Assembly (NCBI GenBank): GCA_963931105.1
Contig: OZ007004.1
Location: 622,973-686,972, forward strand
Source: an uncultured Peptococcaceae bacterium
GTDB lineage: Bacteria; Bacillota; Peptococcia; Peptococcales; Peptococcaceae
Direction: 5' to 3'
DNA: 64,000 bases
Below, in pieces: positions 1 through 64,000 of this stretch. A model generated the notes under the pieces. The model had not been told where the DNA came from, made no database searches, and was given only the letters and a program-made list of their open reading frames with translations. Each line of letters begins with the position of its first letter. Position 1 is the stretch's first letter. The position numbers were made by a program, and so were the translations under genes.

Positions 1-101
1 TTGAGATGCTGTTTTTTCACCTCTTCCTGCCAGCGCTGCTCGACGCCGTCAAGCGCACGTACGACGAACTGCTCGTTGTCTTCGTAAAATACCACGATCA
101 T
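1..101 (-). CDS. hypothetical protein, 5' part only (runs off window start); last visible gene of the pilus-like operon
   Basis: AAAGGAGGTG RBS at 107-116, followed by GTG(104)/ATG(101). Reads MIVVFYEDNEQFVVRALDGVEQRWQEE... No family recognised. Confidence 0.35.
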   Translation of the reverse strand, partial: MIVVFYEDNEQFVVRALDGVEQRWQEEVKKQHL

Positions 102-115
102 CACGGTCACCTCCT

Positions 116-754
116 TTATTCAAATTTCACGACCAGTGGGATCACGCGATACGCCGTCACCAGCGTATTCGCTTTCGTGTAGCCAGCAAGATGGATCTCA
201 ACGCTGTAGATATCATCAGCCAGAGAACAGCGTGCGCCGTCGCGCCCACGATAATAGATCCGAAATCCGCGCTCCTCGTTCAGCAGCCCCGCATTACTGC
301 TAAGATAAATTGCCAGCGGCTGGTCGGCGCCACTGTGCAGGCTGTCCTCCTGCCACCGATAAAGCACATGGTTGGGCAGCGGTCGTTCCTTCGGGCTTTC
401 CCGACTGAGATCGCTCGGGCTCGACCGCAGCGCGTAGCCAACGCGGCCCAGCGCACGCGCATTCCCTTCGTCCATCATCAGCAGCCGCAATTCATAAGAC
501 GTGCGGATCTCCGAAAGCGGCCGACTGTCGACGCGCTCAAAATAATCCACATCAATATCAACTGCGCTGCGCACATCGTGCTCCATAAAATCCAACGCCT
601 GCTCAAGCTGGTCAGCGATGACTTCTTCCTCAAATCCGCTGCGTGACCAGGTGATGCTGTTGGCGATCAAATGCGAAAGCAAACTGATCAGCAAGCCGCA
701 GATCAAAAGCACGACCAGCAATTCAATGAGCGTAAAAGCTGCGTGTTTTTTCAT
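116..754 (-). CDS. prepilin-type N-terminal cleavage/methylation domain protein (minor pseudopilin-like)
   Basis: N-terminus MKKHAAFTLIELLVVLLICGLLISLL is a class III signal plus hydrophobic pilin helix. Overlaps the upstream gene by 4 nt. Confidence 0.8.
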   Translation of the reverse strand: MKKHAAFTLIELLVVLLICGLLISLLSHLIANSITWSRSGFEEEVIADQLEQALDFMEHDVRSAVDIDVDYFERVDSRPLSEIRTSYELRLLMMDEGNARALGRVGYALRSSPSDLSRESPKERPLPNHVLYRWQEDSLHSGADQPLAIYLSSNAGLLNEERGFRIYYRGRDGARCSLADDIYSVEIHLAGYTKANTLVTAYRVIPLVVKFE

Positions 755-1068
755 GACGGCCCCTCCCGCACAAGAAAAACATGCGTCTCGTGCCAGCGCT
801 CGTGGGTCACGCGGAGCACGTAGACGTCATTTTGCAGCACCGTTTCGTAGCGCCAGCCGCCCTCGAGATGCCCGCTTCTTTCCTCTGGTGACGCTGCTTC
901 CAATTCTGCGAGCAGCGCTTCCACCTGCGGCACCAGCGCGGCATCGTCGGCATCTCGCGCTGAGAGAAGCCCCAATCCACCAACACCTCTCACCAGCGCC
1001 ACCAGGCAGAGTGCAATGATCGCCAGGCAGACGACCATCTCGATCAACGTCATCGCCCGGCGTCTCAT
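751..1068 (-). CDS. prepilin-type pseudopilin-like protein
   Basis: MRRRAMTLIEMVVCLAIIALCLV N-terminal pilin-like helix. Has 4-nt overlaps on both sides. Confidence 0.7.
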   Translation of the reverse strand: MRRRAMTLIEMVVCLAIIALCLVALVRGVGGLGLLSARDADDAALVPQVEALLAELEAASPEERSGHLEGGWRYETVLQNDVYVLRVTHERWHETHVFLVREGPS

Positions 1069-1526
1069 GACGCTACTCCCACGCGAATGCGGCCAAGATT
1101 GCTGACAACGAGCGTGCGCGCCTGTTCACCGCAGCGCACCGTCAGTGTGCATTTGTCATACGCCGTGCCGCGCGGCTCAAAAACGATCTGCCCAGTGAGA
1201 GAATTTGCCTGCAAACGCAAACGCTCACTGACCAGCGCTTTTGTCTGTGTCTGTTCGCCGTTCGCATCGCGCACCGTCAGACGATAGCCACCCTCGCAGC
1301 GAACGAAAGACGCTTTTTCGCCGCTGCGCTGTGCCTCAGCGCGCAGCCAGATGAGATCTTTTTCCAGAAGCCGCACCTGCTGCTCCACGAGCTGGCGGTC
1401 ATACAGCGCGCCCACGCGCGGCACTGTCACGACCAACAGCAAGCTCAAAATCCCCAGCACCACCACCAGCTCAATCAGCGTGAATGCGCGTCGACGTGCG
1501 CTCGGCGAAAAATTCTCCCTGTTCAT
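1065..1526 (-). CDS. prepilin-type pseudopilin (GspH-like)
   Basis: ...SARRRAFTLIELVVVLGILSLLLV motif. ATG at 1526 (MNRENF) preferred over 1538. Confidence 0.75.
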   Translation of the reverse strand: MNRENFSPSARRRAFTLIELVVVLGILSLLLVVTVPRVGALYDRQLVEQQVRLLEKDLIWLRAEAQRSGEKASFVRCEGGYRLTVRDANGEQTQTKALVSERLRLQANSLTGQIVFEPRGTAYDKCTLTVRCGEQARTLVVSNLGRIRVGVAS

Positions 1527-1854
1527 ACACTTCGTCACCCTTCTTTAATGCCACTGTCGCCACTCCATCGCCTGCTACCACTTTATATGCGTAGCCAGCC
1601 ACCGGACTTTCGATCTCGCTGGCGAGCACGCCTGCTTCAACAAGCGCGCTCTGCGTCGTCGCTCGTTCCTCCGGATAGCGCTGCGCAAACTGCTCCGTTG
1701 CCGTCAGGAGCATCGCCAGATCGGCTTCGATGCGCGTCTGCCGCGCATCTGTCAGAGTATCTCCAACGCGCACACCGACAACCATCGCCAAAATGCCGAT
1801 GATAACGAGCACAACGATCAACTCGATCAGCGAAAAACCTTTACGCCTTGCCAT
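1471..1854 (-). CDS. major pilin/pseudopilin (GspG/PilA/ComGC-like)
   Basis: MARRKGFSLIELIVVLVIIGILA is a canonical G-F cleavage site with Glu at +5. It is the first pilin gene after the platform gene. Confidence 0.85.
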   Translation of the reverse strand: MARRKGFSLIELIVVLVIIGILAMVVGVRVGDTLTDARQTRIEADLAMLLTATEQFAQRYPEERATTQSALVEAGVLASEIESPVAGYAYKVVAGDGVATVALKKGDEVYEQGEFFAERTSTRIHAD

Positions 1855-1866
1855 GGCTTCGCCTCC

Positions 1867-3078
1867 TTACTGCGAGAGCAACGCCTGATAAGAGCCCAGC
1901 ACCGGCAAAAACAGTCCCAGTGCCACAAAAAGCACGAACACGCCCAGAAGCATGATGGCCACAGGCTCAACAAGCCGGATCCACATCGACAGCTCTTCAA
2001 AGAGGATCGTCTCGCAGTATTCCGCCGAATCCGTCAGCGTCTGCGAAAGCTGACCATAGCGCTCGCCGCTCAGGAGCATCAGCCGCGCTGGCTCTGGCAC
2101 AAAGACCGCGTCGGCAAGGACCTGCGAAAGTTCTGCTCCCTGCGCCATATTTTCACGAACAGCCGCTACATCTGCCGCAAAAACGGTGCGCGAAAAATAA
2201 CGCTCCATCTCCTCCAGCGCATCGCCCACCGGCACGCTGGATTGCAGCATCTGACCGAAAAGCCGCGCAAAAGGCACATAGATCTGCAGCACAAAATATT
2301 TCCGCAAGAGCGGCACGCGGAGCACCAGCGCGCGCAAGATCCCACGCCCTGACGCATGCTCCTGTTTATTGCCAGTGCTCCCCAACAACAGCACGATCCC
2401 CGCAGCGAAAGCGAGCAGCAGCCATCCTCCGTACTGCGCCAGGCCGTCGTGCACGAGCAAAATGAAGCGCATCAACATCGGCACCTCAGTATTAAAATCC
2501 ATGAACTGACGCACCAGCACTGGGAGCACCACAAAGCTCAGCACCAACCCAACGAGCAGGAGCGTCACCAAAACGATCATCGGATACAGCAACTGCTGCT
2601 GAATACGTTTTTTCAGCCGTTCCTGATTTTCGAGATGCCGACAGATCTCCTGTAGCACCTGCGCCAGCTGTCCTTGCCGCTCACCGATCGCGATCCATTG
2701 GCAGAGCAGCAGCGGCACACTTTTTTCACGGCGCAGCGCTTCAGAAAAAGCCAGACCTGCATGCATCCCGCTTTCAATCCTGGAAACGAATGCACGCTGT
2801 CGCTCGCTCATTTGTCCACGATGCATGTGCGCCAGCGCTTCTGACAGCTGCACGCCGCTGGATTGCGCCATCGCCAGCTGGCGCAGAAAAATCGCCAGCT
2901 GACGTTTGCTCAACCCGCGCGCAGAAAAAGCAGCCGGCCGCCGCAGCCCAAACAACCGGATCGGATAGATGCCACATTCAGCGAGCAGGGTGCAACAATC
3001 CGCTGCGCTTTCTGCCTGCTGCCAGTGCACCCGTCCACGGCCGCTGCTGTCAATATAATGGTAGACAAAGGTTGTCAT
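1867..3078 (-). CDS. type II secretion system F family / type IV pilus platform protein (GspF/PilC)
   Basis: 403 aa with duplicated T2SSF-like halves and 3 TM segments. Sits between the ATPase and the pilin genes. Confidence 0.9.
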   Translation of the reverse strand: MTTFVYHYIDSSGRGRVHWQQAESAADCCTLLAECGIYPIRLFGLRRPAAFSARGLSKRQLAIFLRQLAMAQSSGVQLSEALAHMHRGQMSERQRAFVSRIESGMHAGLAFSEALRREKSVPLLLCQWIAIGERQGQLAQVLQEICRHLENQERLKKRIQQQLLYPMIVLVTLLLVGLVLSFVVLPVLVRQFMDFNTEVPMLMRFILLVHDGLAQYGGWLLLAFAAGIVLLLGSTGNKQEHASGRGILRALVLRVPLLRKYFVLQIYVPFARLFGQMLQSSVPVGDALEEMERYFSRTVFAADVAAVRENMAQGAELSQVLADAVFVPEPARLMLLSGERYGQLSQTLTDSAEYCETILFEELSMWIRLVEPVAIMLLGVFVLFVALGLFLPVLGSYQALLSQ

Positions 3079-3093
3079 CGCGTCGCCCTCCTT

Positions 3094-4599
3094 TTACAGC
3101 ACCAGTCCCTTCGCCTGAGCATCGTCACCGACGGTACGAAATCCCTGCGCCTGCGCTTGCTTGCGCAGAGCAAACCCGCTTTCGCCAGCGGCAACGCGCA
3201 CGCGCTCCGCTTCGCTGAGATGCCACAATTCCTGCACCCCTGTGCGACCGTCACGTCCGCTGCCCAGACAACGCCGACAGACACTACCATCCGCCGCAAC
3301 GCCGCTGCCGCCGCAATCTGTGCACAGCTGCGGGAGAAGCCGCTGATTCACCACCGCCGTCAGAACCGCGCCCAGCAAAAGATCGCTGAGTCCGAGATCG
3401 CGCAAGCGATCCACCGCTTCCTGCGCATTGTCCGCATGCAGCGTTGCGATCACAAGCTGACCACTCAACGCCGCACGCGCAGCAATATCCACCGTTTCAG
3501 CATCGCGCAATTCGCCCACCGCGATCACGTCCGGATCGCTGCGCAGCATACCGCGCAGCCCTGCTGCAAAAGAAAAACCACTGAGCGCGTTCACCTGCAT
3601 CTGCTGCACTTCCGGCAGCACCGCTTCGATCGGATCCTCGATCGTGTAGACCAGTTGTCCCTGCGCTGCCAGTTGCTTCAAGCAGGCATAGAGCGTCGTC
3701 GTCTTTCCGCTGTTCGTTGGCCCGGTGATCACTACCATCCCGCGCGCCTTTTCCAGCAGTGTCAGCAACGCCGACTGATTTTCTTCCGTAAAACCGAGCG
3801 CCGCCAGCGAACTGCGCCGCTGCAGCTCCGGCAAAATACGCAGCACGATTTTTTCACCGTTGAGCAGCGGCAGCGTTCCCAGGCGCAAATTGTAATCGGC
3901 GTCCCGGCAACGAAGGAGAATATGCCCATCCTGTGGAAGGCGATGCTCCGCAACGTCCACTTCCGCCAGGAGCTTCAGCTTGTTGACGATCCCATCGGCC
4001 ACCGCCGACGGCAGCTCCGCATACGTTTCAATCCGACCGTCCAAACGAAAATCGACGCGAAAACAATCGTCCGTTCGCAAAAAATGAACGTCCGTCGCTT
4101 CCGCATCAATCGCATCATCAAGGATCCTGCCAATGAGCCCGTCTACATGACCAGGCTCTGCGCGCAGCAGCTCTTCCACCGCATGCCGACGCCGCGCAAC
4201 ATGCTGCACAGTATCTGCGATCATCCCGCACAACAATGCAGAATGAATGCGCACGGCATCACTCAAAAAAAGCGGTGCATCTCCATACACCGCCTCAAAG
4301 GCGTGACGCTCTGCTGTATTCGGCGGACGCAGACAGACATAGCGCCCATCGCCCTGCAGTTGATACACTGCCCAGTCTGCACACTGAACAAGCGTCGCCT
4401 GCAAACGCGCATTTCTTTCCAAATATATATAAGGAAGGCCAAAAAATCTGGTCAGCAATGGCTGGGCATCGTCGGCTTTCACCTGCTGGCGCTCCAGCCA
4501 TTCGCCCAGCACATCGTTATCAGACCACGCCGCGTCACGATCCGCCAGGCCGGCATCTGCAAACAGCTGCACCAAATAACCACTGAGCAATCCCATCAT
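3094..4599 (-). CDS. GspE/PilB family secretion ATPase
   Basis: Walker A GPTNSGKTTTLYA, Asp/His boxes, and a C-terminal tetracysteine CTDCGGSG...CRRCLGSG. GAAGGAGGG RBS lies before ATG 4599. Confidence 0.92.
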   Translation of the reverse strand: MMGLLSGYLVQLFADAGLADRDAAWSDNDVLGEWLERQQVKADDAQPLLTRFFGLPYIYLERNARLQATLVQCADWAVYQLQGDGRYVCLRPPNTAERHAFEAVYGDAPLFLSDAVRIHSALLCGMIADTVQHVARRRHAVEELLRAEPGHVDGLIGRILDDAIDAEATDVHFLRTDDCFRVDFRLDGRIETYAELPSAVADGIVNKLKLLAEVDVAEHRLPQDGHILLRCRDADYNLRLGTLPLLNGEKIVLRILPELQRRSSLAALGFTEENQSALLTLLEKARGMVVITGPTNSGKTTTLYACLKQLAAQGQLVYTIEDPIEAVLPEVQQMQVNALSGFSFAAGLRGMLRSDPDVIAVGELRDAETVDIAARAALSGQLVIATLHADNAQEAVDRLRDLGLSDLLLGAVLTAVVNQRLLPQLCTDCGGSGVAADGSVCRRCLGSGRDGRTGVQELWHLSEAERVRVAAGESGFALRKQAQAQGFRTVGDDAQAKGLVL

Positions 4600-4744
4600 G
4601 AAGCCCTCCTTCAGCACGAATATTTTTCATTCGCAATTATCCATTGTGGATTTTATACAAATTATGATATCAGTATATGGTTCAGAATTCAATATATGTT
4701 TTGAAAAATCTCCACTATGACACATCTTTTTCTGTAACCACAAG

Positions 4745-4780
4745 AAAAAAGTCTCTCCCGCTGCTTGCTGGGAAAGACTT
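4745..4780 (-). terminator. rho-independent terminator after the SufC/SufBD-like pair
   Basis: AAGUCUUUCCC-loop-GGGAGAGACUU followed by a U-run on the minus strand. Confidence 0.7.
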
Positions 4781-4798
4781 TATGGTTCTTATCTAGGA

Positions 4799-5719
4799 TC
4801 ATTTCAGGAAGCCGTTGATGATCTGCTCCTCTGCTTCCTGCTCGGTGAGGCCGAGGGTCATGAGCTTGATAAGCTGCTCGCCGGCGATCTTGCCGATGGC
4901 GGCTTCGTGGATCAGGCTGGCGTCGATGCAGTTGGCCGAGAGCTGCGGCGAGGCGATGACGTGGGCGTCGTCCATGATGATGGCGTCGCATTCGGTGTGG
5001 CCGTAGCAGGCGGCGTTGCCGTTGATGCGGCTGACAAAATCCTGCACGGAGCGATCCTTGGCAACGCTGCGGCTGACAACGTTGGCGCTGCAATTTTGGC
5101 CGTTGAGGTCCACTTCAAAATTGGTCTTGGCGACCTGGTCGCCGGTGGTGAGGATTTTTTCGTGGATGACGAGGGTGGCGCCGTCGGCGAGATCACCGGA
5201 GGTTTCGCGAATGGTGTCGTCGATGCCTTCAATCTGGGTGGTTTCCATCTCAAGCTCGGCGCCTTCGGCGAGATGGAGGATGGTGGTTGGGTTCATGATC
5301 TGCTTGCCGCGGCCGTCGCCTTCGCCGAAATGTTTTTCGATGTATTTGACCTTGGAATTTTTGCCGACGTAGAAGGTGTGGATGCCGTCGTGCTGGCTGT
5401 CGCCGCCGCCGCCGCAGTTGTGGATGCCGCAGCCGGCGACGATGGTGATGTCGCAGTTTTCGCCGATGTAGAAATCGTTGTAGACGAGATCCTTGAGGCC
5501 GCTCTGCTGCATGATGACTGGGATGTGCATGGATTCGTTGACGGTGCCATCCTTAACATGGATCTCGATGCCCTGGCGTTCTTTCTGGGGAACGATCTCG
5601 ATATTGGCGGTGGAGCGGCGACCGGCTGCCTGGCCGTCGGCGCGGATGTTGTAGGCGCCGACGGGGAGGGCGTCGAGGTCGGCGACTTCCTTTAATAAGC
5701 GTTTCTGAATTTCATCCAT
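4799..5719 (-). CDS. SufB/SufD family Fe-S assembly-like protein
   Basis: C-terminal ...SPQLSANCIDASLIHEAAIGKIAGEQLIKLMTLGLTEQEAEEQIINGF matches the SufBD family signature region. Confidence 0.8.
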   Translation of the reverse strand: MDEIQKRLLKEVADLDALPVGAYNIRADGQAAGRRSTANIEIVPQKERQGIEIHVKDGTVNESMHIPVIMQQSGLKDLVYNDFYIGENCDITIVAGCGIHNCGGGGDSQHDGIHTFYVGKNSKVKYIEKHFGEGDGRGKQIMNPTTILHLAEGAELEMETTQIEGIDDTIRETSGDLADGATLVIHEKILTTGDQVAKTNFEVDLNGQNCSANVVSRSVAKDRSVQDFVSRINGNAACYGHTECDAIIMDDAHVIASPQLSANCIDASLIHEAAIGKIAGEQLIKLMTLGLTEQEAEEQIINGFLK

Positions 5720-5734
5720 TGTTGTGGTCCTCCT

Positions 5735-6448
5735 TTACTTGGCGAGCTTGTCCATGATCTTGGTGCAGCCGCTGCCGATGATGTATGGCATGACGTCGTC
5801 GGGCTTGCCATCGCGCACGACTTTGCCGTCCTGCATCATGATGATGCGGTCGGCGATGTTGAGGATGCGCTCCTGGTGGCTGATGATGAGGATCTTGCCG
5901 TTGGTTTTTTCGTTCATTTTTTCAAACACCTGGATGAGGCTCTGGAAGCTCCAGAGGTCGATGCCGGCTTCTGGCTCGTCGAAGAGGGAGAGCGCGGTGC
6001 TGCGGGCGAGCATCATGGCGATCTCGATGCGTTTCATTTCGCCGCCGGAAAGGCTGTCGTTGAGCTCGCGGTCGATATAATCACGGGCGCAGAGGCCGAC
6101 CTCGCTGAGATAATCGCAGGCTTCGCTGAGGCTGGTGCCTTTGCCGCTGGCGAGGGTGAGCAGGTCGATGACCTTCAGGCCCTTAAACGCAACTGGCTTC
6201 TGGAACGCATAGCTGATGCCGAGATTGGCGCGATCGGTGATGGACCAGTCGGTGATATCCTGACCGTTGAAATAGATGCGGCCGCTGTTGGGCTGGATGA
6301 TGCCGCAGATGACTTTCATGAGGGTGCTTTTGCCGCTGCCATTGGGACCGGTGATGGCGACAAAGGGTTCGTCGATCTCGAGATTGACATCGACGAGAAT
6401 ATCTGGGCGATCAGGCACGCCGTAAGAAATATGTTCTAGCTTTAACAT
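5735..6448 (-). CDS. ABC ATPase, SufC-like
   Basis: Walker A GPNGSGKST, signature LSGGEMKR, Walker B LSLFDEPEAG. GGAGGAG RBS lies before ATG 6448 (MLKLEHISYG). The track ORF carries a spurious 5' extension. Confidence 0.88.
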   Translation of the reverse strand: MLKLEHISYGVPDRPDILVDVNLEIDEPFVAITGPNGSGKSTLMKVICGIIQPNSGRIYFNGQDITDWSITDRANLGISYAFQKPVAFKGLKVIDLLTLASGKGTSLSEACDYLSEVGLCARDYIDRELNDSLSGGEMKRIEIAMMLARSTALSLFDEPEAGIDLWSFQSLIQVFEKMNEKTNGKILIISHQERILNIADRIIMMQDGKVVRDGKPDDVMPYIIGSGCTKIMDKLAK

Positions 6449-6529
6449 GGTAACTCCTCCATTTTTGTCGATTGATGATGAGCGCGGCTTTGGCTGCTGG
6501 CTGGTATTGGTCGAGGGCGCTGCGCCCAA

Positions 6530-6970
6530 TCAATATTGGTCGAGGGCTTCCTCAAAAGCTTCGAGCATCTGGAGCATGGCCTTGGCGCTCTCTGGCGGCA
6601 GGGCGCGGGCGGCAGCGATGACTTTTCGCAGCCGGCAGTCCCGCCAGGCATAATAATTGGTGAGGATTTCCTGCCCTTTTTCTGTCAGCCTGATGGCGAC
6701 TGTGCCACAGCCATCGCGAGCAGGGGCACGCTCGATCAGGGCTTTCTTTTCGAGCTTGGCGAGGGTCTGCGAGACAGCGCCTTTGGTGATCCCGAGCGCG
6801 CTTGCGATCTGTGAACAGGTGACGAGCTGGGTGTGGGCAACAACGTCCAGCACCTGCGCTTCAGAGCCGCAGACGGTTTCGGCGGTGCCAAAGGTTTTGG
6901 GCTGCTTGGTTTTGGCATTGTATTTGTTGATCAGGCGGTAGGCAGTGATGTAAACATCCATCCGTTCCAT
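6530..6970 (-). CDS. MarR family transcriptional regulator
   Basis: Winged-helix region ...LVTCSQIASALGITKGAVSQTLAKLEKKALIER... RBS AAGAGGTG lies before ATG 6970. Confidence 0.85.
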   Translation of the reverse strand: MERMDVYITAYRLINKYNAKTKQPKTFGTAETVCGSEAQVLDVVAHTQLVTCSQIASALGITKGAVSQTLAKLEKKALIERAPARDGCGTVAIRLTEKGQEILTNYYAWRDCRLRKVIAAARALPPESAKAMLQMLEAFEEALDQY

Positions 6971-7177
6971 GGGCAACACCTCTTTGTGAACGATTCGCTG
7001 TTTAGCAGCTAAATCGCCCTTGCTAATTATTATTATACTGATACGCAGGGGAATGGAAAGACCTTTTTCCTCTTTTTTCATCAACGGTGTTTATTGATTG
7101 TAAAATCACAGCCAGCGGCGCACAAAAAAGCGCCAGCCTCCTGCCGCAGCAGAATGCCAGCGCTTCAGCTCTAAAAC

Positions 7178-7486
7178 TCAGTCAAGCAGGGCAAGAATGT
7201 CGGCCTTTGGCTGGACGCCAACGGACTGGTTGACGATCTTCCCGTCCTTGACAGCAACGAGGGTTGGGATGCTCATCACACGGAACGCGGTGGCCAGCTC
7301 GGTCTGTTCATCAACGTTGATCTTGCCGACCTTGATGTCTGCGCGTTCTTCAGCGATCTGCTCAACGATTGGACCAACCATGCGGCAAGGACCGCACCAA
7401 GCTGCCCAGAAATCGAGGAGCACAGGTTTTTCACTTTTGATAACTTCCTCTTCGAAATTTTCTTTGGTAATGGTAATGACTGCCAT
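7178..7486 (-). CDS. trxA: thioredoxin
   Basis: WCGPC active site, ~102 aa. GAAGGAGG RBS lies before ATG 7486. Confidence 0.95.
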   Translation of the reverse strand: MAVITITKENFEEEVIKSEKPVLLDFWAAWCGPCRMVGPIVEQIAEERADIKVGKINVDEQTELATAFRVMSIPTLVAVKDGKIVNQSVGVQPKADILALLD

Positions 7487-7577
7487 GTGTTCATTTTCCT
7501 CCTTCAGGATACGTTGCCTATAGTATAACATACTTCACGCGGTTTGAAATCCCCAAATCACTGCAAACTGTGAGATT

Positions 7578-7892
7578 TTATCGATGACCGGCATCCTCCG
7601 CGTAACGCAGCGCCTCGAGCTCGCTCATGAAAAGATCGTAGTAGTCGTCTTCACCGTCGAGCACCGGTGAATTTTCGCCACCGCCATTGGTGGCACGGCG
7701 CATGGTGGCGTAGTCGGCTTCGCCGGCAAAGGCGAGCTCCGCGATGCTCAGCGGATAGCCGAGATCGCTGGCGGCGCGGCAGAATACCTCTGCAGCATTA
7801 TCCGCTTCGCGGCTGGCGAGGAGCCTGTCGCGCACAGCCGGATCCTTCTGTGCGAGATGGCGCAGCGCCGTGAGGGTATCTTGCAGATCCAT
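7578..7892 (-). CDS. Nif11-like N-terminal domain protein (function unknown)
   Basis: LTALRHLAQKDPAVRDRLLAS...AAEVFCRAASDLGYPLSIAEL follows the Nif11 leader-domain pattern. It is followed by NGGG and an acidic tail. Confidence 0.55.
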   Translation of the reverse strand: MDLQDTLTALRHLAQKDPAVRDRLLASREADNAAEVFCRAASDLGYPLSIAELAFAGEADYATMRRATNGGGENSPVLDGEDDYYDLFMSELEALRYAEDAGHR

Positions 7893-7913
7893 GGATCGTC
7901 GCCTCGCTTTCTC

Positions 7914-8135
7914 TTACATCAGCAGATCGAGAATGTTCATGCCAAGACCGGTGTCGCTCTTGTAAAGCTCGGTGTAGCCGCAGTCTTCGCAAGTGATGGT
8001 GACAAAGCGCTTGTTCTGCACCTCGAACACCTTCGCAAAGCCGCCGCCTGTGGCCTGAAACTGGTCGCTTTCATAGCGGGTGCAGCCGCATTTTGGGCAG
8101 ACGTATTGACGTTTTTCAAAATCTCTTTTTGCCAT
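7914..8135 (-). CDS. zinc-ribbon domain protein
   Basis: Two CxxC pairs (CPKCG ... CEDCG) in 73 aa. Confidence 0.7.
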   Translation of the reverse strand: MAKRDFEKRQYVCPKCGCTRYESDQFQATGGGFAKVFEVQNKRFVTITCEDCGYTELYKSDTGLGMNILDLLM

Positions 8136-8148
8136 TGTTCTCTTCCTT

Positions 8149-8880
8149 TCAAAGTTGTGGATTGTTGTTCAGATAGCTCCGCACCGCCGCCAGATCCTCC
8201 GGCGTATCGATCTCCGCCAGTAGCCGCCCGGCGTAGGAAAACGGCGCCAGCTGCATCTTGCAGAGCACCGGCGCAGCCGCCGTTTCGGCGTAGATCTGCG
8301 TTTCGCCGCGGCCGGTGGCAGCATGCACCGCATCCAGCCAGAGATCCAGCGCCTGCGCGCTGAGCTTATAGAACGGCATAAAATTCACGCAATCTTCGCC
8401 GCAAAGGTCCACACCGATGGCAGCGATGGTTCCGTTCTCAATGCGCGCCTTGAAATCCTTCTCATTCAGCGGCGGCGTCGCATCCACCGCCGCCAGATCC
8501 GTCGCTTTCACCGCGAGCACGTCGCGTATCCAGCCTTCATCGAAGACAAGATCGCCGTGCAGCATCAAAAGCGCCTCGCCGCGCACATAGCCCGCCGCGC
8601 GCTCCAGAGAGACGATGGCGTTCGTCTTCTGGTAATCCGGATTGTGGACAAAGTGAAAGCGCATGCCCTGGGCAGCAAAGGGTGCTGTCGCCGCTTCAAT
8701 CTGCTCCGCCAAGTAGCCCGTCGAGATGACGACATCACCCACGCCAGCCTTTCCCAGCAAACGCAGCTGCCGCGAAAGCAGCGTCTCGCCGTTCGCCAAC
8801 GGCACCAGCGCCTTCGGCTGCGCAGCAGTGAGCGCGCCCAGTCGCGAGCCGCGGCCGGAGTTAAAGATGAACGCCCGCAT
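8149..8880 (-). CDS. NTP-transferase family protein (LicC/phosphocholine-cytidylyltransferase-like)
   Basis: N-terminal IFNSGRGSRLGALTAAQPKALVPL nucleotidyltransferase loop. ATGA overlap with the upstream ADH stop. Confidence 0.8.
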   Translation of the reverse strand: MRAFIFNSGRGSRLGALTAAQPKALVPLANGETLLSRQLRLLGKAGVGDVVISTGYLAEQIEAATAPFAAQGMRFHFVHNPDYQKTNAIVSLERAAGYVRGEALLMLHGDLVFDEGWIRDVLAVKATDLAAVDATPPLNEKDFKARIENGTIAAIGVDLCGEDCVNFMPFYKLSAQALDLWLDAVHAATGRGETQIYAETAAAPVLCKMQLAPFSYAGRLLAEIDTPEDLAAVRSYLNNNPQL

Positions 8881-10034
8881 CAGCGCCACCCCCAAAGCGC
8901 CCGCCGATACATCTCATAGAGATCGTCCTCCGCAAGCGCCACCGGATAATTGCCCAGCCGCTGCGCGTTGACCGAGCCTGCCAAAAGCGCCAGATCGCCC
9001 TCGTCCGCTGGCAGCCAGCCGTTGTCCAGCGCCGCCGCAGTGCGCAGCGCCAGAAATGCATCGAGGCCATCCTGCGGCGTTTTACCGCCGAGAAGCCGCG
9101 CCAGCTCCGCAAGCGTCTGCGCCAGCGCCGCATCTTCCGCGCTCGCCGCAAGCAGCCGCTCCCACGCCGCCGGCAGACAAACCGCCGCCGCATGACCATG
9201 GCGCAGGCCATAGAGCGCCGTCAGCTGGTAGCACATCGCGTGCGCCGCCGTCGTCGTCGTCAGATTGATCGCGCGGCCGGCAAAATTCGACGCCACCATC
9301 ACCGCGCTCGCTGCTGCCTCGTCGCCACGCAGATACGCCGCCGCATTCGCCGCCAAAAGGCCGATCGCCTGCGCAGCGTAGGTGCGGCTCTCCGCCGTCG
9401 CGCGGCGCGACCAGTAGCTTTCGATGCTGTGGCAGAGCGCATCGAGAAACGTCGCTGCACGCTCCGCATCCGGCAACGTTGACAATTCTTCCGGATCGAG
9501 GATCGCCGCTTCCGGCAGCAGCGCTTCATGGGCGACAGAATATTTCTTCCCGCCGATGTAGATCGTCGCAAAATGCGTCGACTCGCTCCCGGTGCCAGCC
9601 GTCGTCGGCAGCGCCACATGCGGCACCGCCATCGGCTGCGGATGCGTCAGGCGCTCCAAGAGAGAAGCGCGCGCATCCGTCTCGCCCAGCGCCTTGATCC
9701 CCTTCGCCACATCCATCGCGCTGCCGCCGCCAATGCTGAGGATCCCGTCGCAGCCCTCCGCGCGGAACATCGCCAGCCCTGCCTGCACCTGCTCCGCCGT
9801 CGGATTCGGCGCAAATCCGTCGAAATGCACCAGCGGCATCCCGCGCCGCGCCATTTCCTCCGCCACGCCGCTGCGCGCAAGTCCACCGCCACTCACCACC
9901 AGCGGCTTCATCACACCCAGCCGCGCCAACAGCGTCGGCACATCGCCAGCGATAGCCAGCTCAGCCGTCGCCCGACCATCCGCCAGCGCCAGCGCACCGC
10001 CCGCACGTTCAAAAATCACCTGTTCCAAAATCAT
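8880..10034 (-). CDS. iron-containing alcohol dehydrogenase family protein (phosphonoacetaldehyde-reductase-like)
   Basis: GGGSAMDVAK and LPTTAGTGSE motifs of Fe-ADH, 384 aa. Confidence 0.85.
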   Translation of the reverse strand: MILEQVIFERAGGALALADGRATAELAIAGDVPTLLARLGVMKPLVVSGGGLARSGVAEEMARRGMPLVHFDGFAPNPTAEQVQAGLAMFRAEGCDGILSIGGGSAMDVAKGIKALGETDARASLLERLTHPQPMAVPHVALPTTAGTGSESTHFATIYIGGKKYSVAHEALLPEAAILDPEELSTLPDAERAATFLDALCHSIESYWSRRATAESRTYAAQAIGLLAANAAAYLRGDEAAASAVMVASNFAGRAINLTTTTAAHAMCYQLTALYGLRHGHAAAVCLPAAWERLLAASAEDAALAQTLAELARLLGGKTPQDGLDAFLALRTAAALDNGWLPADEGDLALLAGSVNAQRLGNYPVALAEDDLYEMYRRALWGWR

Positions 10035-10100
10035 TCACCCCTTCGTGTCATTCATGCGCTTATTATACCACAGCAGCCAAATTCCTGCATCCTTTCCCAC

Positions 10101-10129
10101 TTGACGCCGCGTGCGCAATGTGGTATATT
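10101..10129 (+). promoter_or_regulatory. sigma70-like promoter for the membrane-protein/XRE operon
   Basis: TTGACG-N17-TATATT with TG at -15/-14. Confidence 0.5.
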
Positions 10130-10178
10130 TCTATCATAAGGAGCGAAATTCACCACATCGTGAAAGGAGTGTTTTCTC

Positions 10179-10532
10179 ATGCGACGGTTCAATCCCCTTG
10201 GCCTGCTGGCGTTGCTCTCGATCATCGCCGTGCTCGGCTTTCTCACAGACAACAAAGGATGGTTTGGCTTTTTCGGTTTCTTCTATTATATACGGTACTT
10301 CTGGGTGCTGCCGGACGAATTCTTTCTCGAAAATGTGCGCAAAACAGCGACGCTCGCTTTTTTCGCCAGCCTGCTTTCCCTCATTGTCTACGTGTTTCTC
10401 TTCTGCGCATTTTATGATCCAGCGCGTGCAGCCGCCATGGCCTTTGGCCTCAGCTTTGCCACGTCGGTAATCGTCTTCAGCCTGGCGCTGGCGCTCTGCG
10501 AATGGCGTGAACAGCGCGGTGCCCGCGAATGA
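10179..10532 (+). CDS. small polytopic membrane protein (DUF3796-like)
   Basis: 117 aa, 4 hydrophobic segments, motif PDEFFLENV. AAAGGAG RBS. Confidence 0.65.
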   Translation: MRRFNPLGLLALLSIIAVLGFLTDNKGWFGFFGFFYYIRYFWVLPDEFFLENVRKTATLAFFASLLSLIVYVFLFCAFYDPARAAAMAFGLSFATSVIVFSLALALCEWREQRGARE

Positions 10533-10546
10533 ACGGAGGGTCCAGC

Positions 10547-10912
10547 ATGAAATTCACACACATCAATCCTGTCGGCCTGCTTTCGCTCATGGCGCTGCCA
10601 GCTGCGCTCTGGTTTGTCAATGGCGACCGCAGCTATCTGGCATTTCTTATCTTTCTCATTTTTCTCCCTTACTTTGGCGTCAAGCCAGACGAATTTTTCC
10701 TTGAACATGTCAAAGTTGCTGCGCTCTGGGCATTTTTCGCAGAAATGGCCGTTGTAACGCTCGTGATCCTCGTCGCCACATTTCTCTCGGGCTCTTCTGC
10801 CGGAACAACAGCGCTGGCTGTAAAATGCGGGTTTCTCGCTGCGTATGTTTGCTTCACCGCCGTGCTCACTGTGCGCGAATGGCGTGAGTGGAAGGAGCTC
10901 GACGACGAATGA
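10547..10912 (+). CDS. small polytopic membrane protein, paralogue of the preceding gene
   Basis: Same architecture and the motif KPDEFFLEHV. GGAGGG RBS lies before ATG 10547. Confidence 0.65.
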   Translation: MKFTHINPVGLLSLMALPAALWFVNGDRSYLAFLIFLIFLPYFGVKPDEFFLEHVKVAALWAFFAEMAVVTLVILVATFLSGSSAGTTALAVKCGFLAAYVCFTAVLTVREWREWKELDDE

Positions 10913-11109
10913 TCCACAACCGCATCAAAGAATACCGCGCCCGCTTCGGCATGAATCAGGCAGAGCTAGCCGCGCGCGTCGGCGTGCGTCGTGAAACCAT
11001 CGGCAATCTCGAGAAAGGTCGCTACAATCCATCGCTGGTGCTGGCCTGGCGCATCGCCGAAGTGTTCGGTGTCCCGATCGAAGAAATTTTCACCATCACC
11101 GACGACTAA
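10909..11109 (+). CDS. XRE family helix-turn-helix transcriptional regulator
   Basis: MIHNRIKEYRARFGMNQAELAARVGVRRETIGNLEKGRYNPSL is a Cro/C1 HTH. ATGA overlap with the upstream stop. Confidence 0.88.
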   Translation: MIHNRIKEYRARFGMNQAELAARVGVRRETIGNLEKGRYNPSLVLAWRIAEVFGVPIEEIFTITDD

Positions 11110-11114
11110 AAAAA

Positions 11115-11150
11115 CAGAGACATTCCCGCGCGGGAGCGTCTCCGTTTTTC
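11115..11150. terminator. bidirectional rho-independent terminator
   Basis: GAGAC..CCCGCGCGGG..GUCUC hairpin flanked by an A-run and a U-run. Confidence 0.7.
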
Positions 11151-11152
11151 GT

Positions 11153-12142
11153 TTATTTATCTTTCATTTTCTCTAGCACCTTGATGGAATCCAGATAATC
11201 TTTTTCAACATCGCTCAACGTTCGTGCCTTATATTTTTTGTATTCATCCGTGGCCTTTGCCACTGCTTGTTTATGAGAGATCGTTCCATTGCCTTGTAGG
11301 AGTTCTTCTCCGCTCATGGTCAAAATCCTATCCAAATGCTCCGACCAATCCTGCATTGTCATGACCTGATGTCGCTCAGCTTGGCGTTCTGCAAAATCCA
11401 GATAACCAGAAACGATCTGCCCCATTGCACGTAGTTCCTTTTCATCCAAATAATTTTTTGCGACCAACGCTTCTCTTAAAGTCGGCTGTTTCCCGCTAAA
11501 AGTCATAAGGCCCATAAATTCTCTTTCTGCGTCTGCTCTTGAATAAATCACTTCTGCTGCAGTCTGACCATGAACAGCATAGTGTATTTTATTCTGGACT
11601 TTCCTAAAAAACTGAATAGAAACCTCCGCCTTCGGATCATAATCAATACTCGTCGCATAAATCTCAAGGATCTGCCGATAAAACACTTTTTCCGATGCTC
11701 GAATATCTCGGATTCGCTCAAGCAGCTCTCGAAAATATCCACTTCCACCCAGATTTTTTAATCGTTGGTCATCTAAAACAAATCCCTTGCGCAGATATTC
11801 TTTGAGCACATTTGTCGCCCAAATTCTAAATTGTGTACCGCGCTTCGATCTCACACGATACCCCACGGAAATGATGACATCAAGGTTGTAATGATCCACC
11901 TGATACATCTTTCCATCGGACGCAGTTGTTGCATATTTTACAACAACTGCTGAGCGATCTAATTCACCCTCTGCGAAGATATTTTTTATATGCCGCGAGA
12001 TTGTTGATTTATCTCTCTGAAACAACGTCGCCATTTGATCGAGCGACAGCCATACCGTATCTCCATCAAAGGCTACGTCAATCTTCGTGCCTCCATCTTC
12101 CGTTGTATAGATCAATATGCTGGAATCTGGCAATGTCTCCAC
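11153..12142 (-). CDS. RhuM family virulence-associated protein
   Basis: N-terminus ...ILIYTTEDGGTKIDVAFDGDTVWLSLDQMATLFQRDKSTISRHIKNIFAEGEL is typical of the RhuM family. The gene is visibly AT-richer than its flanks. Confidence 0.8.
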   Translation of the reverse strand: METLPDSSILIYTTEDGGTKIDVAFDGDTVWLSLDQMATLFQRDKSTISRHIKNIFAEGELDRSAVVVKYATTASDGKMYQVDHYNLDVIISVGYRVRSKRGTQFRIWATNVLKEYLRKGFVLDDQRLKNLGGSGYFRELLERIRDIRASEKVFYRQILEIYATSIDYDPKAEVSIQFFRKVQNKIHYAVHGQTAAEVIYSRADAEREFMGLMTFSGKQPTLREALVAKNYLDEKELRAMGQIVSGYLDFAERQAERHQVMTMQDWSEHLDRILTMSGEELLQGNGTISHKQAVAKATDEYKKYKARTLSDVEKDYLDSIKVLEKMKDK

Positions 12143-12172
12143 GCTCCTTGATTAGCAGAATCAAAACTTCTA

Positions 12173-13030
12173 TCAATACTTGATCTCGTGCTTGAGGAAG
12201 GTGCCATTGCGCAGCTCCACGCTGGCCTTGGCGATGTCGGCGAGGCTGTTCATCACGATCGGTCCGTGCCAGGCGATCGGTTCGCCGAGGGCAGGCGCGC
12301 TCATGACGAGGATCTGCGCCGCAGCATCCTCTGTTGCGGCAAGGCTCAGGCTTTCGCCAGCGCTGAGCTTGACAGCAGTTTTTTCTGCGACTGGCACGCC
12401 TTCAATGACCGCCTCGCCGAGCAGCGTAAAGGCAATCGTCGTGCGTGCAGGATCGGTCGGAATCTCTACGCTGGCGCCAGCTGAAAGCTGCACGTCGTAA
12501 TAATCGAGCGGCAGATGGCGCGACTGGAATCCCTGCACACCGTCAAAGCTACCAGCGATCACGCGCAATTTTCCACCATCGAGGGCAGCCTCCGGAATCG
12601 CATCATTCTTGATCGCATGATACGCTGGCTCCGTCATCTTTTCTGCCGCTGGCAGATTGAGCCAAAGCTGCACGCCGAGCAGCCGCTCCGATGCCGGCAG
12701 CTTTTCCTCGTGCTGAATGCCGCTGCCCGCTGTCATCCACTGCACCTCGCCGTCGGAAATCGTGTCCTCGTGGCCAAGGCTGTCGCGGTGCATCATTTTT
12801 CCGCTGGCGATGTAGCTGATCGTCTCAATGCCGCGGTGCGGATGCATCGGGAAGCCCGCCTTGTACGCTTCCGGCTCGGTGCTGTCGAAGCTGTCGAGCA
12901 TGAGAAACGGATCAAACGCTTCCGATGTTGGATGTCCCAGCACGCGCACAAGATCCACACCTGCGCCGTCAAATGTCTGCTGACCAGTGACTTGTTTTTC
13001 TATGGTTCTATTCACAATAATATCCTCCAA
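12173..13030 (-). CDS. pirin family protein
   Basis: HPHRGIETISY cupin metal motif, bicupin length 285 aa. Confidence 0.9.
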   Translation of the reverse strand: MEDIIVNRTIEKQVTGQQTFDGAGVDLVRVLGHPTSEAFDPFLMLDSFDSTEPEAYKAGFPMHPHRGIETISYIASGKMMHRDSLGHEDTISDGEVQWMTAGSGIQHEEKLPASERLLGVQLWLNLPAAEKMTEPAYHAIKNDAIPEAALDGGKLRVIAGSFDGVQGFQSRHLPLDYYDVQLSAGASVEIPTDPARTTIAFTLLGEAVIEGVPVAEKTAVKLSAGESLSLAATEDAAAQILVMSAPALGEPIAWHGPIVMNSLADIAKASVELRNGTFLKHEIKY

Positions 13031-13199
13031 TCGATATTAATCGTACATTCTGGCTCATCTTACTGTGATTGTACGCATTGTCTCTCCTCTTGTCAACGCT
13101 TTTCCGCATCAGGCGCGCATTCCGTCGTCCAGCGCAAAACTTCTCAGCCCGTTGGCGATAAACTGGCTGATCAGCCGCGCCGCCGAACGCTTCCGTGAA

Positions 13200-13379
13200 A
13201 TGACCGCTGACGACAGCGACAACCTCGGCGACGCTTACCGTGATATCGGCACCGCTTATCGCAACAAAGACCGTCGCGACGCCCGCGCCATCAAAAAAGC
13301 CGCCAAAGAAACCGCACGCGAATACAAAAAATTTGGCAAACAAGTCGCAGATATCTACCGCGGTTCCGAAGAAAAATGA
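13200..13379 (+). CDS. possible small helical protein (start uncertain; the ORF extends to 13065)
   Basis: MTADDSDNLGDAYRDIGTAYRNKDRRDARAIKKAAKETAREYKKFGKQVADIYRG. No clear RBS. Confidence 0.25.
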   Translation: MTADDSDNLGDAYRDIGTAYRNKDRRDARAIKKAAKETAREYKKFGKQVADIYRGSEEK

Positions 13380-13631
13380 GCCATTGGGCTACTCCCTTTC
13401 AAGCCACGCATATCCAAACGAGATATGCGCGGTTTTCTCTGCACGCCGCTGTTTTCTGCTATAATAGAGAATATCTAAAAAAGCACGAAAAGGAGTACAC
13501 ATCTATGCGACCAACCATTCTTTACATTACGGCTGGCGCTTCCTCACCATGGCGCACGACGACGATGGCGCGCCGATCCGCTTATATGTACACAACTTTT
13601 AATGATCCACCTGTCGTGGTATAATAAACTT

Positions 13632-13782
13632 GCAGCCACTGCTGCGGCAAAGATAAAAACGCAAAGCGCCGTTCGCGCGAGAGCCGGTAGGTAGCCCGGC
13701 CGTCTCACACTCGTGAGGTAAGTAACCTGCCCCTCCTGGGTTGTCCATTCTTTGTCCATCTTTTTCAAAAGGAGGGACCAAG
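13632..13782 (+). promoter_or_regulatory. structured 5' leader of the yjdF-family gene (yjdF-type riboswitch candidate, translational)
   Basis: Extended -10 TGGTATAAT at 13617-13625. Several hairpins. CCCUCCU (13731-13737) is complementary to the RBS AGGAGGG (13770-13776). Confidence 0.4.
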
Positions 13783-14199
13783 ATGGCGCAAACTACACTC
13801 ACACTCACGGTGTATTTTGAGGATCCATTCTGGGTCGGCGTGTTCGAGCGCGTGGAAGACGACCAACTTTCCGTATGCAGGCATGTTTTCGGCGCAGAGC
13901 CAACGAATGCCGAAGTGCTCGCGTTCGTACAGCAGCGTTTCCGGAAGCTGGCGTTCAGTCCAGCCGTCGCTGCAGATCGCCAGATGCATCATAGCAATCC
14001 GAAACGCCGCCAGCGCGCCGCGCGAAAAGCCTCCGCATCACGCGGCATCGGCACCAAAGCGCAACAAGCACTCGCCGCTCAGCACGAAGTCAGCAAAAGC
14101 AGCCGCAACGCTTTTCAGCGCAAAGCCTGCGAAGAAGCACAGGCAGAACGCTACGCCAAACGCCGCGCCAAACAAAAAGCCAAACACTGTGGGCATTAG
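13783..14199 (+). CDS. YjdF/DUF2992 family protein
   Basis: MAQTTLTLTVYFEDPFWVGVFERVEDDQLSVCRHVFGAEP plus a basic K/R/A-rich C-terminus, typical of the family. Confidence 0.8.
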   Translation: MAQTTLTLTVYFEDPFWVGVFERVEDDQLSVCRHVFGAEPTNAEVLAFVQQRFRKLAFSPAVAADRQMHHSNPKRRQRAARKASASRGIGTKAQQALAAQHEVSKSSRNAFQRKACEEAQAERYAKRRAKQKAKHCGH

Positions 14200-14205
14200 C
14201 CAACC

Positions 14206-14256
14206 GGGGCTGTCACACAAACGATGGTTTTCGTTCGTGTGACAGCCCCATTTTCG
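14206..14256 (+). terminator. rho-independent terminator
   Basis: 13-bp perfect stem GGGGCUGUCACAC/GUGUGACAGCCCC followed by AUUUUCG. Confidence 0.85.
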
Positions 14257-14310
14257 TCCTCAATTTTGCGATCAACTGCCCATAGTGGAAATATTGCTGA
14301 ATCTCCATCG

Positions 14311-15749
14311 TTACTCTTCATGCGCCACCGTAATATATTTCTGGTTGCGACTCGTCGGTTTGTCCGGCAAAGTCATTTGAAGATGGCCGCTGTCAAGAAG
14401 CGGCTTAAGATACAGCCTGGTAAAGCTCTTACTATTCGAGTAGCCACAGTATGTCGCTATTTCTGCTTTAGACCGCGGCTCCTTACAATAATCCAAAATC
14501 TTATCTTGGGTCTTATCTTGGGTCTTATCTTGTTCTCTACCCACAAGATCTTTCTTCCCAGGTCCTACTTTCGCTGTCGCGGTCGGCGACAGCGGAATCA
14601 CAATGCGAAACACATCGCCTTCTGTGAACGCTGGCTCGCCACCGGAATAATAGGCCGTGTATTTGTAGGTATTGCGCATGCCGCTGCCAAGCTCGTCCGC
14701 TAAACCGATCTCACGAAAACTTTGGAGATCGGCGGATTCTTTGCAAAGGGCTCAAACGCCGAAAGCTGCAACACACCGTGACCGTGAGCACGGTTGGCGT
14801 TTTCAGTAAACATGCGCTCGCGTTCGATGACAAATTTTGCTACATAGCCGCTGGAATAATCGCGATGCGCCAAGCTGTTCGAAAAAATCTCACGCAGAAT
14901 CTTATCGCGTGCACTAATGCTCTGAATCCCCTCCATGACAAATGGATCGCTGAGATGCTTCTTGCCAAATGCCATGAGACGGTCGTAGCTCTCAAGCAGA
15001 TTGGTGATGATGACATCACGGTCGTCATAACGATCGAGGTTCTCAATGCGCAAGATCGCATCTGTTTTGTGCTGCGGCAGCACCGCCATGATCGTTGGAT
15101 CTTTGCCAAAGAGCAGAATGCCAGCGATCGTCACTCCCTCGATCTGCCTCACATCATCGCGCAAAATCAGTCCAGCGCTGCGCAGCATCGCTTCATCGCT
15201 CATCGTGCGCCAAGGATGATCGCTCGCACGCACACGCGTCATCTCTCGCGCACGGTCGATGAGATCTGCGCGCAGATCATCCATTTGAAAGCCCGTAACT
15301 TTATTGACAAAATAACTGCTGCTCTTGCGCGCGTACAGCTGATAAACCATATCCACACTGTTTGTAATATCGATGTCCGCTTCATGATTGCGATCAAAAA
15401 TTCGCCCGCGATGCCGGCAAACCTGCGTACTCGGTGGAATCTGGATGACAAGCAGTACGTGCCCCGCCACCTCAAATGTCTGTGGTTGCAGATAAAGCGG
15501 CGGATAAAATTTTTCGGCGTTGTTGATCGCTGTGACAAAATCTGCCTTCATGTGATCGATGGCTTCTGGCGCAACACCGGTGATCGTTCCGTCGTCGCTG
15601 ACACCCAACAGGATCACGCCACCGTCCCTGTTGGAAAAAGCGCACACAGTATCATAAACATCCTTTGTGATGGCTGTCGCCGAACGCTTGAACTCAACGT
15701 TGATGCCCTCACCGCCACGCACCAGTTCAATAATTTCTGCTTCTGTCAT
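14311..15749 (-). pseudogene. AlbA_2/Schlafen-type ATP-binding putative transcriptional regulator (RecG-like annotation family), frame broken near 14716-14719
   Basis: N-terminus MTEAEIIELVRGGEGINVEFKRS...AFSNRDGGVILLGV. The ORF stops at 14700. Adding one T to the T4 run restores ...KVFREIGLADELGSGMRNTYKY... and joins the 14311-14679 wHTH part. Confidence 0.8.
14500..14532. repeat. 12-bp tandem repeat, 2.75 copies (cttatcttgggt), inside the AlbA_2-type gene
   Basis: Read directly from the sequence. Encodes DKTQDKTQDK on the minus strand. Confidence 0.9.
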
Positions 15750-15890
15750 GTTCATCCTCCTTTCGCACATTGTTCTACATTCTATTGTACGAAATACAGA
15801 CCGCAATGGCAAGCACGACGCTTGCGGCTTTTCTCTGCGCCGCGCTTGTGGTATACTACTCATCGACACATAGGAAACGGAGGGGAATCT

Positions 15891-16783
15891 ATGAACAAAT
15901 ACACGCGACGCGGCCATCTGGCGGCGCTGCTGACGGTGCTCATCTGGGGCACGACGTTTATCGCGACGAAGGTGCTGTTGGAAAGTTTTCAGCCGGTGGA
16001 GATTCTCTTTTTTCGTTTTCTCCTGGGCTATGTGGCGCTGTGGATCGTCTTCCCGCATCCGCTGCGCAAAACAACGGCGCAGCAGGAATGGATCTTTGCC
16101 GGCGCCGGGCTTTGCGGGATCTGTCTCTACTATCTGCTGGAAAACATCGCGCTGACCTACACAATGGCTTCAAACGTGGGCGTGATCGTGGCGGTGGCGC
16201 CGCTTTTCACGGCGATGCTGGCGGCACTTTTTCTGCGCGGCGAGGAGCGGCTGCCGGCGAATTTCTTCGTGGGATTTCTCGTAGCGATGGCAGGCGTCTG
16301 TCTCATCAGCTTTAACGGCAGCGCGCTCTCGCTGAATCCGCGCGGCGACCTGCTGGCGCTTCTGGCGGCGTTGGTCTGGGGGTTCTACTCGATCCTCACG
16401 CGCAAGATCGCCGCTTTTGGCTACCCAACGATCCAGACGACGCGGCGCACATTTTTCTACGGGCTGCTCTTTATGCTGCCAGCCTGCTGGCTCTTCGATT
16501 CCAGCCGGGTCTCAGCCGTTTCGCCGATCCGCTGAATCTGGCGAACATTCTCTTCCTCGGGCTCGGCGCGTCAGCGCTCTGCTTTGTCACCTGGAACACG
16601 GCGATCCGCCATCTTGGCGCGGTGCAGGCGAGTCTCTACATTTTTCTCACGCCGGTGATCACCGTTGTGAGCTCGGTCATCATCCTCGGCGAGCCGTTCA
16701 CCTGGATGACAGCCTGCGGCACGCTGCTCACCCTCGGCGGGCTCGTGCTCTCCGAGCTGCGCGGCCTGCGGCGCAAGCGCTGA
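15891..16783 (+). pseudogene. EamA/DMT family transporter, frame broken between ~16500 and 16535
   Basis: The first half runs 15891-16535 (LIWGTTFIATK...). The second EamA half (RFADPLNLANILFLGLGASALCFVTWNTAIRHLGAVQASLYIFLTPV...) continues in another frame to TGA 16783. One extra base in GGG (16507-9) or TTT (16519-21) restores it. Confidence 0.8.
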
Positions 16784-16786
16784 ATG

Positions 16787-16830
16787 AAAAATCTCCATCA
16801 TCTGCTCATAAGCGAATGATGGAGATTTTT
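16787..16830. terminator. bidirectional rho-independent terminator
   Basis: AAAAUCUCCAUCA...UGAUGGAGAUUUU. Confidence 0.8.
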
Positions 16831-17214
16831 CTATTTCACAGCAGAAAACGCCGCTGCTTCCTCAACCCAGCACATGAGTTCGTCGTCCACTTCAAGCGGA
16901 GAAGCGAGCACCACATGATGCGTCCAGCGATTTGGATAAGGCTCGGTAGCGACAGCGATACGCGGCGACTGCACCTCGTGCTCCAGGCCAAAGGCGACGA
17001 CGAGATACGGATCTGGCAGCTCTTTTTTCTTGCGCACGCGCAAAAACGACACACAGCAGAACTGGTGTTTATTATAGAAGGAAATCTGCGTTTTCTGTAC
17101 TTTCATGCGTGTGTCTGGCAGTCGCTCAAAAAGCGCCTGCTCGAATGCTTCATACATCGGCAGCGCCGCACGCTGTTTGTCAAAAAAGAGCAGGACATCT
17201 GCATCCATGGTCAT
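16831..17214 (-). CDS. conserved hypothetical protein (DUF5655-like, tentative)
   Basis: 127-aa ORF with plausible composition. Family assignment is from memory only. Confidence 0.5.
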   Translation of the reverse strand: MTMDADVLLFFDKQRAALPMYEAFEQALFERLPDTRMKVQKTQISFYNKHQFCCVSFLRVRKKKELPDPYLVVAFGLEHEVQSPRIAVATEPYPNRWTHHVVLASPLEVDDELMCWVEEAAAFSAVK

Positions 17215-17265
17215 TCCCCTTTCACGAAAGTGCTCGTAAAAAGTGCTCGCATTTTAAGAGCACTT

Positions 17266-18006
17266 TTATTTATAGCTCACAACCTCAATGCCACGCGCTT
17301 CTGCCATGGCTGTCCAGTGTGCGAGCTGTTCCTCGCTCGGCGTGGCGAAGCGGGGATCCGGCAGCGCCAGCCCGAGCTTTTCGTATTTTGCTTCGCCGTA
17401 GCGATGATACGGCAAAAATTCCAGCTTGGCGCGAATCTGATTCTTCTCGAAAAAATCGAAGACGCGCGTCATTGTCTCGTCGTCGGCATTGACGCCGACG
17501 ATCGTGGGAATGCGCACAACGAGCGGCAAGCCCTCGTCACTGGCGCGGCGGATGTTCTGCAGGATCAGCGCATTGTCGACGCCGGTGAATGCGTGATGCT
17601 GGCGCGGATCGATGTGCTTGATATCGATGAAAATCGTGTCCATCTTGCGCAGGGTTGGCGCCATCTGCGCGTAGTCAAAATACCCGCAGGTTTCGATCGC
17701 CAGCGAAAATCCTTCGTCGTAGAGCGCGTCCACCATTTCCCGCAGGAAATCTGGCTGGGCTGTGGCTTCGCCGCCGGAAAAAGTGACGCCGCCGCCAGAC
17801 TGGCGAAAGAAGATCGCCTGATGGCGCAGCTCAGCAAGAATGTCTTCCGTTTCTGCCCAATGGGTCATGGCGTTGCGCCGCGTCTGCCCCTCGGGATTGG
17901 CGCACCAGGCACAGCGCAGCGGACAGCCCGCCATGAACACAATGGTGCGGATGCCGTCGCCGTCGTTGACCGAAAAATGCTGCAGTTGCATGATATAACC
18001 GCCCAT
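17266..18006 (-). CDS. glycyl-radical enzyme activating protein (radical SAM, short PflA-like form)
   Basis: GCPLRCAWCANPE CX3CX2C cluster motif. 246 aa with no ferredoxin-like insertion after the motif. Confidence 0.9.
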   Translation of the reverse strand: MGGYIMQLQHFSVNDGDGIRTIVFMAGCPLRCAWCANPEGQTRRNAMTHWAETEDILAELRHQAIFFRQSGGGVTFSGGEATAQPDFLREMVDALYDEGFSLAIETCGYFDYAQMAPTLRKMDTIFIDIKHIDPRQHHAFTGVDNALILQNIRRASDEGLPLVVRIPTIVGVNADDETMTRVFDFFEKNQIRAKLEFLPYHRYGEAKYEKLGLALPDPRFATPSEEQLAHWTAMAEARGIEVVSYK

Positions 18007-18050
18007 AACAACATCGGCGGGAGCGCCTGGCTCCCGCCTCCTCCTTTTGC

Positions 18051-20420
18051 TTAGAAATTGCTGTGCTCGGTGCGCGCGATGATCGCGTCCTGCATGGATT
18101 TCGACAGATTAACGAACTGCGTCGAATAGCCGGCCACACGCACGAGCAGATCTTTATAATTTTCCGGATGCGCCTGCGCGTCGCGCAGAACCTCCGAGGA
18201 AATGCAGTTGAACTGGACATGGAAAGCGCCCAGGCTGAACAGCGTCTGCACCATCGCGCCCAGGTTGGCCTGGCCGCGCTTGGTGGCGACGAGATTGTGA
18301 TCGAGACGCAGGTTCAGAAGCGTGCCACCGCTGTGGATCTCCTGATTGAGCTTGGCGGCGGAGCGCATCGCTGCCAGCGGCGTCGAGGTGTCGGTGCCGA
18401 CAAATGGCGACACGCCTTCGCTCGATGGCTCGCCGTTTTTGCGTCCGCAAGGCGTGGCGCCGAGCACGCGCCCCATCGGGATATAGTTGGAAATACCCAT
18501 GAACGCCGTGTTGAACGGACTACCAAAAATATCGCGGTACTGGTGGATCTCATGATAGAAATGGTTGGCGATCTCGATGGCGATGTCGTCGACATAGCGG
18601 TCGTCGTTGCCGTATTTCGGACAAGCCTTGGCCTGTTCGCGCAGATCATCAAAACCTTCCCAGTTGGCCTGAAGCGCCTTCGCCAGCGTCTGCATGTCGC
18701 AGACCTGATCCTCGAAAACGAGCTTTTTCACAGCCGCCAGAGAATTGGCCACGACCGCCAGGCCGATGCCGGTGATGACCGGGCCGACGTTGTACTTCGC
18801 GCCGCCCTGGGAAAGATCCTTCCCGCTTTCCATACAGTGCTCAATGCAGGAGGAGAGGAATGGACGCGGTACCATTTCCTTGTGCAGACGCTGCGCTTCA
18901 ATGGTGAGGATGATCGAATGGCGGCAGAGGTTGTCGAACTGCTTGTAGAATGCGTTCTTCACGTCGTCAAAGCTCGTCATCTCGCTGGCTGGCTTTTCGT
19001 CCAGCCCCATTTTTTCGCCAGTCATCAACGAATACCCCTGGTTCAGCGCATATTCCATCGCCGAGCCGAAGTTCATATTCACAGCCGCTGTCCATTCGCC
19101 AGTCTTGCGGAAATGCGGCACAACGCAGCCGCAATTGTTCCAGTCGCGGGCGTCGTCTGGTTCATAGCCAGCGTTCAGGAGCATCTGATAGCCCACGGCA
19201 TCGCTGTGGATCGCTGGGAAACCTGTTCCCTGCGCCACAAGATGGCAGACAGCGTCGAGGAATTCTTTTGGACAATCCGCCTGCACGCGCACAGAAAGCC
19301 CTGGCTGGTGCGTCTTGACTTCCTCCGTCGCTTTCAGCGCCATGTAGGTGATCGGATTTGTGCCGTCGGAGCCATCGCGTTTTTTGCCGCCGACGGTGAG
19401 ATTCTGGAACTGGTTGTAGCCAGCAAAATAATCCGCCGTGTTCGACGAGATCGTCCAGACCCACTCAGAATATTTCAGCCACAACGCTTCGATGAGCTCC
19501 TGCGCAGCGTCCGGCGTGATCGCGCCTTTCGCGAGATCCGCTTCGTAGTACGGATCCATGTACTGGTCGAAACGCCCAGGATTCAGCGACAGCGGATTTT
19601 CCGACAGAATCCCGCCGATCTGCACAAACCAGATAAACTGCAGCGCTTCGTAGAAAGATTCCGGCGGATTTTCCGGCACGCGGCGACAGTTTTTCGCGAT
19701 CACGCGCAGCTCTTCGGCGCGCACAGGATCGCTCTCCGTCTTCGCCATTTCCTCCGCCGCATCGGCGTAGCGATTCGCATAGCGGATGATGCCGCGGCTC
19801 GTCCACAGCGTCGATTCGTAGAAATCACGCTTGTCTTCGTCCTCTGGATTGGTCATATCCAGCTGAGCGATGTGTTCCTCCGCTTCGCGAATGAGCCCGC
19901 CGAAGCCTTTCTTAAAGAGCACATCCTGATAATCCGGTGTGATCTCGCCGACAGCCTGGCGCCATTTCGAGTCGTTGTCGAGCACGCCCGTGTCCACGCC
20001 AATGTGCTTCGTGTCTTCCGGCACACGTGCCAGAAATGCTTCTTCCAGTGATTTGTTCTTCCAGTACGGGAACACCTGCTCGCGCATGAACGCGCGCTGC
20101 TCGTCGGTCATTTCGTACGGATCCTGCGGACGGTCAGAAAACGTGTCCATTTCCTTGTCCACCCAGAGCCAGGAAAACTCCGGCGTCAGAATGCCGCACT
20201 TGCGGTGCTCGCCAACCGCCCCAACGATCAGCTCGCCCTCAAAAATATGTACCGTCAATTTGTCGCAGCAGTCGTAAAACGCCCGCGCGCGCTGGATGCA
20301 CACCGGCAGTCCTTCCGTCTGCTTGTGGGATTCCGTCCACAGCCAGGCGCGTTCCGTGGAGATCGCAGGCTTGTTGTTCACGTAATTCTGGCGAATTTTT
20401 TCAATGCGTTCCGTCACCAT
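18051..20420 (-). CDS. glycyl radical enzyme, PFL2/dehydratase-like family, substrate unknown
   Basis: C-terminal RVAGYS glycine-radical motif (Gly codon 18129-18131). Cys loop NNCGCVVPH (19116-19133). 789 aa from ATG 20420, with RBS TGAGGTG. Confidence 0.92.
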   Translation of the reverse strand: MVTERIEKIRQNYVNNKPAISTERAWLWTESHKQTEGLPVCIQRARAFYDCCDKLTVHIFEGELIVGAVGEHRKCGILTPEFSWLWVDKEMDTFSDRPQDPYEMTDEQRAFMREQVFPYWKNKSLEEAFLARVPEDTKHIGVDTGVLDNDSKWRQAVGEITPDYQDVLFKKGFGGLIREAEEHIAQLDMTNPEDEDKRDFYESTLWTSRGIIRYANRYADAAEEMAKTESDPVRAEELRVIAKNCRRVPENPPESFYEALQFIWFVQIGGILSENPLSLNPGRFDQYMDPYYEADLAKGAITPDAAQELIEALWLKYSEWVWTISSNTADYFAGYNQFQNLTVGGKKRDGSDGTNPITYMALKATEEVKTHQPGLSVRVQADCPKEFLDAVCHLVAQGTGFPAIHSDAVGYQMLLNAGYEPDDARDWNNCGCVVPHFRKTGEWTAAVNMNFGSAMEYALNQGYSLMTGEKMGLDEKPASEMTSFDDVKNAFYKQFDNLCRHSIILTIEAQRLHKEMVPRPFLSSCIEHCMESGKDLSQGGAKYNVGPVITGIGLAVVANSLAAVKKLVFEDQVCDMQTLAKALQANWEGFDDLREQAKACPKYGNDDRYVDDIAIEIANHFYHEIHQYRDIFGSPFNTAFMGISNYIPMGRVLGATPCGRKNGEPSSEGVSPFVGTDTSTPLAAMRSAAKLNQEIHSGGTLLNLRLDHNLVATKRGQANLGAMVQTLFSLGAFHVQFNCISSEVLRDAQAHPENYKDLLVRVAGYSTQFVNLSKSMQDAIIARTEHSNF

Positions 20421-20557
20421 AGTATACACCTCATTTATTTCTATTCTATAACAGGAATGATTTTCTTAAAAACTGTATCAGTCTATCTCAAAAGTTACCA
20501 CACTCGTCAGAAATTGTCAATCTTTTTAGCATCCTGCGCACATCTGCCAGCACCCAT

Positions 20558-20589
20558 AAAAAACAGAGCCTGGAAATCCTCCAGGCTCC
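20558..20589 (-). terminator. rho-independent terminator after the flavin reductase gene
   Basis: GGAGCCUGGA-loop-UCCAGGCUCU followed by a U-run on the minus strand. Confidence 0.7.
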
Positions 20590-20609
20590 AGCAGAAATCA
20601 GCTCGCTGC

Positions 20610-21170
20610 TCACTGCAGCGCTTTGCCCACGCTGCGCGCGTCGGCGACGGCTTCCGTGACTTTGTAATATTTTTTCGTGTGCGGATCAAAGGACAGCGGC
20701 GCCAGCGCCGGAACATCGATCGTGCCCTCAGCAGTGAGAATGCGTTCGTCAACGCTGATGTCGCGGATCGTGCCGATGAGGATGTGGCTTTCCTCATCGT
20801 AGCTTTCGAGCGTGCAGTCAAGAGTGTAGGCAAGCTCGTCGATGAGCGGCGCGCCAGTCAGCTCAGATTTCGTCGCATGAAAACCAGCGCGCGCAAATTT
20901 ATCTGCAACATTGTTGCCGCTGGTGATGCCGACATAATCGCAGGCCACAACCTGATCCGCCTGCCCCATGCTGACACTGAAGGCACCAGCGCTGCGCAGC
21001 GCGGCAACCGTCGCGTGGGCAGGATTTACGCTCATCATGATCTTATCGCTCGCGCAGAGACCGCCCCAGGCAGCATTCATGCACTGCGGCGTGCCATTTT
21101 CATCGTAAGCAGCGATGATAAGCACCGGTTCCGGATAAATACGTGGCTGAACGCCAAGACTTTTTCTCAT
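20610..21170 (-). CDS. flavin reductase family protein (FMN-binding split barrel)
   Basis: 186 aa; ...PVLIIAAYDENGTPQCMNAAWGG... is typical of the flavin reductase-like domain. Confidence 0.8.
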   Translation of the reverse strand: MRKSLGVQPRIYPEPVLIIAAYDENGTPQCMNAAWGGLCASDKIMMSVNPAHATVAALRSAGAFSVSMGQADQVVACDYVGITSGNNVADKFARAGFHATKSELTGAPLIDELAYTLDCTLESYDEESHILIGTIRDISVDERILTAEGTIDVPALAPLSFDPHTKKYYKVTEAVADARSVGKALQ

Positions 21171-21237
21171 GAATAATCACTCCCGATCAATTTTCTTTCA
21201 TTAGTATAGCATATTTTCCGTCAGTACTCAAAAGCAG

Positions 21238-21266
21238 TTGACAATCGTACGCGCCGGCCCTATAAT
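21238..21266 (+). promoter_or_regulatory. consensus sigma70 promoter of the MarR-MFS operon
   Basis: TTGACA-N17-TATAAT. Confidence 0.65.
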
Positions 21267-21279
21267 TATAGTGTTTTTT

Positions 21280-21293
21280 CGGGTAATTACCCG
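21280..21293. promoter_or_regulatory. perfect 14-bp palindrome, candidate MarR operator
   Basis: CGGGTAATTACCCG lies 14 nt downstream of the -10 box. Confidence 0.5.
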
Positions 21294-21302
21294 TGGTAAC
21301 AT

Positions 21303-21791
21303 TTGAGGAGGGGACCTAAAATAGATACCTGTCTTACCCGGGCGTTTTTGGACGCCTGTCAGCTTGCCAAGCGCATGCTGAGCATTCTGCCGCCGCTGCC
21401 GGATTGGATGGCGCCGCGTCAGGTGCATGTGATCGACGCCATCTACCAGATCGGGCTCCGTCAGGACGGCGTGCGTCCGAGCGACGTGGCGCGTTTTCTC
21501 GAAGGCACGATGCCGAGCGTCACACGCATGCTGACCACGCTGGAAGAACACGGTGCCATCGAACGACGCCCGGCGGCAGACGACAAGCGCAGCCACACGC
21601 TGGTGCTGACACCTTACGGCCAGGAGCTCTACGATGTACACGTGGCGCAATTCCACGAGCATCTCACCGAGCTTTTCGCCGATATTCCCGAACGCGACAT
21701 CTGTGTCACTGTCGCAGTCATCGAAGAGACCTGGGAGCGCCTCAAAGATGACAATTTCAAGCTCCCGCTATCTGATTCTAAGGAGGTCTAA
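21303..21791 (+). CDS. MarR family transcriptional regulator (start codon uncertain)
   Basis: ...PRQVHVIDAIYQIG...VARFLEGTMPSVTRMLTTLEEHGAIERR... is a winged helix. Confidence 0.8.
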   Translation: MRRGPKIDTCLTRAFLDACQLAKRMLSILPPLPDWMAPRQVHVIDAIYQIGLRQDGVRPSDVARFLEGTMPSVTRMLTTLEEHGAIERRPAADDKRSHTLVLTPYGQELYDVHVAQFHEHLTELFADIPERDICVTVAVIEETWERLKDDNFKLPLSDSKEV

Positions 21792-21800
21792 AATCACAAC

Positions 21801-23207
21801 ATGAGTGAAGCTTTTACTTTTGAACGCCGTCTCGACGCACGACTCATCATTTCTGTCGTCGCTCTGGGGCTGATGGGATTTGTCGCCATCGCTTCAGAAA
21901 CAGCCATGAACGTCATTTTCCCAACGCTGATGCAGGAATTTGGCATTCCAACATCCACCGTGCAGTGGGTCACAACCGTCAACCTGCTGATGCTCGCAAT
22001 CATCATTCCAACATCATCCTGGCTGACCAAACGCTTTAAGATGAAAACCCTTTTCATCGCCGCCTGGGCATTTTTCACCATCGGCACGCTGCTCGGGCTT
22101 TGGTCGCCAAGCTTCTCCGTGCTGATCATCGGCCGAATCCTGCAGGGCATCAGCGGCGGTATCACGATCCCGCTGATGAACATCATCATCCTTGAGCAGG
22201 TGCCGTTCAAAAACACCGCCACCATCATGGGTATCGCTACCCTCGTCATCGTCCTCGGGCCTGCGCTCGGGCCTGCGTTCGGCGGCATGATCGTTGGCAT
22301 CGCCGGCTGGCGCATGATCTTCGGCTGCATGCTGCCGCTGCTCATCATCGCCGGGCTCTGCGGCTTCACCTGCATTCGCCAGTCGCGCCAGCTGGAAAAA
22401 GCGCCGTTCGATTTCCTGAGCTTCCTGCTCCTCGGCGTCAGCTTTTTCTGCATCATCTACCCAACCTCATCGATCAGCCACGTCGGTCTCGGCAGCCCGA
22501 TCGTTTGGGGGATGCTCGTTTTTGCCGTCGTACTTCTGGTGCTTTTTGTGCGTCACGCACGCAAGATCGAAAAACCATTGCTCAATCTCGACATTCTCAA
22601 AACACCAACCTTCACCTTCTGCCTGATCGCGCTTCTGCTGGCGCAGTTTGCAACGCTGACGCGCGGCTTTATGATCCCGAACCTGTTCCAACTCCACGGC
22701 GGCGTCTCCGCTTTCGTCGCCGGCTGCATCGTTTTGCCAGCCTGCGTCATCGGCGCTGTGATGAACCCATTCTCCGGCCGCATCTATGACACCATCGGCC
22801 CAAAGATCCCTGTCACCATCGGCTTCATCCTCATCCTCGCCGATCTCGTGCTGGAAATGCTCTTCATGGTCCACGTCAGCGCCTATGTGATGATGGGCAT
22901 CTGCGTCATCTACTGCGTCGGCCAGAGCCTCGCGCTCGGGAACACAACCACCTTCGCCCTGCGCAATCTGCCCGGCGATCAATACGCCGACGGCACGGCG
23001 GTGACCAACACGCTGCAGCAGCTTTTCGGCGCCATCGGCACGGCTGTGGCTTCGACGCTCATCACCTTCGGCCAGGCAGCCATGCCAGACGACATTGGCC
23101 AGGGCACGGCCAACGGCACCCAGTGGGCGCTGTATGTAAACTTCGCCCTCGGCGTCATCATCTTCATCTGTGCAATGAAGGGACTGCGCAGCGGCAAAAA
23201 GCAATAA
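21801..23207 (+). CDS. MFS transporter, DHA2 (EmrB/QacA-like, 14-TMS) family
   Basis: 468 aa, 14 hydrophobic segments. AAGGAGG RBS. Confidence 0.88.
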   Translation: MSEAFTFERRLDARLIISVVALGLMGFVAIASETAMNVIFPTLMQEFGIPTSTVQWVTTVNLLMLAIIIPTSSWLTKRFKMKTLFIAAWAFFTIGTLLGLWSPSFSVLIIGRILQGISGGITIPLMNIIILEQVPFKNTATIMGIATLVIVLGPALGPAFGGMIVGIAGWRMIFGCMLPLLIIAGLCGFTCIRQSRQLEKAPFDFLSFLLLGVSFFCIIYPTSSISHVGLGSPIVWGMLVFAVVLLVLFVRHARKIEKPLLNLDILKTPTFTFCLIALLLAQFATLTRGFMIPNLFQLHGGVSAFVAGCIVLPACVIGAVMNPFSGRIYDTIGPKIPVTIGFILILADLVLEMLFMVHVSAYVMMGICVIYCVGQSLALGNTTTFALRNLPGDQYADGTAVTNTLQQLFGAIGTAVASTLITFGQAAMPDDIGQGTANGTQWALYVNFALGVIIFICAMKGLRSGKKQ

Positions 23208-23217
23208 TATTTTTTTC

Positions 23218-23250
23218 GAGTCTTCTCTGCGGAGAAGGCTCATTTTTTTC
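23218..23250 (+). terminator. rho-independent terminator
   Basis: GAGUCUUCUC-UGCG-GAGAAGGCUC followed by AUUUUUUU. Confidence 0.75.
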
Positions 23251-23388
23251 GCCAGAAATCTTTCAGCCAGCACGCAGAAATTTTCTCCGCTCATTCATTT
23301 TTCGCGCAAATTTTCTGCGCAAAAATCTGATCAGCCGTAGACACCGTGGCGGCGAAGTGTCATAATATAATTGGAATTATTGTCATTA

Positions 23389-23409
23389 ATGAACCTTATG
23401 TTCATGAAC
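23389..23409. promoter_or_regulatory. operator-like inverted repeat upstream of the hydrogenase operon
   Basis: ATGAAC-CTTAT-GTTCAT overlapping the 10-bp palindrome GTTCATGAAC. Lies just downstream of a TATAAT-like box (~23365-23375). Confidence 0.35.
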
Positions 23410-23435
23410 GAAAACATACAAAGAAGGTGGAAACT

Positions 23436-25274
23436 TTGAGTAGATTGGACATCAATACTCCCGACCAGGCCCAAATGGTCGTGGACCAGCTCTACCACGA
23501 CATGGAGCGTCGCATCATCGCGTCCGGTCCTGGGCTGTGTCCGATCGACATGTCGCTGAACTTCCTCAATCTCTGCCACGCGCAGACCTGCGGGAAATGC
23601 GTGCCATGCCGCATCGGTCTTGGCCAGCTTTCGAACCTGATGCGCGGCATCCTGCGCGGAAAGGGCAAAATGGAAGACCTCGAAGTCATGGAGCGCACCG
23701 CGCAGATCATTGAGAGCACAGCCTCCTGTGCCATCGGCACCCACGCAGCGCGTCTGGTGCTCTCTGGCCTGAAAGGCTTCCGCGACGACTACATTGAACA
23801 CATCCAGAACCATCGCTGCCTCGGCAACATGGAACAGCCAGTGCCATGCGTGGCGCTCTGCCCAGCCAGCGTCGATATCCCTGGCTACATCGCGCTGATC
23901 CGCGAAGGCCGCTGCGCCGACGCAGTGCGCCTGATCCGCAAGGACAATCCATTCCCTGTGGCCTGCGCCTATGTCTGCGAGCATCCATGCGAAGCGCGCT
24001 GCCGCCGCACCATGCTCGACGAACCGATCAACATCCGCGGCCTCAAGCGCTACGCCGTCGATACCGCCGGCGATGTGCCACAGCCTAAATGCGCGCCAGC
24101 CACCGGCAAAAAAGTCGCCGTTGTCGGCGGCGGTCCTGGCGGACTTTCCTGCGCGTATTATCTGGCGCTGATGGGTCACAAGGTCACGATCTTTGAACAG
24201 TTCAAGCAGCTCGGCGGCATGCTGCGTTACGGCATTCCAAGCTATCGCTTCCCACGCGAGCTCTTGGACCGCGAGATCAACTCGATCCTCTCCCTCGGCA
24301 TTGAAGTGCGCACAGAAACCGAAGTCGGCAAAGATATTTCTTTCGCCAATCTCGACGCCAACTACGACTGCATCTACATCGCCATCGGCGCCCACACCGA
24401 TAAGAAGACCGGCATCGAAGGCGAAGAGAGCGAAGGCGTTTACAGCGCCGTTGAAATCCTGCGCCAGATCGGCGACGACATTTATCCTGATTTCCACGGC
24501 AAAAAGATCGTCGTCATCGGCGGCGGCAACGTCGCCATGGACGTTACGCGCTCGGCCATCCGCTTCGGCGCTGAAAAAGTCACCTGCGTCTATCGCCGTC
24601 GCCAGGAAGATATGACCGCGCTGCCAGAAGAGGTCGAAGGCGCCATTGCCGAAGGTGTAGAAATGCTCACAATGTACGCACCAGTGCGCATCGAATCTGA
24701 CGAAGACGGCCACGCCACTGCACTCATCGCACAGAAACAGCTGACCGGGCTCATCAAGCGCGGCAAGCCAGCTCTGTCTGCCGACGAAGTCGAAGAAACG
24801 CACATCCCTGCTGACATCATCGTCGAAGCCATCGGCCAGGGCATTGACTCGCTCGCTTTCGAAGCAGCCGGCGTCCCAGTTTTCCACGGTGCCATCAGCG
24901 CCCTCTCCGACAGCCGACTCTCCGACGAACACATGGACGGCGTCTTCGCCGGCGGCGACTGCGTCACCGGTCCAGCCAGCGCCATCCGCGCCATCGCCGC
25001 TGGTAAGGTTGCCGCAGCAAACATCGACGAATACCTCGGCTTTAAGCACGAGATCACCGTCGATGTCGACATCCCAGATCCAAGCCTCGACGACAAACCG
25101 CAGCGCGCCCGCGTCAACACCACCGAGCGCGAAGCCAGCGAACGCAAGAACGACCTCATCTGCATCGAATGCGGCCTCACCGAAAAAGGCGCCATGGCCG
25201 AAAGCAGTCGCTGCCTGCGCTGCGACCACTTCGGCTACGGCATTTTCAAAGGGGGTAGACATACAAAATGGTAA
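23436..25274 (+). CDS. NAD(P)H-dependent oxidoreductase, glutamate synthase small-subunit (GltD)-like with NuoF-type 4Fe-4S N-terminal module; hydrogenase partner
   Basis: CGKCVPCRIG (NuoF-like cluster), two Rossmann motifs VAVVGGGPGGLSCA and IVVIGGGNVAMD. TTG start at 23436 after GAAGGTGG. Confidence 0.85.
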   Translation: MSRLDINTPDQAQMVVDQLYHDMERRIIASGPGLCPIDMSLNFLNLCHAQTCGKCVPCRIGLGQLSNLMRGILRGKGKMEDLEVMERTAQIIESTASCAIGTHAARLVLSGLKGFRDDYIEHIQNHRCLGNMEQPVPCVALCPASVDIPGYIALIREGRCADAVRLIRKDNPFPVACAYVCEHPCEARCRRTMLDEPINIRGLKRYAVDTAGDVPQPKCAPATGKKVAVVGGGPGGLSCAYYLALMGHKVTIFEQFKQLGGMLRYGIPSYRFPRELLDREINSILSLGIEVRTETEVGKDISFANLDANYDCIYIAIGAHTDKKTGIEGEESEGVYSAVEILRQIGDDIYPDFHGKKIVVIGGGNVAMDVTRSAIRFGAEKVTCVYRRRQEDMTALPEEVEGAIAEGVEMLTMYAPVRIESDEDGHATALIAQKQLTGLIKRGKPALSADEVEETHIPADIIVEAIGQGIDSLAFEAAGVPVFHGAISALSDSRLSDEHMDGVFAGGDCVTGPASAIRAIAAGKVAAANIDEYLGFKHEITVDVDIPDPSLDDKPQRARVNTTEREASERKNDLICIECGLTEKGAMAESSRCLRCDHFGYGIFKGGRHTKW

Positions 25275-27019
25275 ACATCACAATAGACGGCGTAAAGCTC
25301 AGCGTTCCATCCAGCCTGACCATCCTCAAAGCTGCAGAGATCGCCGGCCATCCAGTGCCAAGCCTCTGCTACTGGGAAGGCATCAACGAGATCGGCGCCT
25401 GCCGCATGTGTATCGTTGAAGTAGAAGGCTACGATCATCTGCTGCCAGCCTGCATCGATACCGTCGCCGAAGGCATGGTCATCCACACCAACAGCCCACG
25501 CGTTCGCCAGGCACGCCGCACCAATTTGCAGCTCATCCTCTCACAGCACAACTGCGACTGCCCAACCTGTATGCGCAACGGCAACTGTCAGCTGCAGCGC
25601 ATCGCTTTTGAGCAGGGCGTGCTCTCCAATCCGTTTCCAAAATACATCGAACCGTTTGACTGGGATCTCACCTCCCCGCTCATCCGTGACGCCTCCAAGT
25701 GCATCAAATGCATGCGTTGCATCCAGGTCTGCGACAAGATCCAGAGCCTCAACATCTGGGACGTCGCCGGCACCGGCTCCCGCGTCACCGTCGACGTCAG
25801 CTACAACCGCACCATCCGCGAAGCCGACTGCGCCTTCTGCGGCCAGTGCGTGACCCATTGTCCAACCGCCGCGCTCCATGAACGCGACGACACCGAAAAA
25901 GTTCTCGACGCCCTCGCCGATCCAGACACCATCACCGTCGTGCAGGTTGCTCCTGCTGTGCGCGTCGCCTGGGCCGAAGAGCTCGGCATCGACAGCGACA
26001 TTTTCTCCACACCAAAAATGGTCGGCGTGCTCAAGCAGATCGGCTTCGACTACGTTTTCGACACCAACTTTGCCGCCGATCTCACCATCATGGAAGAAGC
26101 CAGCGAATTTATCGAGCGCTTCACCCATCGTGACCAGTACAAGTGGCCAATGTTCACCTCCTGCTGTCCAGGCTGGGTCCGTTTCCTGAAATCCAACTTC
26201 CCGGAAATGACCGACAACCTCTCCACCGCCAAGAGCCCACAGCAGATGTTCGGCGCCATCTGCAAGAGCTATTTTGCGCAGTCCATCGGTGCCGATCCGC
26301 ACAAGATCTGCATGGTCTCCATCATGCCATGTCTCGCCAAAAAAGAAGAATGTGCCCTCGAACCAATGCGTGACGCCTGCGGCGATCCCGATGTCGACAT
26401 CGTGCTCACCACTCGCGAATTCACCCGCATGGTCCGCGCCGACCACATTCTCATTGACGAAATTCCAAACACCGACTTCGACCATCCGCTCGGCACCTCC
26501 ACCGGCGCTGCCGCCATTTTCGGCACCACCGGCGGCGTTATGGATGCCGCACTGCGCACCGCCTACCACATGATCACCGGCTTCAATCCAGACGCCGACG
26601 ATTTTGAAGAAGTGCGCGACGTACAGTTTGGCGAAGGCCGCGAAGCCACCTTCGAGATCCCTGGCGCCGGCAGCGTCAAGGTTGCCGTCATCAGCGGGCT
26701 TGGCAACGCGCGCAAGCTGCTCAACGCCATCAAGAGCGGCAAAGCCCGCTACGATTTCGTCGAAGTCATGGCCTGCCCAGGCGGCTGCGTTGGCGGCGGC
26801 GGTCAGCCAATCCTCGACGGCATCGATCTCAACGTCTACCGCGGCGCCGCCCTCTGGAAGATCGACCGCGACATGGACATCCGCTTCAGTCACGAAAATC
26901 CGGACATTCTCGATCTCTACCGACTCTATCTCGGCAAACCAATGAGCGAGAAAGCCCACCATCTCCTGCACACCGACCACCACGCCTGGCAGATGCCACG
27001 CCACATGGCCGACGACTAA
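25268..27019 (+). CDS. [FeFe]-hydrogenase catalytic subunit (CpI-like M3 architecture)
   Basis: H-cluster motifs TSCCPGW, MPCLAKKEE and EVMACPGGCVGGGGQP. N-terminal 2Fe-2S plus ferredoxin CxxCxxCxxxC motifs. 7-nt overlap with the upstream gene. Confidence 0.95.
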   Translation: MVNITIDGVKLSVPSSLTILKAAEIAGHPVPSLCYWEGINEIGACRMCIVEVEGYDHLLPACIDTVAEGMVIHTNSPRVRQARRTNLQLILSQHNCDCPTCMRNGNCQLQRIAFEQGVLSNPFPKYIEPFDWDLTSPLIRDASKCIKCMRCIQVCDKIQSLNIWDVAGTGSRVTVDVSYNRTIREADCAFCGQCVTHCPTAALHERDDTEKVLDALADPDTITVVQVAPAVRVAWAEELGIDSDIFSTPKMVGVLKQIGFDYVFDTNFAADLTIMEEASEFIERFTHRDQYKWPMFTSCCPGWVRFLKSNFPEMTDNLSTAKSPQQMFGAICKSYFAQSIGADPHKICMVSIMPCLAKKEECALEPMRDACGDPDVDIVLTTREFTRMVRADHILIDEIPNTDFDHPLGTSTGAAAIFGTTGGVMDAALRTAYHMITGFNPDADDFEEVRDVQFGEGREATFEIPGAGSVKVAVISGLGNARKLLNAIKSGKARYDFVEVMACPGGCVGGGGQPILDGIDLNVYRGAALWKIDRDMDIRFSHENPDILDLYRLYLGKPMSEKAHHLLHTDHHAWQMPRHMADD

Positions 27020-27023
27020 ACGA

Positions 27024-27061
27024 AAAATGCGAACCCATTTTTACTGGGTTCGCATTTTTTA
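27024..27061. terminator. bidirectional rho-independent terminator
   Basis: UGCGAACCCA-loop-UGGGUUCGCA flanked by an A-run and a U-run. Confidence 0.85.
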
Positions 27062-27062
27062 G

Positions 27063-27497
27063 TTATCGTTCAAATTTCATCGGAATATAGCAAATGCCGT
27101 CGGTTTCCTGCTCATCGCCCGTCACCGCAAATCCTAAACGCTCATAAATCGGCGCTGCATATAATGAAGCATTGACCGTGTACGCTGGGCAAACGCTGTG
27201 CGCCAAAAGATGTTCCCAAAGTGTACGACCAATTCCGCGCCCTTGCGCCTCCGCCCGCACAAAATAGAGCACAACATGTCCCTGAATATCATCCGCAACC
27301 AAAATTCCCTGCAAAAAATTCCCTTCGTACGCACCGTAACATATATAGCCAGTCAACATGTCATCATTCATCACAAAATCGCGAAATGATGCAACACCTT
27401 TTGTTGAATAATCCGGCGCGACAAACTGGTCAAAAACTTCCATAATCAGTGCTCGCATTATGCTCTTATCCGTCTCCGGAATCTCTTTTATCAGCAT
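27063..27497 (-). CDS. GNAT family N-acetyltransferase
   Basis: ...VRAEAQGRGIGRTLWEHLL... acetyl-CoA binding motif. Confidence 0.85.
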   Translation of the reverse strand: MLIKEIPETDKSIMRALIMEVFDQFVAPDYSTKGVASFRDFVMNDDMLTGYICYGAYEGNFLQGILVADDIQGHVVLYFVRAEAQGRGIGRTLWEHLLAHSVCPAYTVNASLYAAPIYERLGFAVTGDEQETDGICYIPMKFER

Positions 27498-27501
27498 AAC
27501 T

Positions 27502-27918
27502 CTAACTCTCCTTTACCCCTAACAAATCTGCAGCCCACAAAGTCTCAAACGTATTCACCGCACCTCCGTGTCGAACAATTTTCCCATCCATTATCGTATC
27601 AATATTTACCCCGTAAAAAACAAGTTGTTTTCCTGTTGGTGCTATCCCCAACCATTCACCATCGTGATAAGCCGTCATCTTAAATTCTGACACCACTGTA
27701 TTACGCTCCTCATACTGGCGCAAAATTTTCATCTCGTACTGAGAATACGTTTTCCGCACCGTTGCCAAATGTGCGCACATTCCATCAGCACCAAGCGGGA
27801 ATTCTTGTCCATCTGCGCAACCCACACAATCGTCGCTCACAAATTGTGCCACCTCTGACAAGCGATGTTCACTGACGATTACTTCATAAAAATACCGCAC
27901 CAACGTCTTGTTATTCAT
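27502..27918 (-). CDS. SnoaL-like ester cyclase family protein
   Basis: 138 aa; N-terminal NKTLVRYFYEVI... and ...GVNIDTIMDGKIV... are typical of the SnoaL-like fold. Confidence 0.7.
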   Translation of the reverse strand: MNNKTLVRYFYEVIVSEHRLSEVAQFVSDDCVGCADGQEFPLGADGMCAHLATVRKTYSQYEMKILRQYEERNTVVSEFKMTAYHDGEWLGIAPTGKQLVFYGVNIDTIMDGKIVRHGGAVNTFETLWAADLLGVKES

Positions 27919-28255
27919 TGTCCGGCCAACCCCTTTCTAGCAGCCTACTATCAAAGATTTTTTCTATTCTATCATAATTCTCTTAAAAAATCAGGATTTT
28001 AATATGCCGAGCATGTAAAGTAAAAATGTACCCTGTGCAACGAGTGTTTATTGCACAGGGTATATTTTTATTCAGCCAGCACGTTCTAAGTGCGAATGCA
28101 CACCGGAAAGCTGAGCGTTTGGTCAGCCCCCAGCGCATTCTCTCGTCTGAAAATGATTGTACCCTTTCTTCCTGCATCACGTCAAGAACACGTCAACACG
28201 CATTTTTTCGCCACTACCTAAAAAGGATGCCCCGCTACGGGACATCCCAAATTAA

Positions 28256-29011
28256 TTATGTTTCGAACAAAAATCTCTTCACCACGCGCGCGATCTCTTC
28301 CGCTTTTGACAGGATCAGCGGGTGTGCGCCATCTTCATAAATCTTATAGCGGATCAACGGATTCGCGGCGCTGAGCTGAGCACATTCCGCCGCCATATCG
28401 TTTGCAAGCATCTCGTCGGCGCGGCTCACAGTGATGAGAAGCGGCACCTGAATCGTCTCGATCGGGCGGACAAAAAGCGACGCGCCACTCTCTGCAAGCG
28501 CCACGAGCGCCGCTGTATCCTGGTCAACAACCCGCTCCCAATCTGCACCCTGATTCCATTCGTAAAAGCCTCGCGCCATGTCATCCGCTTTGGCAGCCGC
28601 ACGCTCAGCGCGAAGCGCAGCGGAAAATCCCGGCGCCAAACGCTGACCATCGAAACTGTCTGCAATCACACAGCGAAATAGCTCCGGCCGCAGCAGCGCT
28701 GCGTTGATCGCTGCGTAAGCGCCGCCGCTCGTTCCGATAAGATTTATCTTGTTATAGCCCAGCGTCTCCGCCAACGCCACAACCTGCTTCCCCTGGTCAA
28801 GCCAGATATTTTCCGGGAATCGTTCCACGCGATCCGAGCGCCCATTCCCCAGAAAATCCATGCGGATGACCTCAAGTTCATCCGTGTAAAGCGGCATCAA
28901 CATTTCAAACATCATCGACGACGCCGTATTTCCATGCAAAAACAACATCGGCATACCGCCGCCCTCTGACGTATAGTAAATGTTCTTTCCTTGATAAACA
29001 AAATAACTCAT
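28256..29011 (-). CDS. alpha/beta hydrolase
   Basis: HGNTASS oxyanion region and GTSGGA nucleophile elbow. GAAGGAGG RBS lies before ATG 29011. Confidence 0.85.
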   Translation of the reverse strand: MSYFVYQGKNIYYTSEGGGMPMLFLHGNTASSMMFEMLMPLYTDELEVIRMDFLGNGRSDRVERFPENIWLDQGKQVVALAETLGYNKINLIGTSGGAYAAINAALLRPELFRCVIADSFDGQRLAPGFSAALRAERAAAKADDMARGFYEWNQGADWERVVDQDTAALVALAESGASLFVRPIETIQVPLLITVSRADEMLANDMAAECAQLSAANPLIRYKIYEDGAHPLILSKAEEIARVVKRFLFET

Positions 29012-29174
29012 ATTGACCTCCTTCATCGTTCAGCGCGACAACAGCAGGTCAGTGATCGTGACCTGCACGATCAATTCCAGATCCCCATCAGGATCACCTC
29101 CGTATTCTTTGCACAACATATCTGCTGCGCGCTCCACAAAAAACGCGAGCCCAGTTTTTCCGAGCTCGCATTTT

Positions 29175-29545
29175 TTAGTTATCTTTTTTCAAGCGCTCGA
29201 TCGTTTCATGGATGGCTTCGATGCCATAAGCAACGTTCAGGCGCGTCAGGAGTTTTTCGAGAATCTCGTCTGCAAGATGCCAGGGTTTTCCGGTCGTTTC
29301 ATAGAAATCGGCCGCTAGTGTCTGGCGAATCTCGGCCAACGGCAGCGCATCGATCTCCTGTAGATGGCTGCCGAAAAATTTCTCGATCGCATGCGCCTCT
29401 TCCGGCTGCACGCGATATTTTATGAGCGTTGATTCGTACGTGTCAAGTCCTGTTTTTTCACACAGAGATCATCGATCACACGCATGATCCACGAGAGCTC
29501 AGTCATCACCTCGCTCACAAATTCATCTTTAAGAAGTCCTGCCAT
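29175..29545 (-). pseudogene. hypothetical ~120-aa protein, frame broken in the T6 run 29453-29458
   Basis: MAGLLKDEFVSEVMTELSWIMRVIDDLCVKK... (ATG 29545, RBS AAAGGAA) stops early. One extra A restores ...KKTGLDTYESTLIKYRVQPEEAHAIEKFF... and joins ORF 29175-29411. Confidence 0.6.
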
Positions 29546-29594
29546 GATCAAATTCCTTTGCGTTTATGCCAATACACACTCTGCCAGCCTTCGC

Positions 29595-30488
29595 TCAATA
29601 CAGCCCGTCGTCTTCGCCGGTGTCGCGGTTGTGCTTGCTGATGAAAAAGAGTGCGAGGGCGCCGGGACCGAGGTGGGAGCCGGTAACTGGCTCGTGGGGA
29701 ACGACCCAGAGTTCTTTCGGTGGATGGTTTTTCCGGATCATTGCGGCGAGTGTCTGGGCGTCGTCGAGGCAGCCGGCGTAGCTGATGCAGACGGTCTGCT
29801 CGTCGGCGCGGACGACGTTGTCGTCGTAATATTGCGCGAGCGCTTTGATGGCTTTCTTACGGCCGCGGATCTTGGCGAAGGTAACGATGACGCCTTCGTC
29901 GGCGGCTTTGAGCAGCGGTTTGATATTCAGCGCGCTGCCGACCCAGGCACTGAAATTGGAGCAGCGTCCGGTGCGGCCGAGATACATGAGATCGTCGACG
30001 GTGAAAACCTGATAAATGTAGCGCACGCAACGCTCGCCAGCGGCGGCGGCGGCATCAAAATCAGCGCCTGCATCACGCGCGTCGGCGCAGACCATAACGG
30101 GGATGCCTTCGCCAAAACCTGCGCCGCGGGTGTTGATGAGCGCGATGCGGCGCTCTGGAAATTCGGCCAGAAGTTCGTCGCGTGCGCTGGCGGCGCTGTC
30201 GTAAGAGCCGCTGATGCGGCGCGCCATGCAGACGTAGATGATATCCTCTCCGCGCTCGAGCACGGGCCGGAAGGCCTGGATAAAATTGCCGGGCGTGATC
30301 TGCGAGGTTGTAACGGCTTTTCCTTCCTTCATCGCTGTGTAATAAGCGGTGTCCTCAAAGGCTGCGGTATCGAGACAGGTGTGCTCCTCGCCGTCGATAT
30401 AGTAATAGAGCGGGATGACGTGGATATTATGCGCGCGGCAATACGCAGTCGGCAGATTGGCTGAGGTATCGGTAAATAGTTGGTACAT
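29595..30488 (-). CDS. DegV family fatty-acid-binding protein
   Basis: MYQLFTDTSANLP...TTSQITPGNF... DegV pattern, 297 aa. Confidence 0.88.
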   Translation of the reverse strand: MYQLFTDTSANLPTAYCRAHNIHVIPLYYYIDGEEHTCLDTAAFEDTAYYTAMKEGKAVTTSQITPGNFIQAFRPVLERGEDIIYVCMARRISGSYDSAASARDELLAEFPERRIALINTRGAGFGEGIPVMVCADARDAGADFDAAAAAGERCVRYIYQVFTVDDLMYLGRTGRCSNFSAWVGSALNIKPLLKAADEGVIVTFAKIRGRKKAIKALAQYYDDNVVRADEQTVCISYAGCLDDAQTLAAMIRKNHPPKELWVVPHEPVTGSHLGPGALALFFISKHNRDTGEDDGLY

Positions 30489-30512
30489 GCTGAGTCCCCC
30501 TTGTGGGCTGTG

Positions 30513-31001
30513 CTAGTGAATGAGCGCGTCTTCGATGGCGGCTGCAGCCTTCGCAAGATTGCGGAAATCGCGCTCTTTGCTCTGGCCGTTCCATTCGGTG
30601 GCGTTGCGCAAGCGCAGACGGATTTGATCTTTGCTGCCGGCGATGGCAAAATCGGCGCATTTGCCGTCGCCTTTATGGCGATCGATGGCTGTGCGCTGCA
30701 CTTCGCCAAGATCGATGACGGTCTGGTTCGGGCAAATGACGGTGAGATGGCGACCATCCAGCCGCAGTGTGTATTCGCCGAGGGTCGAATGCTGCATACG
30801 CCGCACGACGATCGAAAATGCCACGATCGCCGGCACAACGACGACGACCCAGAAAAGTGCACGACTCGGCAAAAGATCTGGCAACAGCAGATCGAAAATG
30901 ACGAACATTAAAAGCATGACCCCGACAAGCGTGGCGCCGCCGGCGATGGCTGTGGCGCGTTCTCCGCTTGGGGTGTTGGCTGTAAATTGAAATTCCTGCA
31001 T
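30513..31001 (-). CDS. hypothetical membrane protein (2 TM plus soluble C-terminal domain)
   Basis: Hydrophobic segments GATLVGVMLLMFVIFDLLL and FWVVVVVPAIVAFSIVV. No family recognised. Confidence 0.5.
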   Translation of the reverse strand: MQEFQFTANTPSGERATAIAGGATLVGVMLLMFVIFDLLLPDLLPSRALFWVVVVVPAIVAFSIVVRRMQHSTLGEYTLRLDGRHLTVICPNQTVIDLGEVQRTAIDRHKGDGKCADFAIAGSKDQIRLRLRNATEWNGQSKERDFRNLAKAAAAIEDALIH

Positions 31002-31144
31002 GAATCCTCACCTCTTTCGCCTGCGCGCAGGCGATGAACTATCACATAATAGTGTACCATATTTTTCGCGCGGCGTCCCCTCTCTGCGGCAGATTTTCCG
31101 TGCGAACGCATAAAAATCTCCGCAGGATCCTGCGGAGATGGCGT

Positions 31145-32350
31145 TCAATCGACGAAAACATAGCGAGCGAGCCGCGCAAACGCTTCCTCAACGCGGGCGC
31201 GCGGCAGCGCAAGATTCATGCGCAGATGGCAGGCGCCGTGAAACGGCCGACCATCCTGCACAATGACGCCGACATCCCAGGCTGCGCGCAAGATGTCGTC
31301 GATGCTGCGCCCATGCTGCGCGCACCACTCGCTGCAATCGACAAAGAGCATATAGGTGCCCTGTGGATGCGCGGTGCGCACGCCTGAAAAATGCCGAGCG
31401 ATAAAATCGCAGGCAAAATCCACGTTCCCGCCCAAAACCTGGCGCAGCTCATCGAGCCAAACCTGTCCGTCGTCGCTGTAGGCGCCAATGAGCGCGTGCA
31501 TGGAGAGCACATTCATAGCGTTGTAATGACTGAGGGACGCTTCCTTAGCGATGCGGTCGCGCAGCCAGGGATTGTAAATGATGTGGTAGCTGCCAACAAG
31601 GCCGGCAAGGTTAAATGTTTTCGACGGCGCATAGAGCGCGACTGTGCGCTGACGCGCATCCTCGCTCACTGACTGCGTCGGGATATGCTTGTAGCCAGGC
31701 AGCGTAAGATCGGACCAGATCTCGTCAGAAATAACGGCGACATCGTATTTTTCAAACAGCGCCATGGCGCGCGCCAATTCCCAGCGCTCCCAGACGCGAC
31801 CACTCGGATTGTGCGGCGAGCAGAGAATCGCTGCGTGAATGTGCTGGCTGGAAAGCTTCTCCTCCATGTCGGCGAAATCCATGCGCCAGATGCCCGCCTC
31901 GTCCAAAACGAGCGGCGAATGCACGATCTCGTAGCCGTTGTTTGCGAGCGTGCCGGTGAAACCGATGTACGTTGGCGAATGAACGAGCACCTTGTCGCCA
32001 CGCGAGCAGAGCACAGCAAGCGCACTGGCGACGCCGCCGAGCACACCATTTTCGTAGCCGATCGCTTCCGGCGTCAGATCCTCCACGCCATTGCGCGTTT
32101 TCTGCCAGCGGATGATCGCGTCATAATACGCATCGCTCGGCAGAAAATAGCCAAACGCCGGATGCGCAATGCGGCGCGCGATCGCCTCAGTGATCGTCGG
32201 CACCGTTGGAAAATTCATATCCGCCACCCACATCGGGATCGCATCAAAGCCTTCTTTCGGCGCGCCTGGAAACCCCGGCAGCCCCAGCGCATCCACCGCC
32301 ATCGCATCCTTGCCGCGCCGCTCCATGATCGTTGTAAAATCGTAAGTCAT
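31145..32350 (-). CDS. MalY/PatB family PLP-dependent C-S lyase (aminotransferase class I/II)
   Basis: 401 aa; ...LYAPSKTFNLAGL... PLP-lysine motif. Confidence 0.88.
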   Translation of the reverse strand: MTYDFTTIMERRGKDAMAVDALGLPGFPGAPKEGFDAIPMWVADMNFPTVPTITEAIARRIAHPAFGYFLPSDAYYDAIIRWQKTRNGVEDLTPEAIGYENGVLGGVASALAVLCSRGDKVLVHSPTYIGFTGTLANNGYEIVHSPLVLDEAGIWRMDFADMEEKLSSQHIHAAILCSPHNPSGRVWERWELARAMALFEKYDVAVISDEIWSDLTLPGYKHIPTQSVSEDARQRTVALYAPSKTFNLAGLVGSYHIIYNPWLRDRIAKEASLSHYNAMNVLSMHALIGAYSDDGQVWLDELRQVLGGNVDFACDFIARHFSGVRTAHPQGTYMLFVDCSEWCAQHGRSIDDILRAAWDVGVIVQDGRPFHGACHLRMNLALPRARVEEAFARLARYVFVD

Positions 32351-32455
32351 CGTTCATCCTCCTCTGATCTCATTCCAGCTTAACGTCTGCACAGTAGCCT
32401 GTCAACAGCCACAGAAAAAGCGCCCGGACGAAAATCTTCATCCGAGCGCCGTCCG

Positions 32456-34081
32456 TCAGTCGTTATGCTCCGGTTCTGCGTTCAATTTGACGACAACCAC
32501 GCCGTCAATAATGACGATCGAGCCTTCCGCCGGATAATTTGGCATCGCCACAACCTCCGGTTTCGCCGCGATCTCGCGCGCCCATTCGCGCTTGTCCGCA
32601 ACATTGTCCGACGAGTTTGTCAGATAAACCTCGCCCGGATACGCCATGTAATACCGCAAAAATTCACCATAGCTGTATTTCGCGCGCAGCTGGCCAGCGT
32701 CCAGCACGCCCACCATCCAGAGCTCCGAAAGCTCAGGAATTTGCGCCGTAAAGCTCGACTCCGTCACCGAGCTGCCGGTGAGCACCAGCGTCATCCCCGG
32801 CGTGTAGCCCGGCGTCTGCTCAATAGCGCTGATCAGGCGGTTCGAATACGCCATGAGCTGATCGCGGCTGAGCGACATCTTGAGATAGGCTTTGTTGTCC
32901 GTCACCACGTAAGAATACGCCGTAAAGCTCATGCAGATCACGATCACCCAGCCTACAAACGTCGTCACGATCCGCCCCGTTCCGCCGAGCTCCGCCAGGT
33001 GCGCTTCTGCGTAGCTCGCCAGCGCCAGCGGCAGCACCAGCAGATAGATCGTGCCATAAAGCATGAGATCGTGCACCGCGCCGCCAGCGACCATCACATG
33101 GATGAGATCGCCCGCCAGCGGATAGAGCACAGCCAGCACCATCGCCAAAAGCGCATGCCCCAGGCCGACCCCCTTGCGCGCAACGAGCGTCAACAGCAAA
33201 ACCACCGCCATCACCAGCGCCACAACGATCAGCGGCTTGGCAAAGGTGAAAAGCTGGCCCGTGCCGTTGTTCCAGAAATAACTGCCGTACTCCTGATAGC
33301 ATTTGACAATGAGCGACGGCAGCTCGCCAAGCGAAAGATGGCCCATCTCAGAAATGCCCATATAATCCGTCAGGCCGCCAGCATTGCGCATCACCCAGCG
33401 CGCGATTACCATATACGCTGCGATCGCCACGCCCAACGTCAGCACCATCTTTACACCACGCAGGAAAAGTCGTCCCAGCGAAAGCTCGCCATCCAGCGTG
33501 TCAAAGAGCAGCGCCCCGACCATCAGCACCGCCGCCACCGGAAAATAGCTCTGGTAAATCCCCAGCGACAGGATCAGCGCCACCGCACCCAGCGGCAGAC
33601 CCATGCGCGGCATCCGCGCCGCTGCATACGCCGCAAACGACGCCAGAAACAGTCCAAAGAAATACGCATCCGCCGTGAACATATAGCTGAACGTCGCCGC
33701 CACCGTCGGATACGCCACCAAAAGCGTCACCGTTATCAGTGCGCCGAGACGCCCCTGAATGCGCAGCAAGCTTACCGTAAAGCACGCCGTCAGCGCCAGG
33801 CAGAGCACAGAAAGCGCGCCGATCAGCCACGGCATGCTGTACGTGCCATCCCAGCCCAGCACGATCGGCAAAAACCAGCGCCCAGACTGCGCGCCGTATT
33901 CACATTGCAGCAGATGATAGATATCGTCATGATTGAGCAGGTCGTTCGTGAACGCGTACATGTGCGTGACCAGCCCCATGACCACCGCCATCACAAACGT
34001 CCAGCGAATCTGTCCCGGCACCTTCTGCCAAAAACGATCCGCCGCCACATTTGGCGACAACGAGCAATTTTCGTCCATCAA
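32456..34081 (-). CDS. polytopic membrane protein, glucosyltransferase GtrII-like (tentative)
   Basis: ~12 TM plus a C-terminal extracytoplasmic domain. N-terminal ...NDLLNHDDIYHL...SGRWFLP resembles Glucos_trans_II. Confidence 0.6.
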   Translation of the reverse strand: MMDENCSLSPNVAADRFWQKVPGQIRWTFVMAVVMGLVTHMYAFTNDLLNHDDIYHLLQCEYGAQSGRWFLPIVLGWDGTYSMPWLIGALSVLCLALTACFTVSLLRIQGRLGALITVTLLVAYPTVAATFSYMFTADAYFFGLFLASFAAYAAARMPRMGLPLGAVALILSLGIYQSYFPVAAVLMVGALLFDTLDGELSLGRLFLRGVKMVLTLGVAIAAYMVIARWVMRNAGGLTDYMGISEMGHLSLGELPSLIVKCYQEYGSYFWNNGTGQLFTFAKPLIVVALVMAVVLLLTLVARKGVGLGHALLAMVLAVLYPLAGDLIHVMVAGGAVHDLMLYGTIYLLVLPLALASYAEAHLAELGGTGRIVTTFVGWVIVICMSFTAYSYVVTDNKAYLKMSLSRDQLMAYSNRLISAIEQTPGYTPGMTLVLTGSSVTESSFTAQIPELSELWMVGVLDAGQLRAKYSYGEFLRYYMAYPGEVYLTNSSDNVADKREWAREIAAKPEVVAMPNYPAEGSIVIIDGVVVVKLNAEPEHND

Positions 34082-34291
34082 CGCTCCTCCTTCATCAGGC
34101 GCCCAGCTCCCGCCACGCGCGAAAGATCATATCATGCCATATTGTACCATATTTCCGCCCGCCGGTCTCTAGCGAAATAGCAACCATCGGAAAAAAGTTC
34201 ACCATAATATTTGAGCGCCACCACAAACAACACAGCCCTCGCAGCGCACCAAAATATCGCTGTGAAGGGCTGGATGGTTTATTCTGTTTTC

Positions 34292-36211
34292 TCACTCCAG
34301 CTCAAACGCACCGGTGTAGAGCTGGTAGTAGGTGCCGTGTTGAGCCATGAGTTCGTCGTGGGTGCCGCGTTCGATGATCTTGCCGTGATCGAGGACCATG
34401 ACGACGTTGGCGTTTTGGATGGTAGAGAGTCGGTGGGCGATGACGAAGACGGTGCGTCCTTCCATGAGCGCGTCCATGCCGCGCTGGACGAGGGCTTCGG
34501 TGCGCGTATCGATGGACGAGGTTGCTTCGTCGAGGATCATCACCGGCGGATTGCTGACGGCGGCGCGAGCGATAGAGAGGAGCTGACGCTGTCCCTGGCT
34601 GAGTCCGGCGCCATCGCCGGCGAGGATGGTGTCGTACCCCTGCGGCAACATACGGATGAAGCCGTCGGCATTGGCGAGCTTTGCTGCGGCGATGCATTCT
34701 TCATCGCTGGCGGCCGGGTTGCCGTAGCGGATATTTTCCATGACGCTGCCGGTGAAGAGGTTGACATCCTGAAGTACGATGCCGAGGGAGCGACGCAGAT
34801 CGTTCTTGCGGATTTTTTTGACGTCGATGCCATCGTAGAGGATGGTGCCGTCGTCGATGTCGTAAAACCGATTGATCAGATTGGTGATGGTGGTTTTGCC
34901 TGCCCCGGTGGCGCCGACGAAAGCGACTTTCTGTCCAGGCTTAGCGTAGAGGGTGATGTCGTGGAGGATCTGCTTGGCTGGTGTGTAGCCGAAATTAACG
35001 TGCTCGAGTCGAACATCGCCGCGCAGGCGACGGTACTCAGCGCTGCCATTTTGCACACGCTTCCAGGCCCAGATGCCAGTGTGGTGATCGCTCTCGGCGA
35101 AGGAACCGTCTGCGTTTTCTGTGACATTGACAAGGACAACGCTGCCGTCGTCGATCTCGTCAGGTTCATCCATGAGCGCAAAAATGCGCGCGGCACCAGC
35201 GAGCGCTGTGATGATGGCGTTGAGCTGGCTGGAGATCTGCGTCACTGGCATGGTGAAATTGCGCGCGAGGGTGAGAAAGCTGGCGATCATGCCGACGGTC
35301 ATCGGGCCAAAACCGCTGAGGCTGAGATTGGTGACGCCGCCGATGGCCATGGCTGCGCCAACGAGGGCGACGACGATGTACTGGAGATAGCCGAAGCCGT
35401 TCATGATCGGCATCATGGCCATGGCGTGGCCGTTGGAAAGATAGGCGGCTTCTTCCCAGGCTTTGTTGCGGCGCTGCATTTCTTCCTTGGCTTTGTTCTC
35501 GTAGCCGAAAACCTTGACGACTTTTTCGCCGTTGATGATCTCTTCAACGTAGCCATCGAGGGCGGCGAGCGTGGTCTGCTGCTTCATAAAATACGGACCG
35601 GAAAGACCAGTGATGAAACCGGCGATCTTGATCACGCAAAAAATTCCGAGCACCATGAGAATGGTCAGCCAAACGCTAATGGTCAGCATGGAAACGAAAA
35701 CGGTGACGAGTGTGAAGAACGAGCTCACAGCTGCAGTGAAGGTCTGGCTCATCATCTGGCGCAGGGTGTCGACGTCGTTGGTGTAGAGGCTCATGACGTC
35801 GCCGTATTCGTGGCTGTCGAAATAACGGATCGGCAGGCGCTGCATTTTAGCGAACATGTCGTTGCGCATGCGTTCCATGGTGCGCTGCGCGACGAAGGCC
35901 ATGATCCAGCTGTAAGCCAGCGTGGCGACGATGCCGCTGGCCAAAAGCAGACACATGCGGAAGATGGCGTGGAGCAGGCCGCTCATGTCGGGATCAGCAA
36001 CGCCGATGAGCGGGGTGATGTAATCGTCGATGAGCGTGCGCAGAAAAAGCGAGCTTGCTGCAGAAGCGATGGCGCTGATCAGCACGCAGACGACGACAAC
36101 TGCGAGCAGCGCTTTGTAGGCGCCAAAATAATTGAGCAGCCGTTTCAGGGTATTTTTGTCGAAACTTTTGAGGGTTTTGCGCGAAAGCATCGGGCCGTGT
36201 CTTGGGCTCAT
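34292..36211 (-). CDS. ABC transporter ATP-binding/permease protein (exporter half-transporter)
   Basis: 6-TM domain plus Walker A GATGAGKTT, LSQGQRQ, ILDEATS. ATGA overlap with the upstream partner. Confidence 0.92.
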   Translation of the reverse strand: MSPRHGPMLSRKTLKSFDKNTLKRLLNYFGAYKALLAVVVVCVLISAIASAASSLFLRTLIDDYITPLIGVADPDMSGLLHAIFRMCLLLASGIVATLAYSWIMAFVAQRTMERMRNDMFAKMQRLPIRYFDSHEYGDVMSLYTNDVDTLRQMMSQTFTAAVSSFFTLVTVFVSMLTISVWLTILMVLGIFCVIKIAGFITGLSGPYFMKQQTTLAALDGYVEEIINGEKVVKVFGYENKAKEEMQRRNKAWEEAAYLSNGHAMAMMPIMNGFGYLQYIVVALVGAAMAIGGVTNLSLSGFGPMTVGMIASFLTLARNFTMPVTQISSQLNAIITALAGAARIFALMDEPDEIDDGSVVLVNVTENADGSFAESDHHTGIWAWKRVQNGSAEYRRLRGDVRLEHVNFGYTPAKQILHDITLYAKPGQKVAFVGATGAGKTTITNLINRFYDIDDGTILYDGIDVKKIRKNDLRRSLGIVLQDVNLFTGSVMENIRYGNPAASDEECIAAAKLANADGFIRMLPQGYDTILAGDGAGLSQGQRQLLSIARAAVSNPPVMILDEATSSIDTRTEALVQRGMDALMEGRTVFVIAHRLSTIQNANVVMVLDHGKIIERGTHDELMAQHGTYYQLYTGAFELE

Positions 36212-37956
36212 TCTTCCAATCCCCCTTTCTGCTGAGATTCGTACACATCGCGATAGATCTCGCAGCTGGCGAGAAGTTCCTCGTGGGTGCCGCAGGCTTC
36301 CACGCGACCGTCGTCGAGCACGACGATCTGATCAGCGTGAGCCAGAGAGGAAACGCGCTGAGCGATGATGATCTTGGTGGTCGTCGGGATATATTCCCGC
36401 AGGCCTTGTTGAATGAGCGCGTCTGTGCGCGTATCCACAGCGCTGGTGCTGTCGTCGAGGATGAGGATCTTCGGCTGCTTCAAGAGGGCGCGGGCGATGC
36501 AGAGTCGCTGCTTCTGTCCACCGGAGACATTGGAACCGCCCTGCTCGATGTGGGTATCGTAGCCTTCTGGCATTTGATCGATGAATTCATCAGCGCAGGC
36601 GAGATGGGCAACGTGGCGAATCTCTTCGTCTGTGGCGTGCTCATTTCCCCAACGCAGGTTGTCGGCGATAGTGCCGGAAAAAAGCTCGTTTTTCTGCAGC
36701 ACCATCGCCACCTCGCCGCGCAGCACATCGAGATCGTAATCGCGCACGTCCACGCCGCCGACGAGCACACGCCCGTCGGTGACATCGTAGAGGCGCGGGA
36801 TCAGCTGCACGAGCGAGCTTTTCGACGAGCCTGTGGCGCCGAGGATCCCCACTGTGCTGCCGGATGGGAACGTGAGATTGATATCTGAGAGCACGTCCTT
36901 GTCGCTCTCGTCGCGATAGTGGAAGCTGACGTGCTCAAAGCGTACCTCTCCATTTTTCACCTGCATCACAGGCTCTGCCGGCGCAGCGATGGTGCTTTCT
37001 TCTGTGAGGATCTCATAAATGCGTTTCACCGGCGCACTCGAAATAAGGATCATCACAAAAACCATCGAGAGCATCATCATGCTCATGAGGATCTGGATGG
37101 CGTAGGTGAAAAGCGCTGTCAGCGAACCGGTCGTGAGCCCAACTGCGGCGTCGTTGCCGCTGGCGATGATGGCTTCTGCGCCAAACCAGCTGATGAGCAT
37201 CATGCATGTATACATGCTGATCTGCATGACAGGACCATTCAGCGCGATGATGCATTCAGCGAGCGTGTACAATCTGCGAATGACCGCGCTCACAAGATTG
37301 AATTTTTTGATCTCGAACGCTTCCTGGTTGAACGATTTGACAACGCGAATGCCGCGCACGTCTTCCTGCACCACATTGTTGAGATTGTCGTAATTCGTGA
37401 AGATCTTGCCAAAGATCGGATAGGAGAAAAAGATGATGATCCCGAGCGCCACAGCCAAGATCGGCAGCGCCCAGAAAAAGATCGCCGAGATCTCGCGGTC
37501 AATGCTGAACGCCATGATCACCGCAAAGATCATCATCATTGGTGAGCGCACCGCCATGCGGATCATCATATTGTAGGCGTTGCGCACGTAGGTGATGTCC
37601 GTCGTTAAACGCGTCACGATCGACGAGGTCGAAAACTTGTCGATGTTCGCGAAAGAAAATGTCTGCACCCGCGCGAACATATCCTCGCGCAGATTCGCAG
37701 AAAATCCTGCCGACGCGTAGGAGCCGCGATACGCCGAGCCCACGCCCGTCGCACACTGGAGCGCTGCAAAAAGCAGCAACAGCCCGCCAAAGATCGCCAC
37801 CTGGCGCATATCGCCTGCTTCGATGCCGCGATCGATGAGATAGCTCATCCAGAACGGGATAACGATCTCAAAGACGGCTTCGATCGCAGCGAGAAAGATC
37901 GTCTGAAACGTCGCCGCTTTATATTCTCGGACACTGCCGAGGATTGTTCTGATCAT
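36208..37956 (-). CDS. ABC transporter ATP-binding/permease protein (heterodimer partner)
   Basis: 6-TM domain plus GATGSSKSS, VSGGQKQR, ILDDSTS. GGAGGG RBS lies before ATG 37956. Confidence 0.92.
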   Translation of the reverse strand: MIRTILGSVREYKAATFQTIFLAAIEAVFEIVIPFWMSYLIDRGIEAGDMRQVAIFGGLLLLFAALQCATGVGSAYRGSYASAGFSANLREDMFARVQTFSFANIDKFSTSSIVTRLTTDITYVRNAYNMMIRMAVRSPMMMIFAVIMAFSIDREISAIFFWALPILAVALGIIIFFSYPIFGKIFTNYDNLNNVVQEDVRGIRVVKSFNQEAFEIKKFNLVSAVIRRLYTLAECIIALNGPVMQISMYTCMMLISWFGAEAIIASGNDAAVGLTTGSLTALFTYAIQILMSMMMLSMVFVMILISSAPVKRIYEILTEESTIAAPAEPVMQVKNGEVRFEHVSFHYRDESDKDVLSDINLTFPSGSTVGILGATGSSKSSLVQLIPRLYDVTDGRVLVGGVDVRDYDLDVLRGEVAMVLQKNELFSGTIADNLRWGNEHATDEEIRHVAHLACADEFIDQMPEGYDTHIEQGGSNVSGGQKQRLCIARALLKQPKILILDDSTSAVDTRTDALIQQGLREYIPTTTKIIIAQRVSSLAHADQIVVLDDGRVEACGTHEELLASCEIYRDVYESQQKGGLEE

Positions 37957-38053
37957 GGTTCGTCCCTCCATGTATGGTCAAAAAATAAACGACCTCTGCA
38001 AAGAAGCCGTCAGCGGCTGCGCGTGCACACAACCGCTATCATATAGTTTAACG

Positions 38054-38094
38054 AAAACGGCGGCAGAACGTCAATCGCTCTGCCGCCGTTTTTA
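38054..38094. terminator. rho-independent terminator (after the GNAT gene on the minus strand)
   Basis: CGGCGGCAG-loop-CUGCCGCCG flanked by an A-run and a U-run. Confidence 0.75.
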
Positions 38095-38100
38095 TCGATT

Positions 38101-38646
38101 CTAAAGATGCGCGATCGCCACTTCCGCCGTTACCGAGGGATTGTGGCGCACCGGATCAAAATAATCCGCCGTCGTGAAAAGAAACTGACACTTCACACGA
38201 TCGCCCGCTCTGTAGCAGGCGCTGTCCGCCGGCACATCCACCGTCGCCACAAGCCGCCCACCAAGCTCCTCCAGCGTGCGACGACTGGCAGCATTATCCG
38301 GGTTGCAGGTGATGATACACTCACCCAGCCCCAACTCGTAAGCAAAATGCAGGAGCAGCCGCGTCGCCTTGAGCGCATAGTGATTGCCGCGATGCGGCCT
38401 GTAAACACGATAGCCCACATGTCCGGAATAGGCGATCTCTGGATGCATTCCCACGCGCAGATCGCAATGTCCCAGCTCGCGGCGCATCTCCGTCGCATCA
38501 ACGATCTTGAAAAAATAGCTCGGCAGCTCGCCAACATACGCCGATCCCCACTGATACTGTCGCAGCAACAGCTGGATCTCGCCGTCGCTGAGATGCGACG
38601 TGTCCTGTGCGCGCAACGGATGCAGCAGATTTTTGAAAAATGCCAT
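38101..38646 (-). CDS. GNAT family N-acetyltransferase
   Basis: 181 aa; ...GYRVYRPHRGNHYALKATRLLLHFAYE... Has its own TGGTACAAT extended -10 at ~38672-38680. Confidence 0.75.
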   Translation of the reverse strand: MAFFKNLLHPLRAQDTSHLSDGEIQLLLRQYQWGSAYVGELPSYFFKIVDATEMRRELGHCDLRVGMHPEIAYSGHVGYRVYRPHRGNHYALKATRLLLHFAYELGLGECIITCNPDNAASRRTLEELGGRLVATVDVPADSACYRAGDRVKCQFLFTTADYFDPVRHNPSVTAEVAIAHL

Positions 38647-38701
38647 GGAATCGTCCCCCCGATCCGTGTCGTTATCTGCATTGTACCATAAAATCAGGCA
38701 T

Positions 38702-38738
38702 AAAAAAACAGGCGCCAGGAGGAAAGCTGGGCGCCTGT
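38702..38738 (-). terminator. rho-independent terminator of the RNA candidate
   Basis: CAGGCGCC..loop..GGCGCCUG followed by U7 on the minus strand. Confidence 0.85.
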
Positions 38739-39160
38739 GAACTAAGGAGGACCAGGCGAGAGCAGCCTGGCGTGTGAAACCGCTTTTTGACCGTCGGAAA
38801 TGATCCTTCTGTGCACAAAAGGCTCGGGCGTATGCATGACGGTTGCACCTGGGCAGCCCGGTTTTCCGCGATCACGGATGGCTGAGAAGCATCGCAGGTC
38901 CTCATTATGGCTATGGAATACAGCGGCGGCTGGACACCGCGGCATTCGTACAGAGAAGCGCCTGGCGACAGCGTCTGGAGCTACCGTCGCCACAGCGCGA
39001 TTCTCTTTGTCCTACAATTGCAACCTTCTCATACAATCTCCTTCCGTAGGAAACGCAGCTGCAGCTCCAACCGGATCCGTGAACGGTGTCCCCTCCTATC
39101 ACAGAGCGCCGGCCTCTATAGAGTGCTGCGTCAACAGAGGTGCGGTTCGTCGTCCTCTGT
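38702..39160 (-). ncRNA. unclassified ~460-nt structured RNA candidate (independent transcription unit)
   Basis: No credible ORF on either strand. Consensus promoter upstream and a strong terminator downstream. Multiple perfect 6-10 bp helices. Confidence 0.5.
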
Positions 39161-39167
39161 TAAACCT

Positions 39168-39196
39168 ATTATAGTACTATGTTATGCCCGTTGCAA
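39168..39196 (-). promoter_or_regulatory. sigma70 promoter of the RNA candidate
   Basis: TTGCAA-N17-TATAAT read on the minus strand. Confidence 0.6.
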
Positions 39197-39354
39197 GCAT
39201 CTTTTTTCCTACATATTCAGTATCGTTTTGCAATCTCCTGCCAGCAACCGGAAAATACGGCAACAGCTTTCCTTATTATAAGGAAGAAAAACGTCACATT
39301 CACACCAAAAGCCGCATCAGCACGCGGTTTTCCAGCGCTTTGCACTGCGCGCGA

Positions 39355-39675
39355 TCAATGCCCACTCGTTGCCTTGAGACCGATGATGCCCACGAGAAGC
39401 AGGCACACAAAAATGGCGCGCAGAGGAAACATCGCTTCCTTAAAAAGCAGCATGCCAACGACGACAGACCCCAGCGCGCCAATGCCTGTCCAGATCGCGT
39501 AGGCGGTGCCCATCGGCAGCGTTTTCATGACATGGCTGAGCAGCCCAAAGCTCACAAGCATGCCAGCAATGGTCAGCGCCGTGTAGAAATGCTGCGTAAA
39601 ACCGTGGGAGAGTTTCATACACGTCGCCCAGAAAACCTCAAACAATCCCGCAATAAGAAGATAGACCCAAGCCAT
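39355..39675 (-). CDS. sugE: SMR family transporter, SugE/Gdx (guanidinium exporter)-like
   Basis: MAWVYLLIAGLFEVFWATCMKLS...GTAYAIWTGIGALG; 106 aa, 4 TM, conserved Glu in TM1. Confidence 0.9.
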   Translation of the reverse strand: MAWVYLLIAGLFEVFWATCMKLSHGFTQHFYTALTIAGMLVSFGLLSHVMKTLPMGTAYAIWTGIGALGSVVVGMLLFKEAMFPLRAIFVCLLLVGIIGLKATSGH

Positions 39676-39793
39676 AGATTTTTCTCCTTTCTCTCTGCAC
39701 AAAAGAAAAAGCGCCCCCTGCGCTGTATCTTCTACGGCCTAACGATACAGCGCCGAAGCGCTCCGTGTTCACCCGGCGGCGAACAATTATTCT
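39676..39793 (-). promoter_or_regulatory. attenuator/riboswitch-like 5' leader of sugE
   Basis: Mutually exclusive helices: AGCGC-UUCG-GCGCU (39762-39749), a 10-bp GCGCUGUAUC/GAUACAGCGC helix (39753-39720), and the terminator AGCGC-AGGGG-GCGCU plus U-run (39724-39701). Confidence 0.5.
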
Positions 39794-39799
39794 GGATCC

Positions 39800-39828
39800 A
39801 TCTTAGCAAAAGCGTGATCACCTGTCAA
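39800..39828 (-). promoter_or_regulatory. sigma70 promoter of sugE
   Basis: TTGACA-N17-TAAGAT on the minus strand. Confidence 0.55.
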
Positions 39829-39865
39829 GAACGGGCGAAAATCTCTCGCGCAACGCGCCTTTCCC

Positions 39866-39894
39866 TTGTCACGCGCGCAATGTCATGCTATAAT
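39866..39894 (+). promoter_or_regulatory. sigma70 promoter of the SCIFF gene
   Basis: TTGTCA-N17-TATAAT with an extended TG. Confidence 0.6.
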
Positions 39895-39929
39895 AATATA
39901 GTAAATCTATGCTGAAAGGGGTATTGGAA

Positions 39930-40070
39930 ATGTCCAAACATATCAAAACTATCAGCGCTCAGAAACTTCAGAAGACCCTGAAGACTGGCGGCTGCGGCGA
40001 ATGCCAGACCTCTTGCCAATCCGCTTGCAAAACCAGCTGCACGGTTGGCAACCAAGTATGCAAGCACTAA
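39930..40070 (+). CDS. scfA: SCIFF (six-cysteines-in-forty-five) ranthipeptide precursor
   Basis: MSKHIKTISAQKLQKTLKTGGCGECQTSCQSACKTSCTVGNQVCKH. The core GGCGECQTSCQSACKTSCTVGNQ matches the SCIFF family as I remember it. RBS AAAGGGG. Absent from the supplied ORF track (<60 aa). Confidence 0.9.
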   Translation: MSKHIKTISAQKLQKTLKTGGCGECQTSCQSACKTSCTVGNQVCKH

Positions 40071-40080
40071 TCCCATCCCG

Positions 40081-40113
40081 AGACCTGCCTGTGGCGCGGG
40101 TCTTTTCTTTTTC
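40081..40113 (+). terminator. rho-independent terminator (first of a tandem pair)
   Basis: AGACCUGC-loop-GCGGGUCU followed by UUUCUUUUU. Confidence 0.75.
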
Positions 40114-40124
40114 AAATGCAGTTG

Positions 40125-40160
40125 AGATCGCTCGAGGGTTGTAGGGGGCGATCTTTTTTA
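40125..40160 (+). terminator. rho-independent terminator (second of the tandem pair)
   Basis: AGAUCGC...GCGAUCU followed by UUUUUU. Confidence 0.65.
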
Positions 40161-40316
40161 TTCCCAGTGGCTCAGTCAGAATATGACAATCCGTTGAACG
40201 ACGTTCATCAAAATTTTTAATGTCCCGCCATCTGGTATTCTAAAATTATTGTGCTATAATAATTATTTGCCATTATAAAGTAGTAGAAAAAAGTTTTTGA
40301 ATGGAGGTTGACATCT

Positions 40317-41696
40317 ATGGCAGAAGTTTCAAAACGAACACGTACAGCCATCTACCTGATGATGCTGGGCAGCTTCCTCGGTTCCATCAACCAGACAATC
40401 CTCAGTCCTGCTCTGCCAAGCATCATGGCCGATCTGCATATTGACGCCTCGGCCGGTCAGTGGTTGACGACCATCTTCCTCTTGGTCAACGGGATCATGA
40501 TCCCTTGCACCGCGTATCTTATGGCGCGCTTCACGACGCGTCAGCTCTATCTCGCAGCAATGACGCTTTTCGCTGTCGGCACGCTGCTCTGCGGTCTGGC
40601 GCACACCTTTGTCCTCTTGCTTCTTGCGCGTGTGTTACAGGCGATGGGCTTTGGCGTATTAATGCCACTCCTTTCCGGGACCGTCCTCATGGTGTATCCA
40701 CCAAACCAGCGCGGTAAAGCGATGGGCATGATCGGGCTCGTCTTTTCGATCGCACCAGCCATCGGCCCTTCGATCGCAGGCTTTGTCATCGATGCCTACG
40801 GCTGGAATGTCGTCTTCCTCGGGCTGGTTCCGCTGATCGTTATCGATATCATCCTCAGCGCCGTCATCATGCCAAACACCGGCGAAACCCATCACATCGA
40901 TCTCGATAAAACATCCGTCCTGCTCTCGACGCTGGGCTTCGGCGGTCTGCTTTACGGCTTCAGCTCCGTCGGCAGCTACGGCTGGACCTCGGCGCACGTC
41001 TATGTACCCCTGCTCGCTGGCGCGCTGATCACTTATTTCTTCATCAAACGCCAGAGCAAGCTTGAAACACCGCTCCTGCGTTTTGACGCATTCAAGAGCC
41101 AGCGCTTCACGATCGGTCTCATCATCGGGATGATCATCAATGCCGCCCTCCTTTTCGGTGGCGTGCTCACGCCAATCTATCTGCAGGATATCCACGGCTA
41201 CAGCGTACTCTGGTCCGCACTCATCATGCTGCCTGCTTCGCTCCTCGCAGCCGCGCTAAACCCAGTCGTCGGCAGTCTCTACGACAAGATCGGCGCACGT
41301 CCGCTGGGTATTCTCGGGCTGATCCTTCTGACGATCGGTTCCGGCTGCTACCTTTTCTTCCGTGCACAGACAGAAACCTGGGTGCTCGTCACCCTCTACA
41401 CCATCCGTATCCTCGGTATCAACCTCGTGATGATGCCAATCAATACCTGGAGCATGAGCGACTTCACCGGCGAGATCATTCCTCACGCCAACGCCGTGTT
41501 TGCAACGCTGCGTCAGATCGCCGGCTCTGTCGGTACAGCAATCTTCGTTTCGATCTATTCGGTCGCATCCTACACATCCGATTCTCTCACCGGTATCCAT
41601 GCAGCCTTTGGGGCATCTGCCGTGATGATGATCTGCGCAGTCATCCTGGCGATCCTCAAGATCGAAAAGAAACCCAAAAAATCTTGGGAGCGATGA
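40317..41696 (+). CDS. MFS transporter, DHA2 (EmrB/QacA-like) family
   Basis: 14 TMS. GGAGG RBS lies before ATG 40317. Extended -10 TGCTATAAT at 40252-40260. Confidence 0.88.
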   Translation: MAEVSKRTRTAIYLMMLGSFLGSINQTILSPALPSIMADLHIDASAGQWLTTIFLLVNGIMIPCTAYLMARFTTRQLYLAAMTLFAVGTLLCGLAHTFVLLLLARVLQAMGFGVLMPLLSGTVLMVYPPNQRGKAMGMIGLVFSIAPAIGPSIAGFVIDAYGWNVVFLGLVPLIVIDIILSAVIMPNTGETHHIDLDKTSVLLSTLGFGGLLYGFSSVGSYGWTSAHVYVPLLAGALITYFFIKRQSKLETPLLRFDAFKSQRFTIGLIIGMIINAALLFGGVLTPIYLQDIHGYSVLWSALIMLPASLLAAALNPVVGSLYDKIGARPLGILGLILLTIGSGCYLFFRAQTETWVLVTLYTIRILGINLVMMPINTWSMSDFTGEIIPHANAVFATLRQIAGSVGTAIFVSIYSVASYTSDSLTGIHAAFGASAVMMICAVILAILKIEKKPKKSWER

Positions 41697-41711
41697 GAGC
41701 GCTTCATGACC

Positions 41712-41738
41712 AAGAAGGCCTGCGGGCCTTCTTTTTTT
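41712..41738 (+). terminator. rho-independent terminator
   Basis: AAGAAGGCC-UGCG-GGCCUUCUU followed by a U-run. Confidence 0.85.
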
Positions 41739-41883
41739 GCGGCGACAACAGTTTAACAAAAGTTTATAATTAATTTATGCTTTTGTTATTGGCATTTGCC
41801 CGCCATAAAGCTATACTTGATGTAACAAAACAAGTTCAAATACGCGAACATAATCGCCCACTCATCAAAAAGGAGGATCCATC

Positions 41884-42486
41884 ATGAAAAAGATCATCGG
41901 AGCCATCGCCATCATCGCATTAGCAGTCATCGTCGGGATCGGCGCAGGCTATTACTTCACCCACCAGAACAGCGGCTCTCCGCAGAACGCGAGCACAACC
42001 AGCAGCACAGCCACCATTTCGGAAGCTGAAGCGCAGCAGATCGCCCTCGAGGATGCCGGTCTCGCCGAAGCAGATGTCAGCTTCACAAAAACAAAACTCG
42101 ACCGCGACGACGGCCGCCAGCAATATGAGATCGAATTTATCGCCAGCGCTGACAACGCCAAGTACGATTATGAGATCGACGCACAGAGCGGCGCCATCCT
42201 TTCCGTTGACCGCGAGCAGGGGCGCGACAGCAATGCACAGCAAAACACCACCACCAGCCCACAGACCGCTGATGAGATCACCGCTGACGAAGCCAAAGCG
42301 ATCGCTCTGCAGCACGCCGGTGTCGCCGAAGCCGATGCGCTTTACGTCGATATTGACTACGACCGCGACGACGGCGTCAACGAATGGAGCGTGGATTTTG
42401 CCACCCAGGACACCGAATACGATTATGAGATCGCAGCCGCCGACGGCAGCATCATGAAATCTGAACGCGAACCCTATCGCCCTTAA
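41884..42486 (+). CDS. PepSY domain-containing membrane-anchored protein (two PepSY repeats)
   Basis: N-terminal TM helix, then two copies of ISEAEAQQIALEDAGL...YEIEF / ITADEAKAIALQHAGV...WSVDF. Confidence 0.85.
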   Translation: MKKIIGAIAIIALAVIVGIGAGYYFTHQNSGSPQNASTTSSTATISEAEAQQIALEDAGLAEADVSFTKTKLDRDDGRQQYEIEFIASADNAKYDYEIDAQSGAILSVDREQGRDSNAQQNTTTSPQTADEITADEAKAIALQHAGVAEADALYVDIDYDRDDGVNEWSVDFATQDTEYDYEIAAADGSIMKSEREPYRP

Positions 42487-42492
42487 CCACAC

Positions 42493-42526
42493 AGCCGACG
42501 TTTCCACCTGAAGCGTCGGCTTTTTT
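42493..42526 (+). terminator. rho-independent terminator
   Basis: AGCCGACG-loop-CGUCGGCU followed by UUUUU. Confidence 0.85.
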
Positions 42527-42624
42527 GCAGGCAACCGCTGGGAATCGTCACCAAATTGTGCTTTTCAGCCACGCGATTATGATTTACAATAGTCCTATCT
42601 ACGTCATCACGAGGGGGCTCAATC

Positions 42625-44370
42625 ATGTCCAACAACCGATTCCGCGACTATGCGCACACCGTGCTCGGACAGCTGCCGACGCGCACCGCCCACGATTTTT
42701 TCAAAAACCTCAAAGCCAACTGGTATTTTCCGCTCTCAGCGCTCGCCTTTTTCTGGCCGCAGGTGCAGTGGCTTGTCGAACCAGAGATCTGGCACATCAG
42801 CCTCGCCATCACTTTTATCTGCATGCTTTTCATCAGCGGTCAGCTGCCAAACCTGTGGAACGAAACCCGCGCCCACGGCTGGTTCGTGCAAATGTGGACA
42901 CTCCTTTCTGCGTGCGGCATCCTGCTGCGCAGTCAGCGCTTCGCATATGACGCCCTCGCCAGCAACGCCAGCTTCCAGGCACTCGTTGCAGACAGCAGCG
43001 CCAACATGGCGCGTTTCGTCAGTGTCGCACTGGCCCTTGGCGGCTTTCTCTTCATCTACATCTGCCTCTGCTGGTTCTGGACCCGTCTCGGCGAAATGCT
43101 GCGCGACTGTCTGCTCCTTTCCAAACTCACACGCTGGGAATGGGCACTCTACAGTTTGCTCGCTCTGGCAGAGATCTTCTGCATGGCGCGCATCTTTTTT
43201 GCTACCACCGCTTTCTACACCAACGACCCAAGCGGCTACGACATCATCTACACAAGCGATTCTGGCGCCCTTGTCAACAACATGGGCTATCTCTTCATCA
43301 CCTTCCCGGAAAACGACCTGCGCCAACCACTTTTCGCTCTCTTCGCCGCACCATTTCTCGGCGCACCATATTTCCTCGGGCAGATCCTCCAGCTTTCTCC
43401 GACTTCACAGGCCATCCTCGTCGACGCCGTGCAGATCGTCATGCTCGTTCTCGCCAATCTGCTCCTGACGCGCCTGCTCGATCTCAAGCCGCTCGAACGC
43501 GCCGCGCTCATGCTCATCACAAGCTTTACCTACGCTCAGATGCTCGGCGTACTGATGATGGAACAGTACATCGTCGCTTATTTCTGGCTCGCCCTCACAC
43601 TCGCCCTCCTCGCCGCAAACCGTGAAGCCATCAGCAGCAATATAACGGATGGGTATAAACCGCATTTTATCGCCCTTTACGGCGCTGGCAGCACCTTGCT
43701 CACCAGTCTTTTCTGGACACCGCTCCATTCTGCCCATTCACCATTCCGCGATTTTCGCAAATGGTTTCTCGACATGCTCAAATGTGGCTTAGGCTTCATC
43801 GCGCTGCTTTTCGTTTTCGGTCGCTACGATGTTTTTGCAACCCTCATCGACAAGATCGAATCACTCGATAAATTTACCGGCAAAGCCGTTCCGCTCAGCG
43901 GACGCATCGAGCAATACACAGCCTTCATCCACGACATCTTTCTCGCGCCAGCCGCCAGCGCCGGACTCACCGGCACAGAACCAGCCACCCACATTTCCTG
44001 GATGCTCGCCCCCGTGGAGCAGCTCAATCTCGTCGGGCTCATCATCCTTGCCCTCGCGCTCGTGAGCCTTCTGCTCAACCGCCACAGCCGCGCCGCCAGC
44101 ATGGCCGGCTGCTGGATCCTTTTCTCCCTCGCCCTCCTCGTCGGACTCGGCTGGGGAACAAAAGAAAACGGGCTCATCCTCTACGCCCTCTACTTCGGCT
44201 GGGCATACGTCCTTCTCCTTTTCCAGCTGCTCCTGAAACTCACCCGCTACCTCCAAGCCACCTGGCTCCTCGTCCTCTTCAGCCTGCTCATCACCGCCCT
44301 CCTCGCCGGTGTCAACATCCCAGGCATCCTCGAGATCATTCATTTCGGGCTGGAATATTTTGCGAGATAA
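42625..44370 (+). CDS. large polytopic membrane protein, function unknown
   Basis: 581 aa, >12 hydrophobic segments. No family recognised. Confidence 0.6.
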   Translation: MSNNRFRDYAHTVLGQLPTRTAHDFFKNLKANWYFPLSALAFFWPQVQWLVEPEIWHISLAITFICMLFISGQLPNLWNETRAHGWFVQMWTLLSACGILLRSQRFAYDALASNASFQALVADSSANMARFVSVALALGGFLFIYICLCWFWTRLGEMLRDCLLLSKLTRWEWALYSLLALAEIFCMARIFFATTAFYTNDPSGYDIIYTSDSGALVNNMGYLFITFPENDLRQPLFALFAAPFLGAPYFLGQILQLSPTSQAILVDAVQIVMLVLANLLLTRLLDLKPLERAALMLITSFTYAQMLGVLMMEQYIVAYFWLALTLALLAANREAISSNITDGYKPHFIALYGAGSTLLTSLFWTPLHSAHSPFRDFRKWFLDMLKCGLGFIALLFVFGRYDVFATLIDKIESLDKFTGKAVPLSGRIEQYTAFIHDIFLAPAASAGLTGTEPATHISWMLAPVEQLNLVGLIILALALVSLLLNRHSRAASMAGCWILFSLALLVGLGWGTKENGLILYALYFGWAYVLLLFQLLLKLTRYLQATWLLVLFSLLITALLAGVNIPGILEIIHFGLEYFAR

Positions 44371-44376
44371 AAACAA

Positions 44377-44426
44377 AACCGCCGTCGTTGCAACCACAGA
44401 GGATCGCAACGACGGCGGTTATTTGT
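44377..44426. terminator. bidirectional rho-independent terminator
   Basis: 15-bp stem AACCGCCGUCGUUGC/GCAACGACGGCGGUU. Confidence 0.85.
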
Positions 44427-44442
44427 ATATTTGCGCCATACT

Positions 44443-45912
44443 TTAGAACATTACATTTCCTAACGGAATCGCAATGCCAAGCACAACGATAAACGCAACA
44501 ACGAGGATCAGGAAACCTGTGAGATAAGCGTCTTTCTTCGTGATCCACTTTTCGTTGCCATAAAGCAGTGCAGCATTTGACGAAGCAGCCGGCGTTGCAT
44601 AAGCGGTCATTGCTGTATAGAAGATAACAAGCATGACAACCACTGGATTGACCCCGAACTGCAAGCCCATTTCTGTGAGCACTGGCGTAAAAACAAGGAA
44701 CAGTACGAGATTGTGGGTTACTTGAGTAGTAATCAGGAAGATGGCAGCAATGACGATGAGGAAGGTGATACCACTGAGGCTGCTGAAGGTCTGCGTCATC
44801 CAAGCGATAACTGACTGCAGCACGCCACATTCTTCTGCTTCCAACGCGTTGCAAATAGGCATGGTGGAGGATACCAGAATGATAAGTTCCCAATTCACAC
44901 CTTTGGCTATGAGGTGGGTGAGGTTAATGTACGGTTCACCATTTTCCTTCTTTACAAGTGCCAGTGCAACCATGCAAAGCGCGCCAACACCTAGGATACT
45001 CATTTCTTCAAGCACAGCCATGCCAGGAATGGTTTCTGGCAGAATACTAGGAAGAGCAAGCGCAAGGATAAAGACTGCAAGCACCAGCGCGCCAACTTTC
45101 TGGTCTCTGTTCATCTTCTGACCACGCAAATGCGCATTCTTTGCACCGGCTTCTTTGACACGGCTCAGGTCTGGCTTTAAAACAAACTTGCATGCCAGAA
45201 GGAAGAGGGCTATCATCACCACGCAAATGATAACATTGTAAATAGTCCAGGTGACAAAGTTAATATCCAACGCCTGACCAATGCCTTGCTGGGTCAATCC
45301 GATGATGATGACCGCAAAAGCCTTAAATGGGAATATTGCACCGGTCACGCCACAGATGATAACAATCACAGAAATGACCATGGCGGTATACTTTGTGCGC
45401 GGTGGTTCGCCAATTTGATCGCAGATTTTGTAGAAGATCATCCAGAGAATGATAATCGTGGCATACATGCTGACAAAGGCCGACATAAAGAACGCAGCGG
45501 CAACGATCAGAAGTGTGAAAACCCATGGTCGTCCTTCACCAATCTTACGGCTAATGAACCAGTTGGCAATGTATTGGTTGAGCCCGCATTCTTCAAGATA
45601 AGCTGCCAAAATGTAAACCATAATGATCATAAGCGGAATATCTGCACCAAAGGCTGCCTGGAATGATTCTGTGACTGTGCAATATTCAGTAGCACCAATT
45701 GCAACGATACCTAAAAGCCCTGGCCAAATAAGACTGACAGTGCACCAACCGTAGAGTACACCGACAAAAATACCAAGCACCTGCATACCAAGTTCTGTGA
45801 TCTGCGCAAACGGTGGCAACTGACCGATGCCAAACATCAGCGCAAAGACAATGACGGTATTGATGTAATAAGCGGTATTCTTTTTCTTTTTTGTTACTGC
45901 TTTCTCTGACAT
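44443..45912 (-). CDS. anion permease, SLC13/DASS (ArsB-NhaD superfamily)-like
   Basis: ~490 aa polytopic. GGGGAGG RBS lies before ATG 45912 (MSEKAVTKKKK...). Confidence 0.6.
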   Translation of the reverse strand: MSEKAVTKKKKNTAYYINTVIVFALMFGIGQLPPFAQITELGMQVLGIFVGVLYGWCTVSLIWPGLLGIVAIGATEYCTVTESFQAAFGADIPLMIIMVYILAAYLEECGLNQYIANWFISRKIGEGRPWVFTLLIVAAAFFMSAFVSMYATIIILWMIFYKICDQIGEPPRTKYTAMVISVIVIICGVTGAIFPFKAFAVIIIGLTQQGIGQALDINFVTWTIYNVIICVVMIALFLLACKFVLKPDLSRVKEAGAKNAHLRGQKMNRDQKVGALVLAVFILALALPSILPETIPGMAVLEEMSILGVGALCMVALALVKKENGEPYINLTHLIAKGVNWELIILVSSTMPICNALEAEECGVLQSVIAWMTQTFSSLSGITFLIVIAAIFLITTQVTHNLVLFLVFTPVLTEMGLQFGVNPVVVMLVIFYTAMTAYATPAASSNAALLYGNEKWITKKDAYLTGFLILVVAFIVVLGIAIPLGNVMF

Positions 45913-46068
45913 GACATAGCCTCCCCTTGAGGTTTTGATTTTCTGCTCGCCCCCTTGAGCAAAAGCAGACACAATGATACATAATAGCAATTAATCTCAA
46001 CAGCACCACATATATCCAATAATCAGTTCTTCGATTGGTCCGGTAAAAAATTTTTATGCATGTGCTTT

Positions 46069-46110
46069 CAAAAAAGCGCGGGGCTCTCACAGGAACAGTC
46101 CCGCGCTTTT
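46069..46110. terminator. rho-independent terminator after the phosphodiesterase gene
   Basis: AGCGCGGGG...CCCCGCGCU stem flanked by an A-run and a U-run. Confidence 0.8.
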
Positions 46111-46174
46111 CAGTCTATGCACTTAGCGTGAAATGTTTTGATGATTTTGGAGGTGACTATCTGATCAAATCGAC

Positions 46175-48190
46175 TCAGATACCAGAGTCTTCGAGGATCT
46201 GATATGCGACGGCGCCTTCGCACTGTACTGGCATGCGCACGCCGAGCATGTAGGCGAGGGTTGGGGCCATATCTGCTTGGCGGATGATGCGTTCGCATTC
46301 ATATCCTTGCTTGAAGCCTTTACCTGCTGCGATGAAGATTGGGGTGACGCAGGTGTCTTCATAGCCTTGTACTTCTGGCAGTGCGTCGCCGTGGAGGCGG
46401 TTGACGCCTTCTTCGAGCCAGTAGAGGATGTCGCCGCATTCTGGGCCGCCGGTGCCGAGGTTAACGGCATCTTTGTTGCGCATGGCGACTGCGATGACGC
46501 GCTTGCCGTTTAAGCGATAGCTGTAGAGGGCGTCGATGATCTCGCGTTCGAGTTCATACTTATCGGCTGGATCAACGATACCGGTTGGGTATTTGCCTTT
46601 GAGGTTGATGTAGATCTGGCCGCCGCGGGTGGCAACAGCGCGGGTCTTTTCCCAGTCGATTTCTTTGATTGGGTTGCCGTTTTCATCTTTCTTGAGCACG
46701 GTGAAGCCGAGTTCGCTCATAACGCCAACGTTGCAGCCGAAAGCATCGCCGATGAGTGGCTTTTCTTCTTCTTCCGGAGTCAGCAGACCATGGTCGGAGA
46801 AGATGGTGATGGTCCAGCCTTCATCAAGATAGTGCAGGAAGCGGCCAAGGTAGCGGTCGGTTTGCTTATATACTTCTTCAATCGCAGCTTGATAGCCTTC
46901 TTCTTCCATCTTGCCCATGATCGGACGGTTCTTACCATAATACCAGAACATATGGCCCATCCCATCAACATTATGGATGTGACTGAAAACAACCTGGTAG
47001 CCATTGGTGTCAATGAGGTAGTTCAGGGCATCGGCCTGCCACTGGCAGAGCACATCCCAGGTTGGAAACATGATCTGATTGATAACATCCAGCTGTTTGC
47101 CGCCGAAGGTTGGGTTTGGTGGCACATGGCCGCAGTTTTCAACGACCTGCTTGTAGAGGCTTCTTGGGTGGAAAAGATTGTCGTGAGCGATATCGAACGC
47201 CTTGCTCATCCAGAGATGGACTTCGTTCCCGTCTTCGGAGATGGAGGTCAGAAGCATGTTGCGGTTGCCGAGGACTTTTTCTTCTTTATGAACGAATTCA
47301 TCGACAACATCGGAGACGTATTCGCCTTCCTTGAGCACGACGATTGGTTCCGTATCTTTCTTGCTGTGGTAGTAAGCCACGCGGTCATATTTTCCTTCTT
47401 CGTTTTTAAGAATGAGGCATGGACGACGAACCACACCGTTGGAGGTCACAACATAAAATTCCTTTGCGCCTTCTGGAGCATCTGTCCAGCCTTTTGCTTC
47501 TTTAACTGGGGAGTTGCAGAGGTCAATTGGAACGTCTTCAACACCATCTTCACCATCGCTTTGCTTGAGGATGATGGTGCGCATGCTCATGGCATCGCCG
47601 CCAAGGACGGTATTTGCATCAAAGACGTCGTCTGCTTCCGGCACATCTTCGATGACGCAGCCGGCACCGGTGTTGTTGGTTGCGCCTGGCTTATAGAGCA
47701 CTTCGGTGAAACGGGTGGATGCATAGGTCATCTTTTCCATTTCGATCTTTGCAACGCCAGAGTTTGGTGCTGCTGGCTGGGTGCCGTCGACAACGTGCAG
47801 ATTTGGGCTGTCGGAGGTTGGAGGCCAGCTGGAACCAGGCCAATGCCAAACGAGGGTCTTCATGCCTGCTTCTGCGGTAACGTTCCACAGCGCTTCTGCC
47901 TTGCAGAGACGGCTGTCGAGGTTATAGCCTGCAGTGTCCAGATGTACTGGATCCTGGCGCCAGAAGCAAGTGATCTGATGGGTGATTGGCAGTGCGCCGG
48001 TTGCCAGGGTTGTCCACAGTGGTGGGGTGATGGTTGGTGGGGTGCAGAGAAGTTTAAGGTCTTTTTTCTGAGCACCGCGTTCAATGAACTTTTTAATGTT
48101 AGGCAGTTTGCCCTGGTCGACGAACTTTCTTGTCAGGGATGGGTCCAATCCGTCAACACCAAGCATGAGGACTTTGTCTGTTAATGCCAT
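46175..48190 (-). CDS. alkaline phosphatase superfamily, type I phosphodiesterase/nucleotide pyrophosphatase (NPP)-like protein
   Basis: MLGVDGLDPSL metal-site motif and PTITPPLWTTLATG nucleophile-Thr motif. 671 aa. Confidence 0.8.
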   Translation of the reverse strand: MALTDKVLMLGVDGLDPSLTRKFVDQGKLPNIKKFIERGAQKKDLKLLCTPPTITPPLWTTLATGALPITHQITCFWRQDPVHLDTAGYNLDSRLCKAEALWNVTAEAGMKTLVWHWPGSSWPPTSDSPNLHVVDGTQPAAPNSGVAKIEMEKMTYASTRFTEVLYKPGATNNTGAGCVIEDVPEADDVFDANTVLGGDAMSMRTIILKQSDGEDGVEDVPIDLCNSPVKEAKGWTDAPEGAKEFYVVTSNGVVRRPCLILKNEEGKYDRVAYYHSKKDTEPIVVLKEGEYVSDVVDEFVHKEEKVLGNRNMLLTSISEDGNEVHLWMSKAFDIAHDNLFHPRSLYKQVVENCGHVPPNPTFGGKQLDVINQIMFPTWDVLCQWQADALNYLIDTNGYQVVFSHIHNVDGMGHMFWYYGKNRPIMGKMEEEGYQAAIEEVYKQTDRYLGRFLHYLDEGWTITIFSDHGLLTPEEEEKPLIGDAFGCNVGVMSELGFTVLKKDENGNPIKEIDWEKTRAVATRGGQIYINLKGKYPTGIVDPADKYELEREIIDALYSYRLNGKRVIAVAMRNKDAVNLGTGGPECGDILYWLEEGVNRLHGDALPEVQGYEDTCVTPIFIAAGKGFKQGYECERIIRQADMAPTLAYMLGVRMPVQCEGAVAYQILEDSGI

Positions 48191-48392
48191 GATAAAAACA
48201 CTCCTTTAAAAGATTGGTTTGGTCGATGAATGTTGTTCTCTATCGATGGCTTTATTATAGGCGGTGATTTATAGATCGCATAGGTTCAGCTTATTACACA
48301 AATTTCAAAACGTGTAAGAAACGGTTGCAACTCTTTTCCCTTCTGCAATCTGCATGCTATAATGAGAGTAACGTTCAAAGATTGGAGAGAGC

Positions 48393-49322
48393 ATGATGCG
48401 CGCAGAACATCTGAAATATTTCGTGGCCCTGGCCGAGAATCATTCGATCACAAAGACAAGCCTGGAATTTTACACCAGCCACCAAAGCGTGAGCAAGGTG
48501 ATTCGCCAGTTGGAAGAAGAAATGGGAACGGCCCTTTTTGTGCGCAGCCAAAAAGGCATGACGCTGACGCCTGAAGGCTAAGTGCTGCTGCCGGTGGCGC
48601 GCGAAACGATGCGCGCCTTTCAGCAGGTGCGGCTGGATATCTCCCATATCAATCGCCAGAAAGCCCTTGAAGGAGAGCTGCTCCTTTACGGCGCCCCGAT
48701 TGCCAATGCAATCGCCATGCCTACACTGCTGGACAGTTTCAGCGTCCTGTATCCGAAGGTGCGGTATCAAATTCGTGAAGCAAACACCCTCGACTGCATG
48801 AAGTATGCCTCTTTGCACCACGACGGTTTGGCATTGGTGGTCGTCATGCACGATGAACAGCTGCGAGAAATTTATACACCCTATATCAATCAAATTCATC
48901 TGACGCCCTTTACAAAAGATGAGTATATTTGCATTGTCAGTGCACAGTCCTCGCTGGCCAAACGCAAAACCCTGTCTGTGCACGAGCTTCTGGAGCATCC
49001 CATCGCCATGCTGCAAACAGAAATCAGCGAAACGCATCCGTTCACAAAACTCTTGCAGCGTCTAGGCAATGTGGTGCCGGCTTTGCTCACACAAAGCCGC
49101 CAGCTTTACGGCCAACTTATCGCATCGGGGCGTTATGTCGGCCTTGGCAGCCGACGCATGTCCGATTTCAGCCTCCTCTTCAACGACAACGACATCGTAT
49201 ATATCCCTTTCGAAGAAGATCTATCGGTCGATATCATGCTCGCCACCAACATCCATCCCTCTCACGATCCTGTGGCCAAAGCCTTTACCGATCTGGTCAA
49301 GGAGCAAGCGTCTGTGCCATAA
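48393..49322 (+). pseudogene. LysR family transcriptional regulator interrupted by an in-frame TAA at 48579-48581
   Basis: HTH part MMRAEHLKYFVALAENHSITKTSLEFYTSHQSVSKVIRQLEEEMGTALFVRSQKGMTLTPEG, then a stop, then VLLPVARETM... in the same frame. Divergent from the phosphodiesterase gene. Confidence 0.8.
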
Positions 49323-49377
49323 AAAAAGACCTTCGCAAACGGAGAATGCTTCCGTTGCGAAGGTCTTTCTTTTTTTC
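49322..49377. terminator. bidirectional rho-independent terminator
   Basis: AGACCUUCGCAAACGGA...UCCGUUGCGAAGGUCU flanked by A7 and a U-run. Confidence 0.85.
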
Positions 49378-49379
49378 GT

Positions 49380-50290
49380 TTATGTCAGCCCCCAAAAAAT
49401 CTGGTAATATCGCAGTGTGGTCTGGGCGGGTGCGGAAAGGTCGGTCAGGTCGCCCTCACCAAAAGGCGTCTGTGAACATGCGCCTTCGTTGATGGCTTCT
49501 TCAAACGGCACAGCCAGCTGCTGCACCGTTTCCTTCAGCCAGTCCTGAAACTGTCGGCGCACCTTTGGCAAGGCGGCGCTTTCGCGATACTGAATGTTTT
49601 TTTGAATATCGGTGTTACATGCACGCCTTGCTGGCGCAAATCCTGCTGTTTTTCAAGCAGATTGAACGGGGCGGTGTCGACACGCAAATTCAGCGTGGCT
49701 GCGTCCCGATAAGAGGCAAAGCCATAGAAGGTGCGCTCGTATTGCTCTTTGACGATCCAGTCGTCGGCCATTTTTTCGTAGTTTTCTTCCAGCCAGCCGG
49801 CAAAATCGGCATAGGCTTCTGTCGATAGTCGATGACGCTCGAGCGCTTCGTCAAGAAAGACGCTGAAAAGATCGAGCGGCTCTCGCGCGTAGCGCCCTTC
49901 CAGATCTTTCCGGTAGCGTTCCAAAATATCGGCGGCGCTGTTTTCTGCCGGAGTGGCAGCAAGCGCATCGAAGCATTGCCAGAAGCGGCTGTCGAATGCA
50001 TCGCGCATCTGTCGCGCACAGGTCAGTTTGGCTTCGTCTGTCATGCGCTCACGCTGACCGGCGGGAATGATCTCGCGCCGCACATAGATCTGCGGAAGCG
50101 TCGGCAGAATGCCCTGACGCGCAGCATTTTCGTAAAAATGGTAGGCTTCGTCCGGATCATCGGTGACGCGATAGAGAACGTCTCCGTCCTGCTTGTAGAC
50201 GCAGCCGATAATGGTGATCTCTTCGGCAAAGCCGCCAAGCTCTGCCATGCGGGCAACATCAATGCCGCACATATCGTCGCGTGTTCCCAT
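49380..50290 (-). pseudogene. hypothetical soluble acidic protein (~300 aa), frame broken in the T7 run 49597-49603
   Basis: The 251-aa ORF ends ...PIFKKTFSIAK... One extra A gives ...IFKKNIQYRESAALPKVRRQFQDWLKE... and joins ORF 49380-49571. AAGGAGGTG RBS. Confidence 0.65.
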
Positions 50291-50292
50291 TT

Positions 50293-51150
50293 TCAGCCCA
50301 CCTCCTTCTGTTTGTTCGCTTTATATTTCTGCAGAAGGTCGTAGAGCGCAGATGGCTTTTCGGCACGGAGCACGTAGTTGCCATCGGTATCGTAATGCAG
50401 CTGGATGTCTTCCTGCAGGAAGTTGTCGAGATTTTCCTCGCTGAACAGCTCTGCGGTCGCGCCTTTTTTGTAAACGCGTCCACGGCGCAGCATCAGACAT
50501 TGATCGAATTCTGGTCGCAGCTCTTCTGGATAATGGGTGACGTAAATGATGGCGGTGCCTGTTTCGCGGGCGAGCTGCTGCACCATGTAAAGGGTCTTCT
50601 CGCGGGCAAGAACGTCCAGACCAGTTCCCGGCTCATCGAGGATGAGAATATCCGGACGCACGAGCAACGCGCGCGCAATGAGCACATTCTGGCGTTCGCC
50701 CTTAGAGAGCATCTTAAATGGATAGTCGATCTTTTCCTCAAGGCCAAACGTGGCCAGCAGCATCTCTGCTTCAACGCGCGCGCGATCGCTGACTTTGCCG
50801 CGCACGCCAAGGCTGCCAAACAGACCTGAGAGCACGATATTGATCACGGCCTCCTCGGCGACAACTTTGTCAAAAAACGAACTCGAAACGAAGCCGATGC
50901 GTCGGCGCAGACGGAAAATGTTCTCGTCGCTGTATTCTTCGCCAAAAACGCGCAGTGTGCCGTGGGTGTAAGGCTGAAAGCCTGCAACGGCGCCCAGAAG
51001 TGTGGTTTTGCCGCTGCCATTGAGACCAAAAACGACCCAATGTTCACCGCGCTGCACCTGCCAGCTCACATCGTGCAGAAGATAGTTCGTCCCGGATTTA
51101 CACGAAAGGGCGCGCACGTCGATGACAGGGGTGTTCTCCACAGCGCTCAC
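50293..51150 (-). CDS. soluble ABC-type ATPase, single NBD, no cognate permease (ModF/YlmA-like)
   Basis: Walker A GLNGSGKTT, signature LSKGERQ, Walker B ILILDEPGTG, H-loop THY. GTG start overlaps the upstream stop. Confidence 0.85.
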   Translation of the reverse strand: MSAVENTPVIDVRALSCKSGTNYLLHDVSWQVQRGEHWVVFGLNGSGKTTLLGAVAGFQPYTHGTLRVFGEEYSDENIFRLRRRIGFVSSSFFDKVVAEEAVINIVLSGLFGSLGVRGKVSDRARVEAEMLLATFGLEEKIDYPFKMLSKGERQNVLIARALLVRPDILILDEPGTGLDVLAREKTLYMVQQLARETGTAIIYVTHYPEELRPEFDQCLMLRRGRVYKKGATAELFSEENLDNFLQEDIQLHYDTDGNYVLRAEKPSALYDLLQKYKANKQKEVG

Positions 51151-51581
51151 GCCCCTTCCACCAGGTCGCTGTCACGCAAAATGCTGGTGCGCCCCAGGGT
51201 GTCGGGCTTGACAGCCAGCGGCACGGTAAAGCCATGCTCATCGCTGATCCCAAGCTTGTCGTTTTGCCAGTCCATGATTTCGCAGATTTTGGCGATGTTC
51301 ATGCGTCGGCGCTGCTCATTGTCTTCCAGCCCCTGATACATATTAAAATGAAAGGTGTCGACGTAATATTTCGCCGCCAGATACACCTCGCGTTCAACAC
51401 CAAATTCAATGCGACCGCATTTTGGGCAAAAGAGCTCACTGCGCGCCGCCTCACAATTATGATACATGATACGTTCAACTTTCAACGGGCTGCCGCAGTA
51501 TTTGCACACACAGCGCGCTGCGCGCGTTTTCAGCGTGTCCAGATCGAGCGCCGCAGAACGTATTTCCTGATTTTCTTCCAC
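51147..51581 (-). CDS. zinc-ribbon protein, function unknown
   Basis: CKYCG...CPKCG pairs near the N-terminus. 144 aa. First gene of the 3-gene operon. Confidence 0.65.
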   Translation of the reverse strand: MEENQEIRSAALDLDTLKTRAARCVCKYCGSPLKVERIMYHNCEAARSELFCPKCGRIEFGVEREVYLAAKYYVDTFHFNMYQGLEDNEQRRRMNIAKICEIMDWQNDKLGISDEHGFTVPLAVKPDTLGRTSILRDSDLVEGA

Positions 51582-51807
51582 AGGTGATCATCCTCTCTCC
51601 ATATGATATATATTTCCTTTTATTTTATACCATCTATAATAGATTCCATAGTTCCAAATTGTTGCACGGCGCCCCGCCTCTGCAACGATTTGTTGCCGCG
51701 CACGAGCAGAAGTTGTCCTCGGCGGTCATTATTTAATTGCGAAGAAGGCGCTGGTCCGTTATTATAGTAGATAACAGGCGCGCCGCCGAAACTGCGCGCT
51801 TACTTTA

Positions 51808-54657
51808 ATGCAACAGGAGGGATTCTCCTTGAACCATAAACGTTTACTCAGCAGTCTTCTGGCGGCTGCATTTTTGCTCACAGCAGCACCGGCGCTTGCA
51901 AGCGAAACCTCGCCGGCTGTGATCGACGAAAGCCGCATCAATCCAGCCTACACGGAATGGATCGAAAATGGTCGCCAGGGTCCGGCGCCGTCGGCGCAGG
52001 ATTTTTCCTATCTCAGCGAAAGCTACGCAGCGCTGGCGGATCAGGCGCAGACGCGCACGAGCCGCGGCAGCTTGCCGTCAAGCTACGATCTGCGCGAATA
52101 TGGGCTGGTGGATTCTGTCGTGAACCAGGGCGATCTCGGCGTCTGCTGGGCGATCGCTGCAAATTCTTCAGCGGCAGGCAGCATCCGCGATCAATTTCCG
52201 CAGCTGACGCTTTCGCCGATGCACACAGCCTGGTTCTGCTACCACGGCAACGAAGAGGAAGAATATGCGCCGCTGTCCGATCCTTATCTCACTGGCGGCA
52301 ACGACGCCCGCGCAGTTGGCACACTGGCTGCCTGGAAAGGGCCAGTGACGAACGACAAGGCGCCGCTTTTGACGAACGAACGGCCGCATCTCGACGAAAG
52401 TCTGCGCTACGCTGCCGATTTTCATCTGCAGGACGCCTACTACATGCCGACTGGCAGCTATTCCGGTCCTGGCACAGACAACCACGTCCCGGATTCCATC
52501 ACCAAGCAGCTGATCATGACCGTTGGGCCAGTCAGCACAAATTACTATTCCCACGGGCTCAGCACCTACAATCCATCCACTCACGCTGTGTACAACAACG
52601 TCCCCCGAGCTTCGGACCACGCTGTGCTCATTGTTGGCTGGGACGACAACTATCCAAAAGAAAACTTTGTCGCCGGCAATCAGCCAGAGCACGATGGCGC
52701 CTGGCTGGTGCGCAACAGCTGGGGCAACGGCTGGGGCGACGACGGCTATTTCTGGCTTTCCTACGAAGACCAGACCATCGCCTGTGGCAATGCCTATCTG
52801 CTTGAAGAAGCCGACAATTACGCCCACAACTATCAGTACGACACCGTCGGCTGGTCCTACTCGATCGCCACAGATCCGAACAACCCAACCAGTGGCACAG
52901 CGGCGAATATTTTTACCGCCGAAAGCGACGAGCAGCTGGAAGCTGTCTCCTTCTACACAACCGACGCCGGCGCCCGCTATCACATCTCCGTTTACACAGG
53001 CGTAGAAGACGGGCAGCCAACTTCCGGCACCTGCGCCCTCGCTGAACAGAGCGGCCGCGAAACCTACGCCGGCTACCACACCATCGAGCTTGACGAGCCT
53101 GTTGCGCTCAAAGCCGGCGAGCAATTCAGCATCGTCGTCACCTTTGAAAATCCTGGCTACACGCTGCCAGTGCCGATCGAATGGTGCCCAATGCCATCGG
53201 ACAATTATGTGCCTGTCTACATGGGTGACGGCGGCGAAAGCTACATCTACACGCAGAACGGCTGGCAGGATGTCGCCGGACCGACGGACAACCACTACTA
53301 CATCACCAACGTCTGCATCAAAGGCTTCACCAATCCGCTGCCAGATTCCGGCGCTGCGGTGCCACAGGTACGCTTCTCCAAAATGGAAGGTCCTGTCGCC
53401 GACGGCACCAGCCTCTCGCTTTCTACCACAGGCGAAGCAGACATTTACTGGAGCGACGGCGGCAGTTTCCAGCGCTACACCGGCCCGATCAGCCTCGACG
53501 AGCTCGACGCCGCAGGTGACAGCGTCACCATTCGCGCTTACGCCGAAGCAGATGGCAAACGCGGCAACACCACCAGCCGCACCTTCACTCGCGCCACGGC
53601 TCTGCTCAGCGATCTCGCCGTGCGCTATGGCGATACGACGCAGCATCTCGATGTCAGCGAAAACGCGCAGAGCGTCACGCTGCCGCTGGAAGCAGAAAGC
53701 GTGCAGCTCATGGCGCAGAGCGGCGACCGCATCAGCCTCGATGGTGAAACGCTCAGCTCCGGCGATTGGAGCAGCGCCGTATCGCTTGCGCCAGGTGAAA
53801 CGAAAAACTTCCAGCTGCGCGTCAGCGCAGACGGCAAAAGCGACAGCACCATCACCCTTCAGATCACCCGCGGCACCGGCAGCACACCTGGACCAAGCGA
53901 CAGCCCGCTCTATCCTGTCCAGATCTCGGAGAAGCCTGAGCACGGCAGCATTCTCATTTCTCCGACTGCCGCCGCCAAAGACACCATCGTCACCCTCACC
54001 GTTTCTCCAGACGCCGGCTACACCCTCGACGCGCTCAGCGTCACCACTGACGCCGGACGCCGCATCGAGATCCGCGCCGAAGGAAACGGCCGCTACACCT
54101 TCAACATGCCAGACGGCGCCGTCAGCCTTGACGTGCGCTTCGCCAAAATCGGCGAGGACGCCGTGCCGTTTGACGACGTGTTCTCCAGCGACTGGTTCTT
54201 CGAGCCGGTGCGCTACGTCTACGAAAACGGGCTCATGATCGGCGTCTCCGACACGCTCTTTGGACCGCAAACGTCTGTCACCCGCGCCATGATCTGGGCC
54301 ACCCTCGCCCGCCAGGCAAACGCACAGGATTTGCCAGCTGGCGATGAATGGTACAGCGGCGTGCAATCCTGGGCCATCGAAAACAATATTTCCGACGGTC
54401 TGCGGCCAAACGACAGCGTCAGCCGCGAAGAGCTCATCACCATGCTCCATCGCTACAGCAATGCGCCAATAGCCAGCGCTGATCTCGACCGTTACACAGA
54501 CGCCACCACCATTTCGCCATGGGCAGAAGACGCCATGCGCTGGGGCGTCGAGCAGGGGCTCATCACCGGTCTCACCGACACCACCCTGGCTCCGCGCGAA
54601 GGCGCAACGCGCGCACAGCTCGCAGCCATTTTGCAGCGCTTTATCAATCTCTCATAA
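51808..54657 (+). CDS. secreted C1 (papain-like) cysteine protease with Ig/B-repeat domains and three C-terminal SLH domains
   Basis: Signal peptide LLAAAFLLTAAPALA. Catalytic DLGVCWAIAA, DHAVLIVGWD, NSWGNGWGDDGYFW. C-terminal SLH repeats (FDDV...WFFEPVRYVYENGLMIG...). An alternative TTG start at 51829 follows GGAGGG. Confidence 0.9.
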   Translation: MQQEGFSLNHKRLLSSLLAAAFLLTAAPALASETSPAVIDESRINPAYTEWIENGRQGPAPSAQDFSYLSESYAALADQAQTRTSRGSLPSSYDLREYGLVDSVVNQGDLGVCWAIAANSSAAGSIRDQFPQLTLSPMHTAWFCYHGNEEEEYAPLSDPYLTGGNDARAVGTLAAWKGPVTNDKAPLLTNERPHLDESLRYAADFHLQDAYYMPTGSYSGPGTDNHVPDSITKQLIMTVGPVSTNYYSHGLSTYNPSTHAVYNNVPRASDHAVLIVGWDDNYPKENFVAGNQPEHDGAWLVRNSWGNGWGDDGYFWLSYEDQTIACGNAYLLEEADNYAHNYQYDTVGWSYSIATDPNNPTSGTAANIFTAESDEQLEAVSFYTTDAGARYHISVYTGVEDGQPTSGTCALAEQSGRETYAGYHTIELDEPVALKAGEQFSIVVTFENPGYTLPVPIEWCPMPSDNYVPVYMGDGGESYIYTQNGWQDVAGPTDNHYYITNVCIKGFTNPLPDSGAAVPQVRFSKMEGPVADGTSLSLSTTGEADIYWSDGGSFQRYTGPISLDELDAAGDSVTIRAYAEADGKRGNTTSRTFTRATALLSDLAVRYGDTTQHLDVSENAQSVTLPLEAESVQLMAQSGDRISLDGETLSSGDWSSAVSLAPGETKNFQLRVSADGKSDSTITLQITRGTGSTPGPSDSPLYPVQISEKPEHGSILISPTAAAKDTIVTLTVSPDAGYTLDALSVTTDAGRRIEIRAEGNGRYTFNMPDGAVSLDVRFAKIGEDAVPFDDVFSSDWFFEPVRYVYENGLMIGVSDTLFGPQTSVTRAMIWATLARQANAQDLPAGDEWYSGVQSWAIENNISDGLRPNDSVSREELITMLHRYSNAPIASADLDRYTDATTISPWAEDAMRWGVEQGLITGLTDTTLAPREGATRAQLAAILQRFINLS

Positions 54658-54662
54658 ACAGC

Positions 54663-54703
54663 AATGCCCCACGCCGACGGATCGTCAGCGTGGGGCATTT
54701 TCT
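54663..54703. terminator. rho-independent terminator between the protease gene and the BMC operon
   Basis: AAUGCCCCACGC...GCGUGGGGCAUU followed by UUCU. Confidence 0.8.
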
Positions 54704-54714
54704 ATGCATGCAGT

Positions 54715-54993
54715 TTATTTCTGTGGCAGAATATCTTCGACTTCAGCATGTGGACGTGGGATAACGTGTACGCTGAGCAGTTCACCAACGCGCTGTGCAG
54801 CAGCAGCACCAGCGTCGGTCGCAGCCTTGACAGCGCCGACATCGCCGCGGACCATAACAGTGACGAGCCCGCCGCCGACAAATTCCTTACCGATGAGGGT
54901 AACGTTTGCAGCCTTTACCATGGCATCTGCTGCTTCAATGGCGCCTACCAAACCTTTGGTTTCGATCATACCGAGTGCTTCATTCTTAGTCAT
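54715..54993 (-). CDS. BMC-H shell protein (PduA/EutM-like)
   Basis: [26 protein letters not shown]...[17 protein letters not shown]...HVIPRPH. Confidence 0.95.
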
Positions 54994-55035
54994 GTTGATT
55001 TCCTCCTAAATTTTGCTTTTTATTTTTAATTTTAA

Positions 55036-55683
55036 TTAGCGAACAATCTCTACAGTCCCTGCGACACCCATCGCATTGGCTTCTTCGGTGTCGAGATGAC
55101 ATTCCAGTTTTGAACTTGTGGTCACACGAATGGCAACGTTGTCATAAAGGCCACCGCGCAATCCGCCCACGCGAATCTTGACGATCTGCCCATCCTGCAC
55201 GCCATAGGCCTGCGCGTCTGCTGGCGCCATGTGGATATGACGCTGAGCAACGATGAGCCCCTGCGCCGTCTGCACAGATCCTTTTGGACCGACGACGGTG
55301 ATGCCCGGCGTGCCGGCAAGATCGCCGGAAAGTTTGGCTGGCGCTTTCACGCCAAGCTTAAAGCAGTCGCCGGCGACGATCTCGATCTGCGTTTCTTTTC
55401 TCACCGGACCAAGTACGCGCACTTTTTCGATCGCGCCCTTTGGTCCGCAGATGGTGACTGTTTCTTTGCAGGCAAATTGTCCCGGCTGAGAAAGCTCTTT
55501 CATTGGCGTCAGCTGATAGCCTGCGCCGAAAAGCTGGTCCAGATCTGCCTGCGAAAGATGGATGTGACGGTTGGAGATCCCTACCGGCACACCAGCGGCG
55601 GTGCTGGCTGCATTTTCTTTGGAAGCCTCCTGCACAGCCTTGAGCAGCGCCTGCATGAGCACTTCATATTCCTTGCTGGCCAT
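55036..55683 (-). CDS. pduL: phosphate propanoyltransferase PduL
   Basis: Two PduL repeats (VPVGISNRHIHLSQADLDQLFG and IVAQRHIHMAPADAQAYG). N-terminal amphipathic helix. Confidence 0.92.
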   Translation of the reverse strand: MASKEYEVLMQALLKAVQEASKENAASTAAGVPVGISNRHIHLSQADLDQLFGAGYQLTPMKELSQPGQFACKETVTICGPKGAIEKVRVLGPVRKETQIEIVAGDCFKLGVKAPAKLSGDLAGTPGITVVGPKGSVQTAQGLIVAQRHIHMAPADAQAYGVQDGQIVKIRVGGLRGGLYDNVAIRVTTSSKLECHLDTEEANAMGVAGTVEIVR

Positions 55684-55684
55684 T

Positions 55685-57307
55685 TCACTCACCTCGCAGC
55701 ACTTTTGCGAGCATTTCAACGATCTCGTTCAACTGCTTGGCGTCGATCTCGTCGCCAATGTTCGCACCATTTTTGCAGCCTGTCTGGCAGCCGCCGTTCT
55801 GGTACTGCTCAGGGGAAAGATAGGCGCTCCCTGCGCAGGCAGTCGGTGCGCTCGCGCTGATGCGCTGCGTATTCACAGCGATGTTGCCGAAAGCGCCAGG
55901 AATGCTGCCCAGCTCTGGATGATTGAAGGTTGGATCGTCCGCAACCATGGTTGCACAGTTTTTAAGGCCGAAGGCGACCTTCTTGATATTAATGAGATTC
56001 AGCGGGCTGACATTTTCCGACGTCGAGCTGCCGCCCCAGGTGCCGCAGCCAAGGGTGAAGGATGGCACAAGACCTGTGCTGCCGCCAGTGCCGCCCATAC
56101 TGCCGCCGGTATTCACGAGAATGCGGCTGGCTGGCTTGCGCGTAAATTCGAGGATGATGTTGCGATCCTCTGTGTGCAGGCTCATCGTGTGACCGATGCC
56201 GTTCTGCAGGAGCGCGATCGAAAGATCGCAAGCTTCGTGCCAGTCCTTGACGACGTAGAACGCAAGAACGGTGGTGAGTTTTTCGTAGGAAAGCGGATAG
56301 CCATCACCGACGCCGCCCTGTGGCCCGATCAGCACGGTGGTGTTTTCCGGCACAGAAATCCCAGCTGCGCTGGCGATGACGAGCGGAGAGCGACCGACAA
56401 ATTTGGCGTTCATGGCGTGGCCGCCATTTTTGAAGAGGAGCTTGCAGACCTTGTCTGTTTCCTCTGGGCTCATAAAGTACGCGCCCTGCGCTTTCAGCTC
56501 GGCGATGACAGCATCCTTGTTGCATTCTTCGCAGATGATGGACTGCTCCGACGCGCAGATCGTGCCGTAGTCAAACGTTTTCGATGCGATGATGTTTGTC
56601 ACAGCCTGTTTGATATTGGCGGTGCGCTCGATGTACGCTGGAGAATTCCCGGCGCCGACGCCGAGCGCTGGTTTGCCGGCGCTGTACGCAGCTTTTACCA
56701 TGCCCGGACCACCGGTGGCGATGATCATCTTCACTTCCTTGCAGTGCATGAGCTCATTGGTCGCTGGCATCGAGGTCTTGGTGATGCAGCCGATGGTATT
56801 TTCCGGCGCACCAGCTTCGACAGCAGCCTGCGCCATGAGCTCAGCAGCGCGTGCGGTGCATTTCACTGCAGATGGATGCGGAGAAAAGACGATGGCGTTG
56901 CGCGCTTTGACGGCAATGATCGATTTGAAAATCGCTGTCGAGGTTGGATTGGTGGATGGCACGATGCCCATGAGCAGACCAACAGGATCTGCCACATCCA
57001 TGGTGCCGAGGGCTGGATCCTCGTGGATCACGCCGATGGTCTTCATATCTTTGATGGCATCGTACAGCAGGGTGGATGCCATGTGGTTTTTATACGTTTT
57101 GTCGGCAACCTTGCCGAATCCAGTTTCTTCGACTGCCATCTGTGCGAGGGTCACAGCATTTTCTTCAGCGACGCGCACCATATTGCGGATGATGCGATCG
57201 ATCTGATCTTCTGTGTAGGTTGCCAGTTTTTCTGTAGCGATCTGTCCCTTGCGGGCCAGATCTCTGGCTTCCTGTACCGACCGTAAATCGTAATCAATAT
57301 TTTCCAT
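55685..57307 (-). CDS. CoA-acylating aldehyde dehydrogenase (PduP/EutE-like) with a ~75-aa C-terminal extension
   Basis: ...FDYGTICASEQS... catalytic Cys region. C-terminal tail ends DEIDAKQLNEIVEMLAKVLRGE. Confidence 0.9.
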   Translation of the reverse strand: MENIDYDLRSVQEARDLARKGQIATEKLATYTEDQIDRIIRNMVRVAEENAVTLAQMAVEETGFGKVADKTYKNHMASTLLYDAIKDMKTIGVIHEDPALGTMDVADPVGLLMGIVPSTNPTSTAIFKSIIAVKARNAIVFSPHPSAVKCTARAAELMAQAAVEAGAPENTIGCITKTSMPATNELMHCKEVKMIIATGGPGMVKAAYSAGKPALGVGAGNSPAYIERTANIKQAVTNIIASKTFDYGTICASEQSIICEECNKDAVIAELKAQGAYFMSPEETDKVCKLLFKNGGHAMNAKFVGRSPLVIASAAGISVPENTTVLIGPQGGVGDGYPLSYEKLTTVLAFYVVKDWHEACDLSIALLQNGIGHTMSLHTEDRNIILEFTRKPASRILVNTGGSMGGTGGSTGLVPSFTLGCGTWGGSSTSENVSPLNLINIKKVAFGLKNCATMVADDPTFNHPELGSIPGAFGNIAVNTQRISASAPTACAGSAYLSPEQYQNGGCQTGCKNGANIGDEIDAKQLNEIVEMLAKVLRGE

Positions 57308-57337
57308 TTAAAGGGCGACCTCCTTTATCTATTGTGA

Positions 57338-57958
57338 TCATTTTTCTGCTTCGTAATGTTTTGTGAGTTCTGCGAGCAAGGTTTCCTTGTTCGCCTTGGA
57401 GATTGCGCGTCCGGCGATCGCCAGATCGTCGTATTCACGAGCGAGATTTCTCAGCGCCACGACTTTTTCCGACGCGAGCGCGTTCATCACAGCTGCGACG
57501 CCGTGGCTCTCGATCAATCGATCGAGGTTTTCTTTTGTGAGTTCAGCGATGGTGATCGCGTCCTGATCTTCTGACGAGGATTCTGCGACATCCCTGACGA
57601 CAGCTAGCGGTTCAGCGCTCAGCGCTTTTTCACTCAAGCCTCGCCTGGGACACTCTCCCTGTTCGCGGAGCTCTGCGAGCGGGATGGGATTGACGATGCA
57701 TTCGCCCACTTCCGGATGCGGACGAGGGATCACGTGCTGGGTGCGCAAGCAATTTTCGCCCAAACGCGCTGCAGCTACTGCGCCAGCATCGACAGAGGCC
57801 TTGACCGCTGCGACATCACCGGTAACGATGATGGTGACGATCCCGCCTTTGACAAAATCTCTTTCCAAGAGTCGCACTTCGGCGGCTTTTAACATAGCGT
57901 CCGCTGCTTCAATGGCAGGGACCAATCCATAGGTTTCGATCATACCGATAGCTTCCAT
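57338..57958 (-). CDS. BMC-H domain shell protein with a ~110-aa C-terminal extension
   Basis: N-terminal [26 protein letters not shown]...VTGDVAAVKASVDAG...HVIPRPH, then a linker and a helical tail. Confidence 0.88.
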   Translation of the reverse strand: MEAIGMIETYGLVPAIEAADAMLKAAEVRLLERDFVKGGIVTIIVTGDVAAVKASVDAGAVAAARLGENCLRTQHVIPRPHPEVGECIVNPIPLAELREQGECPRRGLSEKALSAEPLAVVRDVAESSSEDQDAITIAELTKENLDRLIESHGVAAVMNALASEKVVALRNLAREYDDLAIAGRAISKANKETLLAELTKHYEAEK

Positions 57959-57980
57959 GATTAACCTCCTTGGTCAGTAC

Positions 57981-58646
57981 TCAATGTGTAACATAGAAAA
58001 CCTTCACCTTGCCCGGCGTGCCGAAAGTCAAACGCGCACCGCGTTTGAAGAGCAGACAGTCGCCGACACCGGCTGTGAAAACACGTCCGTCTTTTTCAAC
58101 CGTCAGGGTTCCATCGATGACGTAGTAGATCTCCTGACAGTCCACGTTCCAGGAAAACGTGCAGCGATCGATCGTCATAAAGCCAGCGTTCAGCGGCACG
58201 CCGTCGCCAGCGCCGATGAGTTCGTTGTAATACACCTGGTCACCGGGATGTCCGGTATCCAGCGGCTGGAATTTCGCCGTATTGCTCCGTACGAGCTTGA
58301 CCATGCCGGCGCTGTCGCTTTCTGATACATACGGCGCGTCCACGCCGACGGCATTCATCAGCTGACCAAGCATACCTTTTTCCGTGAGGATCTGCAGCGC
58401 TTTGTAGATCAGGTTGCTGTCAAGCGTTCCCGCTGTCTGTGGCGCGGCTTTTTCACAGGCAGTGCTCGTCGCAGGATCTGCTGCGGTTGTCGCTGTCGGC
58501 GCGCAGCCTTCGCTGAAAGAAATCCCGGCATTTGCGGCAACATCGCGCGCTGACGGCGTGATGATGGTGCTCGCGTCCACGTAGATGACGTGTTCGCCTG
58601 CTGCCACAGCGTGTTCCACATCCTTGGCACAGATCAGTTTTTTCAT
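57981..58646 (-). CDS. EutQ-like cupin protein
   Basis: C-terminal cupin ...FSWNVDCQEIYYVIDGTLTVEKDGRVFTAGVGDCLLF... Lies within the BMC locus. Confidence 0.8.
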   Translation of the reverse strand: MKKLICAKDVEHAVAAGEHVIYVDASTIITPSARDVAANAGISFSEGCAPTATTAADPATSTACEKAAPQTAGTLDSNLIYKALQILTEKGMLGQLMNAVGVDAPYVSESDSAGMVKLVRSNTAKFQPLDTGHPGDQVYYNELIGAGDGVPLNAGFMTIDRCTFSWNVDCQEIYYVIDGTLTVEKDGRVFTAGVGDCLLFKRGARLTFGTPGKVKVFYVTH

Positions 58647-58683
58647 TGGATCACATCCTTTCGCCTGCGTTATTTTCTATCAT

Positions 58684-59229
58684 TTATAATAAAGTTGGGA
58701 TCAAAAGCTCCGATGGCGACGGAATGACTTCGGCATCAACGAGGAGTCCTTTTTCCTTCGCGATCTCCAGCCCGGCATCGGTGCCAGCCTGAACAGCCGC
58801 CACATCGCCGGTGTAGGTGAAGTAGCTTTTTCCGCCGAGGCCATTGCCGAGACGCAGTTCGATCGGTTCAAGCTCAGCAGCTTTGAGGATCGCATCTGCG
58901 CAGACGATCATCGTCGCCAGCGAGAAGGATTCCATGATGCCCACGGCCTGCACGCGCTCCGGCATTGTTGCGCCGGTGATCGCCGGGAAAACGCCAGGAT
59001 CGACGTTCGGGATGATGATCGAGTCGATGAAGAACTCGCCGGCCATGCGCTCGCCGATGCGCACAGAATCTTCCACCGCCGCCACATCGCCGTGAACGAT
59101 GGCGATGTATTTTCCTGGGCAGGTGGAGGTGGCTGCTGCGAACTCCACCTCAGAAATCTTGGCCATCTGGTCGGCCGCGTAGATGCCTTTGGCGATACTG
59201 TTAAATTCAACCATACCTATTGCCCGCAT
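58684..59229 (-). CDS. BMC-T tandem-domain shell protein (PduT-like)
   Basis: Two BMC repeats in 181 aa. Cys in TSTCPGK at the PduT Fe-S ligand position. Confidence 0.88.
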   Translation of the reverse strand: MRAIGMVEFNSIAKGIYAADQMAKISEVEFAAATSTCPGKYIAIVHGDVAAVEDSVRIGERMAGEFFIDSIIIPNVDPGVFPAITGATMPERVQAVGIMESFSLATMIVCADAILKAAELEPIELRLGNGLGGKSYFTYTGDVAAVQAGTDAGLEIAKEKGLLVDAEVIPSPSELLIPTLL

Positions 59230-59233
59230 TGTT

Positions 59234-60565
59234 CTATCTCCTTACTTCTATATAATAGGGTGTCACTTCGCTCACGCTGCCGCTGATGCTCGCATGGATC
59301 GCAGCGCCGAGCTTATCCTGCGCGATTTCGCCGATCTTCTGTCCTGCTTCCACATGCGCACCAACGCTGACCGTTGGCACAGCTGGCGCGCCGACATGCT
59401 GACGGGTGGAGATGCGAATCACATTCGGCGTCACGGTTTCCTCGCTCATTGGCGCTGGCTGGTCAAAATCATGCAGCCCGAGACGCGCGATCAGGCGCTT
59501 GGATGGCACCTGGCGATAGGGGCGCATGCTGCGTGGCTCGAAAACATCTTTCTCGCGCTGGTAGCGAATACCCTCCTGTTGCTGCAGCCCTTTGAAAAAG
59601 AGGTTGGCCATTTTTGGATGGAGCCCGGCTGGACAGCTGAACAATTCGCAGAGATTACACTGGCAGCAGAGCTGCGCGAGCTCTGTTCCTGCGAGATCAC
59701 CGGTGAAATAATTCTGCGCCCGCATCATTTTGTGCGGCTGCATGTTGTGGCCCAGCAGATAACGTGGGCAGAGATCGGTGCACATGCGGCACTGCTCGCA
59801 GGTGGCCTTGTTCACCTTTCTGGCCTGCTCCAGCGTCGTCGATTTTTTGGCGATGAGCGGAAGGCGCTTTGGTAAAATAATGAAGCCCTTGTTTTTCTTT
59901 GAGATGTAGCCGCCAAGATCTTTCATCACTGGCCCCATCATCGGGCCGCCGTCGATCACAGCGTAGTCTGTGAAATCGTCGATGCCGGAAAGCTTCAGCA
60001 CGTCGATGATCGGCGTTCCGACAGGAACCTTCACAGTGAGGCGGCGCGGCACATCGCCAGCGATGGTGATGTATTTTTCTGTCACTGGCTGGCCCTGGCT
60101 CGCCTTGTAGATATTGAGCGCTGTCTCCGAATTGACGACGACGCAGCCGACAGCGATCGGAATGCCAGCCTCTGGCACGATGCGTCCGGTCAGCTCATGA
60201 ACGAGCACCTGCTCGTCGCCAGCTGGATACACATCCGCCAGCTCCTTCACCTCGACAAAATCTGCCAGCCCGAGGGCCTGGATGCGCTCACGCAAAAGCG
60301 CGATGACTTTGTCGTGTTTTTTCTTAATGCCGATGATCGCGTGCTGCGCGTTCACAGCGCGCCCGGCCATCTCAAATCCCTTGATGATCTCGTCAGGATA
60401 GAGCGCCATGAGCTGCTGGTCCACGCGCAGCAGCGGTTCGCACTCGGCGCCGTTCATTAAAATATATTCTGCTTCGGATGCGAGCTTGGCATGGGTCGGA
60501 AAACCAGCGCCCCCGGCGCCAATGACCCCCGCATTCCGTATTTGTTCTATCAGATTCATTCTCAC
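59234..60565 (-). CDS. PduS/RnfC-like Fe-S flavoprotein
   Basis: GAGGAGFPTHAK, SLBB region, and two ferredoxin motifs CEQCRMCTDLCP and CCQCNLCELFSCP. Confidence 0.88.
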   Translation of the reverse strand: MRMNLIEQIRNAGVIGAGGAGFPTHAKLASEAEYILMNGAECEPLLRVDQQLMALYPDEIIKGFEMAGRAVNAQHAIIGIKKKHDKVIALLRERIQALGLADFVEVKELADVYPAGDEQVLVHELTGRIVPEAGIPIAVGCVVVNSETALNIYKASQGQPVTEKYITIAGDVPRRLTVKVPVGTPIIDVLKLSGIDDFTDYAVIDGGPMMGPVMKDLGGYISKKNKGFIILPKRLPLIAKKSTTLEQARKVNKATCEQCRMCTDLCPRYLLGHNMQPHKMMRAQNYFTGDLAGTELAQLCCQCNLCELFSCPAGLHPKMANLFFKGLQQQEGIRYQREKDVFEPRSMRPYRQVPSKRLIARLGLHDFDQPAPMSEETVTPNVIRISTRQHVGAPAVPTVSVGAHVEAGQKIGEIAQDKLGAAIHASISGSVSEVTPYYIEVRR

Positions 60566-60573
60566 ACCCCGCT

Positions 60574-60840
60574 TTATTCAAAACTGCAATCTTCATCTAT
60601 GATGCCGACGACGACGGCATCCACAGGAACGTCGTCATTGCCGAGCATGCGTCTGGCAGAGGAGCCGGTGGTGATGATCACACGATCGCCGATGCCGGCG
60701 CTGATGATGTCGACGACGATGATCCGTTTGCCGGAATCGCTGCCACCGCCAATGATCTCCGCCTGCATCAGCTTGAGTCCATTCAGCGACTCTGCTTTGC
60801 GCGTCGACCAGATGTGGCCTGTCAATTTTGCTGTAAGCAT
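60574..60840 (-). CDS. BMC-P pentameric vertex protein (EutN/PduN/CcmL family)
   Basis: MLTAKLTGHIWSTRKAESLNGLKLMQAEI...VVDIISAGIGDRVIITTGSSAR. GGAGGG RBS. Only the 3' 88 codons of track ORF 60574-61185 are real. Confidence 0.9.
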   Translation of the reverse strand: MLTAKLTGHIWSTRKAESLNGLKLMQAEIIGGGSDSGKRIIVVDIISAGIGDRVIITTGSSARRMLGNDDVPVDAVVVGIIDEDCSFE

Positions 60841-61151
60841 GTGTACCGTGTCCCTCCCTGTACTTCCTGCCGGATCTGCGCCAGCGCCGATTCGACCGAC
60901 GCCGTGTCGCCAAATATCGCCAGCAGGATCATATTCTGCGGGCAGCTGCCGCGAATATCTTCGACGGTGACGCCCACCGCTTTTTCTGCAATGTCTGCCG
61001 CCACGACCATGTCGATCATTTTTCCCTGCACAAGTCCGATGGCGTCTGTGCAGGGCGGCAGGGTATTTCTGTCCGAGCCCTTGCGCCGGAGCAGAATATC
61101 GACAGTGCCTGCCGACGGCGACTTGATGATGCGAATATCCATGATGCTCAC
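60822..61151 (-). CDS. BMC domain shell protein (EutS/PduU-like, tentative subtype)
   Basis: ...AIGLVQGKMIDMVVAADIAEKAVGVTVEDIRG...LAIFGDTASVESAL... Confidence 0.8.
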   Translation of the reverse strand: MSIMDIRIIKSPSAGTVDILLRRKGSDRNTLPPCTDAIGLVQGKMIDMVVAADIAEKAVGVTVEDIRGSCPQNMILLAIFGDTASVESALAQIRQEVQGGTRYTCLQQN

Positions 61152-61981
61152 TCCTCGATCGCTTCCGGCTTGCAGCTGAGGGCAATGCCGAGCGGCGTCA
61201 CGAACATCGGATTTTTCGGCTTGTGCGTTGGCACGCCGGTGCGCTTTTCAATGACGCCCTCAATGCCTGTGAAGCAGCAGGTGCCGCCGACCAGCGCGAT
61301 CGCGTCCACATCGTGTCCTTCTATGTGACGGCTGATGATCGTCGCCACCTTGTCGATGACGGGACGCACAACCGGCATGAGCTCCTTGTGATGCGCGTCG
61401 TCGCGTTTATAGAGCTCGGCGTCTGCGAAGGATTTTCCATACGCGCCGGCAATGACCAGCGAAAAATGGGTGCCGCCGGTTGGTTCGTCGGCGATGTAGG
61501 AAACGTTGCCATCTTTGAAGATCGAGATCCCAGTGGTGCCGCCGCCAATATCCACAACGGCGCCGTTTTTCATCTGGAGCACCAGATTGGCTGCTGTGGA
61601 TTCGTCGAGCAGATTCGTGCATTCAAACCCAGCACCTTCGATGACATTTTTCACAGCGCCGCCGTCGAGGGTGTCGGTTCCCGGCGGGATCGCACCAGCG
61701 GCGTAGACGAGCTCGACGCCGAGCTTGGCTTCGATCTCTTCCTTCAGCTCGCGCACGATCTGCACCGCGCCGATGTAATCAACGACCATGCCGTCGCGCA
61801 CGACATCTGCATAGCGCATGGCGCCGGCGATCGGCTGCTTGTTGTCGTCGAGCACGGCGATCACCACGCAGGCAGTGCCGAGATCGACGCCGGTGTAATA
61901 AACCGAAGATTTGTGCGTGACTGGCGTCGCGATCACTTTTTCAAAAGCTGCGACCATGTCGTCGCAGGCTGTAAAATTCAT
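61148..61981 (-). CDS. eutJ: EutJ family actin/Hsp70-fold ATPase (chaperone-like)
   Basis: YTGVDLGTACVV and VVDIGGGTTGISIF phosphate motifs. ATGA overlap at 61978-61981. Confidence 0.9.
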   Translation of the reverse strand: MNFTACDDMVAAFEKVIATPVTHKSSVYYTGVDLGTACVVIAVLDDNKQPIAGAMRYADVVRDGMVVDYIGAVQIVRELKEEIEAKLGVELVYAAGAIPPGTDTLDGGAVKNVIEGAGFECTNLLDESTAANLVLQMKNGAVVDIGGGTTGISIFKDGNVSYIADEPTGGTHFSLVIAGAYGKSFADAELYKRDDAHHKELMPVVRPVIDKVATIISRHIEGHDVDAIALVGGTCCFTGIEGVIEKRTGVPTHKPKNPMFVTPLGIALSCKPEAIEE

Positions 61982-62640
61982 GCGTTCCTCTGACATGCTC
62001 TGCCTCCCATCGTTTGACATATCAGCTGTGACAGTCGGTTAATGATCTGGTTCAATTTCGTCGTCAGTTTTTCCTGCAGCTTTTCGTCGTGGATTTTCTC
62101 AGCGAGCTCCAGCTGCAGCAGGCGCAGGTCGCTGCGCAACTCAGCCAGTGTGAGCAAGGCTTCCGCCTGTTCCAGCTGCATGCAGAATTCGTTGACTGCA
62201 ACACAATCGGAAAGCGGCTGGAAAAAATTTTCCTCGTCCATACCGGCACAGCCTGTGCAGAAAAGATCCGCCACCTCGTAATTGTCGGATGTGCAGAGCG
62301 CAAGCAGCGAAAGCTGTCGGCCCAGCGCAGTCAGCTGCTGCGCCGTCTGCACATCACTGGCGAGCAGTTTCTTCTCGGCCCGCAGAAATCGCAGGCGCTC
62401 CGCTTCCAATTTCAGCTTGAGCCAGCTTTTTTCATGCTCGGATGCTGTTTCAGCAGGGATTGCTGATCGTGCAGCACGCGCCTGAGATTTTTCGCTGCGC
62501 CCGCCGTACATATTGATCCCTCTGTCGATGAGAAATTGTCTGGCGCCAGGCGTCAGCCGTTCCCCTTCCTTCGGATCGTAGGATGAAAAGGGCTGTGCCT
62601 TATACAGCGCCCTGAGATCATTTTCTGTGATGAACTTCAT
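61978..62640 (-). CDS. BMC-locus helical protein of unknown function
   Basis: 220 aa. The N-terminal ~45 aa resemble the N-terminus of the EutQ-like protein. The rest is predicted helical. GGAGGGAGGG RBS. Confidence 0.6.
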   Translation of the reverse strand: MKFITENDLRALYKAQPFSSYDPKEGERLTPGARQFLIDRGINMYGGRSEKSQARAARSAIPAETASEHEKSWLKLKLEAERLRFLRAEKKLLASDVQTAQQLTALGRQLSLLALCTSDNYEVADLFCTGCAGMDEENFFQPLSDCVAVNEFCMQLEQAEALLTLAELRSDLRLLQLELAEKIHDEKLQEKLTTKLNQIINRLSQLICQTMGGRACQRNA

Positions 62641-63091
62641 GCTTCCGCCCTCCCTCCAGTTCTTGCAAATACTTTTTGAGATCCTCCAGGCCTTCTCCCG
62701 TCACCATGCTCACGGCAAAATACGGAGCCGCGACGCCGATCTCTGCCAGCTGGCGCTCAACGAGTGCTCGATTTTGCTGCGCCAGATCGCATTTGCTGAT
62801 GACGCCCACCACCGGGCAGCGAAAGATCTGCGCAAATCCCGGCGAGTACAGCGGCTGTGGATTTTCCTGATCGACGAGCACGAGGATACACCAGGCATCC
62901 TGCGCGAGGGCAATGAGATGCTGATACATCCACGTGTTCTCGAGATACGCGCTCGGCACCTCCAACGTACGCTGGCGATAGCTCGTGTCGAGGGTGCGCT
63001 TCAGCGGTCGCTCCTCGCCGTTGAGAAAATTGGCGAGAGCAGATTTTCCGCTTCTGGCAGGGCCTGCGATCATGATGCGTTTTCTCTTCAT
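62618..63091 (-). CDS. EutP/PduV family small GTPase
   Basis: P-loop GPARSGKSAL. 157 aa. ATGA overlap with the upstream gene. Confidence 0.88.
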   Translation of the reverse strand: MKRKRIMIAGPARSGKSALANFLNGEERPLKRTLDTSYRQRTLEVPSAYLENTWMYQHLIALAQDAWCILVLVDQENPQPLYSPGFAQIFRCPVVGVISKCDLAQQNRALVERQLAEIGVAAPYFAVSMVTGEGLEDLKKYLQELEGGRKHEVHHRK

Positions 63092-63432
63092 GTTTTCGTC
63101 ACAGCCACGGTATCAAATCCGAGCAGCGACTGCAGCGTTTCCGTGACAGCCTCGAGGGCTGTCTGCACACTCTGCACATCGCCGCTGATGATGACCGAGC
63201 CTGTGAAACGATCGAGAAAACCGATCTCCACCTCCGCAGCTTTGGTCGCAATATCCGCAGCGATGATCGCTGTTTCGCACGGCGTCAGTGTGAGAATGCC
63301 GAGCGCGCCCTGCTCATCGATGCCGAGACGCTCGTAGATATCCGCCATCGGCGAAGCGATCACGTGGGCAATGGTGACCTGTTTGCCAGGCACCGATTCC
63401 TGGATGATCCTTTCCATGGGTTTGTCGTTCAT
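63088..63432 (-). CDS. PduU/EutS-type (circularly permuted) BMC shell protein
   Basis: ERIIQESVPGKQVTIAHVIASP...GILTLTPCETAIIAADIATKAAEVEIGFLDRFTGSVIISGDV. Confidence 0.9.
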   Translation of the reverse strand: MNDKPMERIIQESVPGKQVTIAHVIASPMADIYERLGIDEQGALGILTLTPCETAIIAADIATKAAEVEIGFLDRFTGSVIISGDVQSVQTALEAVTETLQSLLGFDTVAVTKT

Positions 63433-63446
63433 AGCCAGGCTCCTTT

Positions 63447-64000
63447 CTAGTGCCTGATCACCGTCACTGGGAAATCCGATCCGCTGATCCAGCCTTCAAT
63501 GCGATCGAGATCGTCGTCGGAAAGGCTCGGATCGCCGTCGATGGCATAATCCATGCCGAGCTGCGTGTATTTATTGACGCCGAGCTTGTGATACGGCAGC
63601 AGATCGATCCCCTTGAAATTTTTCAGATCCTTATACGGCGTGAGAAAATCGATGACGGCGCGAATCTCCGGCTCGCTGTCGTTGATCCCTTTCAGGAGCG
63701 GCATCCGCACCTTCACATTGTGGCGGCGCTGGAGCAGCGTCTCGAGATTGTCGAGGATCATCTCGTTGCGCACGCCGGTGAGTTCTGCGTGGCGCTCCGG
63801 ATCCATGTGCTTGATGTCGAAAAGAAAGAGATCGACGACTTCTGCAAATCTGAGCAGCACATCTTTTTTCGCGTAGCCGCAGGTTTCAATGGCGGTGTGC
63901 AAGCCTTCGCGTTTGCACGCTTCCAGAAGATTGATCGCCGCTTCCGGCTGAGAGGTGACCTCGCCGCCGGAAAGCGTCACACCGCCGCCAGACTGCTCGT
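63447..64000 (-). CDS. glycyl-radical enzyme activating protein, C-terminal part (gene continues beyond the window end)
   Basis: ...TLSGGEVTSQPE...ETCGYAKKD...DIKHMDPERH...LPYHKLGVNKY, typical of the GRE-AE C-terminal half. Confidence 0.88.
   Translation of the reverse strand, partial: EQSGGGVTLSGGEVTSQPEAAINLLEACKREGLHTAIETCGYAKKDVLLRFAEVVDLFLFDIKHMDPERHAELTGVRNEMILDNLETLLQRRHNVKVRMPLLKGINDSEPEIRAVIDFLTPYKDLKNFKGIDLLPYHKLGVNKYTQLGMDYAIDGDPSLSDDDLDRIEGWISGSDFPVTVIRH

Follow-up and report, generated by a model that had tools for sequence, protein, structure and literature searches.

The window analysed here is the whole 64,000-nt stretch of DNA from an uncultured Peptococcaceae bacterium, and all positions are counted from its first letter. 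Within the window a sugE-type SMR gene ends at 39355 and a GNAT gene (Acetyltransf_3) starts with an ATG at 38646, and the gap between them (39354-38647) measures 708 nt rather than the ~480 bp estimated earlier in a reading made from the DNA alone (the sequence-only reading); all of this is read on the minus strand. Downstream of GNAT are two half-transporter genes whose closest likeness is the heterodimeric exporter TM287/288. Upstream are sugE, a SCIFF precursor gene and a DHA2 MFS efflux gene, and with these flanking genes the neighbourhood is an efflux/detoxification locus. The SCIFF gene encodes a six-cysteine ranthipeptide precursor (39909-40070, plus strand; TIGR03973, 84 bits) and lies between the DHA2 MFS gene and sugE; no adjoining radical-SAM maturase is evident in the ORF list, and its DNA is 96% identical in sister species. 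Weak, sub-threshold Rfam matches just past it (40040-40161, plus strand; anti-hemB, E 0.0035, and Trp_leader, E 0.03) are probably the terminator hairpin of the SCIFF gene. One strain carries, at L033:805-1668, an insertion of an IS element (rve integrase with HTH domains) in the stretch from the MFS gene to sugE.

The sugE-GNAT gap contains a single-copy, GC-rich unit of ~460 nt that runs on the minus strand from a promoter to an intrinsic terminator. Its predicted features are collected in Table 1, and variation among strains was determined from an alignment of 36 contigs of the locus.

Table 1. Predicted features of the sugE-GNAT gap, in the order in which they are read
Feature	Positions	Strand	Basis and remarks
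Terminator-like hairpin of sugE, CCGCGU-GCUG-AUGCGG then CUUUUGG	39312-39327	-	Scan; sugE-proximal edge of the insert, most polymorphic part of the spacer
17-nt palindrome TTCCTTAT-A-ATAAGGAA	39269-39285	.	~75 nt upstream of the element's -35
Sigma-70-type promoter TTGCAA-N17-TATAAT	39168-39196	-	Scan, 10/12 positions; predicted TSS ~39161
5'-terminal hairpin AACAGAGGAC...CCUCUGUU	39131-39163	-	MFE and consensus folds; begins 2-3 nt past the predicted TSS
5' strand of the long-range ("P1-like"/antiterminator) helix, GAGGCCGGCGCUCUGUGAUAGGAGG	39091-39116	-	RNAalifold consensus
RBS-like GGAAGGAG and 6-codon mini-ORF MRRLQL-stop (39032-39012)	39012-39045	-	Sequence
Long bulged hairpin AGAGAA..UGGCGAC/GUCGCCA..UUCUCU	38952-39006	-	MFE and consensus folds
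Helix 38873-38863/38800-38789 around two small hairpins	38789-38873	-	Supersedes a hairpin at 38897-38866
Candidate 31-codon ORF MHTPEPFVHRRIISDGQKAVSHARLLSPGPP-stop (AGGUG-N8-AUG ... PGPP-UAG)	38742-38837	-	Read from sequence
Hairpin CCAGGC-UGCUCUC-GCCUGG	38751-38771	-	MFE and consensus folds; invariant in all strains
3' strand of the long-range helix, CCUCCUUAGUUCACAGGCGCCCAGCUUU	38723-38750	-	Shares the 5' arm of the terminator and extends just upstream of it
Intrinsic terminator CAGGCGCC...GGCGCCUG	38702-38737	-	GC-rich stem of 9-11 bp; U7 tract at 38708-38702
GNAT extended -10 TGGTACAAT (38688-38680), 5' UTR and G-rich RBS	38647-38688	-	Outside the insert; kept in sister species; pi 0.002

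The promoter and the terminator had both been proposed in the sequence-only reading, and both held up when they were scored. The promoter is one of four promoter-like sites found in 2 kb, where 1.1 would be expected, and is intact in most of the 36 strains, being destroyed or deleted in L026, L047 and L048. The terminator folds at -17.9 kcal/mol (z -4.5) with a nucleotide diversity (pi) of only 0.0015, and its apical loop, CUUUCCUC, is anti-Shine-Dalgarno-like and invariant across strains; an automated terminator scan overlooked this hairpin solely because of the size of its loop. The terminator has the same orientation as GNAT and precedes its start codon by 55 nt, so that, as in a leader, an intrinsic terminator lies between the promoter and a co-oriented gene. 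GNAT also has an extended -10 of its own, as had been pointed out before, and this is conserved in sister species. Between sugE and the promoter of the element, the palindrome may be an operator; it is polymorphic among strains at 39285 and 39277 and is gone in the deletion variant L047/L048. A perfect 10-nt complementarity between 39264-39273 (AGGAAAGCUG, minus strand) and the terminator loop and 3' stem (38720-38729) would be relevant only given sugE read-through transcripts, and ~0.3 such pairs are expected by chance.

Rfam 15 assigned the element to no family. At the gathering score the only match in the 64-kb window was a yjdF (azaaromatic) riboswitch aptamer at 13643-13764 (plus strand; 71.9 bits, gathering score 45), and at E<=10 the interval 38500-39500 gave just two chance matches to snoRNA models (E 3.4 and 7.5). 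The families searched included RNase P, tmRNA, SRP, 6S, T-box, riboswitches, OLE, ROOL, GOLLD, HEARO and raiA, none of which matched, and no known aptamer, T-box, RAT or ANTAR motif appeared in the element; the earlier statement that it belongs to no known RNA class is thus upheld by the Rfam searches.

Hundreds of human-gut metagenome contigs encode a GNAT protein of identical sequence. Sister loci were obtained by scanning the GTDB species representatives with GNAT, which yielded six MAGs named 'Peptococcaceae bacterium' whose GNAT is 75-84% identical, and one further sister species was reached via P0008. The element is absent from ten related Peptococcaceae loci as judged by synteny, blastn and nhmmer, and nhmmer with the strain alignment found nothing at E below 1 on the sister loci. 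In L014 and L015 the sugE stop is followed by ~52 nt and then by TGTGGTACAAT and GNAT, and in L011-L013, L016 and L017 sugE is also absent and the SCIFF peptide gene adjoins the GNAT promoter. What the sister species have in common here is limited to ~50 nt, the promoter and 5' UTR of GNAT, and ~650 nt (roughly 39354-38695) are therefore a species-specific insertion that fits exactly into the space from the sugE stop to the GNAT promoter. Absence outside the species leaves the proposal of a conserved structured RNA class without support, and the fold signal of the element, described below, is unexceptional for the genome. By these comparisons the element is a real but unclassified non-coding unit; it is an orphan of a single species and cannot be shown to be a new RNA class. 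Searches of plasmids and phages by blastn and two scans of IMG/VR found no related DNA, a JGI metagenome scan returned only five contigs, all of the same species and locus, and neither blastn nor nhmmer found a second copy elsewhere in the 64-kb window. A mobile, phage or plasmid origin was rejected on the empty plasmid, phage and IMG/VR searches, and a MITE or other mobile-element remnant was rejected because all contigs have the sequence at a single locus, with no second copy in the window and no terminal repeats.

This distribution is also what favours a neutral reading, in which the element is a lineage-specific insertion (a rearrangement relic or a horizontally acquired fragment) with promoter- and terminator-like signals that arose by chance; at most it would insulate GNAT from sugE read-through, and its structure would be an effect of GC-rich DNA. 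Such an insertion would be absent from the ten sister loci and without relatives in the collections searched, as the element is. Set against it is the fact that both signals, promoter and terminator, come close to consensus and stand in the correct order, and with the variation data given next we regard a neutral insertion as rather unlikely.

Within the species, diversity in the RNA body (39160-38739) is low. Overall pi is 0.0095, compared with 0.035-0.082 at the third codon positions of five flanking genes, 0.002-0.007 at first and second codon positions and 0.016-0.026 in three other intergenic stretches. The RNA body is thus 4-8 times less diverse than third codon positions, without codon periodicity, and it has fewer segregating sites than the other intergenic DNA (Fisher p = 3e-4) or the third positions of sugE and GNAT (Fisher p = 3e-7). 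Lowered diversity without codon periodicity argues for a non-coding function, whether the element is a leader or a free RNA. A neutral insertion could nevertheless have low diversity if it were young and had been spread by recombination rather than held by purifying selection, and the 5' half of the RNA body (pi ~0.014) is indeed close to other intergenic DNA. Youth alone does not predict, however, that diversity should range from 0.026 in the sugE-proximal 158 nt of the insert to ~0.005 in the 3' 250 nt of the RNA body, and this unevenness counts against a simple young insertion.

The positions of the SNPs were also compared with the predicted structure, numbering the RNA from window position 39165. 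All six common SNPs (RNA positions 2, 52, 92, 167, 173 and 295) are either unpaired or change U.G or G.U to Watson-Crick pairs in the consensus fold, with the caveat that this fold was fitted to the very SNPs that are counted in its favour. In the whole model 12 pairs vary with pairing kept, and one pair among 160 covaries; support from SNP covariation is therefore weak, as expected at 99% identity. That the common SNPs avoid or preserve predicted pairs, together with the one compensatory change, speaks against a neutral insertion and is compatible with a leader that depends on its fold.

Several strains have lost parts of the unit. A deletion of 39171-39282 in L047 and L048 takes out the upstream palindrome together with the -35 and most of the -10, and the RNA body of these strains differs from the window only at SNP sites that are variable in other strains as well. 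In L049 and L050 a deletion of 38957-39574, the junction of which is a 6-bp AGCGCC microhomology, removes the 5' half of the RNA, the promoter and two thirds of sugE, and in L026 the -10 box TATAAT is changed to TCTGTT. From these natural deletion and promoter-loss strains (L047-L050 and L026) the element appears to be dispensable in some strains. The large deletions agree with a neutral insertion, and the promoter-less and 5'-truncated variants weigh against a leader; a free RNA is likewise made less probable by strains that have lost the promoter and keep the RNA body unchanged. Single contigs of two strains have clusters of 4-6 substitutions within 20 nt, around the RBS of the mini-ORF in L034 (39046-39026) and at the -10 box in L026 (39182-39169), and these clusters reflect either errors of assembly or recombination over short patches.

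The coding potential of the gap was then considered, the sequence-only reading having found no credible ORF there, and this view stands. Six overlapping ORFs of the gap have no Pfam match, and a concatenated six-frame query had no match among 5.8 billion proteins. A phmmer search with the 124-aa frame against 1.84 billion representatives gave four matches, each of them an ORF called on the same locus in deletion variants or in an error-prone long-read contig, so that these searches gave no independent homologue. The contig in question (L046, 32 kb, from ENA) belongs to the same species and aligns to the locus at 91.7% identity with 234 gaps, and its frameshifted ORFs pass for a 'distant homologue' (48% identity) when proteins are searched. 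In the longest minus-strand ORF, of 83 codons, 4, 5 and 6 SNPs were counted by hand at codon positions 1, 2 and 3, whereas the flanking real genes have a 5- to 10-fold excess at third positions; the constraint on the RNA body is therefore not that of a protein. With no Pfam match, no protein homology and no codon-periodic substitutions, we rejected a protein-coding or decayed gene, the latter of which had been named in the sequence-only reading as a reason to abandon its proposal.

The same data bear on whether small proteins or leader peptides act here, with the position of the ribosome driving attenuation. The candidates are MRRLQL-stop at 39032-39012, MLLSHP-stop at 38892-38872 and the 31-codon ORF that ends in PGPP-stop at 38742. 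Their Shine-Dalgarno-like sequences are suitably spaced, a ribosome pausing on PGPP-stop would sit over the 5' arm of the terminator, and bmrCD provides a precedent (PMC4191407). Pfam and homology searches gave them no match, however, their Shine-Dalgarno sequences are paired in the fold model, and SNPs are spread evenly over the codon positions of the 83-codon frame. The mini-ORF, which the sequence-only reading had placed correctly, fares no better as the conserved leader peptide or dual-function RNA that was offered there as an alternative: a nonsense allele (C146T, CAA to UAA) occurs in L009 and an allele that weakens the RBS (G125A) in L001, and its RBS pairs with UUUCCU in the consensus fold model. 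The 31-codon ORF stops 5 nt before the terminator stem and has only 4 SNPs (2 synonymous and 2 non-synonymous), which are uninformative, and we can only speculate that its Pro-Gly-Pro-Pro-stop end belongs to a ribosome-stalling leader peptide. Of the readings considered, peptide-driven attenuation is the one to which we give the least credence.

On the minus strand the RNA folds with an MFE of -187.6 kcal/mol (z -3.49), and on the plus strand z is -0.84. In 128 windows of 460 nt taken over the same 64 kb and folded with the same kind of shuffles the mean z was -1.33 (sd 1.62), and 7.8% of them were at z -3.5 or lower. The MFE z-score lies within this genome background and was rejected as evidence of structure, a result that agrees with a neutral insertion, and helices paired by eye are fairly frequent in this GC-rich genome and are not evidence on their own. 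Four such helices had been listed in the sequence-only reading, and those at 39160-39134, 39006-38952 and 38770-38752 recur in both the MFE and the consensus folds. The fourth, CUGCGAU/AUCGCGG at 38897-38866, was rejected because T295C changes an A-U pair to A.C in 12 of 26 haplotypes. The helix that takes its place in Table 1 is paired in 99.7% of cells; in it T295C changes U.G to C-G in the 12 haplotypes, a C-G pair becomes U.G in 2, and a compensatory change from C-G to U-A occurs in L004, a degree of support that 17 of 500 shuffles reach. In the 5'-terminal hairpin 99.7% of cells are again paired, with two changes of G-C or U-G pairs to wobble or Watson-Crick pairs, and the two commonest linked SNPs, C167G and G173A, fall exactly in predicted bulges of the long hairpin at 39006-38952.

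The consensus fold also contains a long-range helix, in which RNAalifold pairs a 5' segment with the 5' arm of the terminator. The duplex has an energy of -37.6 kcal/mol; when the upstream RNA is dinucleotide-shuffled the value is -29.1 +/- 2.8, and only 5 of 1000 shuffles reach that of the duplex. Its target is the most extreme of 16 sliding 34-nt targets (z -3.1); the target was picked after the RNAalifold fold had been seen, and correction for the 16 windows gives p ~0.08, so that the evidence for this pairing is only suggestive. In the folds computed, the long-range helix and the terminator are mutually exclusive, again for a target chosen post hoc. When either structure is forced on the 464-nt RNA the two are isoenergetic (-185.9 kcal/mol with the terminator and -186.5 kcal/mol with the long-range helix). 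At lengths of 100-416 nt the 5' segment is held in a local hairpin, and at 445 nt, before the 3' arm of the terminator exists, the long-range helix is the predicted MFE structure. The common G52A SNP changes a G.U pair of this helix to A-U and strengthens it. The competing strand lies ~360 nt upstream of the terminator, and the domain enclosed is ~340 nt long.

From these results we tentatively prefer to read the element as a lineage-specific, cis-acting conditional-termination leader that would feed a regulated input to the GNAT/ABC-exporter operon. In the proposed mechanism, 39116-39091 would pair with 38750-38723 as a "P1-like" helix that closes the ~340-nt domain and blocks the terminator, and transcription from the promoter of the element would then run into GNAT and the two ABC exporter genes, in addition to that from their constitutive promoter. 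If the 5' segment were instead kept in its local hairpin, the terminator would form and an RNA of ~460 nt would be released. The balance between the two states might be set by a candidate ligand or protein acting on the enclosed domain, or by a ribosome stalled on the short ORF that ends at the terminator. The leader is favoured by the near-consensus promoter and strong terminator with the GNAT/ABC operon directly downstream, by the placing of the 5' segment on the terminator arm in the consensus, by the equal energies of the two folds with the antiterminator as MFE at 445 nt, and by an RNA body of lowered diversity whose longest ORF has no excess of third-position SNPs. The objections concern mainly the promoter of GNAT itself. 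GNAT retains its extended -10 downstream of the terminator, and orthologues at 75-84% identity carry only this extended -10 upstream, as their sole promoter; the leader is therefore unneeded for expression, it is not conserved together with GNAT, and a constitutive promoter downstream blunts any regulation. Its antiterminator strand is much farther from the terminator than in typical attenuators, and the complementarity was examined only after the RNAalifold hint. A bolder form of the leader, a newborn riboswitch-like ON switch of a new class and of a single species, in which a ~340-nt sensor domain with a P1-like 3' strand as terminator 5' arm would control an acetyltransferase/ABC-exporter detoxification operon, seems to us very unlikely.

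The sequence-only reading had preferred an independent transcript to a leader. That preference is now questionable, given a co-oriented terminator so close to GNAT and the unusual alternative partner of its 5' arm, and yet a stand-alone regulatory RNA of ~460 nt acting in trans, for example through its anti-Shine-Dalgarno-like terminator loop in the manner of RNAIII, is possible and in our estimate nearly as likely as the leader. Its own promoter and strong terminator, a stable 5' hairpin from about +3, the invariant terminator loop and the reduced diversity without codon periodicity are what one would look for in such an RNA; the fold z-score is strand-asymmetric (-3.5 against -0.8), and the GNAT promoter downstream is independent and is conserved without the element. 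Against this, no homologue was found in sister species or elsewhere, so that no conserved seed or target can be named, and a long-range helix that rivals its own terminator is not expected of a simple sRNA. RNAIII of Staphylococcus aureus is a lineage-restricted RNA of ~500 nt that folds into many hairpins, has a promoter and a terminator to itself and may contain a small ORF. The element resembles RNAIII in its size, many hairpins, restricted lineage and possible small ORF and in a pyrimidine-rich terminator loop capable of pairing with Shine-Dalgarno sequences, and differs in having no homology to it and no known targets or quorum-sensing context.

With the large intergenic RNAs of Firmicutes (OLE, GOLLD, ROOL, HEARO and raiA) the element has in common a length of several hundred nt, an intergenic location and a Firmicutes host; those RNAs, however, are defined by wide conservation and covariation, which the element does not have, and it matches none of them at E<=10. 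For the leader that we prefer, conditional terminators with mutually exclusive structures are known (PMC5314783). Like these riboregulators, the element has a promoter, a structured 5' region and a terminator just before an ORF, and the 5' arm of the terminator has an alternative partner, the two states being predicted here to be of about equal energy. It differs from them in that the partner is ~360 nt away and encloses ~340 nt without any known aptamer, T-box, RAT or ANTAR motif, that GNAT keeps a promoter downstream of the terminator, and that the element is limited to one species. In Bacillus subtilis the BmrB leader is a ribosome-mediated attenuator upstream of the heterodimeric exporter bmrCD (PMC4191407), and there too a leader with short ORFs and a terminator is found upstream of a heterodimeric ABC exporter of the multidrug type. 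The two have no sequence similarity, GNAT stands between the present leader and the exporter, and the leader ORFs of the element are unsupported by the variation among strains.

With some signs of constraint and a plausible design for an attenuator, the element is best classed as a leader or regulatory RNA specific to its lineage. Its host bacterium is found in hundreds of human-gut metagenomes, and the natural deletion and promoter-loss strains would be ready-made controls for expression studies. If it is neutral, the element is a caution that DNA without a conserved RNA can nonetheless have a strong terminator, a promoter of consensus type and a good number of helices paired by eye. If it is functional, it would be a regulatory RNA gained by one species and inserted with precision after an efflux gene and before the promoter of a detoxification/efflux operon, and it would show how fast attenuator- or sRNA-type regulators may arise beside resistance-like genes.

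What the first reader, a model, noticed from the sequence alone, without database searches (positions are those of the whole stretch)
39866..40160. SCIFF ranthipeptide precursor gene missed by the ORF track and lacking its usual adjacent radical-SAM maturase
A 46-codon gene (39930-40070) encodes MSKHIKTISAQKLQKTLKTGGCGECQTSCQSACKTSCTVGNQVCKH. This is the six-cysteine SCIFF precursor pattern.

In the genomes I know, scfA is immediately followed by the SCIFF radical-SAM maturase scfB. Here the gene is monocistronic. It has a TTGTCA-N17-TATAAT promoter and two tandem terminators. It is flanked by sugE on the opposite strand and by an MFS gene.

The only radical-SAM genes in the 64 kb are two glycyl-radical activases, about 22 kb and 23 kb away.
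Basis: partly seen in the sequence, partly recalled or inferred. Interest (0 to 1): 0.6.

Follow-up and report, generated by a model that had tools for sequence, protein, structure and literature searches.

The report
SCIFF peptide gene, maturase encoded elsewhere
This is a genuine, well-conserved gene for the known clostridial six-cysteine peptide SCIFF; its modifying enzyme is not missing but sits about 567 kb away, an arrangement shared by the whole family Peptococcaceae and by other lineages, so the finding is ordinary.

Summary
Window 39930-40070 (+) encodes a 46-aa peptide that passes both curated SCIFF models (TIGR03973 84.6 bits, cut-off 50; PF13165 86.8, cut-off 27). It has a near-consensus extended -10 promoter, a Shine-Dalgarno site and two tandem terminator hairpins. 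No peptide-maturase radical-SAM gene lies in the window.

The "orphan" reading does not hold. The genome (one contig, 2.63 Mb, Peptococcaceae) has exactly one scfA and one true scfB. The scfB scores 599 bits on TIGR03974 (cut-off 425) and 479 bits against CteB (PDB 5WGG). It lies about 567 kb away, in a serS-scfB-pheA row.

The separation is a family trait:
- Among 38 Peptococcaceae genomes, 0 of 34 with both genes have them adjacent.
- In three sister families of the same order, 16 of 16 have scfA directly upstream of scfB.
- The ScfB tree places the split on a single branch.
- scfB keeps its ancestral M23-peptidase neighbour in some genera, so scfA was the gene that moved.

Independent splits occur in Filifactoraceae/Proteocatella (16 split, 9 adjacent) and in other Clostridia. 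scfA carries its own promoter and terminator even where scfB follows it. The scan has noted stand-alone SCIFF genes on other DNA before.

The parts
39866..39894 (+). scfA promoter. The -35 is TTGTCA (39866-39871), followed by a 17-nt spacer and an extended -10 TGcTATAAT (39886-39894).
   Evidence: The consensus scan gives 11/12 matches with a TG extension. CTTGyCA and TGCTATAAT are conserved in all 11 species of the genus, while DNA upstream of the -35 is not alignable.
39914..39921 (+). Shine-Dalgarno site GAAAGGGG, 8 nt before the start codon.
   Evidence: Read from the sequence. AAAGGGG is invariant in the 11 species of the genus.
39930..40070 (+). scfA, the 46-aa SCIFF ranthipeptide precursor. 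The leader carries the KHIKTI motif. The core is GCGECQTSCQSACKTSCTVGNQVCKH with six Cys at positions 22, 25, 29, 33, 37 and 44.
   Evidence: TIGR03973 84.6 bits (cut-off 50) and PF13165 86.8 bits (cut-off 27). Against the other ten species of the genus there are 6-21 synonymous and 0-2 non-synonymous codon changes. The core is invariant apart from one V/A position across the family.
40080..40114 (+). Intrinsic terminator 1: 9-bp stem, 7-nt loop, then a UUUUCUUUUU tail.
   Evidence: Found by the scan and by folding. The sequence is conserved in 10 of 11 species of the genus, and the eleventh has a different hairpin at the same place.
40124..40161 (+). Intrinsic terminator 2: 10-bp stem, 12-nt loop, then UUUUUU.
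   Evidence: Found by folding. A hairpin plus T-run at this position recurs in the genus with different stem sequences.
39355..39702 (-). SMR family SugE/Gdx-like exporter gene, transcribed divergently from scfA. The likely start is ATG 39675. It is a neighbour, not part of the system.
   Evidence: PF00893 98.8 bits. NF008512 107 bits, below its 126 cut-off. The gene is absent from this position in G006, a species of the same genus.
40308..41696 (+). DHA2-family MFS efflux permease gene with its own extended -10 and an upstream palindrome. It is a neighbour conserved only within the genus.
   Evidence: TIGR00711 323 bits, cut-off 230. It lies next to scfA in G000, G005 and G006 only. The MFS gene next to scfB in Peptococcus simiae is a 25%-identical paralogue.
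38101..38646 (-). GNAT acetyltransferase gene, a neighbour found near scfA in two genera (g1 and g6).
   Evidence: PF13302 48.4 bits. Synteny is shown.
17266..18006 (-). Glycyl-radical-enzyme activase, one of the two radical-SAM genes in the window. It is unrelated to SCIFF.
   Evidence: PF04055 hit. TIGR02494 246.9 bits, cut-off 174.
63447..64000 (-). CutD-type glycyl-radical-enzyme activase, cut by the window end. It is unrelated to SCIFF.
   Evidence: PF04055 hit. TIGR04395 524.9 bits, cut-off 360, on the full ORF fetched from the genome.

Best explanation
The gene is scfA, the precursor of the SCIFF ranthipeptide. It is a self-contained promoter-gene-terminator cassette.

Proposed mechanism:
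1. It is transcribed from its own strong sigma-70-type extended -10 promoter as a short monocistronic mRNA of roughly 200-260 nt, ended by two tandem intrinsic terminators.
2. The mRNA is translated into a 46-residue peptide.
3. The peptide is modified in trans by the genome's single ScfB, a radical-SAM/SPASM enzyme homologous to CteB. scfB is encoded about 567 kb away, 15 nt after serS and overlapping the start of pheA.
4. ScfB should bind the conserved KHIKTI leader through its N-terminal RRE domain. It should then install thioether cross-link(s) between core Cys and Thr residues. Cys33, Thr35 and Thr38 here correspond to Cys32, Thr34 and Thr37 of CteA.

The physical separation is old. One relocation of the scfA cassette occurred at the base of Peptococcaceae, while scfB stayed at the ancestral locus. 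The move needed no regulatory rewiring, because scfA already has its own promoter and terminator where it is still adjacent to scfB.

Shown here: gene identity, signals and their conservation, purifying selection, a single scfA and a single scfB, and the phylogenetic distribution. Inferred: transcription, modification in trans, and the physiological role.
For: - Family membership of scfA.
- One scfB in the genome: TIGR03974 599 bits against a cut-off of 425. It aligns end to end with CteB (PDB 5WGG/5WHY, 479 bits, residues 5-450), including the N-terminal domain, the CNLRCGYC motif and SPASM. It scores well below the NCBIfam 'not_ScfB' orphan model (491 against 855).
- No SPASM-type enzyme lies in the window.
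- Promoter, SD and terminators are present and conserved across 11 species.
- Purifying selection: 6-21 synonymous against 0-2 non-synonymous codon changes.
- Both genes are retained in 34 of 38 family genomes although never adjacent.
- In sister families 16 of 16 are adjacent.
- In the ScfB tree the family is monophyletic (100/99) and nested in the order clade.
- The scfB-M23/LysM/G5 peptidase linkage is kept in outgroups and in genera g2, g4 and g5.
- Outgroup scfA genes also have a TGnTATAAT promoter and a terminator hairpin before scfB.
- Background on CteA/CteB chemistry comes from PMC8326336 and PMC8172795.
Against:
- Modification in trans rests on co-occurrence and homology only.
- The 95-nt terminator region as a whole does not fold better than shuffles (z = -0.14). 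The terminators therefore rest on the stem-plus-T-run pattern and on conservation.
- Two family genomes show scfA but no scfB: G056 (95% complete) and G058 (68%). These may be assembly gaps or real losses.
Confidence: 0.9

Rival explanations
1. True orphan. The precursor is no longer a substrate of ScfB. It either works unmodified (for example as a Cys-rich metal- or redox-active peptide) or is a conserved relic, and ScfB serves another substrate.
For: The two genes are unlinked and sit in unrelated operon contexts. Two family genomes have scfA but no detectable scfB.
Against: ScfB is intact and scores as an equivalog, not as the 'not_ScfB' orphan type. There is exactly one scfA and one scfB per genome in nearly all 38 family genomes. 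The leader motif and all six Cys and the acceptor Thr residues are invariant. The genomes lacking scfB are fragmented MAGs, and in one (G054) a scfB fragment sits at a contig end.
Confidence: 0.06
2. The peptide is matured by a different, locally encoded enzyme, such as one of the radical-SAM proteins in the window or the neighbouring GNAT.
For: Two radical-SAM genes lie 22-23 kb away. A GNAT gene lies about 1.3 kb upstream and is also near scfA in a second genus.
Against: Both radical-SAM genes are glycyl-radical-enzyme activases above their curated cut-offs, each beside its own system. They lack SPASM/RRE domains, and no weaker TIGR03974 hit falls in the window. The neighbours of scfA differ between genera of the family.
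Confidence: 0.02
3. The separation is a recent rearrangement or an assembly artefact peculiar to this genome.
For: None was found beyond the bare fact of separation.
Against: The genome is a single 2.63-Mb contig. The same GNAT-scfA-MFS context occurs in other species of the genus. All 34 informative family genomes are split. No repeats or compositional break flank the gene.
Confidence: 0.01

Closest known systems
CteA/CteB (thermocellin) of Acetivibrio (Clostridium) thermocellus and Tte1186a/Tte1186 of Caldanaerobacter subterraneus: the characterised SCIFF precursor-maturase pairs (PDB 5WGG/5WHY; PMC8326336, PMC8172795)
   Same: The peptide has the same length class, the same KHIKT leader motif and the same CxxCxxxCxxxCxxxC(x6)C core, with the donor Cys and acceptor Thr residues in place. 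The enzyme aligns with CteB over 446 residues at 479 bits.
   Different: Precursor and enzyme genes are about 567 kb apart rather than adjacent. scfB is embedded in a serS-scfB-pheA-murB row. No biochemical data exist for this pair.
Adjacent scfA-scfB loci of the sister families in the same order (G025-G040)
   Same: They are orthologous by the ScfB tree, with a near-identical core peptide. scfA has its own TGnTATAAT promoter and a terminator hairpin in both layouts.
   Different: There scfB follows scfA after about 80-340 nt and is followed by an M23/LysM/G5 peptidase gene. Here only the scfB-peptidase half of that layout survives, and only in some genera of the family.
Split scfA/scfB genomes in Filifactoraceae/Proteocatella and other Clostridia
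   Same: There is one scfA and one scfB per genome, unlinked. One complete genome has them 1.08 Mb apart.
   Different: These are independent events on other branches of the ScfB tree. That family is mixed: 16 split, 9 adjacent, and some genomes have tandem scfA duplicates.
RiPP systems with precursors encoded away from the enzyme, such as the prochlorosins (ProcA peptides and ProcM); this example is from my own knowledge and was not tested here
   Same: A leader-guided enzyme acts on precursor(s) encoded elsewhere in the chromosome.
   Different: Those systems have many diverse precursors per enzyme and lanthionine chemistry. Here there is a single, extremely conserved precursor.

Membership tests
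SCIFF precursor (TIGR03973 / PF13165) | Scores above the curated cut-offs of the family models | tested here: met
   TIGR03973 84.6 bits against 50 and PF13165 86.8 bits against 27. Control genomes give 0 of 14 hits.
SCIFF precursor (TIGR03973 / PF13165) | About 45 residues, with six Cys in the C-terminal half in the spacing CxxCxxxCxxxCxxxCx6C | tested here: met
   The peptide is 46 aa with Cys at 22, 25, 29, 33, 37 and 44.
SCIFF precursor (TIGR03973 / PF13165) | Conserved N-terminal leader motif (K-H/R-I-K/Q-T-I/L) | tested here: met
   The leader is MSKHIKTIS. The same motif occurs in 32 adjacent-type precursors from other Clostridia.
SCIFF precursor (TIGR03973 / PF13165) | Gene immediately upstream of the ScfB maturase gene (the usual genomic context) | tested here: not met
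   scfB is about 567 kb away. This is a context feature, not part of the sequence model. It also fails in all 34 informative Peptococcaceae genomes and in 16 of 25 Filifactoraceae genomes.
SCIFF precursor (TIGR03973 / PF13165) | Co-occurrence with a TIGR03974 maturase in the same genome | tested here: met
   The own genome has one scfA and one scfB.
SCIFF precursor (TIGR03973 / PF13165) | The mature product carries radical-SAM-installed thioether cross-link(s) | not testable with these tools
   This needs LC-MS/MS of the native or co-expressed peptide.
ScfB / CteB maturase (TIGR03974) | Scores above the equivalog cut-off and is not captured by the 'not_ScfB' exception model | tested here: met
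   TIGR03974 599.3 bits against 425. NF040492 491 bits against 855.
ScfB / CteB maturase (TIGR03974) | CX3CX2C radical-SAM motif, C-terminal SPASM domain and N-terminal RRE-type domain | tested here: met
   CNLRCGYC is present. TIGR04085 SPASM scores 68.3 bits against 27. The alignment to CteB covers residues 5-450, including the N-terminal domain.

The most novel reading that the evidence does not exclude
Precursor and enzyme have become functionally as well as physically uncoupled. On this reading scfA has a role that does not strictly need ScfB, for example as a Cys-rich redox or metal peptide or as a signal. ScfB, now sitting in a serS-pheA-murB housekeeping row, would serve growth-linked functions. 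This would explain three things: unlinking arose repeatedly (Peptococcaceae, Filifactoraceae and others), it is stably kept, and some genomes appear to keep scfA without scfB.
Probability: 0.1. Interest if true: 0.5.

Novelty: new member of a known kind. Interest (0 to 1): 0.17.

Why it matters
It matters little for this locus. The gene is a standard SCIFF precursor that public annotation already holds, and its maturase is present.

The modest value is comparative. The data show that the textbook scfA-scfB adjacency is not universal. Genome-mining tools that look for the precursor next to the radical-SAM enzyme would miss or mis-score SCIFF in whole families. The precursor behaves as an autonomous transcription unit in every layout examined here, adjacent or split. 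This fits the view that SCIFF is a conserved physiological system rather than a mobile antibiotic cluster (PMC8326336).

Tried and rejected
- Second scfA or scfA-scfB pair in the genome: none.
- Relic of scfA upstream of scfB in family members: tblastn at E<=10 gave only noise.
- MFS exporter as a dedicated SCIFF partner: the link is limited to one genus. The MFS gene beside scfB in Peptococcus simiae is only 25% identical, so it is a paralogue.
- Mobile-element traces around scfA: no meaningful direct or inverted repeats, and no compositional island beyond AT-richer intergenic DNA.
- Structured RNA in 36-45 kb: only two sub-threshold chance hits. The one on 40076-40161 merely mirrors the two terminators.
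- Literature on unlinked scfA/scfB: two full-text searches and four papers gave background but no statement on unlinked loci. The founding paper (Haft and Basu 2011) is not held.
- The 700-nt gap between the GNAT and sugE genes: no Pfam domain, single copy.

Full report
**Observation**

ATG 39930 opens a 46-codon frame ending at TAA 40068-40070, which encodes MSKHIKTISAQKLQKTLKTGGCGECQTSCQSACKTSCTVGNQVCKH. The longer 53-aa frame from ATG 39909 is unlikely to be used. It has no Shine-Dalgarno site and lies only about 8 nt from the predicted transcription start. GAAAGGGG (39914-39921) lies 8 nt before ATG 39930 and is invariant in relatives.

The peptide passes both curated SCIFF models: TIGR03973 at 84.6 bits (cut-off 50) and PF13165 at 86.8 bits (cut-off 27). 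The same model finds nothing in 14 control genomes.

The promoter is TTGTCA-17-TATAAT, preceded by TG (11 of 12 matches). The first terminator was found by the scan. Folding shows both hairpins, 40080-40104 and 40124-40155, each followed by a U-run. The 95-nt stretch as a whole does not fold better than shuffles (z = -0.14). The case for the terminators therefore rests on the stem-plus-U-run pattern and on conservation, described below.

The neighbours are an SMR/SugE-type gene on the opposite strand and a DHA2 MFS gene downstream. The only radical-SAM genes in the window are two glycyl-radical-enzyme activases, at 17266-18006 and from 63447 on. The factual part of the finding is confirmed in every detail.

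**Where the maturase is**

The window lies in a single-contig genome of 2,633,207 bp. A whole-genome search finds exactly one scfA, which is this gene. It finds exactly one protein above the ScfB cut-off, at genome position 1,229,544-1,230,932 (599 bits, cut-off 425). This is about 567 kb from scfA.

That protein aligns with the crystallised SCIFF maturase CteB (PDB 5WGG/5WHY) over residues 5-450 at 479 bits. It has the CNLRCGYC radical-SAM motif and a SPASM domain. It scores far below the NCBIfam exception model for orphan ScfB-like enzymes (491 against 855).

It starts 15 nt after serS, and its stop overlaps the start of a prephenate dehydratase gene. In other species of the genus the row reads serA-like, serS, scfB, pheA, murB.

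**Is the separation peculiar to this genome?**

It is not. Names returned with related loci place the organism in Peptococcaceae; one genus of the family is Peptococcus, represented by P. simiae. The results across relatives are:

| Group | Result |
|---|---|
| Peptococcaceae genomes held (38) | 34 have both genes; none has them adjacent |
| Same contig within the family | only this genome (567 kb apart) and G006 (56 kb apart) |
| Named Peptococcaceae scfB loci with 2.5-kb flanks (31) | no scfA on either strand |
| Three sister families of the same order | 16 of 16 genomes have scfA 80-340 nt upstream of scfB |

The scfA flanks that I fetched contain no scfB.

A maximum-likelihood tree of ScfB makes the family monophyletic (support 100/99). 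It is nested within the order clade (100/99), next to the adjacent-type families. One event at the base of the family therefore explains the pattern.

**Which gene moved**

In the outgroups scfB is followed by a LysM/G5/M23 peptidase gene. That linkage survives in three genera of the family, g2, g4 and g5. scfB therefore stayed in place and scfA left. No relic of scfA remains upstream of scfB.

The new surroundings of scfA differ between genera. It is GNAT-(sugE)-scfA-MFS in this genus, a GNAT gene lies nearby in Peptococcus, and a nitroreductase gene lies nearby in three other genera.

**Not unique to this family**

Among 49 scfB loci from other Clostridia, 32 have scfA directly upstream and 17 do not. 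In four of those genomes scfA is present elsewhere.

In the family that holds Proteocatella, 16 genomes are split and 9 are adjacent. One complete genome has the genes 1.08 Mb apart, and several have tandem scfA copies. These lineages sit on other branches of the ScfB tree, so unlinking has happened several times.

**How it most likely works**

Across the 11 species of the genus, the following are conserved: the -35 (CTTGyCA), the extended -10 (TGCTATAAT), the SD and terminator 1. DNA upstream of the -35 cannot be aligned. Terminator 2 keeps a hairpin plus T-run with different stem sequences.

The coding sequence shows 6-21 synonymous but only 0-2 non-synonymous codon changes against the other ten species of the genus. 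The Cys/Thr core is invariant across the family except for one V/A position.

The adjacent-type outgroups also have a TGnTATAAT promoter before scfA and a terminator hairpin between scfA and scfB. scfA is thus an autonomous cassette in every layout examined, and moving it needed no rewiring.

I infer that the peptide is made from a short monocistronic mRNA and cross-linked in trans by ScfB. The enzyme should recognise the conserved KHIKTI leader. Cys33, Thr35 and Thr38 correspond to the Cys32, Thr34 and Thr37 positions reported for CteA (PMC8326336, PMC8172795).

Transcription, modification and biological role are inferred, not shown.

**Rivals**

- A true orphan, or ScfB-independent function, cannot be excluded. 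It is disfavoured by the intact equivalog-grade ScfB, the one-to-one co-retention of the two genes, and the invariant donor and acceptor residues. Two fragmented family genomes show scfA without scfB, and a third has a scfB fragment at a contig end. I left this open.
- Maturation by a local enzyme is unlikely. The two radical-SAM genes in the window are glycyl-radical-enzyme activases, and the neighbours of scfA vary between genera.
- A recent rearrangement or an assembly artefact is refuted.

**Comparison with the known, and novelty**

The gene is a regular member of the SCIFF family, and the exact protein is already in NCBI nr. Cluster relatives of the enzyme are annotated as SCIFF maturase of Peptococcaceae.

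The only non-textbook aspect is gene order. That turns out to be a lineage-wide and recurrent variant. I found no paper in the held library that states this, but the search was not exhaustive and the founding paper is not held.

Earlier notes of this scan describe stand-alone SCIFF genes, and post-precursor hairpins, in other genomes. I treated them as leads only.

**Verdict**

The implied anomaly is explained, and the interest is low.

Noticed in passing
window 40195-40207 and 40252-40260: A perfect palindrome TGAACgacGTTCA lies about 100 nt upstream of the DHA2 MFS gene, followed by an extended -10 (TGcTATAAT). TGAAC...GTTCA-like sequence recurs at the same place in at least five other species of the genus (alignment). 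It is probably an operator for a repressor of the efflux gene.
   Followed up: partly
window 38647-39354: About 700 nt between the GNAT and sugE genes have no Pfam-matching ORF and no Rfam match, and occur as a single copy in the genome. In a species of the same genus (G005) the same gap is only about 100 nt. The content is unexplained.
   Followed up: partly
window 39676-39828 (- strand): The sugE leader has a TTGACA-17-TAAGAT promoter and a terminator-like hairpin (39710-39724) just before the gene. No guanidine riboswitch or other Rfam family matches at E<=0.1.
   Followed up: partly
L001:194-3728 (genome C1:1228264-1231798): scfB starts 15 nt after serS, and its stop overlaps the start of pheA. 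In the genus the row is serA-like, serS, scfB, pheA, murB. A peptide maturase is thus embedded among housekeeping genes.
   Followed up: partly
G041-G086 (Filifactoraceae/Proteocatella genomes), for example G078:C1:1271782-1273116 and 2351390-2351518: This is a second family where scfA and scfB are unlinked in many members (16 split, 9 adjacent). One complete genome has them 1.08 Mb apart. Several adjacent-type members carry two tandem scfA copies.
   Followed up: partly
G056, G058 (family genomes, genus g3): scfA is present but no scfB is detectable even at E<=1e-15. G056 is 95% complete in 240 contigs and G058 is 68% complete. This may be an assembly gap or a real loss of the maturase with the precursor retained.
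   Followed up: partly
window 44358-44440 (- strand): A long near-perfect hairpin of about 83 nt lies between two convergent genes. It gave a chance sub-threshold match to a microRNA model (28 bits against 90). It is probably a bidirectional terminator.
   Followed up: no
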